A DNA stretch of 64,000 bases from Candidatus Hodarchaeota archaeon. GTDB taxonomy: Archaea; Asgardarchaeota; Lokiarchaeia; Sigyniarchaeales; SOKP01. Below are positions 1-64,000 of the stretch, in pieces. The stretch is taken from assembly GCA_048886685.1 (NCBI GenBank), contig JBHLKM010000012.1, positions 17,576-81,575 on the forward strand, written 5' to 3'. The translations under genes were made by a program, and so were the position numbers. The notes under the pieces are model-generated. The model had not been told where the DNA came from. It did no database searches and worked only from the letters and a program-made list of their open reading frames with translations. Numbering within the stretch: the stretch's first letter is position 1; the number at the start of each line of letters is the position of its first letter.

Positions 1-226
1 TACTTCCTGTTACAAAATCTACAAAATAAATACTACTCCGATCTATTTGAACTTCTCCCAAAGAAGCATAAAGGTCATCAAGAATTTTACTTATCCTCGC
101 AGATTTCTTGTATATCCCTACAAACATAAAATCTAATACTTGTATAGATAACACATTAGACTTCTTATTATATGAAACCCTATTGGTTGGAATTTCAATA
201 CTTGAAAGATCTTTTACTGTTTCCAA
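1..226 (-). CDS. hypothetical protein, N-terminal part (runs off the window)
   Basis: Open frame from TTG at 226 (METVKDLSSIEIPTNRV...) to the window edge, with a GAGGT SD-like motif upstream; not in the ORF track. Confidence 0.55.
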   Translation of the reverse strand, partial: METVKDLSSIEIPTNRVSYNKKSNVLSIQVLDFMFVGIYKKSARISKILDDLYASLGEVQIDRSSIYFVDFVTGS

Positions 227-379
227 TTTCTAATTTACCTCTTTTCTTAATTTCGTGAAATTTATATTAAATTTCTTAATTTTAATAATTTTCCTCTATT
301 TAGTTTTTATATTGAAATTATTAATAATATAATTATCTCCCTATTTATATTAGTTAGTAGTCGATTTTTTCTAAAATTA

Positions 380-1399
380 TCACAAAGAAGATTGAGAATT
401 TAAATCCCTAAAATAAGATTTTATTGATAAAAGTTTATCTTTGACATCTTTAATTCTTTTTATTTCTTTTTGGTAACCTATTACATTCTCAATTGCCTCG
501 CTGATCAATGTTTCCTCTCTATTAGCTTTTGGGTTTTGATATGTTTGAACCTCAAATTCTCCCTCCCAGGGTTTTAATTTTGGCATGGAATCAATGTTTC
601 TTAAATTCCACCTAATATTATTTTTAAAATCATCCGTTAATGGTTTTAAATTAAAATTATTCCATCTTTGAATTACCCAAGGTGCATATTCATGTAATTT
701 ATCAAAATCATATTCAAGATCCTCCCTCCATTCAAATTGATGGTCCCAGTTTGCCACTGCTAAGAAATTATCATTTTCTGATTTTTGAAAGGGGAAAAAT
801 TTCCATGACGCTCGATCTATATTTTCATCTTTAAAAGAATTTCCCTCACCATACTGAAAAAAATATCCAATATTTTCCTGAATCTCTTTTCCCTGCGGAT
901 TCAATTTCATGTAGACTTCAATTTGAGAGATATGAATTTTGCTTTTTAACACTTGCTCTTGGTACAATTTATATATTACATTCAATGCTACATTTGGGTG
1001 ACATTTCCCAGAAAATACTGGATAATAAGTAAAACAATAGAAGACATAGCCATTTTCAGGCTTTCCCTTATATATTTCAAGCCAACATTCTAATGGTTTA
1101 ATATATACATTAGTTTTGATATAATTAATAATTAAGAGAATATCAATAACTGTTGCGATTATGATTATAATAATGAAAGAGGGAAAGTTGAAATAAATAG
1201 GAGCCAAAAAGTAAGATAAAGCTATATATATAAGAGCACCTCCAGCTATGAAAAAGAAAGCGATTAGTGAGTTGTAAGCTTCATGTTCTTTATCTTTCTT
1301 TGAATAGAGGATTACTGGAGCCTTATCGACTAAAATTTCATTCCTATATTCATCGATAAATTGTTGAAAATCAACTTTACTCCAGTCAGAATCAGACAT
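380..1399 (-). CDS. hypothetical membrane protein (2 N-proximal TM helices)
   Basis: 339-aa ORF with two hydrophobic segments followed by a soluble aromatic-rich domain. Confidence 0.75.
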   Translation of the reverse strand: MSDSDWSKVDFQQFIDEYRNEILVDKAPVILYSKKDKEHEAYNSLIAFFFIAGGALIYIALSYFLAPIYFNFPSFIIIIIIATVIDILLIINYIKTNVYIKPLECWLEIYKGKPENGYVFYCFTYYPVFSGKCHPNVALNVIYKLYQEQVLKSKIHISQIEVYMKLNPQGKEIQENIGYFFQYGEGNSFKDENIDRASWKFFPFQKSENDNFLAVANWDHQFEWREDLEYDFDKLHEYAPWVIQRWNNFNLKPLTDDFKNNIRWNLRNIDSMPKLKPWEGEFEVQTYQNPKANREETLISEAIENVIGYQKEIKRIKDVKDKLLSIKSYFRDLNSQSSL

Positions 1400-1618
1400 A
1401 TGTACTTCTAAAGTTATTTTGTTTATTTAAATTTGATGTTATTCGATAAAAAGTTTGTTGTAGAAAGAAAGTGATATGTTTTGAGAATTATTAATTAAAA
1501 AGTATATAATAGATTTACTTTGTTGTTTAAAATAAACATAAAAGCTAAAGATAATCCTTAATTTTACAATTCTATATCACCCAATGTAAGAGTTATAGAA
1601 TTACTTAGGAAATTTCAA

Positions 1619-3097
1619 ATGGCTACAAATACTACTAACTATTTAGATTTTTTATTTAATCCTCGCACTGTAGCGGTGTATAAGGCGAGTGAAAAATTAC
1701 ATTATTTCTTTGTGGGCTTTAAGGAACAAAATTTCAATACAGAAAAATTATATCTGATAAATCCTGAAAAAGAAGAGATAAACGGGTTAAAATGCTTTAA
1801 ATCTCTCGAGGAAATCCCTGAGGAAGAAATTGATCTTCTTATTTTAGCGGTTGGGAGAGATAAGATTCTTGAGAGTTTAAAATTGGTGATTAAGCAAAAA
1901 AAAATCAATACAATTCATATATTTACAGCAGGATTGGGAGAATCTGACAGTCTCGGTAAAAAAATTGAAAGAGAACTTGTCGAAATCTTAAATGACGATA
2001 ATAATCATGTTCGAGCAATAGGTCCAAACTGCATGGGTGTTTATTCACCCGATGGACACCTGGCCTATGAACCTTTCCTCCCTACAAAACCAGGAAACAT
2101 AGCATTTGTATTTCAATCTGGTGATTTGCATTCTCAAACAATTAGGATCGGAGCAAGTCGTTATAATTTAAGTTATTCTAAAGGAGCCAGTGTTGGAAAC
2201 TGTATAGATTTGCAAATATCTGAATTCCTACAATATTATAATAATGATAACGATACGGATATCATTGGTGTGTATTTTGAGGGTTTTTCGAAGCATCATC
2301 CTAATGAAGGTAGAAAGCTCCTCGATGTGTTAAAAAACATGAAAAAACCGGTCTTATTTATGAATGGGGGGAAAACTAAAAGATCACAAACTGCAATTTT
2401 GACTCATACTGGTTCAATTGGCTCAAATGAAAATATTTGGAATGCTATAGTTAAACAGACTCCAATTGTTGATGTACCGACTTCAATGGATGATATGATC
2501 GATTATTTATATCTTTTTAACAGATATATTGATAGATTTAAGAAATTAGGAACGTCATTAAAATATATTAAATATCCGACTGGTAAAAACACTCTATTAA
2601 TCCTTTGGTCAGGAGGTTTTGGTATTATTCATACAAATATCTTAACAGAATTAGGATTGAATGTACCATATTTTGAAGGGGAAACTTTAAATAAATTGAG
2701 AGAAATTTATCCGATTAAAATAGGAAGCTTAAAAAATCCTTTAGATATGCCATGGATCTCATCTAGTCAAAAATATTTTGAAGTTGCCAAGGTTGCTATT
2801 TCAACAAATATTGATCTAGTAATTATTGAAACTGATTCCTGGGGGGATGAGTTCGAAGAAGAACATCGTAGCGATTATTATAATAACCTCCTAAGGATAC
2901 GGGATTATACAGAATCGTTAGGTAAAATATTTATGCTAATTCTCCCTCAATATCCAACCAAATCAAATCAAAGATATAGGAAAAAGCTCCTTAAAGATGA
3001 TTTTATTGTTTATCCTTCGGTTCGAAGAGCTGCAAAATCCTTTCTAGCCCTTTATGAATATGGAAGAAAACTTAAAACCTTAAATAATGCAAAATAA
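1619..3097 (+). CDS. CoA-binding protein, acyl-CoA synthetase (NDP-forming) alpha-subunit-like
   Basis: LFNPRTVAV, IGPNCMG, FQSG, SVGN, phospho-His motif THTGS, NPLD; no ATP-grasp domain. Confidence 0.85.
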   Translation: MATNTTNYLDFLFNPRTVAVYKASEKLHYFFVGFKEQNFNTEKLYLINPEKEEINGLKCFKSLEEIPEEEIDLLILAVGRDKILESLKLVIKQKKINTIHIFTAGLGESDSLGKKIERELVEILNDDNNHVRAIGPNCMGVYSPDGHLAYEPFLPTKPGNIAFVFQSGDLHSQTIRIGASRYNLSYSKGASVGNCIDLQISEFLQYYNNDNDTDIIGVYFEGFSKHHPNEGRKLLDVLKNMKKPVLFMNGGKTKRSQTAILTHTGSIGSNENIWNAIVKQTPIVDVPTSMDDMIDYLYLFNRYIDRFKKLGTSLKYIKYPTGKNTLLILWSGGFGIIHTNILTELGLNVPYFEGETLNKLREIYPIKIGSLKNPLDMPWISSSQKYFEVAKVAISTNIDLVIIETDSWGDEFEEEHRSDYYNNLLRIRDYTESLGKIFMLILPQYPTKSNQRYRKKLLKDDFIVYPSVRRAAKSFLALYEYGRKLKTLNNAK

Positions 3098-3183
3098 TCT
3101 TTTTTCGATTTAATTAAAAAATTAAATAAATAAATAAATCAATTCCCTTTGTCATTTTTAATTGAGATTGTTCATTATAAATA

Positions 3184-5511
3184 TTGAAACTATTTATGGT
3201 TGATTTTGAAGAATTTTTACGTTATCTAAAGTCTCAGGATTATTACCATAACCAAATATATCATATTGAACATATTCCTGAACACAGAGCTCAATATGGG
3301 GGTCTAAAATCATCCTTAAGCGCCCGTCTTCAACGATGGTTAGAGAATAACAACATTAAACTATGGCGTCACCAAGCAGAAGCTATAAATCTAATTCGCA
3401 AAGGCACGAACACTGTTATTGTAACTTCTACCGCTTCTGGAAAATCTCTTTGCTATAATCTTCCTGTATTACAATCAATACTTGAGGAACCAAAAACTAC
3501 AGCTCTCTATGTCTTCCCTACTAAAGCTTTAGCTAGAGATCAATTTGTTGTTCTCTCTCAGCTTTTAGCGGGAACAAAAATAAATCAAAATAGGATTGGT
3601 GTTTATGATGGGGATGTAGATGCCAATGAAAAGAGATTCATATTAAATAATGCTAATATAATAATTACAAATCCTTATGGGCTACACTTTTATTTACCTT
3701 GGTTTAAACAAAAGTGGCGAAGAATCTGCCAGAATCTAAAGTATATTATTTTAGATGAAATTCATATTTATCGAGGGATTTTCGGTTCTAACTTCGCTCT
3801 ATTGCTCAGAAGATTAAAAAGAATGCTTGGTACGTATAATATAAAACCTCAATGGATCTTATCCAGTGCTACAATTAATAATCCTAAAGGCTTCTCCGAA
3901 AAATTAATAGGAGAAGAGGTTGAGGTTGTAGATAGAGATGATTCTCCCTCAGGACCTAAAAAAGTAATCTTATGGGATTTGCCGTATGACGAAATTTCAA
4001 AGAAGTATCGTTCACCACACCAAGAAACTAAAAATCTTTTTCTCAGTCATTTAAAATTTAAAGATGGGATACAAACATTAACCTTTACCTTATCAAGAAA
4101 AATGGCTGAATTGCAGGCAATATGGGCTAGAGAAGCTATCCCTGTTTTAAAAGATAAAATCTTTAGTTATCGAGCTGGGATTAGTAAATCTAAAAGGAGA
4201 GAAATAGAACAAAATTTCAAAAATAAAAAGATTTTAGGAATAAGTTCTACTAATGCTCTTGAATTAGGAATAGATATAGGCTCTTTAGATGCTACGATAA
4301 GTTCTGGATTTCCAGGAACGATCTCGAGTTTCAAACAACAAATAGGACGCTCTGGGAGAGGGACCGATCTCTCCGTCTCAACTCTTATCCCCATGCCTGA
4401 TCCTTTAGATTTCTTTTATGTCCATAATCCTGATCAGTTATTTGGACCAATCCAAGAAGAAATACTCATAACTTTAAATAATAAATACATTATAAAAAAC
4501 CATTTATGCTGTGCCTCAAAAGAAATTCCTATTAAAATTAATGAGTATGAGAAATTTGGAATTCTCGATAAAGAACTATTTATAGAATATTTGGAAGACT
4601 TGATTTCAGAATCTTTACTTATGAAAAGAGGAGATCGATATTATTGGAATAGCGATTTCTTTCCAAATGAAATATATGGATTAAATGATATTTCAACCAA
4701 AAGTTATAAAGTCATATTAAGATCGGGTTCAAATGAAGAACTCTTAACAGTTGAGGATGAAAGTTTTGTATTTCGAGATTTACACCCAGGTGCTGTATAT
4801 CTTTACGAGGCTGAATCATATATCGTAGATGAGCTTGATTTAGAGGAAAGAAGTGTATATCTTTCTAAATCGAATGTAGATTTTTACACGCAATCTTTAA
4901 AACATACAGATATTACCCCTCTTGAGGTACTATATGAAAATAAAAGTGGAATAAAAAGCAGAATTAATTCATATTTTGGTATTGTAAAGGTAGAACATGA
5001 ATATTATTCCTATAAAGTTGTTGATACCATAACACAGGAGCTACGCTCGAGACATCCATTAGAGGATATTCCAATCATTACATTTGAGTCAATGGCTTTA
5101 TGGTTTACAATACCTTTTGATTACCAAAAAGAATTAGAATTGGGAGGATTTGATCTTGGTGGGACTATCCATGCTATAGAACATGCTATGATAGCGATGT
5201 CTCCAGCTTTAGCTCAGATTTCAAGATGGGATTTAGGGGGCTTTTCCATAGATTTCGATCCTATAAAGCAGCAGCCAATAATTTACATTTATGATGCTTA
5301 TAAAGGAGGTATTGGAATATCAGAAATGCTATATTTTAATATTAATGAATTAATGAAAAATGCATATAAATTAATTAAATCTTGTAGTTGTAATTCAAAA
5401 AATGGCTGTCCTGGTTGTATAATGTCTCCAAAATGTGGAAATTCTAACGATCCATTAGATCGCGCTGGAGCCTTATTTTTATTGAATAAGCTTATTGGTG
5501 AAAATCAATAA
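3184..5511 (+). CDS. DEAD/DEAH-box helicase with C-terminal DUF1998 Zn module (YprA/MrfA/Hrq1-like)
   Basis: TASGKS, DEIH, SAT, ALELGIDIG, QQIGRSGR, C-terminal CxC...GCPGC...PKC. Confidence 0.92.
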   Translation: MKLFMVDFEEFLRYLKSQDYYHNQIYHIEHIPEHRAQYGGLKSSLSARLQRWLENNNIKLWRHQAEAINLIRKGTNTVIVTSTASGKSLCYNLPVLQSILEEPKTTALYVFPTKALARDQFVVLSQLLAGTKINQNRIGVYDGDVDANEKRFILNNANIIITNPYGLHFYLPWFKQKWRRICQNLKYIILDEIHIYRGIFGSNFALLLRRLKRMLGTYNIKPQWILSSATINNPKGFSEKLIGEEVEVVDRDDSPSGPKKVILWDLPYDEISKKYRSPHQETKNLFLSHLKFKDGIQTLTFTLSRKMAELQAIWAREAIPVLKDKIFSYRAGISKSKRREIEQNFKNKKILGISSTNALELGIDIGSLDATISSGFPGTISSFKQQIGRSGRGTDLSVSTLIPMPDPLDFFYVHNPDQLFGPIQEEILITLNNKYIIKNHLCCASKEIPIKINEYEKFGILDKELFIEYLEDLISESLLMKRGDRYYWNSDFFPNEIYGLNDISTKSYKVILRSGSNEELLTVEDESFVFRDLHPGAVYLYEAESYIVDELDLEERSVYLSKSNVDFYTQSLKHTDITPLEVLYENKSGIKSRINSYFGIVKVEHEYYSYKVVDTITQELRSRHPLEDIPIITFESMALWFTIPFDYQKELELGGFDLGGTIHAIEHAMIAMSPALAQISRWDLGGFSIDFDPIKQQPIIYIYDAYKGGIGISEMLYFNINELMKNAYKLIKSCSCNSKNGCPGCIMSPKCGNSNDPLDRAGALFLLNKLIGENQ

Positions 5512-5555
5512 TTTTTCTTTAAATATATCATCATTTTAAGCAAAAATTAGTTTTT

Positions 5556-5577
5556 GAATTTAATGTTAAATTTTTAA
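5556..5577. promoter_or_regulatory. 22-bp element with palindrome AATTTAA-tg-TTAAATT, copy 1
   Basis: Identical to 6352-6373; about 90 bp upstream of the first GTPase. Confidence 0.5.
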
Positions 5578-5668
5578 GGATAAATTTTTATATTTTATTT
5601 AAGGTTAACCTTACCCTTTCTATTCAGTAAATTATAATAAAAATCAAAAATCAGCTTAAATTAGTGAA

Positions 5669-6199
5669 TTGTCAAACTCAGATTTTACATTTAAGATAGT
5701 TATTTTTGGGGATCCTCAAACAGGAAAAACTACACTTACACATAGATTTTTGACTAATATGTTTAAGGAAGATTTTCAAATGACTCTCGGCGTGGATTTT
5801 TTACTAAAAATGGTTAAATTGCAAGGTGAGAATATAAAACTACAGATTTGGGATTTTGCGGGAGAGGAGAGATTCAGATATCTTTTCCCATCTTATATCA
5901 GAGGTGCTAACGGGGGCATTTTTATGTATGATATTACTAATTATAGATCTCTTGCTCACGCAGATGAATGGTTTGAAATTGTTGAAAGTGAGATTGATTA
6001 TGATTTACCTATAATTTTTGTAGGCGGAAAGACCGATTTGATACATCTCAAAGAAGTTTCAACAAGAAAGGCAAAAGAAGTTGCAACATCAAAAAAAGCT
6101 AATGTTTATATAGAGTGCAGCTCAAAAACTGGAGAAAATGTTCAAATCATTTTTGAACTACTAACAGAACTTATTTTTAAGAATTTAAAAAGACCTTAA
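5669..6199 (+). CDS. Rab-like small GTPase
   Basis: G1 GDPQTGKT, G2 TLGVDF, G3 WDFAGEERF, G4 GGKTD, G5 ECSSK. Confidence 0.93.
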   Translation: MSNSDFTFKIVIFGDPQTGKTTLTHRFLTNMFKEDFQMTLGVDFLLKMVKLQGENIKLQIWDFAGEERFRYLFPSYIRGANGGIFMYDITNYRSLAHADEWFEIVESEIDYDLPIIFVGGKTDLIHLKEVSTRKAKEVATSKKANVYIECSSKTGENVQIIFELLTELIFKNLKRP

Positions 6200-6351
6200 A
6201 ACCAATCATACCTCAAAGAAATCGTTTTAATCATTAAAGAATGGAAATAATTTTCTATAATAACTGCAAAAGCGTCAGAAAAAGTTATATTGCTAATAAA
6301 TCTCAACGTCTAATTGATTTTTATGATATTTCTTCACGGAAATTAAATTTC

Positions 6352-6373
6352 GAATTTAATGTTAAATTTTTAA
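6352..6373. promoter_or_regulatory. 22-bp element with palindrome AATTTAA-tg-TTAAATT, copy 2
   Basis: Identical to 5556-5577; upstream of the second GTPase. Confidence 0.5.
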
Positions 6374-6453
6374 AGAGTAAAAATAATATTATACTTAACT
6401 TTAGCATTAACCTAATCTATTAGGTAAACTGTTAATTTAAATTCATAATCATA

Positions 6454-7005
6454 ATGAATCAGGTATTTGGGTTGTCAGATTCTTATACATTTAAAATAGT
6501 CATATTCGGAGACTCTCAGACGGGAAAGACTTCTCTAACTCACAGATTTTTAACGAATCTTTTTAAGGAAGATATCCAGATGACTTTAGGGGTAGATTTT
6601 TTACATAAAGAAATTGAAATGAATGGTGAAAATGTAAAACTACAGATTTGGGATTTTGCTGGTGAGGAAAGGTTCAGATTTCTTTTTCCCTCTTATATCA
6701 GAGGAGCTAATGGAGCAATCTTTATGTATGACATTACTAATTATGGCTCTTTGGCTCACGTAGATGACTGGTTTGAGATTTTTGAAAAAGAAATTGATTA
6801 TGACTTACCCATAATCTTTGTTGGTGGAAAAACTGATTTAATACATCTCAAGGAAATTTCAACAAGAAAAGCAATGGAAGTTGCGAACTCAAAAAATGCC
6901 GATGGTTTTATAGAGTGTAGTTCAAAAACAGGAGAAAATGTCCATAAGATATTTGACTTATTAACAAGATTAATCCTAACAGATAAATTAACTACTGAAG
7001 TATAA
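6454..7005 (+). CDS. Rab-like small GTPase, tandem paralog (start may be TTG at 6472)
   Basis: Same motifs as, and highly similar to, 5669-6199. Confidence 0.93.
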   Translation: MNQVFGLSDSYTFKIVIFGDSQTGKTSLTHRFLTNLFKEDIQMTLGVDFLHKEIEMNGENVKLQIWDFAGEERFRFLFPSYIRGANGAIFMYDITNYGSLAHVDDWFEIFEKEIDYDLPIIFVGGKTDLIHLKEISTRKAMEVANSKNADGFIECSSKTGENVHKIFDLLTRLILTDKLTTEV

Positions 7006-7148
7006 GTTACAATTCTTAGTTCTCTAAATAAGAGTTAGACTCTACTCTACTTTTCAATCTTTTTGCTTTTACAAATTTACATCAATCAAATAAGAAATTA
7101 TGATTCGTTAAAGCAATTTTTTTAAAAAAAAAGATCTTCCTAGTAAAT

Positions 7149-7655
7149 ATGAGTAAAGAATTAAAATTAAAATGGAGTGATCTTGTATCTCCCACAATGA
7201 GCCCCGATGATTATTTAAATGAGTTTGGAGAAAAAATTGAATTAAACTATAAAACATATGAACCAAAAGTAGATGCATTAGAAAAAATTAAAGCTCTATT
7301 GGAGAACAAGAACGAAAAGTTAAAGATTTTGGCATTAGGAGCTGATTGGTGTCCAGATTGTAACAGGAATGTACCAAGGATGATAAAAAATATTAAGACT
7401 ATCAAATCAGATGATATTGATCTGAGAATTTTATACGGGGTAATGGTAAACACTCTTCATAAACCCGGCGATACTATATGGCATAAAAAAAGATCTCCAC
7501 CTGAGGCAGTGGATCCTAAATTTGATTTAAAAAAAATTCCTACATTTTACTTCTTCAATGGTAATGATGATCTCATTGGTATTATTGTGGAAAATCCTAA
7601 ATGGGAATCCACTCTCGAAGAAGATCTCCTTGAAATCTTAGAAGAAAAACTATAA
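7149..7655 (+). CDS. thioredoxin-family protein
   Basis: ADWCPDC active site, cis-Pro motif KIPTF. Confidence 0.85.
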   Translation: MSKELKLKWSDLVSPTMSPDDYLNEFGEKIELNYKTYEPKVDALEKIKALLENKNEKLKILALGADWCPDCNRNVPRMIKNIKTIKSDDIDLRILYGVMVNTLHKPGDTIWHKKRSPPEAVDPKFDLKKIPTFYFFNGNDDLIGIIVENPKWESTLEEDLLEILEEKL

Positions 7656-7751
7656 AGAATTATTATAAATCTTAAAAAAAATATTTTCTTTATATTTTTT
7701 AACAGTAATCTCTAAGTTTTTACTATTTAAAAGTATAATTTTCATCTATCA

Positions 7752-8498
7752 ATGATTATTAGGGATGAAACTAAATTGTATGGTTTTAAAAGCCTGATGT
7801 ATCGTAGTGGTTGGCTCTACAATGCAATAACAAGAAGACTTTACGACCAAGATACAAAGTTTTTAATAATTGCTAAATTGATAGGTAAAGGACCAAAAAG
7901 AGTTTTAGATTTACCGTGCGGTACAGGATATTTGATGCGTTTCTTGCATCCTTTGATTGAATATGAAGGTGTTGATCTAAATTATCGATTTTTGAAAAGA
8001 ATTAAGAACAAAGAATTAAAAAAGCGGAATATAAAATTGAAAAAAATTGTATTAAAACAAAAAGATATTTTCGATTTTCAAGATTGCTTAGGAGAAAATT
8101 TTGATGTCATTGTAATCTCTGATATTTTACACCATATTTATCCTAGACATGTTGATTTAATTAACATGGCAAAGAAATCCGCGCGAAAAGTAATTATTTG
8201 CGAACCTTATGCTGTAAAACCAAAAGAAATCAATGCTAGAGATAAGTTATTTAAAATCATCGTTTATTTTGGGAAATTTTTACCATTATCTATCTACAAA
8301 ATAATTGATTTTCTTTTCCTAGATAATGATGGGATTAACCCTTATCATAAGAGAGATAAGTGGAGTTTTGATTTTAAAGGCCTTAAAGAATTTTACAAAA
8401 CCATGGGATTCAATCCAAGTTTTTCTTTAAGAGACGAATATATAGGGGTTTGGGAATCAACAGCTCCCCTATATTTAGAAAGCTCTTCAAATAAATAA
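7752..8498 (+). CDS. class I SAM-dependent methyltransferase
   Basis: VLDLPCGTG, GVD, FDVIV, ILHH. Confidence 0.85.
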   Translation: MIIRDETKLYGFKSLMYRSGWLYNAITRRLYDQDTKFLIIAKLIGKGPKRVLDLPCGTGYLMRFLHPLIEYEGVDLNYRFLKRIKNKELKKRNIKLKKIVLKQKDIFDFQDCLGENFDVIVISDILHHIYPRHVDLINMAKKSARKVIICEPYAVKPKEINARDKLFKIIVYFGKFLPLSIYKIIDFLFLDNDGINPYHKRDKWSFDFKGLKEFYKTMGFNPSFSLRDEYIGVWESTAPLYLESSSNK

Positions 8499-8538
8499 TA
8501 TAAAATACATGAATTAATTTATATTATTAACAAAGATA

Positions 8539-9195
8539 TTGAGGACTCCTTTGAAATTAACTCTCAGTTTGTGGGATATAGCTGGTCAAGAACGATTTGA
8601 GTTCTTTAAAACAGATTTTTTTAGAGGGATTGCAGCAGTTGGCTTAGTATTTGATTTATCTCGCCCTGATACTTTTGATTTAATAGAAGAATATTTTGAT
8701 GACATACGAGACCGGTCCGGAAATATTCCAATTATTCTGGTGGGTAATAAAAATGATTTGAAAAAGGACATTGGCGAAACAGTTCCTCGTGAAAAAATAA
8801 TTCAAATGGTAAATCAATATAATCTTTTTGAATATATTGAAACCTCAGCATTAGAAAGGAAAAATGTTGAAAAATTGTTTTATCGGTTAGCTCTAACAGC
8901 ATTATTAGATATAAAACCAAGGTTAGGAGAGGTTATTGATACACATCACTTCAGGTTCAAAATATTACTTGTCGGAGCAGCTGCAGTTGGAAAATCTTCG
9001 TTGATTGGTTCATTTGTTAAGAAGGAATTTGAAGAATCGTATAAATTGACTGTAGGCTTAGACTTTATGATTCAAGATCTTGAAATTGAAGAAGAGGATA
9101 TTCCTAAAGAAACTCACGAGTTAGTTAAAAATTCAGTTAAATCCTATAAGAAACGGATTAAAAAAATACATAAATTAGAAGAATCACTTCACTAG
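8539..9195 (+). CDS. circularly permuted Rab-like small GTPase (G3-G4-G5-G1-G2)
   Basis: WDIAGQERF, GNKND and ETSA come before GAAAVGKSS and TVGLDF; in-frame stop at 8515-8517 leaves no room for an upstream G1. Confidence 0.88.
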   Translation: MRTPLKLTLSLWDIAGQERFEFFKTDFFRGIAAVGLVFDLSRPDTFDLIEEYFDDIRDRSGNIPIILVGNKNDLKKDIGETVPREKIIQMVNQYNLFEYIETSALERKNVEKLFYRLALTALLDIKPRLGEVIDTHHFRFKILLVGAAAVGKSSLIGSFVKKEFEESYKLTVGLDFMIQDLEIEEEDIPKETHELVKNSVKSYKKRIKKIHKLEESLH

Positions 9196-9228
9196 TTCTA
9201 AGATATTCATCTACTTGCGGCATTATTT

Positions 9229-10248
9229 TTAAGAAAATATATATTTTTCATAGTTATGCTTGCAGGGAGGGCCTATTGTTGCCAATAATTGAATTGGATC
9301 TGATTTCTCATTAATTTCCGTTATCCAAGAGTAGATCGTACCGCTTTTTATACCTTCAAATTCAATATGGTTGCAAACGCCCTTTTTATGGGAACTAAGG
9401 AATTTAATCACATCATTCATAGCTATTTTACTTTTCCGATTTTCAAGGAAATTTTTTACTTTGTTGAATCGTTCCATACTATTGGGAAAAACCAATGCGG
9501 GATCCGAAAATTGTTTCAAGGATTTAGCTTGGTAATGATTAGTGGTATATAGATAATTATTTTTGGCACATGTCACAGATATATGCGGAGGGGCAGTTTC
9601 TACTCGAGCAAAATTTTCTTCTTTATCAGCGATCATAAAGATTTGTCCTCTTACATGAGGGATTTTCTCAAGAAAAGAAACTACTTCTTCCGTGGTTTGA
9701 CAATTATCCAGAATCCATCTAGTTGATAAATTCATTCGGATTCCTGGCTGCCATTTGCCCTTGTAATCTCCAGCAATAAGTATAGCAAGTGTTAATCCAG
9801 ATTCATTTTTTCCTCCATAAATTCCTATCATATGATCTGAAAATGATATACTTTTCAATTTTCCCTCTGGATGAATGAACATTACTTCGCAGAAATCTTG
9901 GAAGGATTCATCCCAATCATAATTCCGAGCAAAAATGGGAAAACCTGCTTCTGTTAGATCGCCTCCAATTGCAAAAACCGTACAATCAATTCCTAGAGGA
10001 TTAAACAACTCATATCCTAAGGCTAATAAAAATGCTTCCATTGAGTCCAAATCATAATTCCCTCCATCACAGAAACCTTTTATTTCTTCAAGCAAATCTG
10101 GGATGTATTGCTTTGCAATTTCTTTACATCGACGGCTAAATTCTAATTTCTTTGGGGGACATGGTGGTGGCTGGAAAAAACGTTTTACTTGAGAACCAAT
10201 TTTAAATCCTATATCATAATACTTTCCCATAAAAACATTTTTTTTCAT
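9229..10248 (-). CDS. peptidase C45 / acyl-CoA:6-APA acyltransferase-like Ntn hydrolase
   Basis: Nucleophile motif DCTVF, ARNYDW, NESGL, TNHY. Confidence 0.85.
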   Translation of the reverse strand: MKKNVFMGKYYDIGFKIGSQVKRFFQPPPCPPKKLEFSRRCKEIAKQYIPDLLEEIKGFCDGGNYDLDSMEAFLLALGYELFNPLGIDCTVFAIGGDLTEAGFPIFARNYDWDESFQDFCEVMFIHPEGKLKSISFSDHMIGIYGGKNESGLTLAILIAGDYKGKWQPGIRMNLSTRWILDNCQTTEEVVSFLEKIPHVRGQIFMIADKEENFARVETAPPHISVTCAKNNYLYTTNHYQAKSLKQFSDPALVFPNSMERFNKVKNFLENRKSKIAMNDVIKFLSSHKKGVCNHIEFEGIKSGTIYSWITEINEKSDPIQLLATIGPPCKHNYEKYIFS

Positions 10249-10386
10249 TCTATTAACCCAATATTATCTTTTTAAATTAGTTTCATAGGAGAGATTATAT
10301 AATTATGTAAATCTTATGTGATAGTAAGGCAATATAAAAAAAAAAATTTCATATCCTTATCGAATTATAATAATATGGTGTGAAAT

Positions 10387-10593
10387 ATGAGTATTGACCA
10401 GCTTGAAGAACAGAAAGAAGAATTATTGGACAAAATAGAAGCCCTTGAAGAAAAATGCGATACTTTAGAGCTGTGTGAGGAGCCTGATGGTTGTGAAAAA
10501 TGCGAGAATTATGCGGAAATAGAATCACTTTCTGCTAAGGTGGAAGAAATAGAAGATAAAATCGAGGAATTAATGGGAGAAGATGAAGAATAA
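10387..10593 (+). CDS. small acidic coiled-coil protein with four central Cys
   Basis: 68 aa, very Glu/Asp rich, CDTLELCEEPDGCEKC between two heptad helices. Confidence 0.75.
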   Translation: MSIDQLEEQKEELLDKIEALEEKCDTLELCEEPDGCEKCENYAEIESLSAKVEEIEDKIEELMGEDEE

Positions 10594-10680
10594 GTAGATA
10601 ATATCAAAAAAAATTAGTAAAAATTATATTTTCATTTCTTTTCTTATTTATTGTTTTCTTTTTCTAAAAAAATAGGTTTT

Positions 10681-11982
10681 TTATAGGTTTTTGAATAATC
10701 TTCTTAACCCGCGGGACATGATCAGTTGCTGGACTTGTTTTGTGCCTCCTACTACTTCTAATATCCGTGATACACCAACATAATCATGCATCAAGGTATT
10801 ATCGCATACACCTGCACCACCCATCAAATTAGCAGTTTCAAAACATACTTCCTTTGCCAAAGAAGCACAGTTGTATTTATATTGACTTGCTGAAGAAACC
10901 ATAGATTGGGATATATGATCTGGCAATTGACCCTTATATTTTTCATTTTTTGCATCATAGGTTTCTGCAAACTTTAAAACTCCATGAGTCATTCCAGTTG
11001 TTCTAGCCCATAAATCTGCTAATGAAAATCCAACTCCTTGAAAAAGTAGTATCTCTTTATCAAATTGCCTTCGCATATTAGCATAAATCACTGCGTGGGC
11101 TAGTGCTCCCCAGCAAGCACTAATACATCTTACTGCTATTGCTATTCTTTCAGGAATCAATCCTTCAAAAAGATGTTCTCTTCCTTTCCCAATCCCTCCT
11201 AAAACGTATTCTTTTGGAATTTTTAGATCCTGAAGATACTCTTTTCCTATAAACAATTTAGGTGTCCAAGGAATGTTAACTCGCTCACAGGTCCATCCGG
11301 TCCAAGACGTATTAATTAAAAACTGGGCCATTAAATTTCCTTGGTTTTGTTCAGCAGTAGCATAGGAAACAGCCCATTTCGCCTTTGGAGCATTTGTATT
11401 AAAGATTTTAGTACCGTTGAGAATAAAAGAACCGTCTTCTTGCGCTTCACATGTGGTTAGCTGGTGTACAGCGTCAGAACCTCTTTCCGGTTCTGTAATT
11501 AATAAACATCCTACTTCTTGACCTGTGACAAGTTCCTTCAGAGCCTCTAATCTCACTGGAATATTTTCATGATGGGCATAAATAGGATTAAGACAAATAA
11601 CAGTCGCACCAGTACTCATCGCAAATTGAGGATCAAAATTATCCAAACCAAGGATTCGCATAAATTCTATTGCCATTCCATAATCTTCATAATTTAAATC
11701 TATACACTCATAAGGAGTTTGACGGGTTATGTATCCTTCTTTGCCAAAATCAGGAACCCAATCATAAATATCCTCATCGGGTCCATGTGTTATTTTATTT
11801 ATGGCTTCATACTCCAGACAGAATTTTTGAACTTGTTCAAGAAAGCGAAATTGCTGATTGGATAAAATTACTCTTAGGTTATCCTTCACAAACTTATATC
11901 TGTTTTCAAGGCTCAATTTTTCTAAAATCTCGTCGTTTATTACTTGAGTTTCAAATCGCTTGATTTCATTCATTTCAATCAA
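10681..11982 (-). CDS. acyl-CoA dehydrogenase
   Basis: ITEPERGSD, LNGTKIFNTNA, RRQF, MGGAG. Confidence 0.93.
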   Translation of the reverse strand: MIEMNEIKRFETQVINDEILEKLSLENRYKFVKDNLRVILSNQQFRFLEQVQKFCLEYEAINKITHGPDEDIYDWVPDFGKEGYITRQTPYECIDLNYEDYGMAIEFMRILGLDNFDPQFAMSTGATVICLNPIYAHHENIPVRLEALKELVTGQEVGCLLITEPERGSDAVHQLTTCEAQEDGSFILNGTKIFNTNAPKAKWAVSYATAEQNQGNLMAQFLINTSWTGWTCERVNIPWTPKLFIGKEYLQDLKIPKEYVLGGIGKGREHLFEGLIPERIAIAVRCISACWGALAHAVIYANMRRQFDKEILLFQGVGFSLADLWARTTGMTHGVLKFAETYDAKNEKYKGQLPDHISQSMVSSASQYKYNCASLAKEVCFETANLMGGAGVCDNTLMHDYVGVSRILEVVGGTKQVQQLIMSRGLRRLFKNL

Positions 11983-12030
11983 TTATTCAGAGTTCTATTT
12001 TTTATAATGTTAATTTGAATTATTTATTTC

Positions 12031-14274
12031 TTATTTTGGAACTAATTTAAAATTACCCTCCAAGTTCTTTAGGATTTTATCTCTCGTAAATAACAAAGGA
12101 ATGTATTTTCCTTTTACCCATAATTTCATTAAATCATTATAATGCTTATGGAAAGGTAATCCTACTTGTCCTCCAGGAATTATTCCTATAGATTTATCCC
12201 AATCAGATAAATCGTGAATTTGGCGATATGATGGTCCTACAATAACTTCAAAATCATTAAGTGGATCATAAAACCCATTATTAAGCGTGTTACCATCTCC
12301 TCCAATTTTAAAAGGACCTATATTTAACATTTTAGCTTCTTCATTAGCTTGAGAGAATGGATGAGTGAGGGTCACTTTATGTAAATTTCCCCATTTCCAT
12401 TTAGTAAAATCTGAAGAGAATTTGTCTGTTAAGATCTCAATTGTTTTTTCAAATGCAGTAAATAAAGCTTGTTCAAGTTGATCAACTTTTTCATCATATA
12501 ATTTAAAAAGCCTTTGAAGTTCAAATGGATTTGATGTTAAATAAATATCGAAAAGTTCAATGCCGATTAAAGGAACTAGAATAGTTCTTAAGGTTTCTTG
12601 ATACCAAATTCTGTAAATCGTACCAGCGACACTATTTTTTGTTAAAAAATAATCCCAATTTTCTAATAGCGAAATAAGTTCCTTATGTTTCTCTGTATGT
12701 ATTTTGGTTTTTACATATTTCAACATAGTAGGAAGCAATTCTTGAGCTTCTTCTGTAAAAAGATCGAGTTGGTAATTTTTAAAATCCTGGATTGAGAATC
12801 TTTCTTTTGACTGGAGTAAGCTTTTAATTCTCATTTGACGGTAGGGTTTGGCTCGATCCTGTGCTATTAATACACCATTAGCAGCTTTGTTTTCGTTATA
12901 GTTTGCTGTGTAAACGAATCCATGCTCGGGATTAAATATTGAAAACATTTTTTCAAAAGGTACTAATCCTCTCCATTCATATTTCTCATCTGTACCAGGA
13001 GTCACGGTAGCTCCATCCCCATATTTTCGTAAGGGGAGTGCTCCTCCATGCTGGTGTCCAATGTTACCATCTATATCACCATATAAAAAATTTTGGGGTG
13101 TTATTGTCATTTTACTCATAGCTTCCCGAAATTCACTCCAATTAGAAGCAACATTTATCATTCTAAAACCCTCTATAGTTTCTTCCAGATTTACTTTATA
13201 ACTCGTCCAGCATAAAGCATATTTTTCTGAAAGTTTAATTTTGTAGACTTTTGTTTGGAGTTCAATATATTCGACAACTGGGCCAAATCTGGAAAGTTTC
13301 ACCTTAAAATCAATAGGTTGGTTGCCATCTTGAACTTTAATAGGTTCATCAATAACTTCAAAATCGACCCATTTCCCACTATATTTGTATTGATTTTCAT
13401 TCTCAGGATTTATTTCAAGTTTAAAAAGATCAACATTATCCGATGTTACTGTTGTTGCTCCCCACGCAATATTTTCATTATGTCCTAACACTACACTAGG
13501 TACTCCAGGGAACGAAGAACCAATAGCATTTAAATCCGGACAGCTTAAATGCATAAGGATCCAAATCGCAGGAAGAGAGAGTGGTAAATGTGGATCATTT
13601 GCGAATAATACTGCTCCCGATTCTGATTTTTGTGGGCTAACAACCCAACCATTACTACCTTTTGCGTTTTCTACTTTTGCACCAGAATAAAGAGGAATAA
13701 TTTTATCTGTCATCTCAGGACCCAAATCCATAATCAATTGTTCACGTAATAACTCTAAAGTATAACTCCAGCCTCCTAATCCCCACTCTATAAAGCTCAT
13801 AATTCTAAGGGAATCTTCTAAGGTCCATTCTTGAAGTTTAATATTTAAAATAGTAAACTCGATAGGCGGATTTTGAATCACTTTTTCAATACCAGCATTC
13901 ACTCCTCTAACATATGAATTTAAACCTTGCAAAATTTCATTATTAGGGTCTTTCCTCAGATTTGCTGCACATTTTTTCGCAATTCGATGCAAACCTATTA
14001 TTCTATAATGCTTATCTCTATCTACTGTAGCTTCTCCAACGATTTCTGATAGTGTTCCTGAAGTAATTCTCCTAAAGAACTCTAGTTGCCACAATCTATG
14101 ACTTGCATGTATATATCCTTGAGTAAAATATGCATCATCAACCGAGTTTGCATAGATATGCGGGATACCCCATTTATCCCACAAAATTTCAACCTCATCC
14201 TGAATTCCCTTTAGTTTTTCTGAGCCAGATATGGATGGATACGATTTTTTTACAATGTTAAGTAATTCTTCCAT
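12031..14274 (-). CDS. penicillin acylase family (S45) Ntn hydrolase, no signal peptide
   Basis: WDKWGIPHIYA, GSNGW nucleophile, ANDPHL, GPSYR, PGGQ. Confidence 0.92.
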   Translation of the reverse strand: MEELLNIVKKSYPSISGSEKLKGIQDEVEILWDKWGIPHIYANSVDDAYFTQGYIHASHRLWQLEFFRRITSGTLSEIVGEATVDRDKHYRIIGLHRIAKKCAANLRKDPNNEILQGLNSYVRGVNAGIEKVIQNPPIEFTILNIKLQEWTLEDSLRIMSFIEWGLGGWSYTLELLREQLIMDLGPEMTDKIIPLYSGAKVENAKGSNGWVVSPQKSESGAVLFANDPHLPLSLPAIWILMHLSCPDLNAIGSSFPGVPSVVLGHNENIAWGATTVTSDNVDLFKLEINPENENQYKYSGKWVDFEVIDEPIKVQDGNQPIDFKVKLSRFGPVVEYIELQTKVYKIKLSEKYALCWTSYKVNLEETIEGFRMINVASNWSEFREAMSKMTITPQNFLYGDIDGNIGHQHGGALPLRKYGDGATVTPGTDEKYEWRGLVPFEKMFSIFNPEHGFVYTANYNENKAANGVLIAQDRAKPYRQMRIKSLLQSKERFSIQDFKNYQLDLFTEEAQELLPTMLKYVKTKIHTEKHKELISLLENWDYFLTKNSVAGTIYRIWYQETLRTILVPLIGIELFDIYLTSNPFELQRLFKLYDEKVDQLEQALFTAFEKTIEILTDKFSSDFTKWKWGNLHKVTLTHPFSQANEEAKMLNIGPFKIGGDGNTLNNGFYDPLNDFEVIVGPSYRQIHDLSDWDKSIGIIPGGQVGLPFHKHYNDLMKLWVKGKYIPLLFTRDKILKNLEGNFKLVPK

Positions 14275-14429
14275 CCTAAATCACATTTAATATTAATATT
14301 ACTAAATTACTTTCTAAAAAGGTACAATGAATTAAAAGGAGATTCAAATAATTTTTTTTAAAATTAGATTTTTAAGTATAATTAATACATTAAGGTAAGA
14401 ACCATTATATCATCAATAAAAACACTAAC

Positions 14430-16394
14430 CTACGCTATAACCGGGATACTTTTATCTATAAAGATTTTAGTTACCAAAAGCTCAAGAGAAGGGATATCCT
14501 TTATTTGAATTTCTTTGCTCAAACGGTCATAATCCCTAAAAGTCTGCCAAGTATCCTTATCATCTTGTAATTGCTCAATAAAATATCTAATCCTTTGTTG
14601 AGCAACATAAGATTGCCCCTTATATACGTAACACATTAAAAAAGGTGAAATCGAATTCATAAGGAGTGTATGTTCACCGAAAGTAGCACGATCAAGCCCT
14701 TCAGAGAATTTTTCATTAATAAATGAATTAATAGCGCTAAAAAAACCTCCAAAAAGGTAATCTTCAAAAGTATGGTCCCTTTTAAATGATTGAGAGAATA
14801 TCGGTGTCCCACCCTCTGAAACTATTAAAAGAAAGACTGGTTCTTCATTTAAAAGCACAGGAACTTCAACAGATCGTCTTCGGACTATATTATCCATCTG
14901 CTCATTTAATCGAGCAAATTCCATACGTTCCTTTAATGATGAAGTTGATTCTTTTAAGTTTTCCCACATATTTAATTGTTTAAGAAGTTGATCATGTTCA
15001 TTAGAAATTTTCATAGCTAACAATTTAATTCCATATCTTTCAGCAATCCGCTGGCCTTGAGTCAATAATCGTCGAGCTTCATTCAAATCCAATGATAATA
15101 AAGCTAATTTAGCTAATAAGAGGTAAGTTTCTCCCATAATCCAGTACGAATGCGATTTTTCAGAAAGTTCTAACAATTGACCGAGGAATTGGTTTAACTC
15201 ATCCAATACACCTAAGTCATTAGTCATACGTAACTCAGTTAGGAGCATTTCACATAAATTAATTAATGCCGTATAGGTTTCATCATGAGTTAAATTCTCA
15301 TTTTCAAGGAGTTGGATTAATATTTCTTTAGCTTTACCTCGATCGCGAGCTTTAAGACTAACTTTCAATAATAGAGCTTTATCAAGAAGATACATTATAT
15401 CCATTTGCTTATCTTTTAATTGGGTATTCAATCGCTCCAAATCGTTAAGAGTTTGTCGTGCTCGTTCAAGATCTCCCCTTTCAATTAATATTTGAATTAA
15501 AAAGTCGTGGTTATTAGCTAGGGATCTTAAGGATCCTAACTCACGATTTAGTTCCATAGCTAATTCCATACAGTCTAACGCACGATCCAAATCTCCGTTC
15601 ATACTATAATCGAAAGATAAATTATTAAGAATGTCTGTCATACCATATTTATTGTTGAGTTCCTTGAAAAGTTCTAAACCTTGCTCATTAGTTTCTATAC
15701 AACGATCTAATTCTCCTAAAGAAGCATATATAAGCGCCATAACGTGAGAATTAGATGCGATGTAATATTTTTTTCGACTTTCTCTAGCAAAAGATGCACT
15801 TCGCTCGGAATATTTTAAGGCACGATCCATTTCACCTTTATAAATCAATAGATTCCATGCTATCTGATCAAGGGATTCGGCAATTTCATGCTGAATCCCC
15901 AATTCTTCTCGCATTACTAAGCTGTGTCCCAAATGTTTTAATGCCAGATCTGCATCATTTTGATCTCTTCTTCTATTGTAATAATATCCTTTTATAAAAG
16001 CTAAATAAGCCTTTCTTTGCTTGTAGGCTTTTGTTAATTCTTGTGAAAATGATTCAATCAGTTCTTCTCCTTGCTTAATCAAATCAACAGCTTTGTCAAA
16101 TCTATCAAGTTTTACTAATGTATATGCCATTATAAGTAAGTTGTCGACTATAAAGAGATTACTCTCCCTTCCTCTGCTTTCTTTATCCATTTTTTCAGCA
16201 CGCTTAATAAGCTCTTTAAGCTTACCCTGCCAAAAAAGAATTTGACATTGAAGTAGATGGCAGGATGCTTTATCATGATGATTAAGCCCTTCCTTCTGCG
16301 CGTAATTATTCAAGAATGTTAGAGCTTCATCGAGTTTACCTTCATCAATGAGATTTTCTGCTCGAATTAATTCCTTAGCTTCTAATTTAGTCAT
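14430..16394 (-). CDS. TPR-repeat protein with C-terminal longin-like domain
   Basis: Multiple TPR-like helices; C-terminus LLIVSEGGTPIFS...LFGGFFSAINSF. Confidence 0.8.
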   Translation of the reverse strand: MTKLEAKELIRAENLIDEGKLDEALTFLNNYAQKEGLNHHDKASCHLLQCQILFWQGKLKELIKRAEKMDKESRGRESNLFIVDNLLIMAYTLVKLDRFDKAVDLIKQGEELIESFSQELTKAYKQRKAYLAFIKGYYYNRRRDQNDADLALKHLGHSLVMREELGIQHEIAESLDQIAWNLLIYKGEMDRALKYSERSASFARESRKKYYIASNSHVMALIYASLGELDRCIETNEQGLELFKELNNKYGMTDILNNLSFDYSMNGDLDRALDCMELAMELNRELGSLRSLANNHDFLIQILIERGDLERARQTLNDLERLNTQLKDKQMDIMYLLDKALLLKVSLKARDRGKAKEILIQLLENENLTHDETYTALINLCEMLLTELRMTNDLGVLDELNQFLGQLLELSEKSHSYWIMGETYLLLAKLALLSLDLNEARRLLTQGQRIAERYGIKLLAMKISNEHDQLLKQLNMWENLKESTSSLKERMEFARLNEQMDNIVRRRSVEVPVLLNEEPVFLLIVSEGGTPIFSQSFKRDHTFEDYLFGGFFSAINSFINEKFSEGLDRATFGEHTLLMNSISPFLMCYVYKGQSYVAQQRIRYFIEQLQDDKDTWQTFRDYDRLSKEIQIKDIPSLELLVTKIFIDKSIPVIA

Positions 16395-16528
16395 ATATTT
16401 TTCCAGAAACTATATATTTAAAAACTTGGATTATAACTTTTTAAATACTATTACTGAAATAAGCTAATTATAGTTTTAAATGTAATTAAAAAAAATCAAA
16501 TATCTAGCGATTTAACCTTTTAAGGTTA

Positions 16529-17323
16529 TCACTTCCTCCCTATCATTTGTATATGACCACTTAAACCAATAATAGAAGGATCTTTGTTGAATGTTATTTC
16601 AAGTTCAAATATTTTATTATAAAACTTCTCATCAGATAATAACTCATTTAATTTTTCCCTTTGTATGAATCTACTAAAGACTAATTTGCCAATAACTTCA
16701 ATTACTACTAATCCAGTCTTTTCAAACATATCTTTAAGTTCTTTAATTGTAAAATTATACTGAGGGAATCCTCCTGGAAACTCAGATAGATGATTTTCTA
16801 AATATGGCTTGATTTTTTCAAAATCATTATTTACTATTAGCCGAACGAGTTGAGAGTAGAAACTATCAATTGAAATACTTACATAAGCGCCTGCTTTTGC
16901 AACTCTATATAATTCCTCAATTGCCTTTTGTGGATTGCCACAATATCCAACAGGATCTCCTTGAGCTAATACCATATCAAACGAGTCATTCTCAAAACAG
17001 TTCATATCTGTAATATCAGCATATCTAAACTCAATATTCTTTTCAAGATTTTCCTTTTCAGCTAGTTTTAAACCAACATCTAACATCCTTTGGGCTACAT
17101 CAGAACATACAACATAAAAATTTTGTTTTGCTAATTTACGAGACCAATAGCCTGTTCCACCCCCAGCATCAAGAATTCTAGCATCCTTCTTTTTAGGGAG
17201 ATATTTTTTAATATTATGCCAAGTTACATCAAAATATAATCGCCAATAAGGCTCTGAATATGATGCTTCATACTCTTCGGCAATTTTGTTATGATAAATA
17301 GTAGATTTCGTTTTTTTTCCCAT
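16529..17323 (-). CDS. class I SAM-dependent methyltransferase
   Basis: ILDAGGGTG, SD, ADI, SFDMV. Confidence 0.9.
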   Translation of the reverse strand: MGKKTKSTIYHNKIAEEYEASYSEPYWRLYFDVTWHNIKKYLPKKKDARILDAGGGTGYWSRKLAKQNFYVVCSDVAQRMLDVGLKLAEKENLEKNIEFRYADITDMNCFENDSFDMVLAQGDPVGYCGNPQKAIEELYRVAKAGAYVSISIDSFYSQLVRLIVNNDFEKIKPYLENHLSEFPGGFPQYNFTIKELKDMFEKTGLVVIEVIGKLVFSRFIQREKLNELLSDEKFYNKIFELEITFNKDPSIIGLSGHIQMIGRK

Positions 17324-17513
17324 ATTATCACCACTTTATGAATTTGAAAAGATTCACGATAATAAAAGTATAACTTAGTTTTATAAGCACCCCCATTTCT
17401 GGAAATTTTACTCGAATTACATCTCTAATTCATTCATAAATAGATTTACATTCTTGAGTAATAGCTCAATTCCATTCTAAAAGTTAAAATAAAAAAAAAA
17501 GAAAATAAGTACT

Positions 17514-18797
17514 TTAAAGCATTTTAAATAGTTGTCTCATGGCCATTGACATCACATATTGTTGGATTTGTCTCGAACCACCAACTATTTCCTGAATTCT
17601 TGAAATGTTTACATAATCATGCATCATTGTATTGTCACTTAACCCAGCACCACCCATCAAATTAGCAGCTTCATAACAAACTTCCTTTGAAAGATTTGTA
17701 CAATGATATTTGAATTGGCTTGCTGATGCAACCATCGCTCTACTAATATTACCAGGTATTTCTCCCCCAAATTTCTCCATCTTATTATCATATTCTTCAC
17801 AGAATTTTAATATGCCTAGAGTAAGGTTGGTAGTTCTAGCCCATAAATCGGTTAATAAAAAACCTACACCTTGAAATTTTAAAATTTCTTGATCGAATTG
17901 CTTTCTCATATTTGCATAGATTGACGCATGAGATACAGCTCCCCAACATTGGGCTATAGCTCCACATGCAATCCCTATTCGTTCAGGAACTAATCCTTCA
18001 AAGAGATATTCTCTCCCTTTACCTATTCCTCCTAAGACGTATTCTTTTGGTACTCTCAAATTTTCAAAGTGTTCGTGTCCTAGGTAAAGCTTTGGTACCC
18101 AAGGAATGTTAACCCGCTCGCAACTCCATCCAGGCCAAGATGTATTGATTAAAAATTGGGCCATGAGGTTTCCATTGTTTTTTTCAGCTGTAGCATATGC
18201 AACCGCCCATTTGGCTTTCGGCGCATTGGTGTTATAAACCTTCTCACCATTGAGAATAAAACTTCCATCTTCTTGTTGATCACATACACTTAATTGATGT
18301 ACGGCATCTGAACCTCTCTCAGGTTCAGTTATGCATATACATCCAGAAGCCTGACCCGTTACTAAATCTTCCAACGCTTCAAGCCTTTCTGGAACGTTTT
18401 CATGGTGTTCGAATATTGGGTTTATAGCTAAAACTGTAGCACCACTCCCCATCGCAAATTGTGTATCAAATATATCAATTGCTAAATATCTGAGAAAATC
18501 AGCCGTCAAACCATAATAATCATAATTTATATCAACCATCTCAAAGTTATGGGCTCTTGTTATATATCCTTCTGCCCCGAATGCTGGAATCCAATCATAC
18601 ACATCTTCTTCCGGGCCATGAGTAATATTATTCTTCTTTTCGAACCTCAAGCAAAATTTCTGAACTTTTTTAAGGAATGAGAACTGTTCTGGTGATAAAA
18701 TAGCCATTAAATTGTTATTTACAAAATTATATCGATTCTTTAAGCTAAGCTTTTCTAATATTTCGTCATTAATAACTTGGTCCATATATTTAGACAT
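17514..18797 (-). CDS. acyl-CoA dehydrogenase, paralog of 10681-11982
   Basis: ITEPERGSD, LNGEKVYNTNA, RKQF, MGGAG. Confidence 0.93.
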   Translation of the reverse strand: MSKYMDQVINDEILEKLSLKNRYNFVNNNLMAILSPEQFSFLKKVQKFCLRFEKKNNITHGPEEDVYDWIPAFGAEGYITRAHNFEMVDINYDYYGLTADFLRYLAIDIFDTQFAMGSGATVLAINPIFEHHENVPERLEALEDLVTGQASGCICITEPERGSDAVHQLSVCDQQEDGSFILNGEKVYNTNAPKAKWAVAYATAEKNNGNLMAQFLINTSWPGWSCERVNIPWVPKLYLGHEHFENLRVPKEYVLGGIGKGREYLFEGLVPERIGIACGAIAQCWGAVSHASIYANMRKQFDQEILKFQGVGFLLTDLWARTTNLTLGILKFCEEYDNKMEKFGGEIPGNISRAMVASASQFKYHCTNLSKEVCYEAANLMGGAGLSDNTMMHDYVNISRIQEIVGGSRQIQQYVMSMAMRQLFKML

Positions 18798-19125
18798 AAA
18801 TTAAACCCTTAATTAATTAAATTAAGACATATCAATTTTTATAAATCATAATTTTATTAATGAAATAAGTTCTTCACTAGTGAAAAAAGTCCATTACTTT
18901 TTAATTTTCGTTAATAATATGATAACAAAAGTTAATATTTTTGGGATAATTACTTCCAAGACTAAGCGTCTTCAGTTCTTTTAGCATATTCAGACTCTCA
19001 ATATCATAAATTTTATTCCCATCAAGATGAAATTCAAAAATTATATATTTCCATATTTTTATTATGAATTAAAAGGGATTGAGAAAAAAGCCTTTTATGA
19101 ATATGATATTAAAAATGAGGTAAAA

Positions 19126-19530
19126 ATGGTAGTTTTATGTAAAAGATGTGGGAGAGTTTTAAAATCAACAAAGAGTATAAAATTAGGTTATGGACCCACT
19201 TGTTATAGAATAAGTAAATTTCATGATAATGCTATTAATATTAACATAGAAGAAGAAATCAAATTCTTAAAAATAGAAATAAAAATGTTAAAAAAAATAA
19301 TAAGAGATATAAAAGCTAATAATTTTACATCCAATCAATCTATTCCAATACTAAGGATTAAAAAAGAGCATAGCAACTTAGAAAAAAATAGAAACAAAAG
19401 CCAAATGATTGAAGTAATTCAAGAATTAAAAAATTTATTTCAAAATTGTAATGGAGATATAAAAAACTTACTAAAACCAACCCAAATTGAAACATCTCTT
19501 ATTAAAAAATCCCAATTAGCTATACTTTAG
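19126..19530 (+). CDS. DUF6011-like Zn-binding domain plus coiled coil
   Basis: CKRCGRVL...SIKLGYGPTC; SD GAGGT before ATG 19126 (the ORF track starts at 19027). Confidence 0.65.
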   Translation: MVVLCKRCGRVLKSTKSIKLGYGPTCYRISKFHDNAININIEEEIKFLKIEIKMLKKIIRDIKANNFTSNQSIPILRIKKEHSNLEKNRNKSQMIEVIQELKNLFQNCNGDIKNLLKPTQIETSLIKKSQLAIL

Positions 19531-19659
19531 TACTCATATAATTAAATCTTTTTATTTTTATCTTTTTTTTTTAACTGAAATCTGAATAAAAAATTACTTG
19601 ATGAAGGAATAGACTAAAATATTTATGAACAAGAGATCAAAATTAGGTAAATATCTGGC

Positions 19660-19905
19660 TTATTTTAGCATTTTTGTGTGATTACCAACAAATTGATCAT
19701 AGAGAAAAATTGATATATCATGATCTTCAACGATAACGGGAATATTTGAATTTTCATTTACCTTTTTATCGATTATTAAGTACTTTCGTAAAAATTCTAA
19801 TATAAATTCATTTTCAAATTCCAAAAAATTTAACCTCCTTTTTAGATCAGCTACTTCTGCTTTTGGATAAAACCACTTTTTTCTTCTCTTCCTTAAACTT
19901 AGCAT
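19660..19905 (-). CDS. small hypothetical protein
   Basis: 81 aa, purine-rich SD-like upstream sequence, short coiled coil. Confidence 0.5.
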   Translation of the reverse strand: MLSLRKRRKKWFYPKAEVADLKRRLNFLEFENEFILEFLRKYLIIDKKVNENSNIPVIVEDHDISIFLYDQFVGNHTKMLK

Positions 19906-20280
19906 ACTTTCTCTCCCTAAATTTATTATTGAAATTTAATAGAAGTATATCGATATTTCGATATTTGTTGATAATATAATTTACTTTATTGTAAAATTAT
20001 CATACAATATATATTATAAAGGTTAACTTTTTCTTCAACTATTTATAAGCTTGATAAATAAATTTGTTATAAAACTTGAAAAACCTATACAAAATTCAAT
20101 TTTAACTTGAAATTATGCTAAATTGGTACCAAAAGTTATGATTCTACTAATAGTTTTAATCCAACAACTGTTAGATATGTCATTCCAGAGAAGGGATTTT
20201 ATCTATTAATTGCGTCAGCCCAGATAGGTATGCCTGCCTCTAGCCTAGGAGGTTTCTATATATATTCTTATTCAGCAAAT

Positions 20281-21033
20281 TCAACAGATTAGCTTCTGTA
20301 ATCTATTTGAAAACCGTTTTGAGATTATAAGAGCAGTTTCAAACGGACAATTACTCTTAAATAAAATAACAGAGATAAAATGCTTATCGATCCCTATTAA
20401 TGAAAGCACTCCAAATTTTTCTAGAGAGATAAGCTCATTTACTCTATAATTTCCAGAAAGAAACCTACCTTCTAAGAGTCTAACTATTTCTTGAAGTATG
20501 TCTTGTTCTAAATTAGATACAATTACCCTTCCTGTTTGAGTTAATAATGCGGAAGAGACAACAAAAGATGAAAATGTATGCAATTCATTAAAGATATTCA
20601 TTAAATCGTTCTTAATATCATCTGAAACCAATTGATTTCCATTTTCCATAATATTAGTAATATTCTTTTCGAAATCTAAAAATTTAGAGATTTCACCATT
20701 ATAATTTTCGGTCAATAAATCTAAATCAAATTTGTTGAGGAATTGATTTTTTATTTCTCGTAATTGGTTCCTAAGTTCAACTAAATTGTCAGTTCTATCA
20801 CTAAATAAGGCAAAGAGGAGTTCATCTTGCTTTATTTTTTCTATTTCGAAAATAAATCGAAAAAGACCTACCTCTATTTCAGATAATTCTTCAGTCTTTA
20901 GGGTTTGTTTTACAAATGAAAAAATCGCACTCAGAAAACTGCTAGTTAATTTTACATTGAAAACATCTTCGTAAGCCTTATAAAAGATTAATTCACCAGT
21001 GTTCCCTTTCATTATAAAGATGTTTTTGATCAT
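20281..21033 (-). CDS. longin plus roadblock/profilin-like two-domain protein
   Basis: N-terminus IFIMKGNTGELIF...SSFLSAIFSF (longin); C-terminus SSALLTQTGRVIVS (roadblock-like). Confidence 0.72.
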   Translation of the reverse strand: MIKNIFIMKGNTGELIFYKAYEDVFNVKLTSSFLSAIFSFVKQTLKTEELSEIEVGLFRFIFEIEKIKQDELLFALFSDRTDNLVELRNQLREIKNQFLNKFDLDLLTENYNGEISKFLDFEKNITNIMENGNQLVSDDIKNDLMNIFNELHTFSSFVVSSALLTQTGRVIVSNLEQDILQEIVRLLEGRFLSGNYRVNELISLEKFGVLSLIGIDKHFISVILFKSNCPFETALIISKRFSNRLQKLIC

Positions 21034-21257
21034 ATAACTCGATGATAAATTAATGAAATACCCTTAATATTTTTGTAATAAAAGTTAAGATATAAAAATC
21101 CTCTTATTAATCAGTTTCTTAAGGTAAACGCAACGCACATTTGTAAAAATGCTTATTAAATCGTATAACAATAATCGAGGAAGATTTATTAATTGAATTT
21201 TAGACTAAATTTGTAATTCCTTTTATTGTTTATTTCCAAATTTAGAATGTCTCAACA

Positions 21258-22022
21258 TTAAAATCCATCAAATTTAGCCCATTCATCTTCTTCTTCTGCT
21301 TCCTCTTCATCATCAGCGTATTCTTCGATTTCATCACTCTTGATGCTTTCGGGAAATTCTTCCTCAAATTCTTCAAATTCTTCTTCGAAAGTAATTGCTT
21401 GGTCTAAATCAGTTATCACTTCTGCAGAAACTTTTATTTCAGGTACAAGTTCTTCCACTGGCTTCTTCTTTTCTACTAATTTCAGATAATCGCCATGAAT
21501 CTTGATTGTTATAGGAGTTTCTTCTTGTAATAGTCGAACAACAACTTCTTCACTCGCACTCGAGTCGTGAGGCATGCGCATTACAAGTGCTCTAGCACCT
21601 TCAAATACTCCACTTATTATTTCAACAGTATCTCCCTCTTCTAAATATTCTGTTACACTCCTTGGTAATAATACATGTTTAAGTTCAGACAATTTAATAT
21701 TCTGAACGATTCTTCCTTTTATGTGAGGAATACCTTGAACAGCTATTTGCACATCACGCTTCTGAGGAGCTTCAAAGAATATATATCCTGGCAATAAAGG
21801 AGAAACAAGCATAGCTCTAATATCAGGTATTACATCTAAGATCTTAAATCGATAAAAAATCTGCTTTAAAATATTGCTTTCTTGATTAATGGTTGTTCTT
21901 ACTGCAAAAAGCGTTGTAAGTTCTAGTTCATCCTTTTCCTCAAGCGCTTCTATTGAGTAACTCTCTTCTATTTCAAGTTCCTTACTTCTATTTTCTTTTA
22001 ATTCTTCACTTTGGTCTGGCAT
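21258..22022 (-). CDS. spt5: transcription elongation factor Spt5 (NGN+KOW) with acidic tails
   Basis: FAVRTTINQE, LPGYIFFE, KOW GDTVEIISGVFEG. Confidence 0.92.
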   Translation of the reverse strand: MPDQSEELKENRSKELEIEESYSIEALEEKDELELTTLFAVRTTINQESNILKQIFYRFKILDVIPDIRAMLVSPLLPGYIFFEAPQKRDVQIAVQGIPHIKGRIVQNIKLSELKHVLLPRSVTEYLEEGDTVEIISGVFEGARALVMRMPHDSSASEEVVVRLLQEETPITIKIHGDYLKLVEKKKPVEELVPEIKVSAEVITDLDQAITFEEEFEEFEEEFPESIKSDEIEEYADDEEEAEEEDEWAKFDGF

Positions 22023-22197
22023 TTCTTTTCACGAATCTCATTTGAATTTAGGTTTTTAATAAATAATAAAGAAAAATAAGTATATATAATAAGGAATTAC
22101 TAAATTATAAAATTTTGCTTTTCAATGAGTTTCCAATTATTTGATTTTTAGAACACACAATTTTAAATTAATTTTGCAGCTATGAAATTCCTGTCAG

Positions 22198-22566
22198 CTA
22201 AAATGTAATATTATTAATATCTAGTATTTCAGGGACTTTATTATTACGCTCAAGCCAAGAGATTTCTGCTCTTGTATACCTCCATGTAATTTCACATTTT
22301 CCCAATTTATCTTGAGCTTCCGTCGCCCATTCCCATGGGTTTACAATCACGAGGTCTCCACGTCTAATCCAAACTCTTTTCTTTATTTTACCACGAATTC
22401 TTCCTATTCTATGCTTCCCATCTTCACAGAATACCCTCATTCTATCACCACCTAGTATGTCAAGAACAATAGCAAACATCTCCCCTAAATTTTTACTCGG
22501 GAATTTAACCCTAGTAATTACAGGTTCTTCATTACCTCTACCTTTTTTACCTTTTTTTTTTGCCAT
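22198..22566 (-). CDS. eif1a: translation initiation factor aIF-1A
   Basis: LGGDRMRVFCEDG, RIRGKIKKRVWIRRGD, WRYT. Confidence 0.95.
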   Translation of the reverse strand: MAKKKGKKGRGNEEPVITRVKFPSKNLGEMFAIVLDILGGDRMRVFCEDGKHRIGRIRGKIKKRVWIRRGDLVIVNPWEWATEAQDKLGKCEITWRYTRAEISWLERNNKVPEILDINNITF

Positions 22567-22601
22567 AATTATCCTTTATTTTATAATTTAGATTTTTAAA
22601 T

Positions 22602-22937
22602 TCAAATTTTATCGTCAGGTTTATAATCTCCCTTGATGAAAACAATCTTAATTGGTTCACTTGAATCATTCCTAATATTATGCATTTCTTTAGGTTCACA
22701 CAAAAAGACACTACCTTGTGGTGCACGATATTCTTTATCATCAATAATCATGATACCATCTCCTTCAATGAAATAAAAAGTTTCATCTATAATATTGTGA
22801 CCATGTGCATTTTCCCCCATCAATTCTCCGGGTTTGAGAAAAATAACACCCCAGTCTATCGATGGACCTCTCATAAGATATTTTACCCCAGATTCTCCAC
22901 CTCTATATTCAAAATCTGTTTCATGTACTTTTTTAAT
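22602..22937 (-). CDS. cupin domain protein, probable ATT start
   Basis: HxH...ETFYF...H cupin motif; frame open upstream of ATG 22874 to ATT 22937, which follows a GGTGA SD. Confidence 0.8.
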   Translation of the reverse strand: MKKVHETDFEYRGGESGVKYLMRGPSIDWGVIFLKPGELMGENAHGHNIIDETFYFIEGDGIMIIDDKEYRAPQGSVFLCEPKEMHNIRNDSSEPIKIVFIKGDYKPDDKI

Positions 22938-23065
22938 TGTAAATCACCATTGGTATAAATTGTATTATAAAACAAATTATCTAGAGTAAATTATAAATCT
23001 TACCCATTATAAAGAGATTCATAGGTAATTATATTAATTTTATCGCCTTTGGAAGAATATAAAGG

Positions 23066-24262
23066 GTGAATGAAATGATCCCATCTTTTAGTTTTGCAAG
23101 AATTCCCAATATAATTTTTGGTGCTGGAAAGTTAAATGATTTATATGATATTATACCACAATTCGGAAAAAATATCCTTTTTATAATTGGTGAGAGTTCA
23201 TTAAAAAAATCAGGTAATTGGGACAAGATTACATCAATTATAGAGCATATATCTATCAATTATTCAATAGTTTCCATTTCTAAGGAACCCTCTCCAACTA
23301 TTATTGATGAAGCCACAACGAGCTTTCGAAAGAAAAACATAGAATTGGTGGTTGGTATAGGTGGTGGGAGTGTCACCGATGCAGGAAAAGCAATATCAGC
23401 AATGATTCCAAAAGAGGATTCGATAAAAAACTATTTAGAAGGCGTTGGTAATAAGACTCATGATGGTAAAAAAATTCCATATATTGCAATCCCAACAACT
23501 TCAGGTACTGGAAGTGAAGCTACTAAAAATGCTGTAATTAGCGAGATCGGACCTGATGGCTTTAAAAAATCATTACGACATGATAATTTAATTCCCAATA
23601 TTGCGTTAATAGATCCAGAACTTATGATTTCTTGTCCCCCATCTATTTCAGCTGCATGTGGAATGGATGCTTTTACTCAATTACTTGAGGCCTATGTGTC
23701 AACAAAGGGGAGCCCTATGACAGATACTTTAGCTTTTAGTGGTATGAAATATATTAATAAAAATTTATTGTCAGCATGTTCAAGTGGTGCATCTAATGTC
23801 GAAGTTCGAACTGCTATGGCTTATGGATCACTTATGTCAGGAATTACTCTAGCAAATGCAGGATTAGGAATTGTACATGGATTGGCTGGTCCTATTGGGG
23901 GCTTATTCGATATACCTCATGGGATTATATGTGGCACCCTCTTAGCGGAAGCTACAAAAATGAACATTAAAAAGTTACAGGAACAGGATCCCATCGGAAA
24001 AGAAGCCCTTAGAAAATATGCTGATATTGGAGCATTATTATCAGGCAAAAAAGTTGTAGAACAAGGAAAAATTAATAAATATTACTCAATCTTAGTTGAT
24101 ATTCTTGATGAATGGACTAAAGACTTAAAACTGGAACCACTAGGTAAATATGGCATTAATATGGGAGATATTGAAAAAATTGTTGATAAAACGGGATTAA
24201 AAAATAATCCTGTTAATTTAAACAGAAAGGATTTAAGGACTATTTTGATAAATCGTCTTTAA
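23066..24262 (+). CDS. iron-containing alcohol dehydrogenase
   Basis: GGGSVTDAGK, PTTSGTGSE, GMDAFTQ, VHGLA, IPHG. Confidence 0.93.
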   Translation: MNEMIPSFSFARIPNIIFGAGKLNDLYDIIPQFGKNILFIIGESSLKKSGNWDKITSIIEHISINYSIVSISKEPSPTIIDEATTSFRKKNIELVVGIGGGSVTDAGKAISAMIPKEDSIKNYLEGVGNKTHDGKKIPYIAIPTTSGTGSEATKNAVISEIGPDGFKKSLRHDNLIPNIALIDPELMISCPPSISAACGMDAFTQLLEAYVSTKGSPMTDTLAFSGMKYINKNLLSACSSGASNVEVRTAMAYGSLMSGITLANAGLGIVHGLAGPIGGLFDIPHGIICGTLLAEATKMNIKKLQEQDPIGKEALRKYADIGALLSGKKVVEQGKINKYYSILVDILDEWTKDLKLEPLGKYGINMGDIEKIVDKTGLKNNPVNLNRKDLRTILINRL

Positions 24263-24278
24263 TTAGGAAGACAAATCC

Positions 24279-24788
24279 CTAAAGATTTTTAATGATTTCT
24301 TTTGCTAATAATCTAAACGCTAAATCCACGTTTACGCCCGTTTTGGAAGAAATTTTTAAATACTTAAAAAAACCATACTTCTCTGGAAAGCTCCGCGCAA
24401 ATTTATCTTCGACAGTAATCGAATCTCTTAAATCTAATTTAGATCCTAGGAAGATTATAGGGATTCCTGGATTTTCACCTCTACATATGTTAACCCATTG
24501 TTCAATATTTTCTAAACTTGATGGGCGTGTAAGATCAAATAATAATAAAGCACCTTTTGCCCCTAAAGAGTAATCTTTCAGTAAAGGTCTAAAATGGTCT
24601 TGTCCACCAAAATCCCAAACCTGCAAAGTAATTGTTTCTCCTTTAATATACATCTCTTTGAGAAAGAACTCTACGCCTAAGGTCATCTTTGTGTCTGCTA
24701 AAAATTTCCCTTCCACATACCGATACAGAAGTGTTGTTTTTCCTACACCTCCATCTCCGGCAGTAATGACCTTTAATAATTTGGACAT
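24279..24788 (-). CDS. Rab-like small GTPase
   Basis: GDGGVGKT, TLGVEF, WDFGGQ, GSKLD, ISSKTG. Confidence 0.93.
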   Translation of the reverse strand: MSKLLKVITAGDGGVGKTTLLYRYVEGKFLADTKMTLGVEFFLKEMYIKGETITLQVWDFGGQDHFRPLLKDYSLGAKGALLLFDLTRPSSLENIEQWVNICRGENPGIPIIFLGSKLDLRDSITVEDKFARSFPEKYGFFKYLKISSKTGVNVDLAFRLLAKEIIKNL

Positions 24789-24954
24789 TTTACCTCATCA
24801 GATTCACAAAAGTGAACGAAAAACTTGATTATTGAATAATATTTGGTTTATTGAATTTTATATTTCTTCATTTTTAAAATAGTTTTGTGAATAATAAATC
24901 TTCATATTATCAATAAATAAAGTCCATGTAATAAAAAATCAACGTGAAAACTTG

Positions 24955-25398
24955 TTAAGATCTTTCGATGGATAAATATTTTTTTTGTCGAAGAAAAATT
25001 GTATTTATATTTGATAATCTTGCTTTTCTACGTAATTCAGAATCATTTGTTGCTAAAAAGGTAATATATCCTTCCTCCTTTAACTCTAAGGTTTTCTGCA
25101 AGAGGAATGCATCAGTCAATTCACTGGGCTCTTTAGTGTCTTCTAAGTAGATTATTTCATAATTGGCTTTATTCTTCTCTAGATATAATAACCCAGAATC
25201 TAGCAATCTTTTGAATTTTGTACTCTTTGATTGTCTTCTCCTTTTAGCTTCAAGCTCATCTAATATCTGTTTAAATATAACAAATCGTAATTTTCCTTCC
25301 AATTTTAACCTAATTTCACTTAAATAATCTATTTTAAACTGATAAGGAAGTAGAATAAAGTTTGAATCAATTACTATTAGATTAATATTAGACTTCAA
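24955..25398 (-). CDS. PIN-domain protein, Fcf1/Utp24-like rRNA processing family
   Basis: VIDSNF, ILDELE, TDAFL, LATNDSELRRK, LRQKK. Confidence 0.85.
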   Translation of the reverse strand: MKSNINLIVIDSNFILLPYQFKIDYLSEIRLKLEGKLRFVIFKQILDELEAKRRRQSKSTKFKRLLDSGLLYLEKNKANYEIIYLEDTKEPSELTDAFLLQKTLELKEEGYITFLATNDSELRRKARLSNINTIFLRQKKYLSIERS

Positions 25399-25916
25399 TA
25401 AGTCTGTCGCTCTAAGATTTTTTTTGTTAAAATATCAAATGCTTGACTTACATTTTCACCCGTTTTTGATGAAATTTTAAGAAAGTCAATTAAATTATAT
25501 TCATTGAGAAATGACCTAGCATAATCATCATCCACTTGAATTTCATCTTCCAAATCTAATTTAGTACCTAGAAAAAGAACGGGAAGATTCGGGTCTCCCT
25601 TACGAACGATGCCAAGCCACTGTTCAAGATTTTCCAATGTCATCATCCTTGTAAGATCAAACATAAGCAGTGCTCCTTTTGCTCCAAGCACATAACTTTC
25701 AAGAAGGAATCGAAAACGCTCTTGTCCTCCAAAATCCCAAAGTTGCAGGGTGCACTGTTTACCATCAATTTCTGTCTCTTTTAAAAAGAATTCAACACCA
25801 ATAGTCATGCGAGTGTCTGCCGAGAATTTACCTTCTACGTACCGATGTAAGAGTGTTGTTTTTCCAACACCCCCTTCTCCAGCTGTTAAAATTTTTAATA
25901 TAAACTTCTGTGGCAT
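25395..25916 (-). CDS. Rab-like small GTPase
   Basis: GEGGVGKT, TIGVEF, WDFGGQERF, GTKLD, ISSKTG; stop overlaps the PIN start. Confidence 0.93.
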   Translation of the reverse strand: MPQKFILKILTAGEGGVGKTTLLHRYVEGKFSADTRMTIGVEFFLKETEIDGKQCTLQLWDFGGQERFRFLLESYVLGAKGALLMFDLTRMMTLENLEQWLGIVRKGDPNLPVLFLGTKLDLEDEIQVDDDYARSFLNEYNLIDFLKISSKTGENVSQAFDILTKKILERQTY

Positions 25917-26195
25917 TCTTACAATCTCTTTCTATTTGTTGGATGAAATTTTTAAAAAGTTAATCTTTTGGAGGTTCTTGAATAGATTAATTTTTTTTTT
26001 ATAATAATAATCTTGATACGAATTAATATTCTTTAGTTAATCGAAAATTTAAAAATTAATTTTAAAAATAATCTTTTATTTTTGATGTTTATTCTTTTTT
26101 CTAAATATAATTCACTAATAAACAATTTCAAAATAAATTTTATTAATTTAGGAATAATAATTTCTACTAGTCTCTTTCAAAAAGGTGATATAAAA

Positions 26196-26489
26196 ATGAA
26201 AATGAAAAAGAAAATACCTTCTGAAGAAGATTTGAAAAGATTAGGTGTAAAATCATGGGGTACTTGGAGCAAGGAAGTGAGTGAATTTGATTGGTCTTAT
26301 GGGGATACAGAAACATGTTATATCCTTGAAGGTGAAGTAGAAGTAACTGATCCCGCGACAAATGAGAAAATAGAATTCAAGAAAGGCGATTTAGTGCAAT
26401 TTGAAAAAGGATTAAAATGTGTGTGGAATGTGAAAAAACCAGTTAGGAAATATTTTAGTTTTGATTTGAAATTTGGGGATATTGACTAA
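26196..26489 (+). CDS. cupin_3 (DUF861) protein
   Basis: WGTW..E.S.FDWSY...ETCYILEGEV...GDLV.F; GGTGA SD before ATG 26196. Confidence 0.88.
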   Translation: MKMKKKIPSEEDLKRLGVKSWGTWSKEVSEFDWSYGDTETCYILEGEVEVTDPATNEKIEFKKGDLVQFEKGLKCVWNVKKPVRKYFSFDLKFGDID

Positions 26490-26597
26490 ATTCAAATCTT
26501 TTTTTTTATAATCTTTTTACCTTGAACGGAGATTTTAAATCTATAAATAACCTTAACTATCAATAAATATAACAAACTAATTTTATCTTGATTCAAT

Positions 26598-27071
26598 ATG
26601 GAAAATTATATACCTTTTGGTTTGAGTGATTTTAAAATAGAACAATTGGGTTTTGTGTATAAAGATATTAGAAAACAAGCAAAAATAATGGAAACTTTCT
26701 TTGGCATCCCAAAATTTACCATACTAGGGCCCGTAGAAATGGAAATCATATATCATGGAAAACAGACAAAATGGGCTGCGTCCGGAGCATTTGGGAGACT
26801 ATTTAATGATGTTGAGGTTGAGTTAATACAAGTTCATAGTGGGGAATGTATTCATCAAGAGTTTTTAGATCAGGGGAGGGAAGGATTCCACCATGTCCGT
26901 GCTTCTGTTGATAACTTAGAAACAGTTATAGAAAAGTTTAAAGAAGAAGGCATTGATGTATTACAAACAGGAAGAATAGTAGCTTCAACATATGCATATA
27001 TGGACACAGAAGATATTTTAGGAATAATTCTTGAATTTTCAGCATCAAAAAGGGGAAGAAGGAGAAGGTAG
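26598..27071 (+). CDS. VOC/glyoxalase family protein (methylmalonyl-CoA epimerase-like)
   Basis: QLGFVYKD, ELIQ, EGFHH, YAYMDT, ILEF. Confidence 0.85.
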   Translation: MENYIPFGLSDFKIEQLGFVYKDIRKQAKIMETFFGIPKFTILGPVEMEIIYHGKQTKWAASGAFGRLFNDVEVELIQVHSGECIHQEFLDQGREGFHHVRASVDNLETVIEKFKEEGIDVLQTGRIVASTYAYMDTEDILGIILEFSASKRGRRRR

Positions 27072-27088
27072 ATATCTAACTTATTAAT

Positions 27089-27631
27089 TTATGCAAATCT
27101 TTGCTTTTCTTTGTGCTCTTTTACGGAAATTTCTCTTTCACTAAGTCTTTCAAGTTTTATTAAAGTATCTTGAATTGCCTTAATTTCTACCCTAGTATTG
27201 ATTTTATATTTTTTTAATTTATCAAGCATTTCTTTTTCACTATAACCTTTATTGTAAACCTCCTTGAATGCCTGAATGGTATCTTGATGGTAGGAGATGT
27301 ACTGTTTGTTTAAAAAGATTATTAACCATTTTTTTTTCTGTTGGTCTTGGGATAATCTAAACATCCCATCTCTGATTTTCTCAATAGGCTTATTGAACTT
27401 TCTTGCAATTAATTCATCCTCAATCTTGTAAAATTTTTTGATAAATCTGTGGAGTTTATTTTTAAGAAAGAACCTTGGGATATATGAAAGTAAAAACGTC
27501 ACTAATGTTATTCCAGCCATCCAAATGGCTGCAAATGGATTAAAAAATGCTATAATAACAATTATTATGACAAGAATTAAGAACCATCTTCGTCCTATAC
27601 TTTTAAAAATAACTATATATTTTTTTGGCAT
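27089..27631 (-). CDS. hypothetical membrane protein
   Basis: Two N-terminal TM segments, basic soluble domain. Confidence 0.7.
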   Translation of the reverse strand: MPKKYIVIFKSIGRRWFLILVIIIVIIAFFNPFAAIWMAGITLVTFLLSYIPRFFLKNKLHRFIKKFYKIEDELIARKFNKPIEKIRDGMFRLSQDQQKKKWLIIFLNKQYISYHQDTIQAFKEVYNKGYSEKEMLDKLKKYKINTRVEIKAIQDTLIKLERLSEREISVKEHKEKQRFA

Positions 27632-27719
27632 ATTTATCTAAAATTTTGCAATTAATTGTAATATATCTTATCATTGATTACATAAAAAAATTATTTATAG
27701 AAAAATGTAGGAGAATTTA

Positions 27720-27940
27720 TTACTTATAACCACATAAAATAGCGTGACCGGGTATTATCCTTGTAAGCCATGACCGTAAGCGGACTTACAGCTTATAGTT
27801 TCCCACAGATTTCACTTACAACACGGAGTGAGTTGTAAATCGTAACTGCAGTACTATCTATAACGCTAACCAGTTTAACTTCCGGGTTCGGATGGTTCCA
27901 GCGCTGTAGCGAAATGCTACCTTTTTATGTGGATAGGTAA
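27720..27940 (-). repeat. inverted repeat / precursor stem enclosing the permuted 5S RNA
   Basis: CCACATAAAA (27730-27739) with TTTTATGTGG (27923-27932), extended by 27720-27727 with 27933-27940 and an inner AGCG/CGCT pair. Confidence 0.75.
27746..27895 (-). rRNA. rrf: 5S rRNA, circularly permuted gene with helix IV expansion segment
   Basis: 3' half CCAUCCGAACCCGGAAGUUAA...AGUAC...GGGAAA...GCUGUAAG (27895-27785), UCCG linker, then 5' half CUUACGGUCAUGGC...UACCCGGUC (27780-27746); helices I-V can all be paired. Confidence 0.85.
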
Positions 27941-27978
27941 CTATGTCTTTACCATTTAATAAGTCCGGTTATTTACAG

Positions 27979-27996
27979 TATAAATACCTTCTTATT
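27979..27996 (-). promoter_or_regulatory. putative BRE/TATA promoter of the 5S precursor
   Basis: Purine run followed by TATTTATA on the minus strand, about 40 nt before the precursor stem. Confidence 0.45.
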
Positions 27997-28094
27997 AGGT
28001 AATGAGTAAGTAGAAATAATAAAGACTAGTAATTAAACTTTTTCATAGAAAAAGGCAAAATTTAAAAGGAGTAAACTAAGATATGCCCTAGAAT

Positions 28095-28658
28095 ATGATA
28101 TTTCAAATAATTATCCGAGAAGTACAGTGGTACCAGTATTTAATAAATATTTTAATCACAGTAATAGGTAGATTACTTGATTTGCTTAGCACGCGATATG
28201 TATCAAAAGAATTAAAATTGGAGACGAATATATTGGCTAAACGTATTGGTTGGAAGGGAATGGTTTTTATGCAGATACCTCTTGTGGTTTTAGGTGCATT
28301 AGACTTTTATTTTAGCTTCTTTATTTTATGGTGGAGTATATTACTATTCGCTAACAATATAGAAGGGAGCTGGTATATAAAAGAAACAGGAGAAGCAAAC
28401 TATCATAGAGAATTAGTATCCCGAGTAAAAAAATCCACCGGATGGAAAATCCTGTTCAGTGAAATTTCATATATTATAAAATTTTCAATAGCAGGGATTT
28501 TTATTATTATTTTCTTATTTATATATTATGATCTATTAGCTGTATTTTTAATTGCATTAGCTTTAATCATACAAGGAATTTTTGGGACAATTAGTTCAAT
28601 TTTTTATCTTCTTAATTTAAAAAAAAGTAAATCTCAAGAAGACCCTGTATCTGAGTAA
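28095..28658 (+). CDS. hypothetical polytopic membrane protein
   Basis: 4-5 hydrophobic segments; LDLLST...ETN motif. Confidence 0.7.
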   Translation: MIFQIIIREVQWYQYLINILITVIGRLLDLLSTRYVSKELKLETNILAKRIGWKGMVFMQIPLVVLGALDFYFSFFILWWSILLFANNIEGSWYIKETGEANYHRELVSRVKKSTGWKILFSEISYIIKFSIAGIFIIIFLFIYYDLLAVFLIALALIIQGIFGTISSIFYLLNLKKSKSQEDPVSE

Positions 28659-28669
28659 TATAAATTATT

Positions 28670-30817
28670 CTATTCAAATTTCTCTATCGCTCGTGAATGT
28701 TTTTTTATTCCTTTATAAATTGCAAAAGCAGAAAATCCAGCAATTCCGATGGTCAAAACTAGAGAAAATGGAAGTATATAATTTATTATTGGTTTTGGAA
28801 TAGTAAATCTAAAGGTTTCATTATAAAAAACTTCGGTATTGTTAGCATAATCTCTAACGAAAAGAAAATAAGAATAATCACCTGGCATTAATCTTTCTAG
28901 ATTAAATGTGAAATGACTTTTATTATCTAAAAAACCATTCGATGAGGTAAAATAAGCATAATCTGTAAAGTTATTGCTAGAAATGAATAAATATATACTT
29001 TCTATTCCTGAACGGTTATCTGAAACCTCAATATTGAAAGATATCATATTTGATGTTGAAGGGTTTTTTGGAAGATAAGAAATTTCATGTAAATTTGGTT
29101 TAGTATTATCTAAAGAAGTGGAGAAATTGAAAAATGAAGGGATTAGGTTATGACCCGTAATAGTTACATTATATTCCTCACTAACCTGTTTGGGTAAACG
29201 AAATTTAGCAATTCCATTAATATTAGCATATGTAGTGAAGTATTTACCATCAGATGTTCTAAAATGAACTCTCGCATATGGAACAGTTGAATTATTAATG
29301 TCTTTGATTATAACCGACATAAGTCCTCCCTCATAATAATTTTCGTTGAATGGATTCATTGCCTTTTTTGGATTATTTGTGTAAATATCAACCTCAGGAT
29401 CCCCTAAAAGGTTATAGGTTAGAATATTTTTGCGTTCGAAATCATAAACAGTTGAGCCAGGTCCCTTGGTATAATAATCACTGTTTATATACGAAACTTT
29501 CGAATCATATAATGCTCTTCCTTGTTGAAATTTCTTTTGGTTAAAGAACTCTTCCCAAAATAACTTTGCATTTCCCCGATTTAATTTTTCAAGATTTTCA
29601 TCATTTTCAAAATACCATGTAACTCTTAATCCACCAATTACTCCTATCGCACCAGCATTCATTCTCTTTATTAGTGTTTCCCCAATACTTTCATCATTAA
29701 TATCATAACTAGACATAGAACAAGCATCAAGATAAACTAAAGAAGGCATATTGATATTAGAACATGTATTAGCATCTGAAGAAGTATATCCTATATTAAG
29801 AGGATCAATAAAATATGATGTAGGAGAACCATGGCCTGCCATGATAACTGATGAATAACCTCCATCGAAATAGCTATTGAGAATTGAACTTGTAAGGTTT
29901 CCTCCTTCCTTTATTAAATGGGTATAATTCACAACTGATTTTGCATAATTTTGTATAATATAACTCGTTAGATCACTTTCATATTCTCCAGAATCTACAC
30001 CAGAAACACTATAGCTTGAAATCCCTCCAGCTAATAACATTCTATTTGTCCAATTTCCAAAACTAGGATTAGTTTCATATTTTAAGGTCTTATTTACCAT
30101 AATTTCAAGTTCATATGCATCATTTGCAGGAAATCGTCCAACATAGACTTCTGGTATCCATGAGATTTCATCTAAACCATGACTAGTGTCTTCTGGAGCC
30201 TCACCCCAATTTCCATCTCCTTCATTTTCAAATCCATCGTTATCCCAAGAACTTGTAAGATCCGCATAATAGAAATCTGTAGGTTTATAATACTCACCTC
30301 CAATTGATTCAGTTCGTCCGTTACCCCAACGTATCACATCCGGGTTATATACATATCGGATGGGGATTAAATCATCTTGAGCATCTCCCGCTAATAGTAC
30401 CCACCTAATTTTTTCTTTTTCATAGTAAGACTTTATCATTTTTCGAATTTTAGTAGCATTATCATCATCAACATCCCCATATACCGACCAATTACTTAAA
30501 ATTATTGTTTTTACTCCTTTTTCATTTTTCCAATCTCTCAATGGTTTTAAAGCGTCAATAAAATCGGTTCTATTCGGAGAAATAATTAACATTTCAACTT
30601 TTGGATTATACCAAAGATCATTCAATGAGTCATAATCTATTTCTGGTATGAAAGATAAATCGATTTCAGGATATCCATTAGTAGACAGAGAAATATCTGA
30701 GGTATTCAAATTTTCAAAATGAATATAAGGATTGATAAAAAAAACACTAATTACCAAGGTAATAATTATTATAACAAGTGACGCTGACCCTAACTTCTTT
30801 GATAAAAATTTTACCAT
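28670..30817 (-). CDS. membrane-anchored peptidase C25 (gingipain family)
   Basis: VLLAGD, TDFYYADL, VGRFP, catalytic AGHG and DACS, YNLLGDP; N- and C-terminal TM. Confidence 0.9.
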   Translation of the reverse strand: MVKFLSKKLGSASLVIIIITLVISVFFINPYIHFENLNTSDISLSTNGYPEIDLSFIPEIDYDSLNDLWYNPKVEMLIISPNRTDFIDALKPLRDWKNEKGVKTIILSNWSVYGDVDDDNATKIRKMIKSYYEKEKIRWVLLAGDAQDDLIPIRYVYNPDVIRWGNGRTESIGGEYYKPTDFYYADLTSSWDNDGFENEGDGNWGEAPEDTSHGLDEISWIPEVYVGRFPANDAYELEIMVNKTLKYETNPSFGNWTNRMLLAGGISSYSVSGVDSGEYESDLTSYIIQNYAKSVVNYTHLIKEGGNLTSSILNSYFDGGYSSVIMAGHGSPTSYFIDPLNIGYTSSDANTCSNINMPSLVYLDACSMSSYDINDESIGETLIKRMNAGAIGVIGGLRVTWYFENDENLEKLNRGNAKLFWEEFFNQKKFQQGRALYDSKVSYINSDYYTKGPGSTVYDFERKNILTYNLLGDPEVDIYTNNPKKAMNPFNENYYEGGLMSVIIKDINNSTVPYARVHFRTSDGKYFTTYANINGIAKFRLPKQVSEEYNVTITGHNLIPSFFNFSTSLDNTKPNLHEISYLPKNPSTSNMISFNIEVSDNRSGIESIYLFISSNNFTDYAYFTSSNGFLDNKSHFTFNLERLMPGDYSYFLFVRDYANNTEVFYNETFRFTIPKPIINYILPFSLVLTIGIAGFSAFAIYKGIKKHSRAIEKFE

Positions 30818-30920
30818 CTAGTATCAATAAAAATTGTTATTATTTATTTAATTTTAGAAATAATAAAATAGAAATAAGAATCTAATTATTATAAAAATAA
30901 ATTGTTGGATTATTACAATT

Positions 30921-31139
30921 ATGCCTTTTAGGTTTAACACATGTCCTCATTGTGACGAGAAAATTATATTTAAAATTGAATTAGGGGATATTGATTCTAA
31001 CCAGTATCCTGCTCCAGTTTATATCGTATGTAAAAATTGTAACAAAATATCTACTTTCTATGTAGATAGCCTATTGAGAATATCTTATAAAGAGCTTGAA
31101 AAAAAACCTGGTGGTATAACAACAATTCATACCGAATAA
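30921..31139 (+). CDS. small Zn-ribbon protein
   Basis: CPHC...CKNC. Confidence 0.65.
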   Translation: MPFRFNTCPHCDEKIIFKIELGDIDSNQYPAPVYIVCKNCNKISTFYVDSLLRISYKELEKKPGGITTIHTE

Positions 31140-31265
31140 ATTATTTTTTAAGCAATATTTTTTAAAAGAATTAGGTTTATTGATTAATTTAATAAAAAAT
31201 CTTTTCTTAATGTTTCATAGGGAAATATTTATACAGCAACTAAAATACCTAAATTTTATACTAAC

Positions 31266-32828
31266 ATGTCCTATGAATTAGAAGATATTTCGGGAATTGG
31301 TAAATCAATCGCGGAAAAAATGAAAGCGGCAGGAATAGATTCAATTGAAAAACTGGTTGCTGTAAAACCCAATGATTTAGTAAAATTAAAAATAAAAGGC
31401 GTAGGAAAGGCAACAGCAGAAAAAATTATTACTAGTGCTAAAGAGATTTTTGAGGAAGTAGGTGGAAAAATAAAGTCTTCAGTAGTAATAAAAGAAAAAA
31501 CTGAGGAGGATGTTACTTCAAAACCTAAACCAAAACCAGATTCTAAGGTAAAAGGATCTGAAATAAAAGAATTAATTAGACAACAAGCAGAATGTAATAT
31601 TGGTCTTGTAGGCCATGTAGATCACGGTAAAACCACCTTAGTTAAATCTTTAACAGGGGATTGGACTGATCGACATTCTGAAGAGCAAGAAAGAGGCATT
31701 TCGATAAAATTAGGATATTCTAATGCGACGATTCTTTATTGTCCTTCATGTAATGAATATACAACTGCCTACCTTGCAGAAAAAAACAGGAAGAAGGGAC
31801 AACCTCGATTTATTTGTTCAAAATGTAATGGTAACTTAGAATTTAGGCGTAATATTTCTTTTGTAGATGCACCAGGTCACGAGATTTTGATGGCAACCAT
31901 GTTAAGTGGAGCCTCCTTGATGGATGGAGCATGTCTTTTAATAGCTGCTGACGAACAATGTCCTCAACCTCAAACTCGGGAACATTTAGCTGCTTTAAAT
32001 ATTGCAGGGATTAAAAATATTATAATATTGCAAAATAAAATTGATGCTGTTTCTCGAGAACAAGCTTTAGAAAATTACCAACAGATCAAAGAATTTGTAA
32101 AAGGTACAGTAGCTGAGAACGCCCCAATTATACCTGTATCAGCAGTTTTTGAGTCAAATATGCATCTTGTTGTGAAAGCTTTTGAAGAAATAATCCCAAC
32201 TCCAGAGTTTAAAGAAGATGAATCATTTCAATTTTTAATAGCAAGATCGTTTGATATTAATCGCCCTGGTAAAGAGATTATTGATTTAAAAGGTGGTGTA
32301 ATAGGGGGATCTGTATTAAAAGGAAAAATTGAAGTAGGGGATCAAATAGAAATTAAACCAGGAATTCGTATTAAGGATGAATATATCCCGATAAAATCTA
32401 AGGTAGTAAGCATTAGTCAAGGAAATAATTATTTGAAAACTGCTAAACCGGGTGGATTAATAGGTTTAGGTACAAACTTAGATCCTGCTTTAACTAAAGG
32501 TGATCATCTAATTGGACATTTAGTTGGAGGACCTGGAACTCTTCCAGGAATATTAACTGAAGTTGAGTTAAATGTCCATCTTTTAGATCGAGTGATTGGT
32601 TCTGAAGTCCAAATGAAGGTTCAACCTCTCAAACATGGCGAAAAATTGTTATTAGTTGTTGGGACAGAAAAGACTGGAGGAACCGTAACAAAAATATTAA
32701 AAAATTCGACTATAATAAAACTTACTCCACCTATATGTCCTCCTGAGAACTTCATTTATGCAATTTCTCGTATAATTAATAGACGTTATCGTTTAATAGG
32801 ATATGGTGAAGAAATTAATCATACTTAA
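31266..32828 (+). CDS. eif2g: translation initiation factor aIF2 gamma with N-terminal HhH extension
   Basis: GHVDHGKT, ERGISIKLGY, Zn knuckle, DAPGHE, QNKID, RSFDIN, YRLIGYG. Confidence 0.95.
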   Translation: MSYELEDISGIGKSIAEKMKAAGIDSIEKLVAVKPNDLVKLKIKGVGKATAEKIITSAKEIFEEVGGKIKSSVVIKEKTEEDVTSKPKPKPDSKVKGSEIKELIRQQAECNIGLVGHVDHGKTTLVKSLTGDWTDRHSEEQERGISIKLGYSNATILYCPSCNEYTTAYLAEKNRKKGQPRFICSKCNGNLEFRRNISFVDAPGHEILMATMLSGASLMDGACLLIAADEQCPQPQTREHLAALNIAGIKNIIILQNKIDAVSREQALENYQQIKEFVKGTVAENAPIIPVSAVFESNMHLVVKAFEEIIPTPEFKEDESFQFLIARSFDINRPGKEIIDLKGGVIGGSVLKGKIEVGDQIEIKPGIRIKDEYIPIKSKVVSISQGNNYLKTAKPGGLIGLGTNLDPALTKGDHLIGHLVGGPGTLPGILTEVELNVHLLDRVIGSEVQMKVQPLKHGEKLLLVVGTEKTGGTVTKILKNSTIIKLTPPICPPENFIYAISRIINRRYRLIGYGEEINHT

Positions 32829-32866
32829 ATTAGTATAATCATCCCAAATCCGTATATAGAAGCTAT

Positions 32867-33193
32867 TTATGATGAATAGGAGAGAAATATCTCGCGGATT
32901 TTTCCCTTGATGAGACATAACGAGGGATCAACACTGCTAAATATTTTCTCTAAAGCTTTTACTACCTCTTTATCGATATCAGAATTACTTGATTTTGTGA
33001 TAGTTTGCTTTGTTTCATACAGAACCATAGTGCTTTCAACTTTGGCTAAAAAATGGAGTACAATTTCTATATCTACTTTACTGGATAGACTATTACTAGT
33101 AATTTCTTTGAATTCATAGAATATTTCACCCATTACACGTTTCTCCAAAAAACCAATAAAATCATCAATATTATCACAAAAAATAACGATCAA
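32867..33193 (-). CDS. hypothetical protein
   Basis: 108-aa ORF 6 bp downstream of the preceding minus-strand gene. Confidence 0.65.
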   Translation of the reverse strand: MIVIFCDNIDDFIGFLEKRVMGEIFYEFKEITSNSLSSKVDIEIVLHFLAKVESTMVLYETKQTITKSSNSDIDKEVVKALEKIFSSVDPSLCLIKGKIREIFLSYSS

Positions 33194-33199
33194 AATTAG

Positions 33200-34900
33200 T
33201 TATCTTAATTTTTTATTCTTTATATAAAATATAACGCCAAAAATTAGGATAATCCCGGAAATACCTCCAAAGATCAAAATCCAGAAAGGAAAGTGAATAA
33301 CGTTGGTATACACATAATTAATTTCCTTGGATGTCGAAATTATAGCTTCTTTTACAACTCTTCCCTCCCAATACACTTTTATTGTATAATTTCCTCTGGG
33401 AACATTATATAAGACAATTTTCCCATTTTCATCCGATATACTAGGGATAATTGGCTGAATATTTTGATTTGAGATATACGTCCCATAAGTTGCCCCAAAA
33501 TGAAAAACTTCAATTTTTGCTCCCACTAAGGGCATTTTAATACTATCAGTAATAACTATTTTCAACTTCTGAAATGCGAGATATTTAATTGATACGGGGC
33601 AAGTTTCACCAACAAATAAAAATGGTATAGTTACATTCAAACCCAACCTTTTATTTGTAATAGAAAAATTAGCATCAGCAAATAATACCTCTCTATCGAA
33701 TAATGAATAAGCCTCTATCGTTTCTTCAAAATAAATATTCGGTTCATAGAATTCTACATTTTGTAAGTAAACATGCGGAGGTCCCGATACTAAACTACAA
33801 AAATAAATTCTTTCCCTTATTTCTCGCTGAGCTATAAGTCTGTCTATAGCCCATGAACTTCCAACTGGTTCTTCAAATCTTAACTTAAAAGTACTAGTGA
33901 AATTAAGTGAAAAAGAGCTAGTAGCTGGGGTAAAGAGGTCTGAAAGTTTTATTTGCACTGATTTATCAGGATTTAAATGAGTATTAAGATTAACTTCACT
34001 TCCTCTTAAGGCCAATTTTTGATAATTAAATTTCTCCTTATCTAATGGGTTAACTGTTAAAGCAACATACCAAGTAGTAATCGGTAAAGTCTGACCTACG
34101 ACAAAAGCATGTTTCTGCCCGAATAGATCAAATTTATAATTTAGTTCTACTATAAATTCTTGCTCTACTTCAGTTATTTCTAAGATTTGACCTTCATTTT
34201 GCTCTATTGCCCATCCTGAAAGAGCTAAATCGAATTCCCATATAAGATACATATCAAAATTGAAAATACGACCTTCTTGGAAATAATCTTCATAATAGAA
34301 TACAAGAAATCCAGCGTTATCAATGGTAAAATCAACTCCTTCTGTTAGGTTACTTATAACAGAGCCATTATTGACATAAAATTCTAATAGTTTTGCATTT
34401 ACATAACGGGAGTGATAGATCATATATCTTGCTTCTGAATTATTATATTCTACGTGTAAAGTCTCATTAAATTTGATAGTGATATATATTTTATCACTAA
34501 TAGTATCATCTAAATTGTCTATTATGGCTGGACTTGTAGTTTCAAGAAACTCCATGTATTTAATATTTACCTTTAAAGATTCGTTGCTAAGATCTTCAAT
34601 AATAAGTGGATGATTAACATTATGATTAAAAAATCCAATTGTAAGAGAGCTAAAATCAATATCATCTACAGTTATATTTCCTAATCCATGTTTAGCTGTT
34701 GTTAGTATTTCTGTGTAATTGTCTTTTGTAAATTTATTTATATTAAGGGTATTTTCTTGACCATAAATCTTACTTAGGTCGATGTTAGAAAAAATTTTAA
34801 AATTTGTAAATAAAACGGGGATAATGATAGTTATAATCATCAAAACAAGCAGACCTAGCTTTTTAGAAACTATGGTGTGATTCCTAGTTTTAATAGCCAT
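33200..34900 (-). CDS. membrane-anchored surface protein with carboxypeptidase-regulatory-like domain
   Basis: N-terminal TM, PLVGAKIE...SDENGK...GNYTIKVYW, C-terminal TM with basic tail. Confidence 0.75.
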   Translation of the reverse strand: MAIKTRNHTIVSKKLGLLVLMIITIIIPVLFTNFKIFSNIDLSKIYGQENTLNINKFTKDNYTEILTTAKHGLGNITVDDIDFSSLTIGFFNHNVNHPLIIEDLSNESLKVNIKYMEFLETTSPAIIDNLDDTISDKIYITIKFNETLHVEYNNSEARYMIYHSRYVNAKLLEFYVNNGSVISNLTEGVDFTIDNAGFLVFYYEDYFQEGRIFNFDMYLIWEFDLALSGWAIEQNEGQILEITEVEQEFIVELNYKFDLFGQKHAFVVGQTLPITTWYVALTVNPLDKEKFNYQKLALRGSEVNLNTHLNPDKSVQIKLSDLFTPATSSFSLNFTSTFKLRFEEPVGSSWAIDRLIAQREIRERIYFCSLVSGPPHVYLQNVEFYEPNIYFEETIEAYSLFDREVLFADANFSITNKRLGLNVTIPFLFVGETCPVSIKYLAFQKLKIVITDSIKMPLVGAKIEVFHFGATYGTYISNQNIQPIIPSISDENGKIVLYNVPRGNYTIKVYWEGRVVKEAIISTSKEINYVYTNVIHFPFWILIFGGISGIILIFGVIFYIKNKKLR

Positions 34901-35198
34901 GATTGAGCTTTTATTTTTAGAACTTTAAAGTCAGAAATTTAAAATAAATTAATAAATTTTTCCTAAGATTTTAATTTTTACCTTGATTTATGGAAAAAGG
35001 CAAAAACCAAATCGGAATATTTATAATTTTGGAATTCATTTGAGAGTTATCAGAATTTAAACAAAATAGAAAAATAGAAGATTTATACAATAGACCATTC
35101 ATAATTTAGGATTTTTTGAATTATGATTCCCTATTAATGCATATAATGACAAGAAAATATTATAAAACTTCAAGTATTTTAGTAATTTATTGAGATAA

Positions 35199-36578
35199 AT
35201 GACCAAGAAACCAGATAAAGCAAAATTTTTGGAGGATTTTAATAATGCCGTAGATCACTTTGTTGATCATTCATATCCGAGAATTATGACTATTTCCCAT
35301 AATGATGCAGATGGGATTAGTAGTCTGCATATTATCCAGAATTTATTATATCAACTAAAAGTAGATTATGATTATTTTATATATAACAGATCTGTTTCTT
35401 GGGAAAATTATTTAACAGGAATTTTATCTAAAAGACAAAGTGAAAAAACTGCATTTATTTTAACTGACTTAGGTTCTAATTTAACAGAATTAATTCCTAT
35501 TATTAACAAAAGACAAGAGCATTTTTTTATCCTTGATCATCATGAAGTAGAAGATGATATAAGATTTAGTAATTTACCTGAAAACTTATTTTTCGTAAAT
35601 CCCACTATTCATGGTTTTGATGGTCTTGAACATATTTCTGGGGCAACTCTAGCATATATGTTCGCTAAGCAAATAAAACCCTCAATAGTAAAACAAGGGT
35701 GGCTTACAATAATAGGAATTGCTGGAGACTCTTTAAAGTCAATGGATAAACTTCAATCATTTAATCGAGAAATATATGAAGAATTAATAAACGAAGAACT
35801 TGTTGAGGATAAAGAAGGGCTTGTATTATTTGGAAGCATGCACGATTCCATTAAAAACTGTTTAAAATTCAGTATTTTACCTTATATTCATGGAATTGGT
35901 GGTGAATCAGATAATAATATTAAATCTTTTTTAAAGTCTATACAAATAGATCCAACGAAGAAAGTAGTTGATCTAAATCAAGATGAAGTCAATGCAATTC
36001 AACAAAAATTAGATGTGGCTAGCTATGGTCATTATGCATTATTACCACATAAGGTAGGATTGCTAAAATTTGCATTTGAACACGCTCTCTTATTGAATAT
36101 CCTATGTTTTAAAAACATTAGCGCTGCAATATCAATTACACAATTAAAAACCATTACTCGTTATGCCAAGAACTTATATATGGATTATATAAATAATCTG
36201 GTAAAGGATTTAAAAACTGTTTCAAATGAATTACCTACTTTGGAAACAGAAAAAGCAATATTTATGGAAGTAAAAGGAAAAATACCTCCTAGCGACTGGT
36301 CAGATACAGCCAGTTTCAGTGCTGTAAACCAACTCTTTAATCCTTTAAAAATTTTATTTTTAGGTGGTTTAGAATTGAAATCAGGAACAATTAAATTAAG
36401 TATTAGATGTTCAAGAAGATACCTCGAAATTAATAATGGAAATGGGGTAAACAAAATCATTTCAAGAATAAAAAATGAATTGGGAGGTGTAGGCGGAGGA
36501 CACAAGCTTGCTGGAGGTATTAGGCTATCAAAACCTTCTTATAATCGACTAAAAGATAGAATTGATGAGTTTATTTAA
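35199..36578 (+). CDS. DHH phosphoesterase, RecJ/GAN(Cdc45)-like
   Basis: HNDADG, TDLG, LDHH, GGGHKLAGG. Confidence 0.88.
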   Translation: MTKKPDKAKFLEDFNNAVDHFVDHSYPRIMTISHNDADGISSLHIIQNLLYQLKVDYDYFIYNRSVSWENYLTGILSKRQSEKTAFILTDLGSNLTELIPIINKRQEHFFILDHHEVEDDIRFSNLPENLFFVNPTIHGFDGLEHISGATLAYMFAKQIKPSIVKQGWLTIIGIAGDSLKSMDKLQSFNREIYEELINEELVEDKEGLVLFGSMHDSIKNCLKFSILPYIHGIGGESDNNIKSFLKSIQIDPTKKVVDLNQDEVNAIQQKLDVASYGHYALLPHKVGLLKFAFEHALLLNILCFKNISAAISITQLKTITRYAKNLYMDYINNLVKDLKTVSNELPTLETEKAIFMEVKGKIPPSDWSDTASFSAVNQLFNPLKILFLGGLELKSGTIKLSIRCSRRYLEINNGNGVNKIISRIKNELGGVGGGHKLAGGIRLSKPSYNRLKDRIDEFI

Positions 36579-36611
36579 CCTTTATATTGAAATCTATTCT
36601 GTTAATGAATA

Positions 36612-36908
36612 ATGAGATTCCTCGAAAAAATTGATGGTCATACTTTCATTCTCCATATCAATGTTAAACCAAATTCGAGAAAGCAAGATTTAATTGAAAA
36701 TGATAAATTTCTTACAATTTATGTTAGATCTAAAGCTTTTAAGAATAAGGCAAATAAAGAACTAATTAACTTACTTAAAACTAAGCTAGAAATCAATCTA
36801 CATCATATTAAGATAGTATCAGGATTGAAAAGTACAAATAAGGTTGTAAAACTGCATTTTTTAGAAAAACGGGAAAAACAATCACTAATCAACAAATTAT
36901 TTGACTAA
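36612..36908 (+). CDS. DUF167 (YggU-like) protein
   Basis: VKPNS, NKANKELI, IVSGLKSTNK. Confidence 0.85.
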   Translation: MRFLEKIDGHTFILHINVKPNSRKQDLIENDKFLTIYVRSKAFKNKANKELINLLKTKLEINLHHIKIVSGLKSTNKVVKLHFLEKREKQSLINKLFD

Positions 36909-36920
36909 CAATCTTTATTA

Positions 36921-37271
36921 TTAACTTCCTATTTTTATATGACGACCACATTGTAAACAGGTTATAAAATGAGTTGGTCCTTCATCAGCCCTCCGTGTTT
37001 GTCTTGACTCTAGATGTGCTTTTGTATATCCGCAGCTAGGGCATTTAAAATCCTTGATAGTGCTTTTTAAATGTTTTTCTTTCCAATTCATAACTTCAGT
37101 TAAGTTCGTAACTTCATTTCTAACAGAATGTTCAATTTTCATAGACACTTTATATGCTTCCGACTTTTCCTCAGAGAAATCTTTTATTGCTCCACATTTA
37201 CACTTAAACACTTTTTTTCCTTTTACATTCGATGGGAGCATCATTGAACCGCAATCATCACAAAACTCCAT
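36921..37271 (-). CDS. tfs: transcription factor S (TFS/RpoM)
   Basis: MEFCDDCGSMM, CPSC, QTRRADE, CLQCG. Confidence 0.9.
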   Translation of the reverse strand: MEFCDDCGSMMLPSNVKGKKVFKCKCGAIKDFSEEKSEAYKVSMKIEHSVRNEVTNLTEVMNWKEKHLKSTIKDFKCPSCGYTKAHLESRQTRRADEGPTHFITCLQCGRHIKIGS

Positions 37272-37346
37272 AAAAATTTGATCCTTATAGGTATGATTTA
37301 AAACTAAATTAAATAAATTAATTCTGCCAAATAATTTTTTTGGAAT

Positions 37347-38321
37347 CTATAATCTTAACCCAAATATCAATGCACAAAAAATAATCCCAGCAATAAGATC
37401 TGCTGTAGTACCTGGATTTAATTTCCCTCTTTTTTCTTGTAGCTCTCTATCTAATTTGATAGTAAGATCTAATCCTTCTTCAGATGAAATTCCTCCCTTT
37501 TCTAATATTTTAGATGCAGAATTTGATACATAAAGAGCAGATTCTTTTCCTGATTTTCTTATTATAAGTGTATCTGGATGATCCGAAAGAATTTTTAAGA
37601 AAGTATTTACGGTTGCAATATTTGGATCACCATATCGATTATATGCTTCAAGTAGGTAAGGTAATCCCTCGTTTAAGGTAATATTAAATCCTGTTGAATA
37701 TTCAGAGCTAATTGAGTCATAATCTTTCGAAAGTTCAAATATTTGTCTTAACTTAATTTTTTCTGCCCTAATTTCTCTAAAGGAATTTTCATCATTAATA
37801 TCGTATTTCTTGATCGTTCCTAATCCTCCAGGATTAGATAACCTTATAGCTCTATAGAGATTTATTGTATCATCTACTGTGGACTCATCAATGATTTTAT
37901 TTAAATAATGTTTGAAATCGGAAAAATGATATCTATTATTTTTTAGACATACTACAGTAGCAGCAGTAAGAGGAGCTAATATTAAAATGTGTCCAAGTAA
38001 TACATTTCCTCCACTTTGCCATTTTATCATCTGTTCTACAGCTTCCTTAAAGAAGCATCCTAACTCTATAAATCTATAATTCTTATCATCAATAAAAGAG
38101 AATTGAAATATTTTTTCACAAAATTTCCTGAAAGTTGGTTGAATAGCCGCTATTCCACCTAAGAAATGTTCAAATCTCGTGTCATCAAAATCTTTAGTTC
38201 GATGTACATTCCCAGGTTTAGGCCAACCCGCAACCTCCAATAAACTTGCTAAATTAATACATCTCATCAAGTCTTCTATTGATTTTATGGATAATACGAG
38301 CTTGGTCTTTTTTGTAGACAC
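37347..38321 (-). CDS. citG: triphosphoribosyl-dephospho-CoA synthase (CitG) family
   Basis: LEV..PKPGNVHR, NVLLG, PDTLI.RK, LNPGTTADL. Confidence 0.88.
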   Translation of the reverse strand: MSTKKTKLVLSIKSIEDLMRCINLASLLEVAGWPKPGNVHRTKDFDDTRFEHFLGGIAAIQPTFRKFCEKIFQFSFIDDKNYRFIELGCFFKEAVEQMIKWQSGGNVLLGHILILAPLTAATVVCLKNNRYHFSDFKHYLNKIIDESTVDDTINLYRAIRLSNPGGLGTIKKYDINDENSFREIRAEKIKLRQIFELSKDYDSISSEYSTGFNITLNEGLPYLLEAYNRYGDPNIATVNTFLKILSDHPDTLIIRKSGKESALYVSNSASKILEKGGISSEEGLDLTIKLDRELQEKRGKLNPGTTADLIAGIIFCALIFGLRL

Positions 38322-38371
38322 AACTAAATATAATTATTATATTATATAATAATATTTAGTAAAAACAAGAA

Positions 38372-38686
38372 TTAGTAATAACTTAACTCAATTAATTTCT
38401 TTTCCTTTACTGTATAACCTTCTTTATCTCCTAATTTTAATGAAATAGGTCTGAAATCCTTATTTAATCCTTTTTTATATAAGAATTTTTTGATTCTAAG
38501 TTTTAAAGCTCTTTTAGATAATTTGAAGGGCATTGAGATTATAATTTCATTCCTGTCACGGTTAAGGGTAATTTGGGGAAGTGTTTCTGCTAAAAATCTT
38601 ACTAAATCCTCAACGTGTTGATCACTTTTAAAACTTAAATCCTTGATATTTACTGTAATTTCTTTAATTTCATCTTCACTCATCAT
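38372..38686 (-). CDS. rpl22e: ribosomal protein eL22-like
   Basis: SKRALKLRIKKFLYKKGL...FRPIS...YTV resembles eL22 SKRYLKYLTKKYLKK. Confidence 0.75.
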   Translation of the reverse strand: MMSEDEIKEITVNIKDLSFKSDQHVEDLVRFLAETLPQITLNRDRNEIIISMPFKLSKRALKLRIKKFLYKKGLNKDFRPISLKLGDKEGYTVKEKKLIELSYY

Positions 38687-38826
38687 TAAATCACTCTGTA
38701 ATATAATTATAAATATTATTAATTTTTTATGATTTTAATAATATAATTCATTATCTTAATTTCTATTTAAGAAATTTCGAGTTTTTCCCAACAAATAAAA
38801 GTTTGAACATTTAGTGGTGAAATAAG

Positions 38827-40101
38827 TTGGTACACTATGTAAATTTAGATTATAAACCTAATAATGATGACCTTGTCGCTATGTACTATGTGGAAAAATC
38901 ATCTGAATGCAGAGATTTGGAGCAAGCATGCGAAGAAATAGCTAAAGAAAGTTCTATTGGAACATGGACTGAAATTGCTACTTTATCAGCAGATATTGCC
39001 GAAAGGCTTAAGCCATCCGCATTCTATATTGATGCAGAAAACAATATTGTAAAAATAGCTTACACTAAGGACCTATTTGAAGCAAATAACTTACCACAAA
39101 TTCTAAGTGCCATAGCAGGTAATATATTTGGAATGAAGGTGTTAAACCATCTAAGATTGTTAGATATAACATTTCCTAAAAGTATAGTTTCTGCCTATAA
39201 AGGACCAAAATTTGGCGTTGAGGGAATTAGAAAGTTAACAAAAATAGAAAAACGACCACTCCTTGGTACGATTGTTAAACCAAAGGTAGGTTTGAATGAA
39301 GTTGAACATGCAAATGTATGTGGTCAAGCTTGGAGAGGTGGTTTAGATATTGTCAAAGATGATGAAAACTTAACAAGTATGTCTTTTAATAAGTTCGAGA
39401 AAAGAATTAAAGAAACTCTAAAAATCCGAGATACTATAGAAAAGGATATTGGAGAAAAAAAGATATACATGCCGAACATTACGGCACCATTGACTAAAAT
39501 GAAAAAAAGAGCAGATTTTGTTATTGAACATGGAGGAGAATACATTATGTTAGATATATTGACTGTTGGGTTTTCAGCGCTCCAAGAAATTAGAGATTAT
39601 TTAGATGATAAGAACGTAGTTATACATGGTCACAGGGCAATGCACGCAGCTATTACTAGAAATAAAAAACACGGAATGACAATGTTAGCCCTCGCTAAAT
39701 TAATGAGGTTAATAGGAATGGATCAATTACACACTGGAACGGTTGTTGGAAAAATGGAAGGCGGGCGGCAGGAAGTTGTAGAAATCAATAAAATTATAAC
39801 AGAGCGAGAAATTGTAGGAAATAATTTAACAATGCTTGATCAAGATTGGAATTCTATTAAACCTACATTACCTGTTGCTTCCGGGGGTTTAAGTCCGTTT
39901 CATATTCCAGACCTAATGAATATATTAGGTAAAGATTTGGTGTATCAATTCGGTGGGGGATGTCATGGGCATCCTGATGGAACTGAAGCCGGAGCTCGTG
40001 CCATAAGACAAGCAATGACATCTGTTCTGGAAGGTTATACCTTAAAGGAATATGCAAAAAATAACAATGAATTAGCTAGAGCTCTTGAAAAATGGAGTTA
40101 A
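38827..40101 (+). CDS. rbcL: form III ribulose-1,5-bisphosphate carboxylase
   Basis: ESSIGTW, KPKVG, VKDDE, HRAMH, HTGT.VGKMEG, SGG, QFGGG. Confidence 0.95.
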   Translation: MVHYVNLDYKPNNDDLVAMYYVEKSSECRDLEQACEEIAKESSIGTWTEIATLSADIAERLKPSAFYIDAENNIVKIAYTKDLFEANNLPQILSAIAGNIFGMKVLNHLRLLDITFPKSIVSAYKGPKFGVEGIRKLTKIEKRPLLGTIVKPKVGLNEVEHANVCGQAWRGGLDIVKDDENLTSMSFNKFEKRIKETLKIRDTIEKDIGEKKIYMPNITAPLTKMKKRADFVIEHGGEYIMLDILTVGFSALQEIRDYLDDKNVVIHGHRAMHAAITRNKKHGMTMLALAKLMRLIGMDQLHTGTVVGKMEGGRQEVVEINKIITEREIVGNNLTMLDQDWNSIKPTLPVASGGLSPFHIPDLMNILGKDLVYQFGGGCHGHPDGTEAGARAIRQAMTSVLEGYTLKEYAKNNNELARALEKWS

Positions 40102-40118
40102 GTAGGTATAAGAAACTA

Positions 40119-41051
40119 TTATACCATTTCTGGATACAATTTACTAAAATAATTTGGTACATGACTCGAAGCAAAAATACCCGCTTCGGTGATTAATCCA
40201 TCTATATATCGTCGAGATACAGTTTCGAATGCAGGATTTAAAACTTCAATTCCTTTTGGAGGTTTTTCCCAAATCTCTTTTGGATCTCTCATTTCGATAA
40301 TTTCCAAAATTCCTAGATTTGTTTCTGGATTGTATTTTAATAATGGAGAAGCAACATAAAAAGGAACATGTTCCTCATGAGCTACTAATGCTAATAACCT
40401 TGAACCTATTTTATTGATTATGGTTCCTTCACTTGTTATACTATCTGCTCCAATTATAATTAAATTAACTTCAAAATGTCTTACTGCCCACCTCATAGCA
40501 CTATCAACTACATGAGTGACCTCTATGCCTGCATCTACTAATTTATTTGCTGTTTTCCTCCCTTGTAATCTTGGCTGTGTTTCTGTATTAATTACTCTGA
40601 AGTTCTTGTTTTGACTCTTTGCTTCTAAAAGAATGGCCGTAACTAAACTCGAGTGACAATGAGTCATCACATTAAATTTTTTATCTACATCAGGAATTCG
40701 TCGAGCACCTATGATAGCAATTCTTTTCTTTGCAGTTTGAAGCATATCATAATACTGATCTTTGTATTTTCCTATGATATCTGATATAAATTCGGGATAA
40801 ACACTTTCTCTTTCTTTTTCTAACTTATTCATGATAAATTTCAAACCATTCTTCATAGCAGGTTCTGTAGGTCTTGTATCAATTAAGACATCCACTGCTT
40901 TGTATAGGTTTTCAAAGCATGCCTCAAGATTGTCAGATTTTAACCTTTTTGCAAAATCACTTAGAAATTGAATTGCATTAATTGCTATATTTGTAGCCCC
41001 TTGAATTTCTAAAGATTTAATTCTATTAGCATCTTTTAATAATTGGTCCAT
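40119..41051 (-). CDS. ribose-1,5-bisphosphate isomerase (eIF2B-like family)
   Basis: IQGA, RPT, MTHCHSS, ETQP, GAD, NKIGS, NPAFE. Confidence 0.9.
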   Translation of the reverse strand: MDQLLKDANRIKSLEIQGATNIAINAIQFLSDFAKRLKSDNLEACFENLYKAVDVLIDTRPTEPAMKNGLKFIMNKLEKERESVYPEFISDIIGKYKDQYYDMLQTAKKRIAIIGARRIPDVDKKFNVMTHCHSSLVTAILLEAKSQNKNFRVINTETQPRLQGRKTANKLVDAGIEVTHVVDSAMRWAVRHFEVNLIIIGADSITSEGTIINKIGSRLLALVAHEEHVPFYVASPLLKYNPETNLGILEIIEMRDPKEIWEKPPKGIEVLNPAFETVSRRYIDGLITEAGIFASSHVPNYFSKLYPEMV

Positions 41052-41117
41052 TTTTAAGCATTTTTTATTTTATTCTTTAAGGATTATAGAAATAATAGTT
41101 TAAAAAATTTGATATTC

Positions 41118-41312
41118 TTAAGATTCCTTGTAATTGTTTGAAGGATCTTCCTCATCTAATTGAAAATCCTCGGGGTCAATTTCTATATAAAAATGCCCTA
41201 AATAACCACAATTGGTGCATTCATACATACTTGGGGCTAACCAACCCGAAACATTAACAGCACTTTTTAATTTTGGCTCTTTACACTTTGGACAAATTCT
41301 AATGCTTACCAT
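41118..41312 (-). CDS. small Zn-ribbon protein
   Basis: CPKC...GW...YECTNCGY. Confidence 0.7.
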   Translation of the reverse strand: MVSIRICPKCKEPKLKSAVNVSGWLAPSMYECTNCGYLGHFYIEIDPEDFQLDEEDPSNNYKES

Positions 41313-41575
41313 AATTTCTTAATTAATAACTTTTCTTTCTTTAAGACCAATTACATATTAAGTATAATTATCTTTGTATAAATTTTTAATTAGAAATTAC
41401 TAAAAATCTAATTAAAATCTAATTATAGCATAATATCAGTTATATAAGAAAATTATTTCAGTCTTATAACAATAAATTAAATTTACCCTCTCTTACTATT
41501 TAATAACAGTAGATTCTACTTGTCGTTGAATAAAGATAATTTAGTAGAATGATATTCTAGAAATTATTACCATCT

Positions 41576-43402
41576 ATGAAAGATTTAGAACTGCAAAGAA
41601 AGAGTTTACCGAATGAACCCGGAGTTTATTTATTCGCCGATAAAGAGGGTTCTATAATTTATATTGGCAAAGCAGTTAATTTAAGAAAAAGAGTTAACCA
41701 ATATTTCTTGAAAGCTAGCTATATTGATCCTTATTATGAAGAAAAAATTAAGGAATTGGTAAGTAAAATTAGCTCTATTGAATTTATAGTCACCGAAAAT
41801 GAAAAGGAAGCACTGCTCCTAGAGCATATTCAGATAAAAAAGCACCTTCCCAGATATAATGTTATTATGAGGGATTCTAAATCTTATCCCTGGGTTGGAA
41901 TCTTTTACAGCGAGGACTTTCCCCGGATAAGAGTATTAAGAAATCCTGAAAAATTTTCTCAAGAAAACTTATTTTTAGGACCATACACAGATAAAAAGGA
42001 GATTATTAGAATATTACGAGATTTAAGAAAGATTTTTCCTTATTGTTCATGTAAGAAACCGATTAAAAAAAAAAGAAGACCATGTTTATATTATCAATTA
42101 AAACTCTGTCCGGGTCCATGTTTCACTGAAATCACTAAAGAGGAATATCGAGATAATATTACAAAAATCGAAATGTTTTTAAGAGGAGAAACAAGTCAAT
42201 TAAAAAATGAAATCGAAGAAAAAATGAACGCAGCTGCAAGAAAGCAGGAGTTTGAAGTAGCAGCTTTTTGGCGAGATAAACTAGAAGATATTGATCATGC
42301 AACTGACGAACAACATGTTTTATTAGATTATGAATCTAATAAGGATATTATTGGATATAGTAGTGAGCAAAACTTCTTTGCAATGGTTATAATCCATATT
42401 AGGGAAGGGAGAATCATCAATAAAAATTCTTTTGATTTTGATTTAAGAGAAAAAGTAGCACATAAAGATGGGATTTTTACTTCCATTATAGAACAATATT
42501 ATCAAGGATTTAAAACACAATTGCCTGAAGCAATAATAGTTCCTGAAATAAAGGAAGATCTTAATGTTTTAATCAATTATTTGAAGGATATAAAGAAAGA
42601 GATACAAATAAGAACTCCAGTCGATGATTATGAAAAAGGTCTAACCAGAATTGCAAATAAGAACGCCAGGGTTATCGTTCAACAGCAATTACAAATGGAA
42701 CATATTAAAATGGATGAGAGAGACTTCAGAGATGAAGTGTTAAAAGAAGCAAAAGAAAGGCTGAATCTTCCAACAGAACCTCGTATTATTGAAGGATTTG
42801 ATATATCAAATATAGAAGGTAAGGATGCAACTGGATCAATGGTTTATTTTTTAGAAGCAAAACCTTATAATAAAAATTATAGGCATTTCAAAATAAGAAC
42901 TAAATCGATACCTGATGATGTGGCTATGATGAAAGAAGTATTAATAAGAAGATATTCCATGCTTTTAAAGAGAAATTTAGAGCTCCCCGATTTAATTATT
43001 GTTGATGGTGGAAAAGGTCAACTTAATGTTGGGATTTCGGTTTTACAAGAGCTAGGTCTTAAAATACCAATAATTGGATTAGCTAAAAAATATGAGGAAA
43101 TCTACATCCCGAATAAGAAAGATCCAATTGTACTCCCTAAAAATTCACCTCTACTAAAATTATTTCAGCGAGTTAGAGATGAAGCTCATCGTTTCGCTGT
43201 CAGGCTTCATAAAAAGCAGAGAAAAAAACGTATGGTTGGATCAGTATTAGATTATATTGAAGGAGTTGGACCAGTTACTAGAAATAAGTTATTGAATCAT
43301 TTTGGAAGTGTAGATAATATCAGAAATTCTACAATAGAAGAAATATCTCAAATTGTTGGAAAAAAACTAGCTAAGTTAATTTCAGAAGAATTAAACAAAT
43401 AA
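41576..43402 (+). CDS. uvrC: excinuclease ABC subunit C
   Basis: PGVY..IYIGKA.NLRKRV, FDISN, DGGKGQ, RDEAHRFA, HhH. Confidence 0.96.
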   Translation: MKDLELQRKSLPNEPGVYLFADKEGSIIYIGKAVNLRKRVNQYFLKASYIDPYYEEKIKELVSKISSIEFIVTENEKEALLLEHIQIKKHLPRYNVIMRDSKSYPWVGIFYSEDFPRIRVLRNPEKFSQENLFLGPYTDKKEIIRILRDLRKIFPYCSCKKPIKKKRRPCLYYQLKLCPGPCFTEITKEEYRDNITKIEMFLRGETSQLKNEIEEKMNAAARKQEFEVAAFWRDKLEDIDHATDEQHVLLDYESNKDIIGYSSEQNFFAMVIIHIREGRIINKNSFDFDLREKVAHKDGIFTSIIEQYYQGFKTQLPEAIIVPEIKEDLNVLINYLKDIKKEIQIRTPVDDYEKGLTRIANKNARVIVQQQLQMEHIKMDERDFRDEVLKEAKERLNLPTEPRIIEGFDISNIEGKDATGSMVYFLEAKPYNKNYRHFKIRTKSIPDDVAMMKEVLIRRYSMLLKRNLELPDLIIVDGGKGQLNVGISVLQELGLKIPIIGLAKKYEEIYIPNKKDPIVLPKNSPLLKLFQRVRDEAHRFAVRLHKKQRKKRMVGSVLDYIEGVGPVTRNKLLNHFGSVDNIRNSTIEEISQIVGKKLAKLISEELNK

Positions 43403-43439
43403 ATTTATGTTTTTTAGATTTAAAAAAAAATTGATTTAA

Positions 43440-44708
43440 TTATAAATATTCACTTTTAATCCTCGAAAGCATAGCAGAGATAAGGATTAAAGCTCCTAAT
43501 AGTATAAATGTTGCGCTTAAATTCCACATTACTAGGTACCCAATGAGGGGGTAGAGACTTGCTCTGATAAGACTTGCTACCATGTTGATCGTACTTAAAA
43601 CAGTAGCTCTATTCTGTGTTTCAATCTGTGTATTTATGCCCCTTACGAATATTATGCTCCGTGAGAATCCGAATCCAATTATTGTGAGAATTAAAGGAAT
43701 ACTAATTGGAATATAGAATATCAGCGCTATGAGAACAAAACCCATACCTGGTAGTATTGTATACATCTGCAGAAATCTTCTTTTATTTTTCACTCTAGTG
43801 GCAAACTTTGGAATAACATTGTTAAAGACAATCTGTACAATAGTCATGGAAGCACTCACTAATCCAAAGAAAACTAATTGAAAATTCAATGCTTCAAGAT
43901 ATATCTGATATGTCCATATTAAGAAGAATACAATTGATTCTGTTATTATCATTTCAAAAGCTAATATCCTGAGTATCTTGTTTCTCCTGAGATCTTTAAA
44001 TCCAGACTTTATTACAGCTACATACTTATCAGTTTTCTTTTTCTCTAACTCATGATTTGGTTCTCTCAGTGTTAAAGATATCAATGTTGCAATGAAGAAT
44101 GGGATAAACATAAGAGTCATTACAAGGTTTAACGATAGATAAGCTCCAATTATTGAGCCAATTGGAGCAGAAACCGTTATACCGAATAACATGCAACTCC
44201 TATTTCTAGCTGTTACTTTTGAGATGTCGCTTTCTCTTCCAAGCTTTCTTAATGTATCATATGTGAATGCTTGATCCGTACCTGAAATTAGAGCGCTAGC
44301 AAAAGCCCAAAGAGTTTCTCCGACAACAAAAATGAATATATGTTGATAACTTCCATATACCAATGCTGCACATGCAGTAATTAGAGATCCCAATACCAAA
44401 GAGAACTTTCTGCTAATAAAATCAGCTATTGCTCCACAAGGTATCTCGAATAATAGAATCATCATTGTAAAGTAACTTTGTAAGAACATTACTTCAACGA
44501 AAGTTAATTCTCCCCATGTCAGGAAAAAAGGTAATAGTACTCCTGAAATTAAGTTAAGACCCATGAAAAAATGAAATATGTAAGATTTCCATATGTTTGA
44601 ATTCCATTTCTCTTTAGTATGAATGACTTCTTGAGCTTCCTCTAATTGACCGTATATAAACTCTATTTTAACCATTTTTTGCTCTATTTCATTATTTTCT
44701 GCTGACAT
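43440..44708 (-). CDS. MFS transporter
   Basis: FEIPCGAIADFISRK, SGTDQA, RATVLS; about 12 TM; probable start at 44708. Confidence 0.9.
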   Translation of the reverse strand: MSAENNEIEQKMVKIEFIYGQLEEAQEVIHTKEKWNSNIWKSYIFHFFMGLNLISGVLLPFFLTWGELTFVEVMFLQSYFTMMILLFEIPCGAIADFISRKFSLVLGSLITACAALVYGSYQHIFIFVVGETLWAFASALISGTDQAFTYDTLRKLGRESDISKVTARNRSCMLFGITVSAPIGSIIGAYLSLNLVMTLMFIPFFIATLISLTLREPNHELEKKKTDKYVAVIKSGFKDLRRNKILRILAFEMIITESIVFFLIWTYQIYLEALNFQLVFFGLVSASMTIVQIVFNNVIPKFATRVKNKRRFLQMYTILPGMGFVLIALIFYIPISIPLILTIIGFGFSRSIIFVRGINTQIETQNRATVLSTINMVASLIRASLYPLIGYLVMWNLSATFILLGALILISAMLSRIKSEYL

Positions 44709-44733
44709 TTTTATCTTCTTTGATTTTTTTTTT

Positions 44734-44946
44734 CTATTTAGCATTTAGAAGATTGTAGTAGGCTTTCAAGGCATCTGCTTTTATTTTATATCTTTCCCCT
44801 TCTTCATAATATCTCGAATTATATTGCATACTCAAATTAAGCTCTCTTAGTCTTTTGTTTTTATCTTTTCTTAGCTCTTGAGCCTTTTCCAACCTAGCAG
44901 ATTCTCCATTTTCTGCTAATTCCTTTAATTCTAACAAATTTTCCAC
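44734..44946 (-). CDS. small charged hypothetical protein
   Basis: 70 aa, helical, directly upstream of the MFS gene. Confidence 0.5.
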   Translation of the reverse strand: MENLLELKELAENGESARLEKAQELRKDKNKRLRELNLSMQYNSRYYEEGERYKIKADALKAYYNLLNAK

Positions 44947-45439
44947 CTCTTTTTTTTATTATTTTATTTCTTTATAACTTTTTTAATTTTCTTAAAAAAA
45001 CATATTAATTTATCCTAATCTAAAGTACTCGAGCTTCATGGCTAAAATTATGTAAAAAATGTGAAAGATACAAGGATTTAGATCGAAGTTTTAAATTATT
45101 ACGCAAAGATTATATACAATATAAGAGAATAAGTACAGAAGGTTTGTTGATTTCTACGCATTCATTAGGATAATGCATTTAACATATGTATCTTAGAGGG
45201 TACATACATTAATGTCATGGCCATTGATTTGCATACAGACGGAATACGGAATAGGGTATCTCCACAATCCAACCCAATCCATCTATATACTTTAATTACC
45301 ATGATTTTTCAACAAATATGTTTAAAGAATAAAGAGTATAACTTGATATTTAAGTTTAACGGTTGTGTACACTCTTTTTGGATAAATGGGAAAAGAATGG
45401 GCACAAAAAAAAGCTTAGATTTAAAAAATAATTAAAATA

Positions 45440-46876
45440 TTACATCCTTGAAATAATTAACTTTATAAGTTCAGCTGTGGTTTCACAATTTACTCTTGCT
45501 AAAGATTCTCTTTTTGCTTCGCTGATAACTCTGATAATCGGTTCTGTATTTGAAGGATGTATTAAAATGAACCATTCTTTACCTTTACCAAATCGAAGAT
45601 CAAGATCAATTTGATTTACTTCTTCTCCCTCCTCAATTAACTCATTTTTTACCAGTCCAATAATCGATTTCACATCATACTTTTTAATATTAATTTTCTC
45701 CCTAAATGAATAAAATCTAGGGAGGCTAGAAACCAATTCAGAGACTTTTTTTCCAGTTTTTACTAATATTTCTATAATTTTTGCAGCTGCAAAAATTCCA
45801 TCTCGAGTATTATTGAAATAAGGGAAAATAAAACCTCCACACGACCCCTCACCACCAAATACTAATTTTCTTGATTTTAAATCTTCTTCTCCAATCAAAA
45901 ATTCTATTTTATCTATTAAAAATTTCTCTCCAATAGGAGTTCTAATTACTTGAGCACCATATTTTTCAGCGATTTCTTCAAATCTTAATGAAGACGCTAA
46001 ATTTGTAACTATAATTATTTGTCTTTCGGCATCATAATTATTTTTTAAATAATATTCAGTAATTAGAGCTAATCCGATATCTTCAGGATAACAAACTCCG
46101 CCTTCACTAATTATAGCTAATCTATCCGCATCAGAATCATGAGCAAAACCTATATCATATTTACCTTGCCATACTTCCATTCTTAAATCTTTTAGATTTT
46201 TCGCTATAGGTTCAATTTCTCTAGGAAAGATGTTATTAACCAATAAATCATTGTTAAGTTCTTTCACTTCACACCCCATTCCTTTAAGAATTTGAGGCGT
46301 AGCATATTTCCCTGCTCCTGCTCCAGTATCCACCACCACTCGAAGATTATTTTTTTTCTTTACTTTTTTATAATCAATATATTTATATAGGTCTTGAATA
46401 TAGTCTGGAATTGGATTCAAAATTTCAACATTTTTGTTTATTGCTGACTTTTCTAAAGAATAAGAATCTAGATTAATTTGATTTAATTTATTTAGTATTT
46501 CCTCTAAATCAACTTTATCAAGGTAATTATTCATTGAAAGTAGTTTTAGACCGTTCCATTCTTGAGGGTTATGAGAACCAGTAATAATAATGCCTCCTGG
46601 AATACTATATTTGTTTCTTACATAGATAACTATCGGCGTTGGACAAATTCCAAGATTTATTACCTTAATGCCTGCTTTTATTAACCCTTCGATAACAGCT
46701 TGTTCAATTCTATTACCACTTGGTCGAGTATCTCTACCTACTATGACTTTTTTATTAATACCATTAAGCCATAAACCGTAAGCTATTGCAATCTTCTTTA
46801 TAATATCAAAACTAAAATCTTTACCTGTAATACCTCGTATTCCACTTAAAGTAAAGATTAAATTTTCTTCTTTCAT
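45440..46876 (-). CDS. phosphoglucomutase/phosphomannomutase family
   Basis: GRDTR, TGSHNP, DSDADR, GEGS, SNTEP. Confidence 0.93.
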   Translation of the reverse strand: MKEENLIFTLSGIRGITGKDFSFDIIKKIAIAYGLWLNGINKKVIVGRDTRPSGNRIEQAVIEGLIKAGIKVINLGICPTPIVIYVRNKYSIPGGIIITGSHNPQEWNGLKLLSMNNYLDKVDLEEILNKLNQINLDSYSLEKSAINKNVEILNPIPDYIQDLYKYIDYKKVKKKNNLRVVVDTGAGAGKYATPQILKGMGCEVKELNNDLLVNNIFPREIEPIAKNLKDLRMEVWQGKYDIGFAHDSDADRLAIISEGGVCYPEDIGLALITEYYLKNNYDAERQIIIVTNLASSLRFEEIAEKYGAQVIRTPIGEKFLIDKIEFLIGEEDLKSRKLVFGGEGSCGGFIFPYFNNTRDGIFAAAKIIEILVKTGKKVSELVSSLPRFYSFREKINIKKYDVKSIIGLVKNELIEEGEEVNQIDLDLRFGKGKEWFILIHPSNTEPIIRVISEAKRESLARVNCETTAELIKLIISRM

Positions 46877-46903
46877 TCAATTCTCTTAATTTTTAGCTTT
46901 TTT

Positions 46904-47926
46904 TTAAGTAACTACCTCATTTTTTTCCATTTTATATTTTACAAGTGTTAATGCTCCCCTTAGACCAATTTCATCCTCATATTTTGTTAATTTAACTTTT
47001 GGGGGGTGATTTAATGTAAATTTAAGAGGATCCTCCCTAAATTGTTCAGTTATTAGAGGAATTATCTGATCCTTATCTTTCATCATGGCGCCCCCAAAGT
47101 AAATTGATGAGCAATCATAATAATTATTTACTAAACCTACTCCTACTTTAATATAAAAAACGCAATCATTAACAATTATACTAGCTAATTCATCTCCTTC
47201 TCTTGCAGCTTGAAATATTTCTTTAGCTGTAATTTTAGAGATATCATTCTCCACTATTTCTAACAGTATTTCTGCATTATATTTCCCTTCATTTAATGCA
47301 TCTATAGTTCTTGATTGTACACCTGTTCCAGAACTAAAAGCTTCCCAACACCCGTAAGCTCCACAATTGCATTTAACTGAACTACTTGGTTCAACTAATC
47401 CGTGACCTATTTCAGCTGCATTACCTTCTTTTCCTAATAATAAATGCCCATTACAAATAACACCACCACCTATTCCTGTTGAAATTGTAATATATACTAA
47501 ATTATCTTTTTCCTCCTCATCTGCTTCGAAATGATATATACCTAACACTGCACCAATACAATCATTTACAAAATATATTGGTATTTCAGGAAACCTTTCT
47601 ACTATGGGTTCTTTTAAAGGGATTACTCTAAATCCTAGATTCGCATTATTAAAAATAACCCCTGTGTCTATATTTAAAGGACCAGCTGAAGCAATACCTA
47701 TTCCAATTAATTGTTCCTTCTTTATTTGATTTTTCGTTAATAATTCGGATAAAACTTCACAAATAGAATTACTAATTGAAAACTTATTTTCTTTTAACGT
47801 TGGAGATGTTTTTTTCTTGATATTTTCTTCATTTAAATCTCTTGTACATATTGCAACCCGAGTCCAACTACCTCCGATATCAACTCCAGCAATATATTCC
47901 TCTTTTATTTCCCTCACCAAATACAA
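46904..47926 (-). CDS. ROK family sugar kinase
   Basis: GVDIGG, ND, STGIGGG, EIGH, CNCG..GCWE. Confidence 0.93.
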   Translation of the reverse strand: MYLVREIKEEYIAGVDIGGSWTRVAICTRDLNEENIKKKTSPTLKENKFSISNSICEVLSELLTKNQIKKEQLIGIGIASAGPLNIDTGVIFNNANLGFRVIPLKEPIVERFPEIPIYFVNDCIGAVLGIYHFEADEEEKDNLVYITISTGIGGGVICNGHLLLGKEGNAAEIGHGLVEPSSSVKCNCGAYGCWEAFSSGTGVQSRTIDALNEGKYNAEILLEIVENDISKITAKEIFQAAREGDELASIIVNDCVFYIKVGVGLVNNYYDCSSIYFGGAMMKDKDQIIPLITEQFREDPLKFTLNHPPKVKLTKYEDEIGLRGALTLVKYKMEKNEVVT

Positions 47927-48003
47927 AATAAAAATAATAGATGAAATTATCTTGAATAATAATAAAGTTTCATTAAAGCAATATTAAAATATTTGTAAAT
48001 TAT

Positions 48004-48801
48004 TTAATAGAAATTGATTCGAACATCCTTATCTTGGACAATTTCTTCAATATAATTAACTATTTCACTTTTTCTTTTATCATCTATTGCATATACAAAA
48101 TATTCAGCTGGAATTCTTGCTGTCGAATAAATTTGCACATAATGTGGTTTGATTCGTTTTATAGCTTGTGCTAGCTTATTTAAATTCTTTAAATTATTAT
48201 TTGGTATAAAATCATCTTTGTATGAATTAAAAAATAAGGTTTGAATTGCTAGTTCATGTTTTTCAGGCATTTCATATCGTAGTTTCACGAGTGAATCTAT
48301 AATAGTTTCGATATCTTGTGAATTAATATGAGGACGATTTGACCTTTTGAAATCTTCATTAGTAGCTACATCCAACTTGGCCAATACTAACTCAAACTGT
48401 TTAACCCTCTCTCTAATCTCATCAAAATGTAACGTACTAGAATTAGTAAAAAGAGTAAGTTTAGGTTTTTTTTTAGTCCAATTTAGCTCTTTCCTTACAT
48501 CTAAAGTTATTTTTAGGAATTCTAATAGGTTTTCATTTAGAGTCGGTTCACCATTATAACCAAAGGTAATTGAATCTAAATGAGGGACATGAGTTAAGAT
48601 TGAAATTAGTTCTTTTCTAAAACTAGCAGAAGGAGGTAATTTGATTCTAAAATCAGGAGATACTAAATGCTCCTTTTCAGTAATACCGATTTCACAATAG
48701 ACACAATTAAAAGTACATAACTTATAGTTAGATAATACATTTATACCTAGTGAGAGGCCTAAACGCCTTGATTGAAAAGGACCATAAGTGTACTGACGCA
48801 T
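48004..48801 (-). CDS. radical SAM protein
   Basis: YGP..SRRLGLSLGIN, CTFNCVYC, GEPTL, TNS. Confidence 0.9.
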   Translation of the reverse strand: MRQYTYGPFQSRRLGLSLGINVLSNYKLCTFNCVYCEIGITEKEHLVSPDFRIKLPPSASFRKELISILTHVPHLDSITFGYNGEPTLNENLLEFLKITLDVRKELNWTKKKPKLTLFTNSSTLHFDEIRERVKQFELVLAKLDVATNEDFKRSNRPHINSQDIETIIDSLVKLRYEMPEKHELAIQTLFFNSYKDDFIPNNNLKNLNKLAQAIKRIKPHYVQIYSTARIPAEYFVYAIDDKRKSEIVNYIEEIVQDKDVRINFY

Positions 48802-48949
48802 TTTAATATTTTTACCTTATGCACAAATTTAATTTTAATTTGAGAATTAAAATTTAAGTTTCATATTATGTGTTTACTCTATAATGTAATTAAAAGGGAA
48901 TTTTAAGAAAAATATTATTTCTATTAAAATCCATAAATTTATTTAACGT

Positions 48950-49669
48950 TTAAAAGTAATTACTAATAAAATTTTCTATTGCCTTATTCAATTCCTTTGG
49001 CTTTTCTACCATTGGAAAATGCCTTGCTTCCTCAATAATTACAAGTTCAGAAATGTTGATCTTCTTGTGAAAAAATTCGGCATATTTTACTGGAGTCATA
49101 GCATCTTCTTTACCAACTAATATTAAACATGGGATCTTGATTAAATTAGTCTTATCTAGTGTATCAAATCCATCACAAATTTTAAAATCATCATATACAA
49201 CGTTTGGGGCTGTTTTCAAATATTCTTTTCTAAGATCCTCATCCATATCAGCTATAAACTTTTGAAAGTCATTTTTCACAGTTTCTAAGATTGAGGGCAG
49301 AACTCGTAACCTACCTCCAGTTCCAATTAAAATTAATGCTCTGACATCATTTGGATACTTAAAATAATAAGATTGTATTACTGCTCCTCCTAAAGAATGA
49401 CCACTTAAAATAACATTTTTTAGATCTAAAGTTTCTACAAATTCTCTAACTACATCTATATATAATTTTAGGGAGTGTTCTAAAAACTCATCAGACTTAT
49501 TATGTGATGGTAAATCAAGAGCAAATACATTGCAATCAATATTTAGATTAAATTGTTCTCTCCAAATATTTGAATTCCCACCAGATCCATGGATAAATAT
49601 AATTGCATTTTGAGAATTATTGTTTTTTATTTGATAGTAAATTTTTTTTCCAGAGTAATCGAAATACAT
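48950..49669 (-). CDS. alpha/beta hydrolase
   Basis: HGSGG, GHSLGG, GKED, RHF. Confidence 0.9.
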   Translation of the reverse strand: MYFDYSGKKIYYQIKNNNSQNAIIFIHGSGGNSNIWREQFNLNIDCNVFALDLPSHNKSDEFLEHSLKLYIDVVREFVETLDLKNVILSGHSLGGAVIQSYYFKYPNDVRALILIGTGGRLRVLPSILETVKNDFQKFIADMDEDLRKEYLKTAPNVVYDDFKICDGFDTLDKTNLIKIPCLILVGKEDAMTPVKYAEFFHKKINISELVIIEEARHFPMVEKPKELNKAIENFISNYF

Positions 49670-49707
49670 ATTATTATAATTAAAATTAGATTATAATATA
49701 GGTTTTT

Positions 49708-52245
49708 TTAATTATCTACTTCAACATCTCGATGCTGCATTTCTAAAAGACGTTTATATTTTCCATTCAAGGAAAGTAATAATTCATGATCTCCTTGTTC
49801 TATTATACCTTTTTTATCTCCACTTAGTACTACTATTAGATCAGCATTTTTAATTGTTGAAAGACGATGTGCGATGATAATCGTTGTTCGTCCCTTACGT
49901 GCTTTATTTAGCGCATCTTGAATTAATGTCTCAGTGTATGGGTCTACAGAAGATGTAGCTTCATCTAGAATTAAGACTTTAGGGTCAGTTATAAGTGCTC
50001 TCGCAAAAGCTATTAATTGTCTTTGACCAATTGAAATATTTGATGCGTTTTCCTTTAATTTTGTATCATATTTCTTATGAAGTGTCTCAATAAAGTTATG
50101 TAACCCTAAAAATTTTGAGACTTCAATCATCTTAGCTTCATCTTCTGGGGTTGGATTTTCAAATGCATACAAAAGATTTTCTTTAATAGTACCAGTGAAA
50201 AGAAAAGCATCTTGGGGAACGAGTCCGAGTAGATCTCTTAAATCTTTTTTACGAACTTCTCGAATATCTATCCCATCAATGAGAATTTTTCCACTATTTA
50301 TATCATAGAAGCGCGCTATTAATTTAATTAATGTAGTCTTTCCTGCTCCTGTTTCCCCCACAATTGCTAAAGTGGTGCCTTCGGGTACATTTAGGGAAAC
50401 ATTTTTTAATACATAACCTTTAGATTGTTTATGTTGGAGGAGTGTTTTTTGTTCGTTTATTGCATCTTTTACTATTTTTGGAATGTTATCAAATATTTCA
50501 GGTGGAATAGAGACACTAGCAAGCATTTCGATCATAGATTTCGGTGACATTCCACTCATTCCACTACCCATCATACTTTCTTCTTCACCTCCCATCCCCC
50601 CACTCTGTTGGAGTGATGGATTGGAACGCAATGATCTTTCTAGAAACTTTACCATCATTGTTATGCCTTCTGGAGGTATCATTTTTTCTAAAGAAAAAGA
50701 TGGGATTGTTTTTGTTTCTTTCCCCTCTTGACTTTCTATAGTTTTAGGTTCGAATGAAATTTCGTAATCTGGATGATTATTAGCATAATCAGTATTAGGG
50801 ACGGCAAATTTAAATTCTCCAAGGATTTCATCAATCTTACTAGGAATTTCTGAAGGTTCACTTCTCATTAAATTAAACATTAATTTATGCCGAATATTAT
50901 CAGGCATTAACATTATATTTTTGAAAATAAAAGATGAATATGGTTTCGGGAGAGACTTTATCAGTTCAAACCCTTGCCTCATCATGGGATTTTGTGACAT
51001 GCTATTTTGAGCAAAAGGGAATGGTTTTATAGACTTTTCAACATCATCCTTACCATTGTTATCAAGAATATACCCAAAACTGACATCTTCAAATTCAATA
51101 GTTCCGTTTACTTCATTAAAAAGCTTAGGATTGATGTTATCAGGAATTTCACCTTCTTCTTCTAATAATGTATAGATTCGGTCACTTGCAGCCATCGAAG
51201 ATTGTATCACTTGTTGTATTTGCATTAACGTCATAAAAGGTCTAAAAAATTGCCCTAAATATACAACATATGCGGTGAGAACTCCTGGTGTGACTGCTAC
51301 GCCAAAAATTGATACCTCACCAATTAGGGCGTAACCACCAGCTAATAGAATACTTGCAGTAAGAATTGTAGATATTAAATTGATTAATGGGAAGATAGTA
51401 GCCATGTATCTGCGAATTCTGACCATCGCATTGTAATTTGCTGTATTAGCTGCATCAAATTCAGTGGAAGCCTTTCCCTCTTGACCATAAGCCTGAACTA
51501 CCTTTGCTCCGGCTATATTCTCTTGGATTGAAGAAGTAACCTTACTAATCGTTTTTCTCGATTCTTTAAAAAGCCCAATCGCAACTTTTCTGAAAAACCA
51601 CGATATTAATAAGAAGAATGGAAAGATGGGTAAACTAATTAAGGCTAAAAATGGATTTAAAAAAAACATTAATGTAATTGTTGAGATAATTAACACTATA
51701 CTACTAATAATTTGAACAAATTGCCCTCCTACTAACTGATTAAGTATCGTAACGTCATTAGTAGTTATTGACATAATATCTCCTGAGGATTTTTGATCGA
51801 AGTATGTAAGAGACATATCTTGTAGCTTAAAGAAAAGGTCATTCCTTATTTCAAAAGTCACTCTCTGTGAGATCTTACCCATTCCATATTGAGAGAAATA
51901 AGTAACTATCGCCATAAATACCATAAGTGACAAATAAATAACACTCAATATCAGAACATAATATGCATCTTCTCGTATGATGCCACGATCAATAATATTT
52001 GCTGACATTGCAGGAGTTATAGCAGAGATTAGTGTACCTGCTAAAAGCATGATGAGAAATAATGAAAATTTCCATTTAAATGGTGATAAATAGGAAAACA
52101 TCCATTTCCATAACGTTCTTCTCGAATGCTCTAGGTCTATTGCTTCAAAATCAACCATAAATCTAGGACGTGTCACTGCACTTGGTTGTATTATTTCCTG
52201 TTCTTCTACTTGTTCTGATTCTTCCTGGTTGGGTTTCTTTAACAA
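49708..52245 (-). CDS. ABC exporter half-transporter (TMD+NBD) with a large NBD insertion
   Basis: GETGAGKT, ISIGQ, LILDEAT, AHR; ~215-aa insert after FEDVSFGY. Confidence 0.9.
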   Translation of the reverse strand: MLKKPNQEESEQVEEQEIIQPSAVTRPRFMVDFEAIDLEHSRRTLWKWMFSYLSPFKWKFSLFLIMLLAGTLISAITPAMSANIIDRGIIREDAYYVLILSVIYLSLMVFMAIVTYFSQYGMGKISQRVTFEIRNDLFFKLQDMSLTYFDQKSSGDIMSITTNDVTILNQLVGGQFVQIISSIVLIISTITLMFFLNPFLALISLPIFPFFLLISWFFRKVAIGLFKESRKTISKVTSSIQENIAGAKVVQAYGQEGKASTEFDAANTANYNAMVRIRRYMATIFPLINLISTILTASILLAGGYALIGEVSIFGVAVTPGVLTAYVVYLGQFFRPFMTLMQIQQVIQSSMAASDRIYTLLEEEGEIPDNINPKLFNEVNGTIEFEDVSFGYILDNNGKDDVEKSIKPFPFAQNSMSQNPMMRQGFELIKSLPKPYSSFIFKNIMLMPDNIRHKLMFNLMRSEPSEIPSKIDEILGEFKFAVPNTDYANNHPDYEISFEPKTIESQEGKETKTIPSFSLEKMIPPEGITMMVKFLERSLRSNPSLQQSGGMGGEEESMMGSGMSGMSPKSMIEMLASVSIPPEIFDNIPKIVKDAINEQKTLLQHKQSKGYVLKNVSLNVPEGTTLAIVGETGAGKTTLIKLIARFYDINSGKILIDGIDIREVRKKDLRDLLGLVPQDAFLFTGTIKENLLYAFENPTPEDEAKMIEVSKFLGLHNFIETLHKKYDTKLKENASNISIGQRQLIAFARALITDPKVLILDEATSSVDPYTETLIQDALNKARKGRTTIIIAHRLSTIKNADLIVVLSGDKKGIIEQGDHELLLSLNGKYKRLLEMQHRDVEVDN

Positions 52246-52257
52246 TTTAGTTCACCT

Positions 52258-54033
52258 TTAATTACCTTCTGCTTCAACTTTAATTTTAGATTTTTGTTTC
52301 TGATATAGAGTTTCATAAATCTGTCTATATAAAACATTTGAATTAATCAATTCATTATGAGTTCCAAAACCAACAACCCTTCCCCTATCTAAAATTAGAA
52401 TGCAATCTGCTCCTCTAATTGTAGAAATTCTCTGGGTAATAATAATGGTAGTTGTTCCCTTCATTATTCTCAACAATTCCTTTTGAATTTGAAATTCTGT
52501 TTCTACATCGACCGAACTTGTGGAATCGTCAAGGATCAATATTTTAGGTTTGATAAGTAAGGCTCTGGCTATAGATAAACGTTGTTTTTGACCCCCTGAC
52601 AGTCTTGTGCCTCTTTCTCCTACAATAGAATCGTAACCTTTTGGTAAGGATAATATGAACTCATGTAAATTCGCAATTTTGGATACTTCGATTATTTCTT
52701 CTTTGGTAGCATCATCTTTACCATAGGCAATATTATCTGCAATACTTTTATTGAAAAGAAAAGTTTCTTGAGAAACAATTCCAATATTTTTACGTAAATC
52801 CTTTATAAAATATTTTCGAATGTCAACATTGTCAATTTTTATAATACCATCATTAACTTCATAGAAACGTGGAATTAAATTGATAATGGTTGATTTACCT
52901 GAACCTGTCGTACCCAATATCGCTAAAGTCTTTCCCGCGAGGACATCAAATGACACATTTTTTAATATTCTATGATCTTGAGTATATCCAAATGTTACAT
53001 TATCAAATTCGATATAACCATTCAAAGAACCTACAGCTATCGCATCGGGTAAGTCATTTATGTCTGGTGTTGATTCTAATACCTCCCTAACACGTGTAAG
53101 TGCTGCATCAGCCTGAATATAAGCTAACAGTATCTGTCCAAACATCATTAATGGAAAACTAAGAGAGATGATATATGATTGCAATGTGCTCAAAGTAGCT
53201 AAATCCATTAATCCTTCAATATATCTAATACCACCAATAAGGAGGGTTATAATCGTCATGAAACCAATTATCAAATAAACTAAAGGCATATAAACAGAAT
53301 TATATTTTACAGATTGAACACTCGCTTCATAGAATCTAGTGTTGTTTTTTAAGAATTTTTGACGTTCTTTATTTTGAGTACTAAACATCCGTACCACCTG
53401 AGCTCCCACAATATTTTCTCTCATTGTATTTGTTAATTCACCAAAACTTTCTCGTGTTTCTAAAAAAATTGGTTTTAGCTTTTTTGCAATATAATATGAG
53501 ATCACAAGAGCTGATGTAATTGTTATTGCTAAGATGAATGATAATTCTAAACTAAATAATAGAAATCCTCCTACTACACCTATCATTTGAAGAGTTGATT
53601 GAAGTCCTAATGTTAATCCCATACCAAATATCATCTGAGTTTCTTCAATATCACTTGTAGCTCTAGATATCAATTGACCTGTCTCAGTCTTATCAAAATA
53701 TGAAAATGACTGGCGATAAATTGCATTACTAATATCAGTACGAAGATGATAAATTGCTCTAGAGGAAACTTCTGCTCCCTTGAGTCTTGCAACTCTATTT
53801 GAGATATATCTCAATGTCGTAAAAACTATAATGACAAAAAAACTCACCCAAAATCGAATGATTCGTGAACTTGAACTAATAGAAAGCCTAGGATCAAGCG
53901 CTCCAACCATTCTTCCAATGAAAACGGGGATAATCATGTAAAAAATAGTTGATAAAAGCAGATATACAAATTCAAAAATAAAATACTTTTTCGATTTTAA
54001 CCAATATTTTATTATCATCTGCACTGAATTCAT
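52258..54033 (-). CDS. ABC exporter half-transporter, degenerate-site partner
   Basis: GTTGSGKS, LSGGQ, LILDDST (E to D), ITQR (H to Q): heterodimeric exporter pattern. Confidence 0.92.
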   Translation of the reverse strand: MNSVQMIIKYWLKSKKYFIFEFVYLLLSTIFYMIIPVFIGRMVGALDPRLSISSSSRIIRFWVSFFVIIVFTTLRYISNRVARLKGAEVSSRAIYHLRTDISNAIYRQSFSYFDKTETGQLISRATSDIEETQMIFGMGLTLGLQSTLQMIGVVGGFLLFSLELSFILAITITSALVISYYIAKKLKPIFLETRESFGELTNTMRENIVGAQVVRMFSTQNKERQKFLKNNTRFYEASVQSVKYNSVYMPLVYLIIGFMTIITLLIGGIRYIEGLMDLATLSTLQSYIISLSFPLMMFGQILLAYIQADAALTRVREVLESTPDINDLPDAIAVGSLNGYIEFDNVTFGYTQDHRILKNVSFDVLAGKTLAILGTTGSGKSTIINLIPRFYEVNDGIIKIDNVDIRKYFIKDLRKNIGIVSQETFLFNKSIADNIAYGKDDATKEEIIEVSKIANLHEFILSLPKGYDSIVGERGTRLSGGQKQRLSIARALLIKPKILILDDSTSSVDVETEFQIQKELLRIMKGTTTIIITQRISTIRGADCILILDRGRVVGFGTHNELINSNVLYRQIYETLYQKQKSKIKVEAEGN

Positions 54034-54052
54034 TGATTTTAACTCTCCTTTA

Positions 54053-54607
54053 CTAATCCGTTTTTTTGTCTAACTGTAGAATAATTTCTTCAATTTTTTG
54101 TAATCTCGTATTTAATCTGGTTATATCTTGAGAAATTCTCATTTTTTGAAGTTTTAAAAATTCCAATTTTTCTTTTTCAGATTTTTCATCTAATCTATTT
54201 AAAATGATGTTAAAAGGACCATGTTTATGAAATCCTTTAGGAATTACGCCTTCATCATCTCCAAGCATTGCAGTTTTTAAGGTTTCAATTGACTCATCAA
54301 TAATATTTTGTTTTTCGAGCATTAATTTTAATGTTGCATTTCCTTTAGGTGTAACTTGATAAATTTTCCTGTTTCTCCCTTCTACTTGTTCCTCTGTATA
54401 AGTAATCAAACCTTTATCTGTCATATCTTTCAGTACAGTGTACATGGTAGATGAAGGAGGATCCCATATCCCTAGAGTTCTTTTTTCAATTTCTTTACCG
54501 ATTTTATAACCATAAGAAGGATTTCTTTCGAGAACGATTAATATAAGAGCGTTTATAAATCCTGTTTTCATGGCATTTTCAAATTTCTCAGCTAATTTCT
54601 CTGCCAT
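54053..54607 (-). CDS. PadR family transcriptional regulator
   Basis: YGYKI, STMYTVL, RKIYQVTPKG; first gene of the ABC operon. Confidence 0.9.
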   Translation of the reverse strand: MAEKLAEKFENAMKTGFINALILIVLERNPSYGYKIGKEIEKRTLGIWDPPSSTMYTVLKDMTDKGLITYTEEQVEGRNRKIYQVTPKGNATLKLMLEKQNIIDESIETLKTAMLGDDEGVIPKGFHKHGPFNIILNRLDEKSEKEKLEFLKLQKMRISQDITRLNTRLQKIEEIILQLDKKTD

Positions 54608-54744
54608 ATCTTTTACCCTAATTTTTAGAATATCTCATATATTGATATATATCAATATTATAATATTAAAAAACTTTTTTGTTTTGTTATATAGGATAAT
54701 TATAACAGTCCTAAATTATTATAATAAAAAAAAATTGATTTTGA

Positions 54745-56082
54745 ATGACAGAAGTTTATATTTCAGATACCTCAGAATCTATAGATAAAGCGGTTAGAGA
54801 GATATTCTCATACTTAGAAAAATCAAAGATTCCTATTTTAAAAGACTCAAATAAGGTATATATAAAAGTTAATGGAATAGATTTTAAGAAACATACCTAC
54901 ACCTCTCCCGAAGTATTGGAAGCTGTAATAAAATATCTGAAATCAATCAACGCTAAAATAATCGTTATGGAGAATTCGACTCAAGCGAATTTAACGAGAT
55001 TGGTTTTTACCATTAACGGTTATAAGGAGATATGTGAAAAATTAGGAGTAGATATTTTATATTTAGATGAAGAAGATACAAAAACCTATGAATTCCACGG
55101 AAAACCTTCAGTTGAAGAAGAACCAGATGGATATAACTTAAAGACCTTCAGGTTACCCCTTACGATAGTTGAAATTATAGAAAATCGAGATAGCATAACT
55201 TATATCAATATACCAAAATTAAAAACTCATTCAATGGCAGGAGTCACACTTGGTTTTAAAAATCAATGGGGTTTTCCTCAACATGCAGATCGAGGAAAAG
55301 ATCATAACTATAATTTGCATTCGAAACTGGTTGATTTATATGAATTGATTAAACCTGATATAACAATTATAGACGGGATTGAAGGAACAATCCATGGTCA
55401 TTATCCTCCCACGGTATGGGAAGATCGGCTTATTAAGCAATTTAATATTTTGATTGGTGGTAGAGATACTTTAGCCGTAGATATAGTGGGTGCAAGAATT
55501 TTTGGTTTAACTAAAGATGAGATTCCCCATTTAAAAATTGCCTATGAAAGAGGTTTAGGACAGGGAGATCTGAACAAAATTAAAGTAATTGGGAAGAACT
55601 TGAATGATTATAAAGAGAAATATGAATGGGATTTATTACAAGAATTCCCTGATGATATTAAAATTGTAAAAGGTAAAGAACTTTTATGCAGAGAGGGTTG
55701 TCAGAATAATCCTCTATCAACATTACAAGTTTTCGCTAATGATTATAAAGACAAATTTAAGGGTGGCTGGTTTTTGATTATGGGAAAAGGTCATGAAAAA
55801 AATCTTATTGAAAAATTAAAAACTGAAGGTTTTACCAAAGGTCTTGTAGCAGGATATTGTGCTATTGATGAAGTAGGCAAACAAATAAGAAAGGAGTTTG
55901 GCCGGAGGAACGTGTTTTTCTCAGGCGATTGTAATAACTTAGCAGACACCGTTACTGCGATTCTTAAGTTGTCAGGTATGAGTGCTCTTGACTTAGTGCC
56001 ATTTTCATTTGATAAACTAATGGAAATAATCCAAGAAGCACAAAAACATGGGACTACAGCTTTAATTACAACTGCATTTTGA
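54745..56082 (+). CDS. DUF362 domain protein
   Basis: IKVN, TSPEV, NIPKLKTH, TLGFKN.WG, IDGI, AVD; Cys-containing C-terminus. Confidence 0.85.
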   Translation: MTEVYISDTSESIDKAVREIFSYLEKSKIPILKDSNKVYIKVNGIDFKKHTYTSPEVLEAVIKYLKSINAKIIVMENSTQANLTRLVFTINGYKEICEKLGVDILYLDEEDTKTYEFHGKPSVEEEPDGYNLKTFRLPLTIVEIIENRDSITYINIPKLKTHSMAGVTLGFKNQWGFPQHADRGKDHNYNLHSKLVDLYELIKPDITIIDGIEGTIHGHYPPTVWEDRLIKQFNILIGGRDTLAVDIVGARIFGLTKDEIPHLKIAYERGLGQGDLNKIKVIGKNLNDYKEKYEWDLLQEFPDDIKIVKGKELLCREGCQNNPLSTLQVFANDYKDKFKGGWFLIMGKGHEKNLIEKLKTEGFTKGLVAGYCAIDEVGKQIRKEFGRRNVFFSGDCNNLADTVTAILKLSGMSALDLVPFSFDKLMEIIQEAQKHGTTALITTAF

Positions 56083-56151
56083 AATCTATATCTTTTCCGT
56101 ATTTCATTAAATGATAAATTTTTATAAAGAATATTAACGAATAAAATTATT

Positions 56152-56901
56152 GTGAATTTAAGTTCCGTTTATTCCAAATTAAAGCAACTTCTATCAATCT
56201 CTGATGACAGTTTTGATTTAGAACAATATATTAATCGTCATTTTAAAACAGAACCAGATGAGTTTAAACTGGAAATTCTTGGCGATATCTTAAACTTTGT
56301 TAACAAATTTACAATGTTTAAAGATATTAAGCTATTCATGATTTCTCTTTATATATGTATTACCAAGACTCTTGAAATTAGACCAGATTCAGTTTTTGAT
56401 TTCGAAGAGCTATTAGTTAAAAATGCAATAATGTATTTCGTGCAGGAACATATAAATTATACTAAAATTACTCAGAAAAATCAAGTATTAGAATATCTAA
56501 CAGACTCATTGGAAAAGCTCGAAACCCAACCCCTAATTATGAATTTGGGATTATTAATTAAACCAATGTATCAAGATCAAAGCTACATTTCTAATTTAAA
56601 TAATATTAAAGAAGTTGAAGTTAGTTATAATCTTACTAATGGAACTGAAATTCAAATAAAAAGTGAAATAGATAATTGGCTTAAAATTCAAGAAATAAAT
56701 TTAGAGAAACAAGAAGAACTTCAAGAAAATTTATCCAAAGAGCTAGATAAACTACTTTCTAAATATAACATATCGAAAACTTCAGAAAAATCCAAGAAAT
56801 TGCATATGGAAGCAGCTGAAATGCTCAACATGAAACTAACAATGTTAAGTTTAATGGAACAGGTTTCAGATGATTCATATGAGCCAATCCCAATTAAGTA
56901 A
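56152..56901 (+). CDS. hypothetical helical protein
   Basis: 249-aa ORF with no recognised motif. Confidence 0.7.
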   Translation: MNLSSVYSKLKQLLSISDDSFDLEQYINRHFKTEPDEFKLEILGDILNFVNKFTMFKDIKLFMISLYICITKTLEIRPDSVFDFEELLVKNAIMYFVQEHINYTKITQKNQVLEYLTDSLEKLETQPLIMNLGLLIKPMYQDQSYISNLNNIKEVEVSYNLTNGTEIQIKSEIDNWLKIQEINLEKQEELQENLSKELDKLLSKYNISKTSEKSKKLHMEAAEMLNMKLTMLSLMEQVSDDSYEPIPIK

Positions 56902-57037
56902 TCCTAAAAAGATTGATTAATTTGGATTGAATATAGTTAATTATTGATAATTCATAATTTTCTCTATATGCAAATCTAAAAAGAATTAAATACCAATTTT
57001 ACTATTATATTTAAATATGTTTTTTAAACTTTAGAAA

Positions 57038-58405
57038 GTGAGTATAATGGGTGAAAATGAAAAACCTCCAACTAAGGAAGAAATTGTAGCAGATAAAAAG
57101 CTGGTAGGTGACCTCTATAAAAAAGAAAAAGAAGAAAGAGAAACTTACCTAAAAATTACCGAGGAGGAAAGAAAAAAAGCTTTTGATGAGAGCACTAAAC
57201 TAATTTCGGATTTAATAGATGAAAAAGCATTCATGATTGATCGTCATAAAGAAACTACTGCTCAATTGAAAGAATTACATCCAGATATAGAGGGAACAGC
57301 AGAAAAGATCGAAAAATCTGTTGGTGAAAAGGCTTTTATGATTGATAGACAAAAAGATACTACAGCTCAACTAAAAGGAATACATCCTGATATCGAAGGA
57401 ACAGCAGGAAAAATCGAAAAATCATTAGGTGAAAAAGCATTTTTGATCAACAGACAAAAAGAAGATGCAGCTCGACGAATAGAACTTCATCCCGATATTA
57501 AAGGTACAGGAGAGAGAATTGAAAAATCAATTGGGGAAAAAGCCTTTATGATTGAAAGGCAAAGAGAAAGCGTAACTCAATTAAAAGAATTACATCCTGA
57601 TATCGAAGGTACAGCAGGAAAGATTGAAAAATCTGTTGGTGAAAAGGCATTCATGATAGACAAACAAAAGGAGATTGCAGCTCAACGGGCTGAATTACAT
57701 CCAGACATCGAAGGTACAGCAGGAAAGATTGAAAAATCTGTTGGTGAAAAAGCATTCATGATTGACAGGCAAAAGGAGATTGTAGCTCAACGGGCTGAAT
57801 TACATCCAGACATCGAAGGTACAGCAGGAAAGATTGAAAAATCTGTTGGTGAAAAAGCATTCATGATAGACAGGCAAAAAGAAACTACAGCAAAACTAAA
57901 AGAAATACACCCAGATATAATAGGTACCGGTGAAAAAATTGAAAAATCACTAGGGGAAAAAGCATTTATGGCGGAAAGACAAAAAGAAACTTTAGCTCAA
58001 CGAGTGGGAATCCATGCAGATATAGAAGGTACTGCAAAACAGATTGAAAAATCTATTGGAGAAAAAGCATTTATGGTAGAAAGACAAAAAGAAACTTTAG
58101 CTCAACGGGCGGGAATCCACGCAGATATAGAAGGTACTGCTAAACAAATTGAAAAATCTGTTGAAGAAAAAGCATTTATGATTGATCGTCGGAAAAATAC
58201 TGTAGCACATCTAAAAGAACTTCATCCTGACATATCTGGGACTGCTGAAAAAATTTCTAGCACAATTGAAAAAAGGGCAAAGGAAATTGAAGAGCAAAAA
58301 GAAATTGTAGATAAACAAATAGATATAAAAACGGATGCGAAAACCATCGTTGAAAAGTTCGAAACTGAAGTTGAAAAAATTAAAAAAGATGATGAAGAAA
58401 CCTAA
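57038..58405 (+). CDS. tandem-repeat protein (10 x 35 aa)
   Basis: Repeat consensus EKAFMIDRQKETxAQLxELHPDIEGTAxKIEKSVG. Confidence 0.85.
   Translation: MSIMGENEKPPTKEEIVADKKLVGDLYKKEKEERETYLKITEEERKKAFDESTKLISDLIDEKAFMIDRHKETTAQLKELHPDIEGTAEKIEKSVGEKAFMIDRQKDTTAQLKGIHPDIEGTAGKIEKSLGEKAFLINRQKEDAARRIELHPDIKGTGERIEKSIGEKAFMIERQRESVTQLKELHPDIEGTAGKIEKSVGEKAFMIDKQKEIAAQRAELHPDIEGTAGKIEKSVGEKAFMIDRQKEIVAQRAELHPDIEGTAGKIEKSVGEKAFMIDRQKETTAKLKEIHPDIIGTGEKIEKSLGEKAFMAERQKETLAQRVGIHADIEGTAKQIEKSIGEKAFMVERQKETLAQRAGIHADIEGTAKQIEKSVEEKAFMIDRRKNTVAHLKELHPDISGTAEKISSTIEKRAKEIEEQKEIVDKQIDIKTDAKTIVEKFETEVEKIKKDDEET
57221..58270 (+). repeat. ten 105-bp coding tandem repeats
   Basis: Units start at 57221, 57326, 57431, 57536, 57641, 57746, 57851, 57956, 58061 and 58166. 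Confidence 0.95.
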
Positions 58406-58420
58406 TCTTAAATTTAGAGT

Positions 58421-58909
58421 TTAAAATCTAGCATTGAATTTGAAAACTGAGTTTAAATTCATGCATTCTAGTCTTTTTTTATAATCTATTATGGCAGGAG
58501 CTATTGAGCCGTTAAAATTATTAATATAATTCTTGAACCGATAATAGAAATCTTCAAGAATTTCTCTAATAATTCCTCTTTCCATTTGAAGATCGTTCTT
58601 TTTAGTAATTGCTATAACTAACAAACGGCCCTCCCGTTCATATAATATTCTAGTATCCCTAAAATTAATTTCCTGAAGTTCTTCATTCACACCTTCTTTG
58701 ACTTCATTAATGAACAAATTTATAGCATTTAAAAAGCTACAAATTAAATCATCCTTTAAAAAACTCAAATTATTAGAAAATCTGTTGCTAACTAGCAATG
58801 CACTTGTTTCATAATCCAAGATGTAAATAGCATGAAAAAGATTTTCTTGAGGATTAATTTTTTCTAAACTAAAACCATAATTTCGATTTATTTTGTTATG
58901 GAAAGACAT
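58421..58909 (-). CDS. longin-like domain protein
   Basis: IYILDYETSALLV, DLICSFLNAINLF, LQEINF, FYYRF...FNG. Confidence 0.72.
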   Translation of the reverse strand: MSFHNKINRNYGFSLEKINPQENLFHAIYILDYETSALLVSNRFSNNLSFLKDDLICSFLNAINLFINEVKEGVNEELQEINFRDTRILYEREGRLLVIAITKKNDLQMERGIIREILEDFYYRFKNYINNFNGSIAPAIIDYKKRLECMNLNSVFKFNARF

Positions 58910-59111
58910 ATTAAAAACTCGATTTAATAACCTTATGAATACATTCTACTAGAAGAACGTATCAAATAACCAATATTAAATTTAGATATAAAATACAAAT
59001 ATCATCTTTATGTTACTTGAGTAATACTTATAAAAAAATCCAAAAAAATCATAAAAATTTATATAGTTTTCTGAAATATTACCCTTAATTACCCAAAAGT
59101 TTTTGATTATT

Positions 59112-59573
59112 ATGGAAACCAACAATACAGTACAAAAAAATAAGATTTCAGTAGGCTTAATTCTGACTAATAATGAATTAAACAGCAACCCGATTTTTCC
59201 CACTGAAATTAAAGAAGAAATCCTAGATTCTCCTCATTATTTGCTGATTTTTATTTCAAGAGAAGATGTGGTTAAAATTAGTTGCTTTCCGACTCAGAAA
59301 AAAAACATTAAAAAAATTCTTATAAAATTAAAAGAATTTTCACCCGATCTCGTAAAAGGCATATCAAATGTATTAAATGATCTTAATTTAAGCAAAGAAA
59401 TCCTTCATACCACTGGTCTCTGCTATGAAATGGAGAAATGCTTCTATGAAACATATTTAACCGCGGATATAATCGATTCAGGAGAATTATCAGTCGATAA
59501 TATTCAAAATAAATTCATGTCTGTAGCTAACGTATTAAATGTTCATATCGAAGATATACCTTCACTTTCATAG
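59112..59573 (+). CDS. hypothetical protein, possibly with a C-terminal ACT-like fold
   Basis: IKLKEFSPDLVKGISNVL...ILHTTGLC pattern. Confidence 0.6.
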   Translation: METNNTVQKNKISVGLILTNNELNSNPIFPTEIKEEILDSPHYLLIFISREDVVKISCFPTQKKNIKKILIKLKEFSPDLVKGISNVLNDLNLSKEILHTTGLCYEMEKCFYETYLTADIIDSGELSVDNIQNKFMSVANVLNVHIEDIPSLS

Positions 59574-59658
59574 TTTTATTGTTTCTTTAATAAACACTTT
59601 ATTTTTTGTTAATATCTGATAATATTCATAATTTAGAAAATTCTTACAATGTGATTTA

Positions 59659-59865
59659 ATGAATAATAAAAAAGCACCTCCCCCTCCGGTTCTCCCACCC
59701 TCAATTAAAATTGATGAAAACTTCTGTCTTCTGCATAAAGGGGATATCCAAGGAGAAATTTATACTTGTCCTAGCTGTAAGACAAAATATTGCATGAAAT
59801 GTGCTGAAAAAGCAAGCAAGAAAGCAGAACTTTGTGTAAAATGTAAACATTTAATACTAACATGA
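59659..59865 (+). CDS. small RING/PHD-like Zn finger with N-terminal polyproline
   Basis: PPPPVLPP then C-x2-H-x10-C-x2-C-x4-C-x2-C-x10-C-x2-C. Confidence 0.75.
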   Translation: MNNKKAPPPPVLPPSIKIDENFCLLHKGDIQGEIYTCPSCKTKYCMKCAEKASKKAELCVKCKHLILT

Positions 59866-59880
59866 AAAAAAAAATCTTCT

Positions 59881-60267
59881 TTATTCTTCTACTTGCTTAA
59901 TTGCGCCAATAGATCTCCACCCTAACCAAAAAATAAGCATTACTATTATAAATATGAATAGAGTAGTGGCAAATACGTACCCTCCAACAAAGAGATCAAC
60001 TATGATTAAAAATGGAATACCCGCAATGGTAAATCCTAGCATATATCCATACCCCCAGTATCTGTTTTTTAATCCAATAATAACCCCTGGAATGATTGTT
60101 GTAAAAATCACTGTTAAATATGACCAAATTGCCATTGAATTAAAAATTATAATCATATTTATCCAAGAAGCAAAAAATCCTATAACTATCCAGAATACTG
60201 TGAAAATAGTAAATTTAAACTCGGGTTCTGGTCGTCCTACTGTTTGTTCTTTTTTCTTGCTTGACAT
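59881..60267 (-). CDS. small 4-TM membrane protein
   Basis: 128 aa, four hydrophobic segments. Confidence 0.7.
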   Translation of the reverse strand: MSSKKKEQTVGRPEPEFKFTIFTVFWIVIGFFASWINMIIIFNSMAIWSYLTVIFTTIIPGVIIGLKNRYWGYGYMLGFTIAGIPFLIIVDLFVGGYVFATTLFIFIIVMLIFWLGWRSIGAIKQVEE

Positions 60268-60509
60268 AATTTAATTCATATTACCACTTTTCAATCTTTA
60301 TATTCAAATAATTCTTTATAGAATTAAAACTATTAACTATTAACTACTATTCCTCTTCAATTCAAATAAAAACTAGTTAGATTATAGATTTAATTTATAA
60401 AGATCTGATCATATAATATCTTTAGGATGAAAATTTTTCATTAAAATATAATTGATATCCACACAATTTGTATTTAAAATTAACCAATTAAAAATCAAAA
60501 TAAAAATAT

Positions 60510-60655
60510 GCCTCCTGCCTACACCCTGGATTTTTGTCTTTTGGTAGTGTAAATTTTTACACTCTGATTTCGCCCTCCAAGGTGATGGCACTCCCATGCC
60601 TGGGGAATCCCCCTATTGTATTTTTTGACGCGTATTGCGTCCGTTGGCAGGAGGC
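60510..60655 (-). ncRNA. unidentified structured RNA
   Basis: GC-rich island; 10-bp terminal helix GCCUCCUGCC/GGCAGGAGGC enclosing four stems; G-U pairs and a GGGA tetraloop favour the minus strand; U-rich run follows. Confidence 0.7.
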
Positions 60656-60952
60656 TCCTTTTATTAAAAAAATATCCAATCTTCAATTAATTGGGTCGCT
60701 TTAATAGCTTTAGCATATGAAATTTTTTACCCTCTAGTATCTTTTAATTCAAAATGTTTATGGTTTCATGGGGAAACCTTAATAAAAAACAAGTAGTTAA
60801 GAGCCTAAATTTTTGATTTTATTAAGAATTTGTAGCTTTTTTAATAATATCAATGATATTAACATAGATATTATTAAGTTTAAAAGATTTGAATATTTAT
60901 TTAAATACTAATTTAATTAAATATATAATTATAGAATATAATATTGATTCAA

Positions 60953-62692
60953 ATGACTGAGCTCGAAACTCAAACTACTAAAAAAGAAAAAAAACACTAT
61001 GAAATAATACGAACTACGACATCTCTTTGCCCCGATTGTATGAAACATATTCCTGCTGAAATAGTTGTCGATCCCGAAACAAACTGGGTAATGATGGTGA
61101 AGAGTTGTAAAGATCATGGAGAATTTAAAGACAAACTGTCGATTAATTCAGACGATTACAAGTGGCAGCAGAGGTTTACAACGGAGATAGGGTCTACGGT
61201 CAATAATACAACAAAACCAGAGTCAGTCTCCTCTGGAATTAAAGAAATCAACAAAGGATGTCCTTATGATTGTGGACTCTGTACCAATCATCAAAGTGCT
61301 CCAAATATTTGTTTAATAGATGTTACCAACCGATGTAATCTTACTTGTCCTATTTGTTTTGCCAACGCAAGTGCAAAGGGATATGTTGTCGAACCTACTT
61401 TTGATCAAGTTGTACAAATCATGGAGCATTTTCGATCAATGAAGCCTGTTCCTGCTGTTTTACTTCAATTATCAGGCGGAGAACCAACCGTGAGAGATGA
61501 CCTCCCCGACATTATTCGAAAAGGAAAAGAGTTAGGATTTACTGAACTTATGGTGACCACTAATGGCGTTAGGTTTGGTAAAGATCCTGAATTTCTAAGA
61601 AAATGCCATGAAGCAGGAATGAATGCTATTTATTTACAATTTGATGCAACAGATTCTCCTGAAATATGGAAAAAGATAAGAGGTGTGAATTTATGGCCTC
61701 TTAAAAAGAAAGTCATCGAAAATAGTCGTAAAGTCGGATTTTTTGGCGTTATTTTAGTACCAACTGTGGCAAAAGGAGTAAATGATAATCAAGTTGGTAA
61801 TATTTTAGATTATGCGAGAGATAATTCTGATGTCATTTCAGGAGTTATTTTCCAACCTGTCTCTTTAACTGGTCGTATTAGCTTCGAAGAACTAATGGAT
61901 ATACGATATACAACATCTGATCTTAAAGAAGCAATAAATAAACATACTAATGGAGCAATCGGACAATTTTACCCTATCGCGACTACCGCAAAGATGACTC
62001 AATTACTCGCTTGGTTTGATGAAATGCCTGCTTTTAGCATGACAAGCCACCAAGATTGCGGGTTTTGCACAATAGTTATCGTCAACGACAAGGGAGAGTG
62101 GGAAGCTATCGAAGATTACTTTGATATAGAAGGTTTAATCAAGTGGTCGAATAAAGTATGGGATATGGTTCAAGAACGCGAGATTCCTAAACCTACTGGA
62201 TTGCTTAAAGGCCTGCATTTAGATGATTTTGGAAAAATCTTTTCTAAAATAGGCGAATTTGTCGATGATATGACCGATTTAGGTTATAGACAGGTAATTA
62301 AGGCATATTATTTCGCGGGTGCAGCGCGTTACATCAAAGATCCTGCTAAAATTCTTACTAGCAAAACCTATCAAGGATTTGCACGACTGATAATGAACCC
62401 TAACTTTAATTCTGCCGCGAATTTCTTGCATACACGCAATTTACTCATATCAAGTATGCACTTCCAAGATTCATATAATTTTGATCTTGACAGAGTTTGT
62501 CGTTGCCTCGTTCATTATGGTGTAATAGATCCAGAAGATCCTGCAAAGGTTCGAGAAATTCCCTTCTGCGCCATGAATACGCTTCACAGACCAATAATAG
62601 AAAGACAGCTTGCAATTGAAGGTCAAACAGCAAAGAAACCTGAAGTGATTCAAGCAGAAATCGAGGAACTCTTAGAAAAGTTCCAAGAATAA
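60953..62692 (+). CDS. tes: tetraether lipid synthase (Tes / GDGT-MAS) family radical SAM enzyme
   Basis: SLCPDC...C..HG, GCPYDCGLC, DVTNRCNLTCPICFA, GGEPT, FQDSYNFD..RV.RC, IPFC. Confidence 0.88.
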   Translation: MTELETQTTKKEKKHYEIIRTTTSLCPDCMKHIPAEIVVDPETNWVMMVKSCKDHGEFKDKLSINSDDYKWQQRFTTEIGSTVNNTTKPESVSSGIKEINKGCPYDCGLCTNHQSAPNICLIDVTNRCNLTCPICFANASAKGYVVEPTFDQVVQIMEHFRSMKPVPAVLLQLSGGEPTVRDDLPDIIRKGKELGFTELMVTTNGVRFGKDPEFLRKCHEAGMNAIYLQFDATDSPEIWKKIRGVNLWPLKKKVIENSRKVGFFGVILVPTVAKGVNDNQVGNILDYARDNSDVISGVIFQPVSLTGRISFEELMDIRYTTSDLKEAINKHTNGAIGQFYPIATTAKMTQLLAWFDEMPAFSMTSHQDCGFCTIVIVNDKGEWEAIEDYFDIEGLIKWSNKVWDMVQEREIPKPTGLLKGLHLDDFGKIFSKIGEFVDDMTDLGYRQVIKAYYFAGAARYIKDPAKILTSKTYQGFARLIMNPNFNSAANFLHTRNLLISSMHFQDSYNFDLDRVCRCLVHYGVIDPEDPAKVREIPFCAMNTLHRPIIERQLAIEGQTAKKPEVIQAEIEELLEKFQE

Positions 62693-62905
62693 ATCTATTT
62701 CTTTTATTTCTTTTAATTTTATAATCTACTCATTATTATTCCCATAAATACTCTTCAATTTAAACATTATTAAACTCCTTTATATAATGCAAATTACTGT
62801 TAATAGCTGTTCAAAAGTTTGAACACGCCAATGTTTTTAAATTGAAGAGTTATCTATATTTGTGAAGATTAGATTAGAAATTTTATAAAAAAAGTATACT
62901 TCCAA

Positions 62906-64000
62906 ATGAATCCTCCTGAATCATCAAAAGGAGTTAGAGAAAAAGATGAATTTATAAAGATAAAGAATAAAATAATATTTTCAATAATTGCTTTTGGAAT
63001 TATATTAGTCTCATCATTCATTATTTACCTTAATTTCTTTGAGGATAGGAATCTGAGAAACTCGGATCAAATTCATATTATAGACAATTCGGGTTGGATT
63101 GAGTTTAGAAATGCTGGAAAATGTACTGGGTCAGGCACTATATTGGATCCCTATGTCATAAAAGATTTATATATCGAAAATGATGATCCAATTCATATTA
63201 AATATTGTATCTGGATAGAAGATTCAAACGCATTCTTTATAATTAAAAATTGTTTTCTCTTTACACCCTTCCGATTTCCCGAATTTAGAATTGGATCTGG
63301 AATTAAATTAACGAATGTAGCTAATTTTCAGTTAGTTGATAATATCTGTCAACATAATGGTGTTGGGATTTACTTAGACAACTGTAATGATGGCAATATC
63401 ACGGGGAATTATCTTTCCGTAAATGATCATGGTCTTCTTGTTGAAGATTGTACAAATGTCAATTTAACGGAAAATAATCTTGAGAGGAATTCAGGCTGGC
63501 ATCGTGGTGGTGGAATTATACTGTTAAATAATTTGTGGATCAACTGTAGAAAGAATTTGATGAATGAATGTGGACTAAAAGTAAAAGGATCTCTATATAA
63601 TCTTAATTCCTATAATATTGATGCTACTAATCTTGTGAATGGAAAACCATTATATTATTACATTAACCAAATAAATTTAGGGCCAATTAATTTTAGCAAC
63701 GCTGGACAAGTATTATTGGTTAATTGTAGTAATCCATTGATTTCAAACTTAAATCTTTTAAGTGGTTTAGTTTTACACTATTGTAATAACAATACTATTT
63801 CTGGAAACCAGAAAAATATAGTTTTACACAATGTTAATAAAAATACTATTTCTGGAAACATCGCAAATTACAACGACTATGGGATATATTTAGAGAATAG
63901 TGATAATAACAATATTACGGGAAACTTCGCAAACGACAACCACTATGGGATATATTTAGAGTATCGTGATAATAACAATATTACGGGAAACATCGCAAAT
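62906..64000 (+). CDS. membrane-anchored NosD/parallel beta-helix repeat protein (partial)
   Basis: MNPPE..., TM segment, CTGSGT..DPYVI, NLVNGKPLYYY, repeated YGIYL...NNITGN; runs off the window. Confidence 0.85.
   Translation, partial: MNPPESSKGVREKDEFIKIKNKIIFSIIAFGIILVSSFIIYLNFFEDRNLRNSDQIHIIDNSGWIEFRNAGKCTGSGTILDPYVIKDLYIENDDPIHIKYCIWIEDSNAFFIIKNCFLFTPFRFPEFRIGSGIKLTNVANFQLVDNICQHNGVGIYLDNCNDGNITGNYLSVNDHGLLVEDCTNVNLTENNLERNSGWHRGGGIILLNNLWINCRKNLMNECGLKVKGSLYNLNSYNIDATNLVNGKPLYYYINQINLGPINFSNAGQVLLVNCSNPLISNLNLLSGLVLHYCNNNTISGNQKNIVLHNVNKNTISGNIANYNDYGIYLENSDNNNITGNFANDNHYGIYLEYRDNNNITGNIAN
63875..64000 (+). repeat. 66-bp coding tandem repeat (22-aa beta-helix rungs)
   Basis: Near-identical units starting at 63875 and 63941. 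Confidence 0.8.

What the first reader, a model, noticed from the sequence alone, without database searches (positions are those of the whole stretch)
8539..9195. Stand-alone circularly permuted Rab-like GTPase (G3-G4-G5-G1-G2)
Seen: the protein starts at strand beta3/G3 (LSLWDIAGQERF) and runs through G4 (GNKND), G5 (ETSA) and helix 5. A ~14-aa linker (DIKPRLGEVIDTHH) then leads to beta1/G1 (KILLVGAAAVGKSS, 8974-8997) and G2 (TVGLDF), and a ~35-aa charged helix ends the chain. Each motif occurs exactly once and is intact, the new termini fall in the beta2-beta3 turn, and an in-frame stop at 8515 rules out a missed N-terminus. Known: YlqF/YawG cpGTPases use G4-G5-G1-G2-G3. The G3-G4-G5-G1-G2 order (cpRAS) was described in multidomain eukaryotic proteins. 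A single-domain archaeal version appears unusual and would break the backbone link between switch I and switch II (inference).
Basis: partly seen in the sequence, partly recalled or inferred. Interest (0 to 1): 0.85.

Follow-up and report, generated by a model that had tools for sequence, protein, structure and literature searches.

The report
Circularly permuted Asgard Rab-like GTPase
This Asgard archaeal gene encodes a real, strongly conserved Rab-like GTP switch whose two halves are swapped; the same swap is known from the eukaryotic cpRAS domain, but this archaeal family appears to have arisen separately, was ancestrally tied to the membrane by its own tail, and was not found in the papers searched.

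Summary
Confirmed. Window 8539/8551-9195 encodes a G3-G4-G5-G1-G2 small GTPase with each motif once and intact. It is no chimera or truncation: orthologs occur in 65 of 398 genomes of the phylum, all in one order of Promethearchaeota (47/51 of the genus), under purifying selection, at a syntenic locus. AlphaFold gives one closed G domain (pTM 0.84). Basal and sister-family members carry a C-terminal transmembrane anchor, some also a predicted beta-sandwich domain; the window's anchorless form is derived and ends in a polybasic amphipathic helix. Trees reject an exclusive clade with eukaryotic cpRAS (p-AU 3e-5) but not a sister position to cpRAS plus Ras (p 0.18). Both halves score best against one canonical Asgard subfamily whose genes sit as in-frame tandem pairs, in one genome separated by a single stop codon: a plausible precursor state. 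Best reading: a membrane-directed GTP/GDP switch that arose by duplication, fusion and trimming, independently of cpRAS. Nucleotide binding and partners are untested; reads could not be checked. The scan noted this family before (47 findings, at least 31 genomes). New variant of a known kind.

The parts
8551..9195 (+). Circularly permuted Rab-like GTPase gene, 214 aa from the probable TTG start (alternative start 8539, 218 aa)
   Evidence: 120 listed homologs at 73-92% identity
8515..8544 (+). In-frame TAA (8515-8517) closing the frame upstream; AT-rich spacer with TTTATA (8518-8523) and GAGG (8541-8544), possible promoter and ribosome-binding signals
   Evidence: read from the sequence; G-rich boxes precede the start in several orthologs; function inferred
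8554..8622 (+). beta3, G3 and switch II at the new N-terminus; Gly12, catalytic Gln13, Arg15 and Phe16 invariant
8746..8775 (+). G4 (NKxD) followed by the DLxxxIG signature shared with the closest canonical Asgard subfamily
8839..8907 (+). G5 (ETSA) and helix 5
8908..8949 (+). Joint between the old C- and N-termini: conserved PRLGE loop plus beta-hairpin leading into beta1
8950..9015 (+). beta1, G1 P-loop (8974-8997) and helix 1
9040..9084 (+). Switch I with G2 Thr167 (Tyr164, Thr167, Asp171 invariant) and beta2, the new end of the G domain
9106..9189 (+). C-terminal amphipathic, polybasic helix (net charge +3 to +8 per 18 residues, hydrophobic moment 0.46-0.60); in basal orthologs it continues into a linker and a transmembrane anchor that this copy lacks
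3184..5511 (+). MrfA-like DEAD helicase gene, synteny marker upstream of the permuted gene in both families that carry it (context, not a shown partner)
7752..8498 (+). SAM methyltransferase gene directly upstream, frequent neighbour within the family (context, not a shown partner)

Best explanation
A functional, monomeric Rab-like GTP/GDP switch with a permuted chain. Shown by sequence: the chain runs beta3-to-helix5, a conserved hairpin joint, then beta1-helix1-beta2, with all nucleotide, Mg and catalytic residues kept. Predicted: the two parts close into one ordinary G domain. Inferred: it binds and slowly hydrolyses GTP like Thor-Rab, and exposes conserved switch I and II surfaces to an effector, under GEF/GAP control. 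The new C-terminus leaves beta2 into a helix that ancestrally led to a transmembrane anchor, so the family acts at the cell membrane without prenylation; the window's subclade lost the anchor and probably uses the basic amphipathic helix for reversible membrane contact (about even odds). Origin (inferred): fusion of two adjacent in-frame paralogs of one Asgard subfamily, followed by loss of the outer halves, once, within one order, independently of eukaryotic cpRAS.
For: Conservation: 120 listed homologs all permuted with one P-loop; 65/398 genomes, one gene each, no stops inside; pN/pS about 0.06-0.13 in both halves against the two closest orthologs; G1-G5 census over 82 sequences. Fold: pLDDT 85, pTM 0.84; residues 1-119 match RhoA at Z 13.4, rmsd 1.5, 119 aligned, and residues 13-177 match YlqF in sequence order at Z 10.8, rmsd 3.1, 139 aligned, which places the C-terminal part inside the same domain. 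Anchor: hydrophobic tails in all sampled orthologs from other genera and most sister-family ones; anchorless forms nested inside the genus, apart from one sister-family protein. Origin: the family is one clade (100/99) on the Rab-like side of a 96/93 branch, cpRAS falls inside Ras (100/99); exclusive clade with cpRAS rejected, p-AU 3.3e-5; both halves rank the same canonical subfamily first, 158-182 bits against at most 104 for cpRAS; that subfamily occurs as in-frame neighbours, one TAA apart in one genome. Thor-Rab hydrolyses GTP and lacks prenylation cysteines (PMC10933270).
Against: Switch I is unresolved in both models (pLDDT under 50 at 160-169), and AlphaFold may favour the familiar fold. 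The sister group in the tree is weakly supported (86/42). A position as sister to cpRAS plus Ras (p 0.18) or with the foraminiferan permuted protein (p 0.07) is not rejected. No effector, GEF or GAP gene is consistently linked. The gene is patchy outside the genus and was not found in the closed genomes of the sister family, so it is dispensable at order level. The window's copy has no membrane anchor.
Confidence: 0.72

Rival explanations
1. Shared origin with cpRAS: the permutation happened once in an Asgard ancestor, and eukaryotic cpRAS descends from it (canonical Ras would then be re-permuted or derived from a tandem ancestor).
For: Same cut site. A PRxG motif follows helix 5 in both cpRAS and this family. 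Holding the family together with cpRAS plus Ras is not rejected, p-AU 0.18.
Against: cpRAS carries Ras signatures (TIE in G2) and nests in Ras at 100/99; the exclusive clade is rejected. The PRxG lies five residues later and is followed by a hairpin that cpRAS lacks. The post-G4 glycine signature is in 22/23 family members and 0/17 cpRAS. No match outside one order, including all other Asgard families searched.
Confidence: 0.05
2. Folded but not a cycling switch: a constitutively nucleotide-bound or very slow scaffold, because cutting the beta2-beta3 turn uncouples the switches.
For: Backbone link between the switches is gone (sequence). The G5 lysine is Leu in the window's family. Anand et al. 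argued this permutation impairs folding (as cited in PMC2430557).
Against: Catalytic Gln, G2 Thr, P-loop Lys and G4 Asp are invariant in 82 sequences down to 37% identity, as are surface residues of both switches. The P-loop type is also found in canonical relatives.
Confidence: 0.15
3. Domain-swapped oligomer: the C-terminal beta1-helix1-beta2 part completes the G domain of a second chain.
For: The topology allows it in principle (inference); not tested here.
Against: The joint is short, fixed in length and modelled with confidence as an intrachain hairpin; five monomer models score pLDDT 82-85.
Confidence: 0.06
4. Artefact or decaying remnant: assembly chimera, or truncated tandem double GTPase.
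For: The genome has 84 canonical GTPase domains and 8 adjacent same-strand pairs that could confuse assembly or recombine. Reads were not available.
Against: Same junction in 65 independently assembled genomes, two of them single-contig; open frames start just before beta3; no longer relative with this junction carries a second G domain; purifying selection.
Confidence: 0.01

Closest known systems
cpRAS domain of eukaryotic CPRas proteins (Elias and Novotny 2008, PMC2430557)
   Same: Motif order G3-G4-G5-G1-G2; cut in the beta2-beta3 turn; helix 5 joined to beta1; intact G motifs.
   Different: cpRAS is RAS-family (TIE motif), called eukaryote-specific, fused to VWA or alpha-2-macroglobulin-like regions, with a joint about 12 residues shorter. 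This one is Rab-like, archaeal, 214 aa or tail-anchored, and does not group with cpRAS.
Canonical Asgard Rab-like GTPases (Thor-Rab, PDB 7EZB, PMC10933270)
   Same: Rab-like G2 and G3 motifs, catalytic Gln, no C-terminal cysteines; E 3e-24 to 7EZB; nearest relatives in tree and profile scores are canonical Asgard paralogs.
   Different: Permuted order; hairpin joint; extra C-terminal helix; ancestral transmembrane anchor, whereas Thor-Rab has a truncated C-terminus and showed no membrane localisation.
YRG / YlqF-YawG circularly permuted GTPases (YlqF, YqeH, RsgA, Nog2)
   Same: Helix 5 joined to beta1; structural match over 120-143 residues in sequence order.
   Different: They are cut after G3 (G4-G5-G1-G2-G3), are ancient ribosome-assembly factors with extra domains; sequence scores are far below family cut-offs.
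Tail-anchored Ras-superfamily GTPases such as Miro (own knowledge)
   Same: G domain held at a membrane by a C-terminal transmembrane helix after basic residues (anchored orthologs).
   Different: Not permuted, eukaryotic; analogy only, no relationship tested.

Membership tests
cpRAS | Motif order G3-G4-G5-G1-G2 | tested here: met
cpRAS | RAS-family signature, TIE in G2 | tested here: not met
   G2 is T[VI]G[LV]D in 80 of 82 sequences, never TIE
cpRAS | Monophyly with cpRAS domains | tested here: not met
   p-AU 3.3e-5, LG+G4, 66 rows, 167 columns; sister position to cpRAS plus Ras not rejected
cpRAS | Fusion to VWA or alpha-2-macroglobulin-like regions | tested here: not met
   214-aa protein; long orthologs give no such Pfam hit
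YRG/YlqF cpGTPases | Order G4-G5-G1-G2-G3 | tested here: not met
   G3 is N-terminal
YRG/YlqF cpGTPases | Family HMM cut-off (YqeH, YlqF) | tested here: not met
   31.6 of 297 bits and 17.5 of 208 bits
Ras-superfamily small GTPases | G1-G5 motifs intact | tested here: met
   Pfam Ras 132 bits, cut-off 21.6
Ras-superfamily small GTPases | One complete G-domain fold | tested here: met
   by prediction only:
Ras-superfamily small GTPases | GTP binding, hydrolysis and nucleotide-dependent switching | not testable with these tools
   needs purified protein
Eukaryotic Rab | C-terminal cysteines for geranylgeranylation | tested here: not met
   the protein has no cysteine
Eukaryotic Rab | RabF motifs | tested here: inconclusive
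   best PDB sequence hits are Rab11 and G2/G3 are Rab-like, but RabF1-5 were not scored one by one
Asgard Rab-like GTPases | Descent from the Asgard Rab-like radiation | tested here: inconclusive
   profile scores of both halves and a shared signature point to one canonical Asgard subfamily; tree support for that grouping is only 86/42
Asgard Rab-like GTPases | Canonical G1-to-G5 order | tested here: not met

The most novel reading that the evidence does not exclude
The permutation is itself the mechanism: with the beta2-beta3 turn cut, nucleotide-driven movement of switch I and beta2 is passed directly to the C-terminal helix and membrane tether, giving an Arf-like, prenylation-free membrane switch that works from the C-terminus, a third way for Asgard small GTPases to address membranes.
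Probability: 0.15. Interest if true: 0.85.

Novelty: new variant of a known kind. Interest (0 to 1): 0.58.

Why it matters
The G3-G4-G5-G1-G2 order was once argued to be unfoldable and, in the papers searched, has only been described by homology modelling inside 800-3900 aa eukaryotic proteins. A 214-aa soluble natural version makes folding, hydrolysis and switch coupling directly testable. It shows the permutation is not eukaryote-specific and has probably arisen more than once, with a plausible precursor gene arrangement still visible in related genomes. The anchored orthologs bear on an open question in eukaryogenesis: how Asgard Rab-like GTPases reach membranes without prenylation. Limits: the topology has a precedent, the family is confined to one order, and it is probably not ancestral to any eukaryotic protein.

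Tried and rejected
Literature: full-text searches for permuted Asgard or Lokiarchaeal GTPases found no description; three Asgard papers read by keyword do not mention a permuted GTPase. The library lacks most subscription papers, so 'undescribed' is provisional. Foldseek and the Atlas shape search aligned only about 120-140 residues because they follow chain order; not evidence against closure. The first, shallow model was weaker (pTM 0.71). An 892-aa hit first taken for CPRas was a tandem Rab. Longer-protein search gave only multi-Rab arrays and N-terminally extended canonical GTPases. 320-aa hits in the sister family are canonical GTPases with a roadblock-like N-terminal domain, not permuted. 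The two canonical GTPase genes 2-3 kb upstream (5669, 6454) were considered as the duplication source; they are not among the nearest relatives. The beta-sandwich domain of long orthologs was not found in this genome with one query and has no Pfam name. The sigma-70 promoter scan is uninformative for an archaeon. No complex prediction was run, as no binding partner is claimed.

Full report
Observation. The frame 8539-9195 (+) is open and reads G3, G4, G5, G1, G2, each once; an in-frame TAA at 8515 closes it upstream. Pfam Ras matches in two stretches, and the alignment to Rab11 shows them reversed: query 5-114 to chain 59-166, query 130-185 to chain 2-57. Among the genome's GTPase hits (84 full canonical domains) it is the only ORF with reversed halves. 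Many close orthologs start four codons later, so TTG 8551 (214 aa) is the likelier start (inference). Residue numbers below count from it.

Is it real? All 120 listed homologs (73-92% identity) are permuted and have one P-loop. Searches of 398 genomes of the phylum found it in 65: the window's genome, 47 of 51 others of the genus, 61 of 132 of the family, 3 of 14 of a sister family, none elsewhere. It is one gene per genome there; one metagenome contig has two adjacent copies. Named records are mostly Promethearchaeota (Lokiarchaeia); a few Thor or Hod labels at up to 92% identity are probably mislabelled bins (inference). A MrfA-like helicase gene lies upstream in both families, which fits vertical descent. 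Both halves are under purifying selection, pN about 0.04 against pS 0.29-0.63 for the two nearest orthologs. Chimera and truncation are therefore rejected without reads, which were unavailable. The three closed genomes of the sister family gave no full-junction match; one has the length I recall for Lokiarchaeum ossiferum, so a cultured host may not exist.

Anatomy. With 82 aligned sequences AlphaFold gives pLDDT 85 and pTM 0.84; only switch I (160-169) is under 50. Residues 1-119 superpose on the beta3-to-helix5 part of RhoA (Z 13.4, rmsd 1.5, 119 aligned). Residues 13-177 align in chain order with natural helix5-to-beta1 permutants (YlqF Z 10.8, rmsd 3.1, 139 aligned; a pre-60S GTPase Z 12.3, rmsd 2.8, 143 aligned), so in the model beta1-helix1-beta2 completes the same domain. 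Invariant residues include Gly12, Gln13, Arg15, Phe16 (switch II), Lys67 and Asp69 (G4), Ser99, Gly142-Lys148 of the P-loop core, and Tyr164, Thr167, Asp171 (switch I). The joint has an invariant Gly126 and forms a hairpin that extends beta1. After beta2 comes a 28-residue amphipathic, basic helix.

The family is ancestrally anchored. All sampled orthologs from other genera of the family, and some of the same genus, continue from that helix through a charged linker to a basic patch and one terminal hydrophobic helix. Many sister-family members are 430-755 aa, with a low-complexity linker, a predicted beta-sandwich domain of no named family and two hydrophobic helices. Rooted on the sister family, the anchorless forms of this family, including the window's, are nested within the genus, implying one or two losses there. 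'Stand-alone' is true of this gene but is a derived state.

Origin. I retrieved eukaryotic CPRas proteins by reference, restored canonical order in silico for tree building, and compared them with Ras, Rho, Rab-type and Asgard domains. The family is one clade (100/99); cpRAS lies within Ras (100/99); a 96/93 branch separates the two sides. Forcing the family and cpRAS together costs 110 log units (p-AU 3.3e-5). Forcing it beside cpRAS plus Ras is not rejected (p 0.18), so a deep link is disfavoured, not excluded. Profiles of the N-half and the C-half each rank the same canonical Asgard subfamily first, and that subfamily shares a glycine signature after G4 that cpRAS lacks. Its genes occur as adjacent in-frame pairs in this genome and in relatives; in one, the pair is separated by a single TAA and seven codons. 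Fused tandem Asgard-type GTPases also exist. Loss of a stop, then loss of the first gene's beta1-beta2 and the second gene's beta3-helix5, gives the observed order. This route is inferred, and tree support for the exact sister group is weak (86/42).

How it most likely works. Shown: motifs, conservation, tail types. Predicted: one G domain. Inferred: GTP/GDP cycling with slow intrinsic hydrolysis, as measured for Thor-Rab (PMC10933270), and effector binding through the conserved switch surfaces. From general knowledge, beta1's start, helix 5's end and the beta2-beta3 turn lie at the same pole of a Ras fold, away from the nucleotide, which explains why the termini can move between them and why a tether still leaves from that pole. 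Asgard Rab-like proteins lack prenylation cysteines; a transmembrane tail is a direct substitute. The window's copy probably relies on its basic helix, but binding a partner or packing on the domain is equally open. No partner gene is consistently linked across both families.

Comparison and novelty. It works like a Rab-type switch and has the cpRAS topology, but fails cpRAS membership (no TIE motif, no VWA, not one clade) and YRG membership (other cut site). cpRAS was described as eukaryote-specific and only in large proteins (PMC2430557). No paper found describes an archaeal case. Earlier reports of this scan on other genomes reached the same reading; they are repeats, not independent support, and I had the anchor and independent-origin reading before consulting them. 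Verdict: new variant of a known kind, interest 0.58.

Noticed in passing
P0322 (EukProt, foraminiferan Bolivina argentea): A 243-aa Rab-type GTPase in G3-G4-G5-G1-G2 order followed by a stretch that recalls the start of a VWA protein (from memory; no family hit). It groups with unnamed Rab-type sequences (96/82), not with cpRAS or the Asgard family, though the latter is not rejected (p 0.07). Possibly a third permutation; single transcriptome record, may be a chimera.
   Followed up: partly
L082:1297-2394 and L083:1245-2354; G000 C11:107364-108632: Adjacent in-frame pair of canonical GTPase genes from the subfamily closest to the permuted family; in L082 only one TAA separates them.
   Followed up: yes
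P0259, P0269; G000 C20:46447-48528: Single proteins with two Rab-like domains in tandem (369 aa; 355 aa, labelled Lokiarchaeota); an Atlas cluster of 85 such 369-aa archaeal proteins exists.
   Followed up: partly
G000 C2:39539-41571: Two adjacent canonical small GTPase genes whose products end in a hydrophobic helix, so other membrane-anchored GTPases exist in this genome.
   Followed up: no
L021:2803-4953, L022:7259-9151, L073, L074, L075, L077: In most sister-family-type loci the permuted gene is followed by a convergent JAB/MPN plus TPR gene.
   Followed up: no
window 8917-8931 and cpRAS joints: A PRxG motif follows helix 5 in both cpRAS and this family, offset by five residues; convergence or chance, unexplained.
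   Followed up: partly
L076:1730-3686: Two permuted paralogs side by side, both with a terminal hydrophobic helix.
   Followed up: partly
L003, L007, L008 gene starts: No ATG, GTG or TTG precedes beta3 in these orthologs; a G-rich box is followed by ATH codons, suggesting a non-standard start codon. L003 and L008 also have Glu in place of the G3 Asp.
   Followed up: no
window 5669-6199 and 6454-7005: Two near-identical canonical Rab-like genes in tandem 2-3 kb upstream, with Glu in place of the catalytic Gln (DFAGEERF); not the closest relatives of the permuted gene.
   Followed up: partly
L001:7283-9334 and orthologs: A conserved 683-aa protein without a Pfam hit lies two genes upstream of the permuted gene in 12 of 20 loci but is absent at this place in the window.
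   Followed up: no
L009 (G254 contig C223): The only hit among 42 genomes of its genus lies on a 4.9-kb contig and resembles the window genus type; possibly a misbinned contig.
   Followed up: no

What the first reader, a model, noticed from the sequence alone, without database searches (positions are those of the whole stretch)
27720..27940. Circularly permuted 5S rRNA gene inside a dedicated precursor stem
Seen on the minus strand: the 3' two-thirds of a 5S rRNA (CCAUCCGAACCCGGAAGUUAAACUGGUUAGCGUUAUAGAUAGUACUGCAG...CUGUGGGAAACUAUAAGCUGUAAG, 27895-27785) comes first. A UCCG linker follows, and then the missing 5' third (CUUACGGUCAUGGCUUACAAGGAUAAUACCCGGUC, 27780-27746). Helix I (GCUGUAAG/CUUACGGU) becomes a hairpin capped by UCCG. 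Helix II (GCUUACAAG/CUGGUUAGC, 2 mismatches), helix III (ACCCGG/CCGG-AA-GU), helix V (UUAUAG/CUAUAA) and loop E (AGUA/GAAA) are all present. The break lies in loop C, and rejoining gives UCCCAUCCGAAC. The new ends are held by AGCG/CGCU, a side hairpin GUAGC-auuuc-GCUAC and a stem of about 18 bp (core CCACAUAAAA/UUUUAUGUGG). A TATA box lies upstream and U-runs downstream. Known: permuted tRNA (Thermofilum) and SRP RNA (Thermoproteus) genes are restored by splicing-endonuclease cleavage and ligation, and permuted 5S RNAs occur in brown-algal mitochondria. I do not know of a permuted prokaryotic 5S gene. Inference: the ribosome carries either a covalently circular 5S or one opened in loop C, and standard rRNA finders would report only a partial hit.
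Basis: partly seen in the sequence, partly recalled or inferred. Interest (0 to 1): 0.95.

Follow-up and report, generated by a model that had tools for sequence, protein, structure and literature searches.

The report
Permuted, intron-bearing Asgard 5S rRNA gene
This Asgard archaeon encodes its only detectable 5S ribosomal RNA back half first, between tRNA-splicing-type cut signals and with a 30-base intron, so a normal 5S can only arise by cutting and rejoining, probably into a 120-base ring; environmental RNA of close relatives shows exactly that joint.

Summary
Confirmed and extended. Window 27895-27746 (minus strand) is a circularly permuted 5S rRNA gene, the only 5S found in its genome. 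(1) The new ends form a bulge-helix-bulge (BHB)-type splice motif. Its predicted cuts are the best of 289 cut pairs at restoring canonical 5S (27.7 to 42.7 bits). (2) The 30-nt loop D insert (27839-27810) is itself a canonical BHB intron; removing it leaves 120 nt (51.5 bits).

RNA contigs of relatives cover only the predicted product. Three studies show the exact joint, two as closed 151-nt contigs that also span the helix I tetraloop; a fourth shows it as loose ends. Permuted genes occur in 24 of 32 Asgard families sampled, including closed genomes, with five different breakpoints; 84 of 106 loci have the motif at the 5S-restoring register. The genome encodes two EndA subunits and RtcB.

Closest precedent: the permuted, circular SRP RNA of Thermoproteus. 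No paper searched reports a permuted prokaryotic 5S gene; one reports that Heimdallarchaeum 5S could not be found. Not shown: RNA from this organism, intron removal, or that ribosomes carry the ring unopened. The scan found this layout earlier in at least 45 other genomes.

The parts
27955..27962 (-). TATA-like box (TTATTAAA) with a purine-rich BRE-like stretch just upstream; predicts a start near 27932-27935
   Evidence: Sequence; spacing of 22-24 nt to the outer stem in 33/35 loci; start site inferred, not mapped
27923..27932 (-). Leader arm of the outer precursor stem (10 bp with 27739-27730)
   Evidence: conserved across the genus
27906..27920 (-). Leader side hairpin (5 bp, 5-nt loop)
   Evidence: conserved with compensatory variants
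27895..27905 (-). 5' strand of the excision BHB/BHL motif: outer AGCG (27905-27902), central CUGG (27901-27898), bulge AA|C; cut before 27895
   Evidence: the joint seen in RNA of relatives lies at this site
27840..27895 (-). 5S exon 1: loop C (3' part), helix III 3' strand, loop B, helix II 3' strand, helix V, loop E, helix IV 5' strand
   Evidence: RF00001 alignment; covariation in the permuted core
27810..27839 (-). 30-nt canonical BHB intron in loop D: central UUAC/GUGA, bulges GA|U and AA|U, 7-bp intron helix, helix IV as exon helix
   Evidence: 4/4 central, 7 intron and 6 exon pairs; removal gives the modal 15-nt region (59 loci) and 51.5 bits; the same geometry with changed sequence in 6 other genomes. 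Removal not observed in RNA
27785..27809 (-). 5S exon 2, first part: helix IV and V 3' strands and helix I 3' strand (natural 3' end at 27785)
27781..27784 (-). UCCG tetraloop joining the natural 3' and 5' ends of helix I
   Evidence: Linker is 4 nt in 101/112 loci, UUCG in 49; spanned by RNA contigs
27746..27780 (-). Natural 5' third of 5S: helix I and II 5' strands, loop B, helix III 5' strand, first 2 nt of loop C
27741..27751 (-). 3' strand of the excision motif: central CCGG (27751-27748), bulge UC|A (cut after 27746), outer CGCU (27744-27741)
27730..27739 (-). Trailer arm of the outer precursor stem
27682..27707 (-). U-rich tracts, likely archaeal terminator
   Evidence: Sequence; function inferred

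Best explanation
This is the organism's working 5S rRNA gene, stored in permuted order. A precursor of about 230 nt is transcribed from the TATA promoter and its leader pairs with its trailer. The splicing endonuclease EndA (two-subunit, alpha2beta2-like) cuts the relaxed BHB motif at 27896|27895 and 27746|27745, and RtcB ligates the ends, restoring loop C. The same enzymes remove the 30-nt loop D intron. The product is a 120-nt 5S whose natural ends are sealed by a tetraloop, so it is a covalent ring, which most likely enters the large subunit as such. Shown: gene order, both BHB geometries, their covariation, the exact joint in RNA of type-A relatives, and the presence of the enzyme genes. 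Inferred: that EndA and RtcB do the work (about 0.9), that the intron is removed (about 0.88), that the ring stays closed in ribosomes (about 0.7).
For: Best of 289 cut pairs is the BHB-predicted one. 84/106 loci have a 4/4 central helix plus at least 3 outer pairs at the 5S-restoring register, against 0, 0, 0, 0 at offsets -4 to -1 and 1, 15, 0, 2 at +1 to +4; several misses are anchor errors of my script. The leader strand tracks helix III: wherever helix III reads CCAG or UCAG and the row was anchored correctly, the leader reads CUGG. Discarded bulge bases vary while retained ones do not. Five breakpoints each restore canonical 5S. RNA contigs of four studies cover only the predicted product and none of its flanks; the joint 1645 to 1525 has zero ambiguous letters in three runs, and two contigs are 151 nt (121+30) and span the joint and the linker. 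The ligated joint was not found in JGI metagenome DNA or in any Lokiarchaeia-type genome. EndA (two genes, one with the Y/H/K catalytic residues, one lacking the His) and RtcB are present, as is uL18. 19 of 33 ARAGORN tRNA calls carry introns. Permuted genes sit in closed, long-read-checked genomes (PMC11291895).
Against: The RNA evidence is from relatives laid on L008 at 85% or more identity, not from this genome, and from assembled contigs rather than reads. A closed assembly loop can arise from a mixture of a cut, unligated form and a ligated, reopened form. The excision motif in this genome lacks the exon-side helix, so it is a relaxed hBH/BHL motif. Intron removal was not observed, and the profile score does not fix the intron's register (shifts of 2-3 nt score 52-53 bits). 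16S and 23S are unassembled in this genome, so a missed canonical 5S cannot be excluded from this assembly alone.
Confidence: 0.85

Rival explanations
1. The ring is only an intermediate. After ligation the helix I tetraloop is cut out, giving an ordinary linear 5S of about 116 nt, as for permuted tRNAs.
For: Permuted tRNAs mature this way, with intervening sequences as short as 1 nt (PMC3978253). P. furiosus 23S is circularised and then reopened (PMC7758197). Contigs cannot show RNA ends.
Against: The linker is 4 nt in 101/112 loci and mostly UNCG-like, which looks like a kept cap rather than a spacer. RNA contigs run unbranched through both linker and joint, with no precursor flanks. The SRP RNA precedent stays circular (PMC4731332), and 23S can be circular in ribosomes (PMC12918454).
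Confidence: 0.25
2. The 30-nt loop D insert is a retained expansion segment, so the mature RNA is 150 nt.
For: Retained 5S insertions exist, for example in Halococcus morrhuae (PMC7812874). No RNA from an insert-bearing genome was laid.
Against: The insert has complete canonical BHB geometry, kept through sequence change in 7 genomes. Removal restores the modal length exactly. Inserts of 30-31 nt with BHB geometry also sit in helix IV, loop C and helix I of relatives, and loop C is a highly conserved, contact-forming loop (established 5S knowledge).
Confidence: 0.1
3. The RNA is cut from the precursor but not ligated, and works as a linear permuted 5S open in loop C (like brown-algal mitochondrial 5S).
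For: Linear permuted 5S RNAs exist in stramenopile mitochondria (PMC4267664).
Against: Those open at the three-way junction, not in loop C. The ligated joint is present in RNA of four studies.
Confidence: 0.04
4. Misassembly, tandem-duplication remnant or pseudogene.
For: The genome is a 47-contig assembly with 8.4% contamination and no 16S/23S.
Against: The locus is in 33/35 genus relatives and 111/124 family genomes, in synteny and in closed genomes. It covaries (18 of 26 pairs with two-sided changes) and is found in RNA libraries.
Confidence: 0.01

Closest known systems
Permuted, circular SRP RNA of Thermoproteus tenax / T. uzoniensis (Plagens et al. 2015, PMC4731332)
   Same: Permuted single-copy gene of a universal RNA, missed by annotation; TATA promoter; leader and trailer form a BHB; cut by a heterotetrameric EndA; ligation restores a functional loop; product circular.
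   Different: Here the RNA is ribosomal, the layout spans 24 families of a phylum instead of two species, at least five breakpoints exist, and the gene carries its own BHB intron. Cleavage was tested in vitro there, not here.
Circularly permuted tRNA genes (Cyanidioschyzon merolae, Thermofilum pendens; PMC3978253, PMC3218864)
   Same: 3' half before 5' half, BHB at the new ends, circular product, varied junction positions, some with introns.
   Different: tRNA circles must be reopened for the CCA end and have linkers of 1-74 nt; the 5S linker is a near-fixed tetraloop and 5S needs no free ends (inference).
Permuted mitochondrial 5S rRNA of brown algae (Valach et al. 2014, PMC4267664; Rfam mtPerm-5S)
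   Same: 5S with helix I closed as a hairpin; missed by standard models.
   Different: Those stay linear and permuted, open at the three-way junction, with no splicing. This locus did not match that family.
BHB-mediated circular pre-16S/23S rRNA and circular or permuted 23S of archaea (PMC12918454, PMC7758197)
   Same: rRNA excised at a BHB processing stem and circularised.
   Different: Those genes are in normal order and the BHB lies outside the mature ends; PMC12918454 states this applies to 16S and 23S but not 5S. Circular 5S species of Halobacterium and Sulfolobus have variable ends and are read as decay products (PMC12558985).

Membership tests
5S rRNA (RF00001) | Helices I-V, loops A-E and conserved loop C / loop E motifs | tested here: met
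   (after reordering; the spliced product folds as 5S in the MFE)
5S rRNA (RF00001) | Gathering score of 38 bits in genomic order | tested here: not met
   23.2 bits, as expected for a permuted gene. Rfam could not be run on the rejoined sequence; an nhmmer profile was used instead
5S rRNA (RF00001) | Incorporated in the large ribosomal subunit | not testable with these tools
   uL18 gene present; no ribosome data
EndA/RtcB-restored permuted RNA genes (SRP RNA, tRNA) | 3' part encoded before 5' part in one transcript | tested here: met
EndA/RtcB-restored permuted RNA genes (SRP RNA, tRNA) | BHB-type motif at the new ends whose cuts restore the canonical sequence | tested here: met
   (relaxed form in this genome, full BHB in several other families)
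EndA/RtcB-restored permuted RNA genes (SRP RNA, tRNA) | Ligated joint present in RNA | tested here: met
   in relatives with the same breakpoint; this genome's own RNA not examined
EndA/RtcB-restored permuted RNA genes (SRP RNA, tRNA) | Cleavage by the splicing endonuclease demonstrated | not testable with these tools
   Genes present
Circular mature RNA (SRP-like end state) | The functional molecule is covalently closed | tested here: inconclusive
   Closed 151-nt contigs span joint and linker, but contigs cannot show ends
Archaeal BHB intron | 4-bp helix, two 3-nt bulges, flanking helices; removal restores the uninterrupted gene | tested here: met
Archaeal BHB intron | Spliced form seen in RNA | not tested
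   Reads were laid on an intron-less relative
Stramenopile mtPerm-5S | Linear product open at the three-way junction; match to the mtPerm-5S model | tested here: not met
   Break in loop C, joint ligated; no such Rfam hit

The most novel reading that the evidence does not exclude
Most Asgard lineages build ribosomes with a covalently closed 5S rRNA made wholly by tRNA-splicing enzymes from a permuted, often intron-bearing gene whose breakpoint and introns move among close relatives. The permuted state may be ancestral in the phylum, with normal-order 5S regained in a few families.
Probability: 0.62. Interest if true: 0.94.

Novelty: new variant of a known kind. Interest (0 to 1): 0.88.

Why it matters
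It explains a documented gap: the paper on closed Heimdallarchaeum genomes says 5S genes could not be predicted (PMC8813620), and a 3.08-Mb closed genome of matching size holds two permuted copies. It would be the first ribosomal RNA gene in prokaryotes that needs splicing to restore its order, and the first 5S with BHB introns, as far as ten literature searches show. It makes tRNA-splicing enzymes essential for ribosome assembly in the closest prokaryotic relatives of eukaryotes. It gives a small testable substrate, about 230 nt, for EndA and RtcB. The moving breakpoint offers a model for how archaeal introns and permutations transpose. It also means rRNA-based quality standards undercount Asgard genomes.

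Tried and rejected
Rfam gathering scan of the window: no hit. An unguided search for the best BHB-like pairing was too noisy in the AU-rich flanks and mostly returned the outer stem; it was replaced by the register-fixed test. Searches of JGI metagenome contigs for the ligated joint and for intron-less or intron-bearing alleles of this sequence found nothing, which says nothing about RNA. The intron has no second copy in the genome, so there is no direct sign of recent mobility. Unconstrained MFE folds of the precursor do not show the BHB; the motif rests on covariation and the RNA joint. The sigma-70 promoter scan is not informative for an archaeon. The tree of the downstream gene is a quick one on 180 columns with no root, so it shows interleaving of breakpoints but not direction.

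Full report
Observation. The region from loop C to the natural 3' end comes first, then a UCCG linker, then the natural 5' third. RF00001 finds only this locus in the 4.4-Mb genome, at 23.2 bits against a cut-off of 38. A canonical-5S profile and a permuted model (95 bits) also find no other copy. The 16S and 23S genes are not assembled, so this genome alone cannot exclude a missed copy. Single-contig genomes of the same genus (G005, G021) and of other classes have no over-cut-off 5S either. The organism's name is not given; Lokiarchaeia is my inference from relatives' genome sizes.

Re-permutation test. A profile built from 11 normal-order 5S genes of a sister family scores the native stretch at 27.7 bits. 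Of 289 ways to cut and rejoin near the ends, the best is 27746 joined to 27895, at 42.7 bits. The rejoined loop C region occurs exactly in canonical 5S genes of other archaea.

The excision signal. Just inside it lies a splicing motif: a 4-bp central helix CUGG/CCGG with a 3-nt bulge 3' of it on each strand, AA|C and UC|A. Archaeal splicing endonuclease cuts after the second bulge base (established tRNA-intron geometry), and those two cuts are exactly the best pair above. The exon-side helix is missing, so this is a relaxed motif. The genome encodes two EndA subunits of about 200 aa, one with the Tyr/His/Lys residues and one without the His, plus RtcB. Heterotetrameric enzymes have the most relaxed recognition (PMC4731332). 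ARAGORN calls introns in 19 of 33 tRNAs.

Relatives. The locus is in 33 of 35 genus relatives and 111 of 124 family genomes. The permuted core covaries: 18 of 26 pairs show two-sided changes, 88% of cells pair against 33-48% for slid controls, and six of the eight pairs of the hairpin helix I change on both sides. Across the phylum I read permuted genes in 24 of 32 coded families, normal order in six (f2, f12, f15, f17, f21, f31) and nothing in two. A 3.08-Mb closed genome matching Heimdallarchaeum in size carries two permuted copies, and that paper says its 5S could not be predicted.

Five breakpoints, one rule. The break lies in loop C here (type A), at three neighbouring positions of the helix III bulge in most other lineages, and in loop B in G037. 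In each type the motif's cuts restore canonical length. At the restoring register, 84 of 106 loci have four of four central pairs and at least three outer pairs; other registers give 0, 0, 0, 0, 1, 15, 0 and 2, the 15 being a slide along the same helix. The loci are related, so these are not independent trials. The leader strand changes with helix III (CUGG opposite CCAG or UCAG, CGUG opposite CACG), and bulge bases that leave with the leader or trailer vary while retained ones do not.

RNA evidence. Fourteen metatranscriptome runs hold part of a type-A relative's locus, L008. Four runs from four studies were laid on it. Coverage is confined to 1525-1645, the predicted product, with none in leader or trailer. 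Three runs show the joint 1645 to 1525 with no ambiguous letters. Two contigs are 151 nt, which is 121 plus 30, a closed assembly loop that includes the helix I linker. The fourth run shows the joint as loose ends. The joined form was not found in DNA collections for this group. Limits: these are relatives, and contigs cannot show molecule ends.

An intron in this gene. The excised piece here is 150 nt, against 120-121 in most relatives. The extra 30 nt (27839-27810) form a canonical BHB: central UUAC/GUGA, bulges GA|U and AA|U, a 7-bp intron helix, and helix IV as the exon helix. Removal gives the 15-nt region seen in 59 loci, a 120-nt product, a 5S-like fold and 51.5 bits. Removal has not been observed.

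Mechanism. Transcription from the TATA box gives a precursor whose leader and trailer pair. EndA makes four cuts and RtcB two joins, yielding a 120-nt 5S with its natural ends sealed. The linker is 4 nt in 101 of 112 loci and UUCG in 49, which suits a permanent cap. I put the odds that the ring is the ribosomal form at about 0.7; the alternative is reopening at the tetraloop as in permuted tRNAs.

Evolution (inference). Types A and B share leader and trailer almost to the base; only the enclosed 5S is rotated by 16 nt. On a tree of the downstream gene they are interleaved: 7 changes, at least 4 forced by well-supported branches, and this genome's nearest neighbour is a type-B gene with a loop C intron. 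The breakpoint therefore moved more than once or the cassette recombines. Both strands of helix III contain CCGG, so either can serve as the central helix. Reverse splicing with reverse transcription and local DNA duplication are both possible; L120 shows an insert copied from adjacent 5S sequence.

Comparison and novelty. It works like the permuted SRP RNA of Thermoproteus and meets the tested criteria of that class. It is not the brown-algal type, which stays linear. Ten literature searches found no permuted prokaryotic 5S gene and no 5S intron; the library lacks most subscription papers. This scan has noted the same layout in at least 45 other genomes. I derived the motif and breakpoint types before consulting those notes. 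Verdict: a real new variant of a known kind, interest 0.88.

Noticed in passing
L153, L154 (G081, G070) and L218, L219, L220, L222 (family f10): A further hairpin of about 30 nt sits between the leader motif and the 5S start; in L153/L154 the first ligation would create a second BHB, implying nested two-step splicing.
   Followed up: partly
L162 (G073), downstream of the model hit: A second permuted 5S unit starts about 45 nt after the first, so this family may have tandem permuted units; its motif register looks one base off.
   Followed up: no
L223 (G188:C2:29256-29407): Normal-order 5S gene with about 30 extra nt after helix III; a possible intron in an unpermuted 5S.
   Followed up: no
L120 (G260), loop C: A 31-nt BHB insert that contains a copy of the adjacent 5S sequence; looks like a newly born intron.
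   Followed up: partly
L057 (G042) and L044 (G037): Permuted 5S genes with elaborate leaders; G037 has a breakpoint in loop B seen nowhere else in my sample.
   Followed up: partly
window 27089-27631 (-) and 28095-28658 (+): Two membrane-type ORFs of 180 and 187 aa with no NCBIfam match flank the 5S gene and are syntenic across the family (57 and 39 loci).
   Followed up: partly
G000 whole genome: ARAGORN finds only 33 tRNAs, 19 with introns, including a tRNA-Sec call and doubtful calls such as tRNA-Pyl; non-canonical introns probably hide others.
   Followed up: no
window 31266-32828 (+): The translation initiation factor 2 gamma-like ORF carries an N-terminal extension that looks like a helix-hairpin-helix domain, by eye only.
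   Followed up: no

Follow-up and report, generated by a model that had tools for sequence, protein, structure and literature searches.

The GC-rich island between the 4-TM gene and tes

In the window, that is the whole stretch of 64,000 nucleotides of DNA analysed here, a gap of 684 bp separates an ORF for a 128-aa membrane protein on the minus strand (59881-60267) from the plus-strand gene tes (60953-62692). The latter encodes a radical-SAM tetraether synthase with Radical_SAM and HMPTM zinc ribbon domains; the 128-aa (4-TM) protein had no Pfam match. The initial annotation had placed a GC-rich island in this AT-rich gap, and it lies there at about 60500-60660, with a GC content of 0.43-0.48 as compared to 0.10-0.29 in the flanking parts of the gap. 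All structural elements that had been proposed for the island were recovered. The closing helix P1 pairs GCCUCCUGCC (60510-60519) with GGCAGGAGGC (60646-60655) in 10 out of 10 Watson-Crick base pairs. It encloses the hairpins GACGC/GCGUC (60627-60641, hereafter P2), GGGG/CCCC (60602-60612) and GGCAU-GGGA-GUGCC (60587-60600), the stem CACCUUGGA/UCCAGGGUG (60576-60584 with 60522-60530), and the inner hairpin GUGUAAA/UUUACAC (60546-60563, hereafter P3). Read on the minus strand, the element folds with a minimum free energy of -66.8 kcal/mol, compared to -35.7 +/- 3.8 kcal/mol for 200 dinucleotide shuffles, none of which was as good (z -8.25). The plus strand forms the mirror structure with a z of -6.6. 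The P1-closed core RNA domain (60510-60655) matched the covariance model built in this study with 113 bits.

Two segments of the core are of particular relevance. Positions 60524-60545 are occupied by a single-stranded box, CCCUGGAUUUUUGUCUUUUGGU in plus and ACCAAAAGACAAAAAUCCAGGG in minus orientation, whose columns were invariant in 25 copies. The second segment is a C-rich tract, which according to the alignments is composed of a 5' half CGCCCUCC (60571-60578) and a 3' half UCCCCCUAU (60608-60616). Most copies continue directly from the former into UCCCCCUAUU. In the window copy the two halves are divided by an insert of 29 nt (60579-60607) that is absent from 24 of the 25 aligned copies and from the closest relatives. 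Outside of P1, the U-rich tract pointed out in the initial annotation corresponds to the minus-strand U-run AUAUUUUUAU (60500-60509), which would be an A-run within the leader of a plus-strand RNA. On the other side, P1 is followed by the short U tail CUCCUUUU (60656-60663, plus strand), a candidate 3'-end of a plus-strand transcript and a weak terminator. Further upstream on the plus strand, a candidate TATA box TTTATAAA (60389-60396) is located 31-35 nt upstream of a purine motif at 60424. The latter belongs to the predicted start region AGGAUGAAAAUU (60424-60435), a member of the conserved motif RGRYARAAAUU.

Searches for known RNAs were empty over the element. Rfam 15 gave no match at the gathering score in the whole window, at E<=10 no match over the element with only chance-level matches elsewhere in the gap, and at E<=1 no match in six loci with other copies. 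ARAGORN predicted no tRNA or tmRNA gene in the window. This agrees with the initial annotation, which had found no resemblance to tRNA, SRP, RNase P or common riboswitches. No paper on this RNA family was found by a full-text literature search. A 14-codon plus-strand ORF (MPPAYTLDFCLLVV) was also considered and rejected, since an in-frame ATG is found in only 28 of 95 copies and none of the three codon positions varies within the box.

A multicopy family within one lineage of Asgard archaea

BLAST and covariance model searches identified three copies in the host genome besides the window copy, located on contigs C24 (17206-17323), C7 (79026-79143) and C8 (66638-66761), which gives four in total. 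What had been annotated as a lone RNA of 146 nt is actually an insert-bearing member of a multicopy family with a typical length of about 125 nt (about 120-130 nt). Family members span approximately 106-155 nt and are present in 1-7 copies per genome, and the covariance model separated them cleanly with scores of 25-150 bits. Matches were obtained in 77 out of 80 genomes of the taxonomic family of the host (f1), representing 10 genera. In the sister family (f2), 2 out of 14 genomes matched, both from one genus only, and none of 5 genomes from two further families (f3 and f4) did. In a phylum-wide sample, all 14 genomes of the host family and none of the 105 genomes from 26 other families gave a match. 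Vertical inheritance of the RNA family is shown within a single family of Promethearchaeia (Loki-type Asgard archaea). A collection of viral contigs contained one divergent full copy, located at the start of a 225-kb contig; 3 of 4 exact 19-mer matches in viral contigs were chance matches in low-complexity coding DNA.

Every copy forms an intergenic unit complete in itself, and the copies share a common layout, in which a long closing helix P1 surrounds the small hairpins P2 and P3, linked by two single-stranded segments. P1 is wholly different between paralogues, with 5' strands such as GGGAAAUCUGAC, GCUCCCGAU and CUUCUCCGCCC; P2 is absent in one genus, and P3 varies in length. As proposed in the initial annotation, Asgard homologues were collected and analysed for covariation. 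Among 100 copies, 24 of the 25 modelled pairs change on both sides, amounting to 411 cells, and these values were not reached in any of 500 column shuffles. This includes all 11 modelled pairs of P1, all 7 of P3, and all 5 of P2. Paired cells amounted to 90.5% in the 100 copies as compared to 36-45% with partners slid by 1-3 columns, in an alignment that is biased towards the structure by having been fitted to the model. The first linker is a single-stranded box of 20 nt that is essentially invariant. In the minus-strand reading it is located between P3 and the 3' strand of P1 and reads ACCAAAAGACAAAAAUCCAGG, corresponding to CCUGGAUUUUUGUCUUUUGGU on the plus strand. Its core 17-mer GGAUUUUUGUCUUUUGG was exact in 95 out of 100 copies, and a 22-mer comprising the box is identical in all four copies of the host genome. 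The second tract (AAAAUAGGGGGAGGAGGGCGAAAUCAG minus, CUGAUUUCGCCCUCCUCCCCCUAUUUU plus) is more variable; it is kept in the main type and replaced in other paralogue groups. Hence, the option of a novel ncRNA raised in the initial annotation fits best: this is a genuine conserved structured non-coding element without a match among catalogued families, and the island probably represents a gene copy of an uncatalogued family of structured small RNAs.

Of 80 tes loci that were retrieved, at least 56 carry the element in front of tes, without exception in one and the same orientation. Its distance is 192-1022 nt (median 341 nt) to tes and about 220-290 nt to the start of the 4-TM gene. This copy is syntenic across genera, with a core identity of 94-97% as opposed to unalignable flanks. 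The family as a whole is not tied to a particular gene arrangement. For 100 copies, the nearest ORFs were arranged as -/+ in 33 cases, +/+ in 23, +/- (convergent) in 17, and -/- in 15. Neighbouring genes encode an HhH protein, an Ldh_2 dehydrogenase, a methyltransferase, a CAP12/Pycsar-type TIR protein, a zinc transporter of the cation diffusion facilitator type, and proteins of unknown function; these functions are unrelated to each other. In the 20-nt flanks, no evidence of target-site duplications was found, as the longest direct repeat averaged 4.79 nt compared to 4.47 nt in mismatched-flank controls. The occurrence in all gene arrangements, including convergent ones, and the lack of target-site duplications argue against a riboswitch as well as against a MITE.

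These data bear on three other explanations of the element. A cis-acting leader (riboswitch or attenuator), belonging to the 4-TM gene in the minus-strand reading and to tes in the plus-strand reading, would be suggested by a closing helix around a conserved core, which resembles an aptamer, by the constant position of the tes-locus element between the divergent tes and 4-TM genes and, for the plus strand, by many orthologues without a strong T-run before tes. We nevertheless regard this as very unlikely, because 17 paralogous copies are located between convergent genes and others adjoin unrelated genes, a separate TTTAAATA precedes the start of tes by about 50 nt, and no known riboswitch model matches. 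The proposal of the initial annotation that the RNA regulates the 4-TM gene in cis does not agree with this spread of copies over all four arrangements beside unrelated neighbours. A more specific idea, a CrcB-like riboswitch of a 4-TM gene, was dropped as the 128-aa protein is without a Pfam match and other copies precede unrelated genes. The element could also be a repeat acting on DNA level, i.e. a MITE or palindromic mobile element in which P1 forms the terminal inverted repeats and the RNA has no function. Several copies scattered over a genome with an inverted repeat at their borders, helices containing both G-U and A-C mismatches, and the divergent copy that begins a viral contig are in line with this. 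It is similarly improbable in our judgement: target-site duplications are missing, the copy number is only 1-7 per genome, and the tes-locus copy is syntenic across genera under strong purifying selection. Furthermore, the internal hairpins P2 and P3 covary, which terminal repeats do not need, and no transposase gene was seen adjoining the copies examined. Hence, of the signs of a MITE named in the initial annotation, dispersed copies are present and target-site duplications are not. MITEs and other small palindromic repeats thus share with the family the dispersed copies bounded by an inverted repeat and differ from it in target-site duplications, copy number, stable orthology, and covarying hairpins. 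The least probable explanation, to which we assign hardly any weight, is a permuted, split or highly diverged known RNA (tRNA, SRP, RNase P or 5S), an idea prompted in the initial annotation by a permuted 5S. Apart from the empty ARAGORN prediction, there was no Rfam signal even at the permissive thresholds applied to the gap and to the six loci with other copies, P1 shows no bulge-helix-bulge motif, and multiple copies with an invariant family-specific box fit none of these RNAs.

Probable transcribed strand, possible leader pairing and the 29-nt insert

The initial annotation had assigned the RNA to the minus strand. This is probably wrong, since a promoter-like architecture, the asymmetry of wobble pairs, and the spacing of neighbouring genes favour the plus strand. 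We consider it quite likely that the RNA is transcribed from the plus strand, in the same direction as tes. The motif TTTA[AT]A was found 28-37 nt upstream of RGRYARAAAUU for 40 out of 143 motif matches on the plus-upstream flank, compared to 2 out of 82 on the other flank. The distance between the TATA-like element and the purine motif peaks at 30-32 nt, and many of the boxes read TTTAAATA or TTTATATA in plus direction. On the upstream flank of the minus strand, no enrichment of TATA-like sequences at a fixed distance was observed (2-3 matches per 5-nt bin from -40 to -20). The putative promoter module is also kept in copies whose neighbour on this side is convergent (L096, L097, L084, L047 and L108), so that no other gene is left for it to drive. 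Of the two flanks at the tes locus, only the plus-upstream one contains a block (about 50 nt) with conservation across genera. Moreover, neighbours facing the element with their 3'-ends are located at a median distance of about 200 nt on the plus-upstream side versus about 90 nt on the other side, which fits a promoter and a leader on the plus-upstream side. The candidate TATA box TTTATAAA is palindromic and could thus also serve the 4-TM gene. In several genera AAGATAAAAATTTAAAT itself looks like a BRE/TATA element; the start would then shift by about 25 nt downstream, with the direction kept. The host genome is AT-rich, and TATA-like words are common in it. Only 14 tRNAs were predicted by ARAGORN in this genome, too few for a promoter model.

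Further information on the strand was derived from mismatches within the helices. Distinct helix variants were counted in which a single interior transition mismatch is flanked by Watson-Crick pairs. The mismatch is a G-U pair of the plus strand in 38 of them and of the minus strand in 17, a ratio far weaker than in well-studied RNAs and obtained from copies that are not phylogenetically independent. The plus to minus ratios were 27:13 in P1, 3:2 in P2 and 8:2 in P3, and 108:39 in raw cells. An RNA transcribed from the minus strand would thus contain about twice as many A-C mismatches as wobble pairs, unlike structured RNAs. Folding energies gave a less uniform picture. The energy of the whole element favoured the plus strand in 88 out of 100 copies, whereas for the window copy the minus strand gave the better fold by 5-6 kcal/mol. 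Strand tests restricted to helix energies were mixed (57 vs 41 copies for P1, 56 vs 38 for P3), and the difference for P2 was due to loop terms. In duplexes of flank and internal segments, the U-rich box favours the plus strand and the G-rich tract the minus strand. The energies of whole molecules and of duplexes follow base composition, and none of these thermodynamic tests, the helix energies included, was counted as strand evidence.

The same family may instead be encoded on the minus strand, as a purine-rich, A-linked multibranched RNA ending at a U-run after P1. Its exposed GGGGGAGGAGGG would then mimic a Shine-Dalgarno sequence and could act as a decoy for the 30S subunit or the anti-Shine-Dalgarno, and ACCAAAAGACAAAAAUCCAGG would be a recognition site for a protein or an RNA. 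U-runs within 15 nt after P1 are indeed more common on this strand, with five or more T in 37 of 100 copies versus 18 of 99 on the plus strand, and six or more in 23 of 100 versus 1 of 99. The plus-strand 3' flank has the consensus CCC-UUU, kept in 72-84% of the copies and containing only a short run of three to four U. In addition, the insert hairpins of the window copy and of two others (L043 and L044) as well as the pairing CUUGGA/UCCAGG contain G-U pairs on the minus strand that become A-C on the plus strand, and the conserved flanks AAAGGG...UnUUU lengthen P1 via G-U pairs on the minus strand only. The minus-strand RNA would also have A-rich linkers, which are typical of structured RNAs, and the 16S 3'-end of a relative (GGAUCACCUCCA) is complementary to GGAGG. 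The better fold of the window copy on this strand points in the same direction. On the other hand, the upstream flank on this side lacks a TATA-like peak and contributed only the 2 out of 82 matches in the motif test, and the stop codon of the upstream neighbour may be as near as 19-60 nt. Conserved flank sequences would fall downstream of the presumed terminator, and interior A-C mismatches would exceed G-U pairs by 38 to 17. In view of these points, we consider transcription from the minus strand possible but rather unlikely.

Transcription from the plus strand would place a conserved leader in front of P1. The plus-upstream flank contains a short segment identical to the internal tract of the minus strand, and thus complementary to this tract whichever strand is read. 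This segment follows the variants of the tract between lineages (ACAAAAUAGG, AUAAAAUAGGG, AUACAAUAG and AUUAAAUA). The purine motif RGRYARAAAUU is in turn complementary to the U-rich box. Judging from this complementarity, the leader of the plus-strand RNA can cover one or both exposed segments in many copies. In the window copy the leader motif is instead part of a local hairpin, and the insert is predicted to take over the covering by pairing with the C/G tract (as GGGG/CCCC) and with the terminal part of the box.

The insert brings the GGGG/CCCC and GGCAU-GGGA-GUGCC hairpins as well as the pairing partner of UCCAGGGUG at the end of the invariant box. The modelled fold shows the window copy to be a variant whose insert folds back onto both single-stranded segments. 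The nearest relatives, with Tes proteins 89-93% identical, are without it. In four species of another genus (L042-L045), an insert of the same kind was found at the same site of the same tes locus. The junctions are as in the window, GGGGGA/UUCCCCAG...CUU/GGAGGG (slashes mark the junctions), and the hairpins differ in sequence and are internally compensated. A separate mobile unit was considered as the source of the insert and rejected, as no other copy is present in the host genome. The insert-bearing variants from the window and these four species are natural 'masked' versions of the RNA that are useful for structure-function tests.

Possible partners and relation to known RNAs

On the basis of these features, the following model is proposed. 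The RNA would be transcribed from its own promoter, located about 85-120 nt upstream of P1, in the direction of tes and independently of it. It would expose two segments on the plus strand, the U-rich box GGAUUUUUGUCUUUUGG and a C-rich tract resembling an anti-Shine-Dalgarno sequence, both of which could be covered by the leader and, in the window copy, by the insert. The RNA would act in trans, with the invariant box docking a conserved partner, for which a ring of Sm-like (SmAP/LSm) proteins and an RNA rich in purines are the candidates. Action in trans through the 20-mer box, either by docking or by antisense pairing, appears most likely.

Candidate partners were searched for in the host genome. 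It encodes four LSM-domain genes. A family-specific LSM paralogue was considered as well, but a weak LSM match that had at first been confined to the host genus turned out to be an Lsm+Lsm_C protein found across the whole order. Since its distribution includes families in which the RNA was not found, it provides no co-occurrence signal. With respect to trans targets, no match to the 22-nt box with up to 4 mismatches was found at a gene start in the host genome, nor were near matches to the purine tract found at its gene starts. In the main type, Shine-Dalgarno sequences are conceivable pairing partners of the C-rich tract, which contains CCUCC. However, entire groups of paralogues lack this tract, among them the copies beside a gene for a 281-aa protein, so that such pairing is not the common function of the family. 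The rRNA genes are unassembled in the host genome and mostly masked or absent in the relatives tried, from which one 16S 3'-end was recovered.

Several known classes of small RNAs show similarities to the family. On the plus strand, GGAUUUUUGUC between P1 and P3 contains R-A-U5-G as in the Sm site RAU(4-6)GR, with U instead of a purine at the last position. In this reading, a single-stranded A-U5-G between a helix and a hairpin is shared with Sm-class snRNAs, archaeal SmAP-bound RNAs, and bacterial Hfq-dependent sRNAs, as are the small size, multiple copies, an own promoter (predicted in the case of our family), and a short U tail. The box of the family differs in that it ends with GU rather than GR and continues with CUUUUGG, and nothing points to a role in splicing. 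That GGAUUUUUGUCUUUUGG is a true Sm site, and that the family consequently represents SmAP/LSm-ring RNPs self-masked by the leader or the insert, is unlikely in our view. With Ro60-associated Y RNAs, the family shares a long stem of the 5'- and 3'-ends around a pyrimidine-rich interior with small hairpins, a length of about 100-150 nt, several paralogues per genome, and a short 3' U run. In contrast to Y RNAs, neither an Rfam match to Y_RNA or bacterial Y-like RNAs nor the bulged Ro-binding helix was seen, and no Ro60/TROVE gene (PF05731) was found in the host genome, which has a reported marker completeness of 100%, while control genomes matched. A third group comprises sRNAs with C-rich seeds, such as RsaE/RoxS of Firmicutes, and sRNAs of Methanosarcina mazei that mask ribosome-binding sites. 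An exposed CCUCC tract (plus strand), intergenic genes, and an own promoter, again predicted here, are common to this group and our family. The differences are that the tract is missing in whole paralogue groups of the family and that no target was found by the search of the host genome.

The RNA described here is a new family within a known kind, the small structured regulatory or RNP RNAs. To our knowledge, very few ncRNAs of Asgard archaea beyond the universal ones have been described. The box is constant across at least 10 genera and the RNA is present in nearly every genome of the host family, which implies that a conserved partner must exist. The main interest of the family lies in its Asgard host range, in the invariant box, and in the naturally masked variant found in the window. 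Among prokaryotes, Asgard archaea are the closest relatives of eukaryotes known, and discovery of the partner would give access to a part of their RNA biology that is specific to this lineage. With a true Sm site as the box, the RNAs would constitute a prokaryotic counterpart, with several paralogues, of Sm-class snRNAs and their arrangement of closing helix, Sm site and 3' hairpin. If the partner is an Sm-like ring, the family would bear directly on the origin of Sm-class RNPs.

The tes/4-TM intergenic region

In plus-strand reading, a roughly 50-nt block precedes the element (window 60389-60435; TTTATAAR-N23-AGGATGAAAATT) and is kept in several genera at the intergenic region of tes, the tetraether synthase gene, and the 4-TM gene, which encodes a membrane protein. 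The spacer separating the TTTATAAR and AGGATGAAAATT motifs (TAATCATATAC-like) is likewise conserved across genera. This block may represent a compact divergent promoter pair, with one promoter directed leftwards into the 4-TM gene and the other rightwards into the small RNA. In some genomes of the genus g14 (loci L172 and L176), a AAGATAAAAATTTA[AT]AT motif occurs in tandem upstream of the element, as two copies about 41 nt apart, and the segment AAAATGAC(T/A)CCT of the 5' strand of the closing helix P1 is also repeated immediately 5' of P1.

On the plus strand, a 14-codon ORF, MPPAYTLDFCLLVV (window 60507-60551), overlaps P1 and the box, the invariant single-stranded 20-mer. This ORF is probably not translated, because its in-frame ATG is found in only 28 out of 95 members of the RNA family. 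Between the element and tes lies a perfect hairpin, GGTTTC-ATGGG-GAAACC (window 60765-60781). Its weak match to the Histone3 stem-loop remained below the threshold (19.6 bits versus a gathering score of 34) and is almost certainly due to chance.

Stable RNA genes and an Lsm-type protein in the host genome

Stable RNA genes of the window's own genome (G000) are largely unassembled or unusual, e.g. containing introns or being permuted. Across the whole genome, for which a marker completeness of 100% was reported, neither a 16S nor a 23S rRNA gene was detected and ARAGORN identified only 14 tRNAs. A SmAP3-like protein of 138 aa with a weak LSM and a clear Lsm_C domain is encoded on its contig C15 (12503-12916; L140:704-1117), and this protein is present in 92 of 100 genomes of the order.

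Further matches to the RNA family

In another genus, a paralogous RNA copy is directly adjoined by a gene (L061:123-899) whose 258-aa product carries a CAP12/Pycsar-type TIR effector domain. On contig C44 of G000, a stretch of 26 nt (6966-6991; L006) with 92% identity to the box and the P1 3' strand is located inside a 470-aa ORF encoding a Pro/Lys/Asp-rich low-complexity protein; similar chance matches were also found in the viral contigs L136 and L139. A full-length but divergent copy (30.6 bits, L138:20-145) is situated at the extreme start of IMGVR_UViG_3300029288_000001, a 225-kb contig filed as viral; this contig may be a host fragment or provirus, or else a mobile element with the RNA as its cargo.
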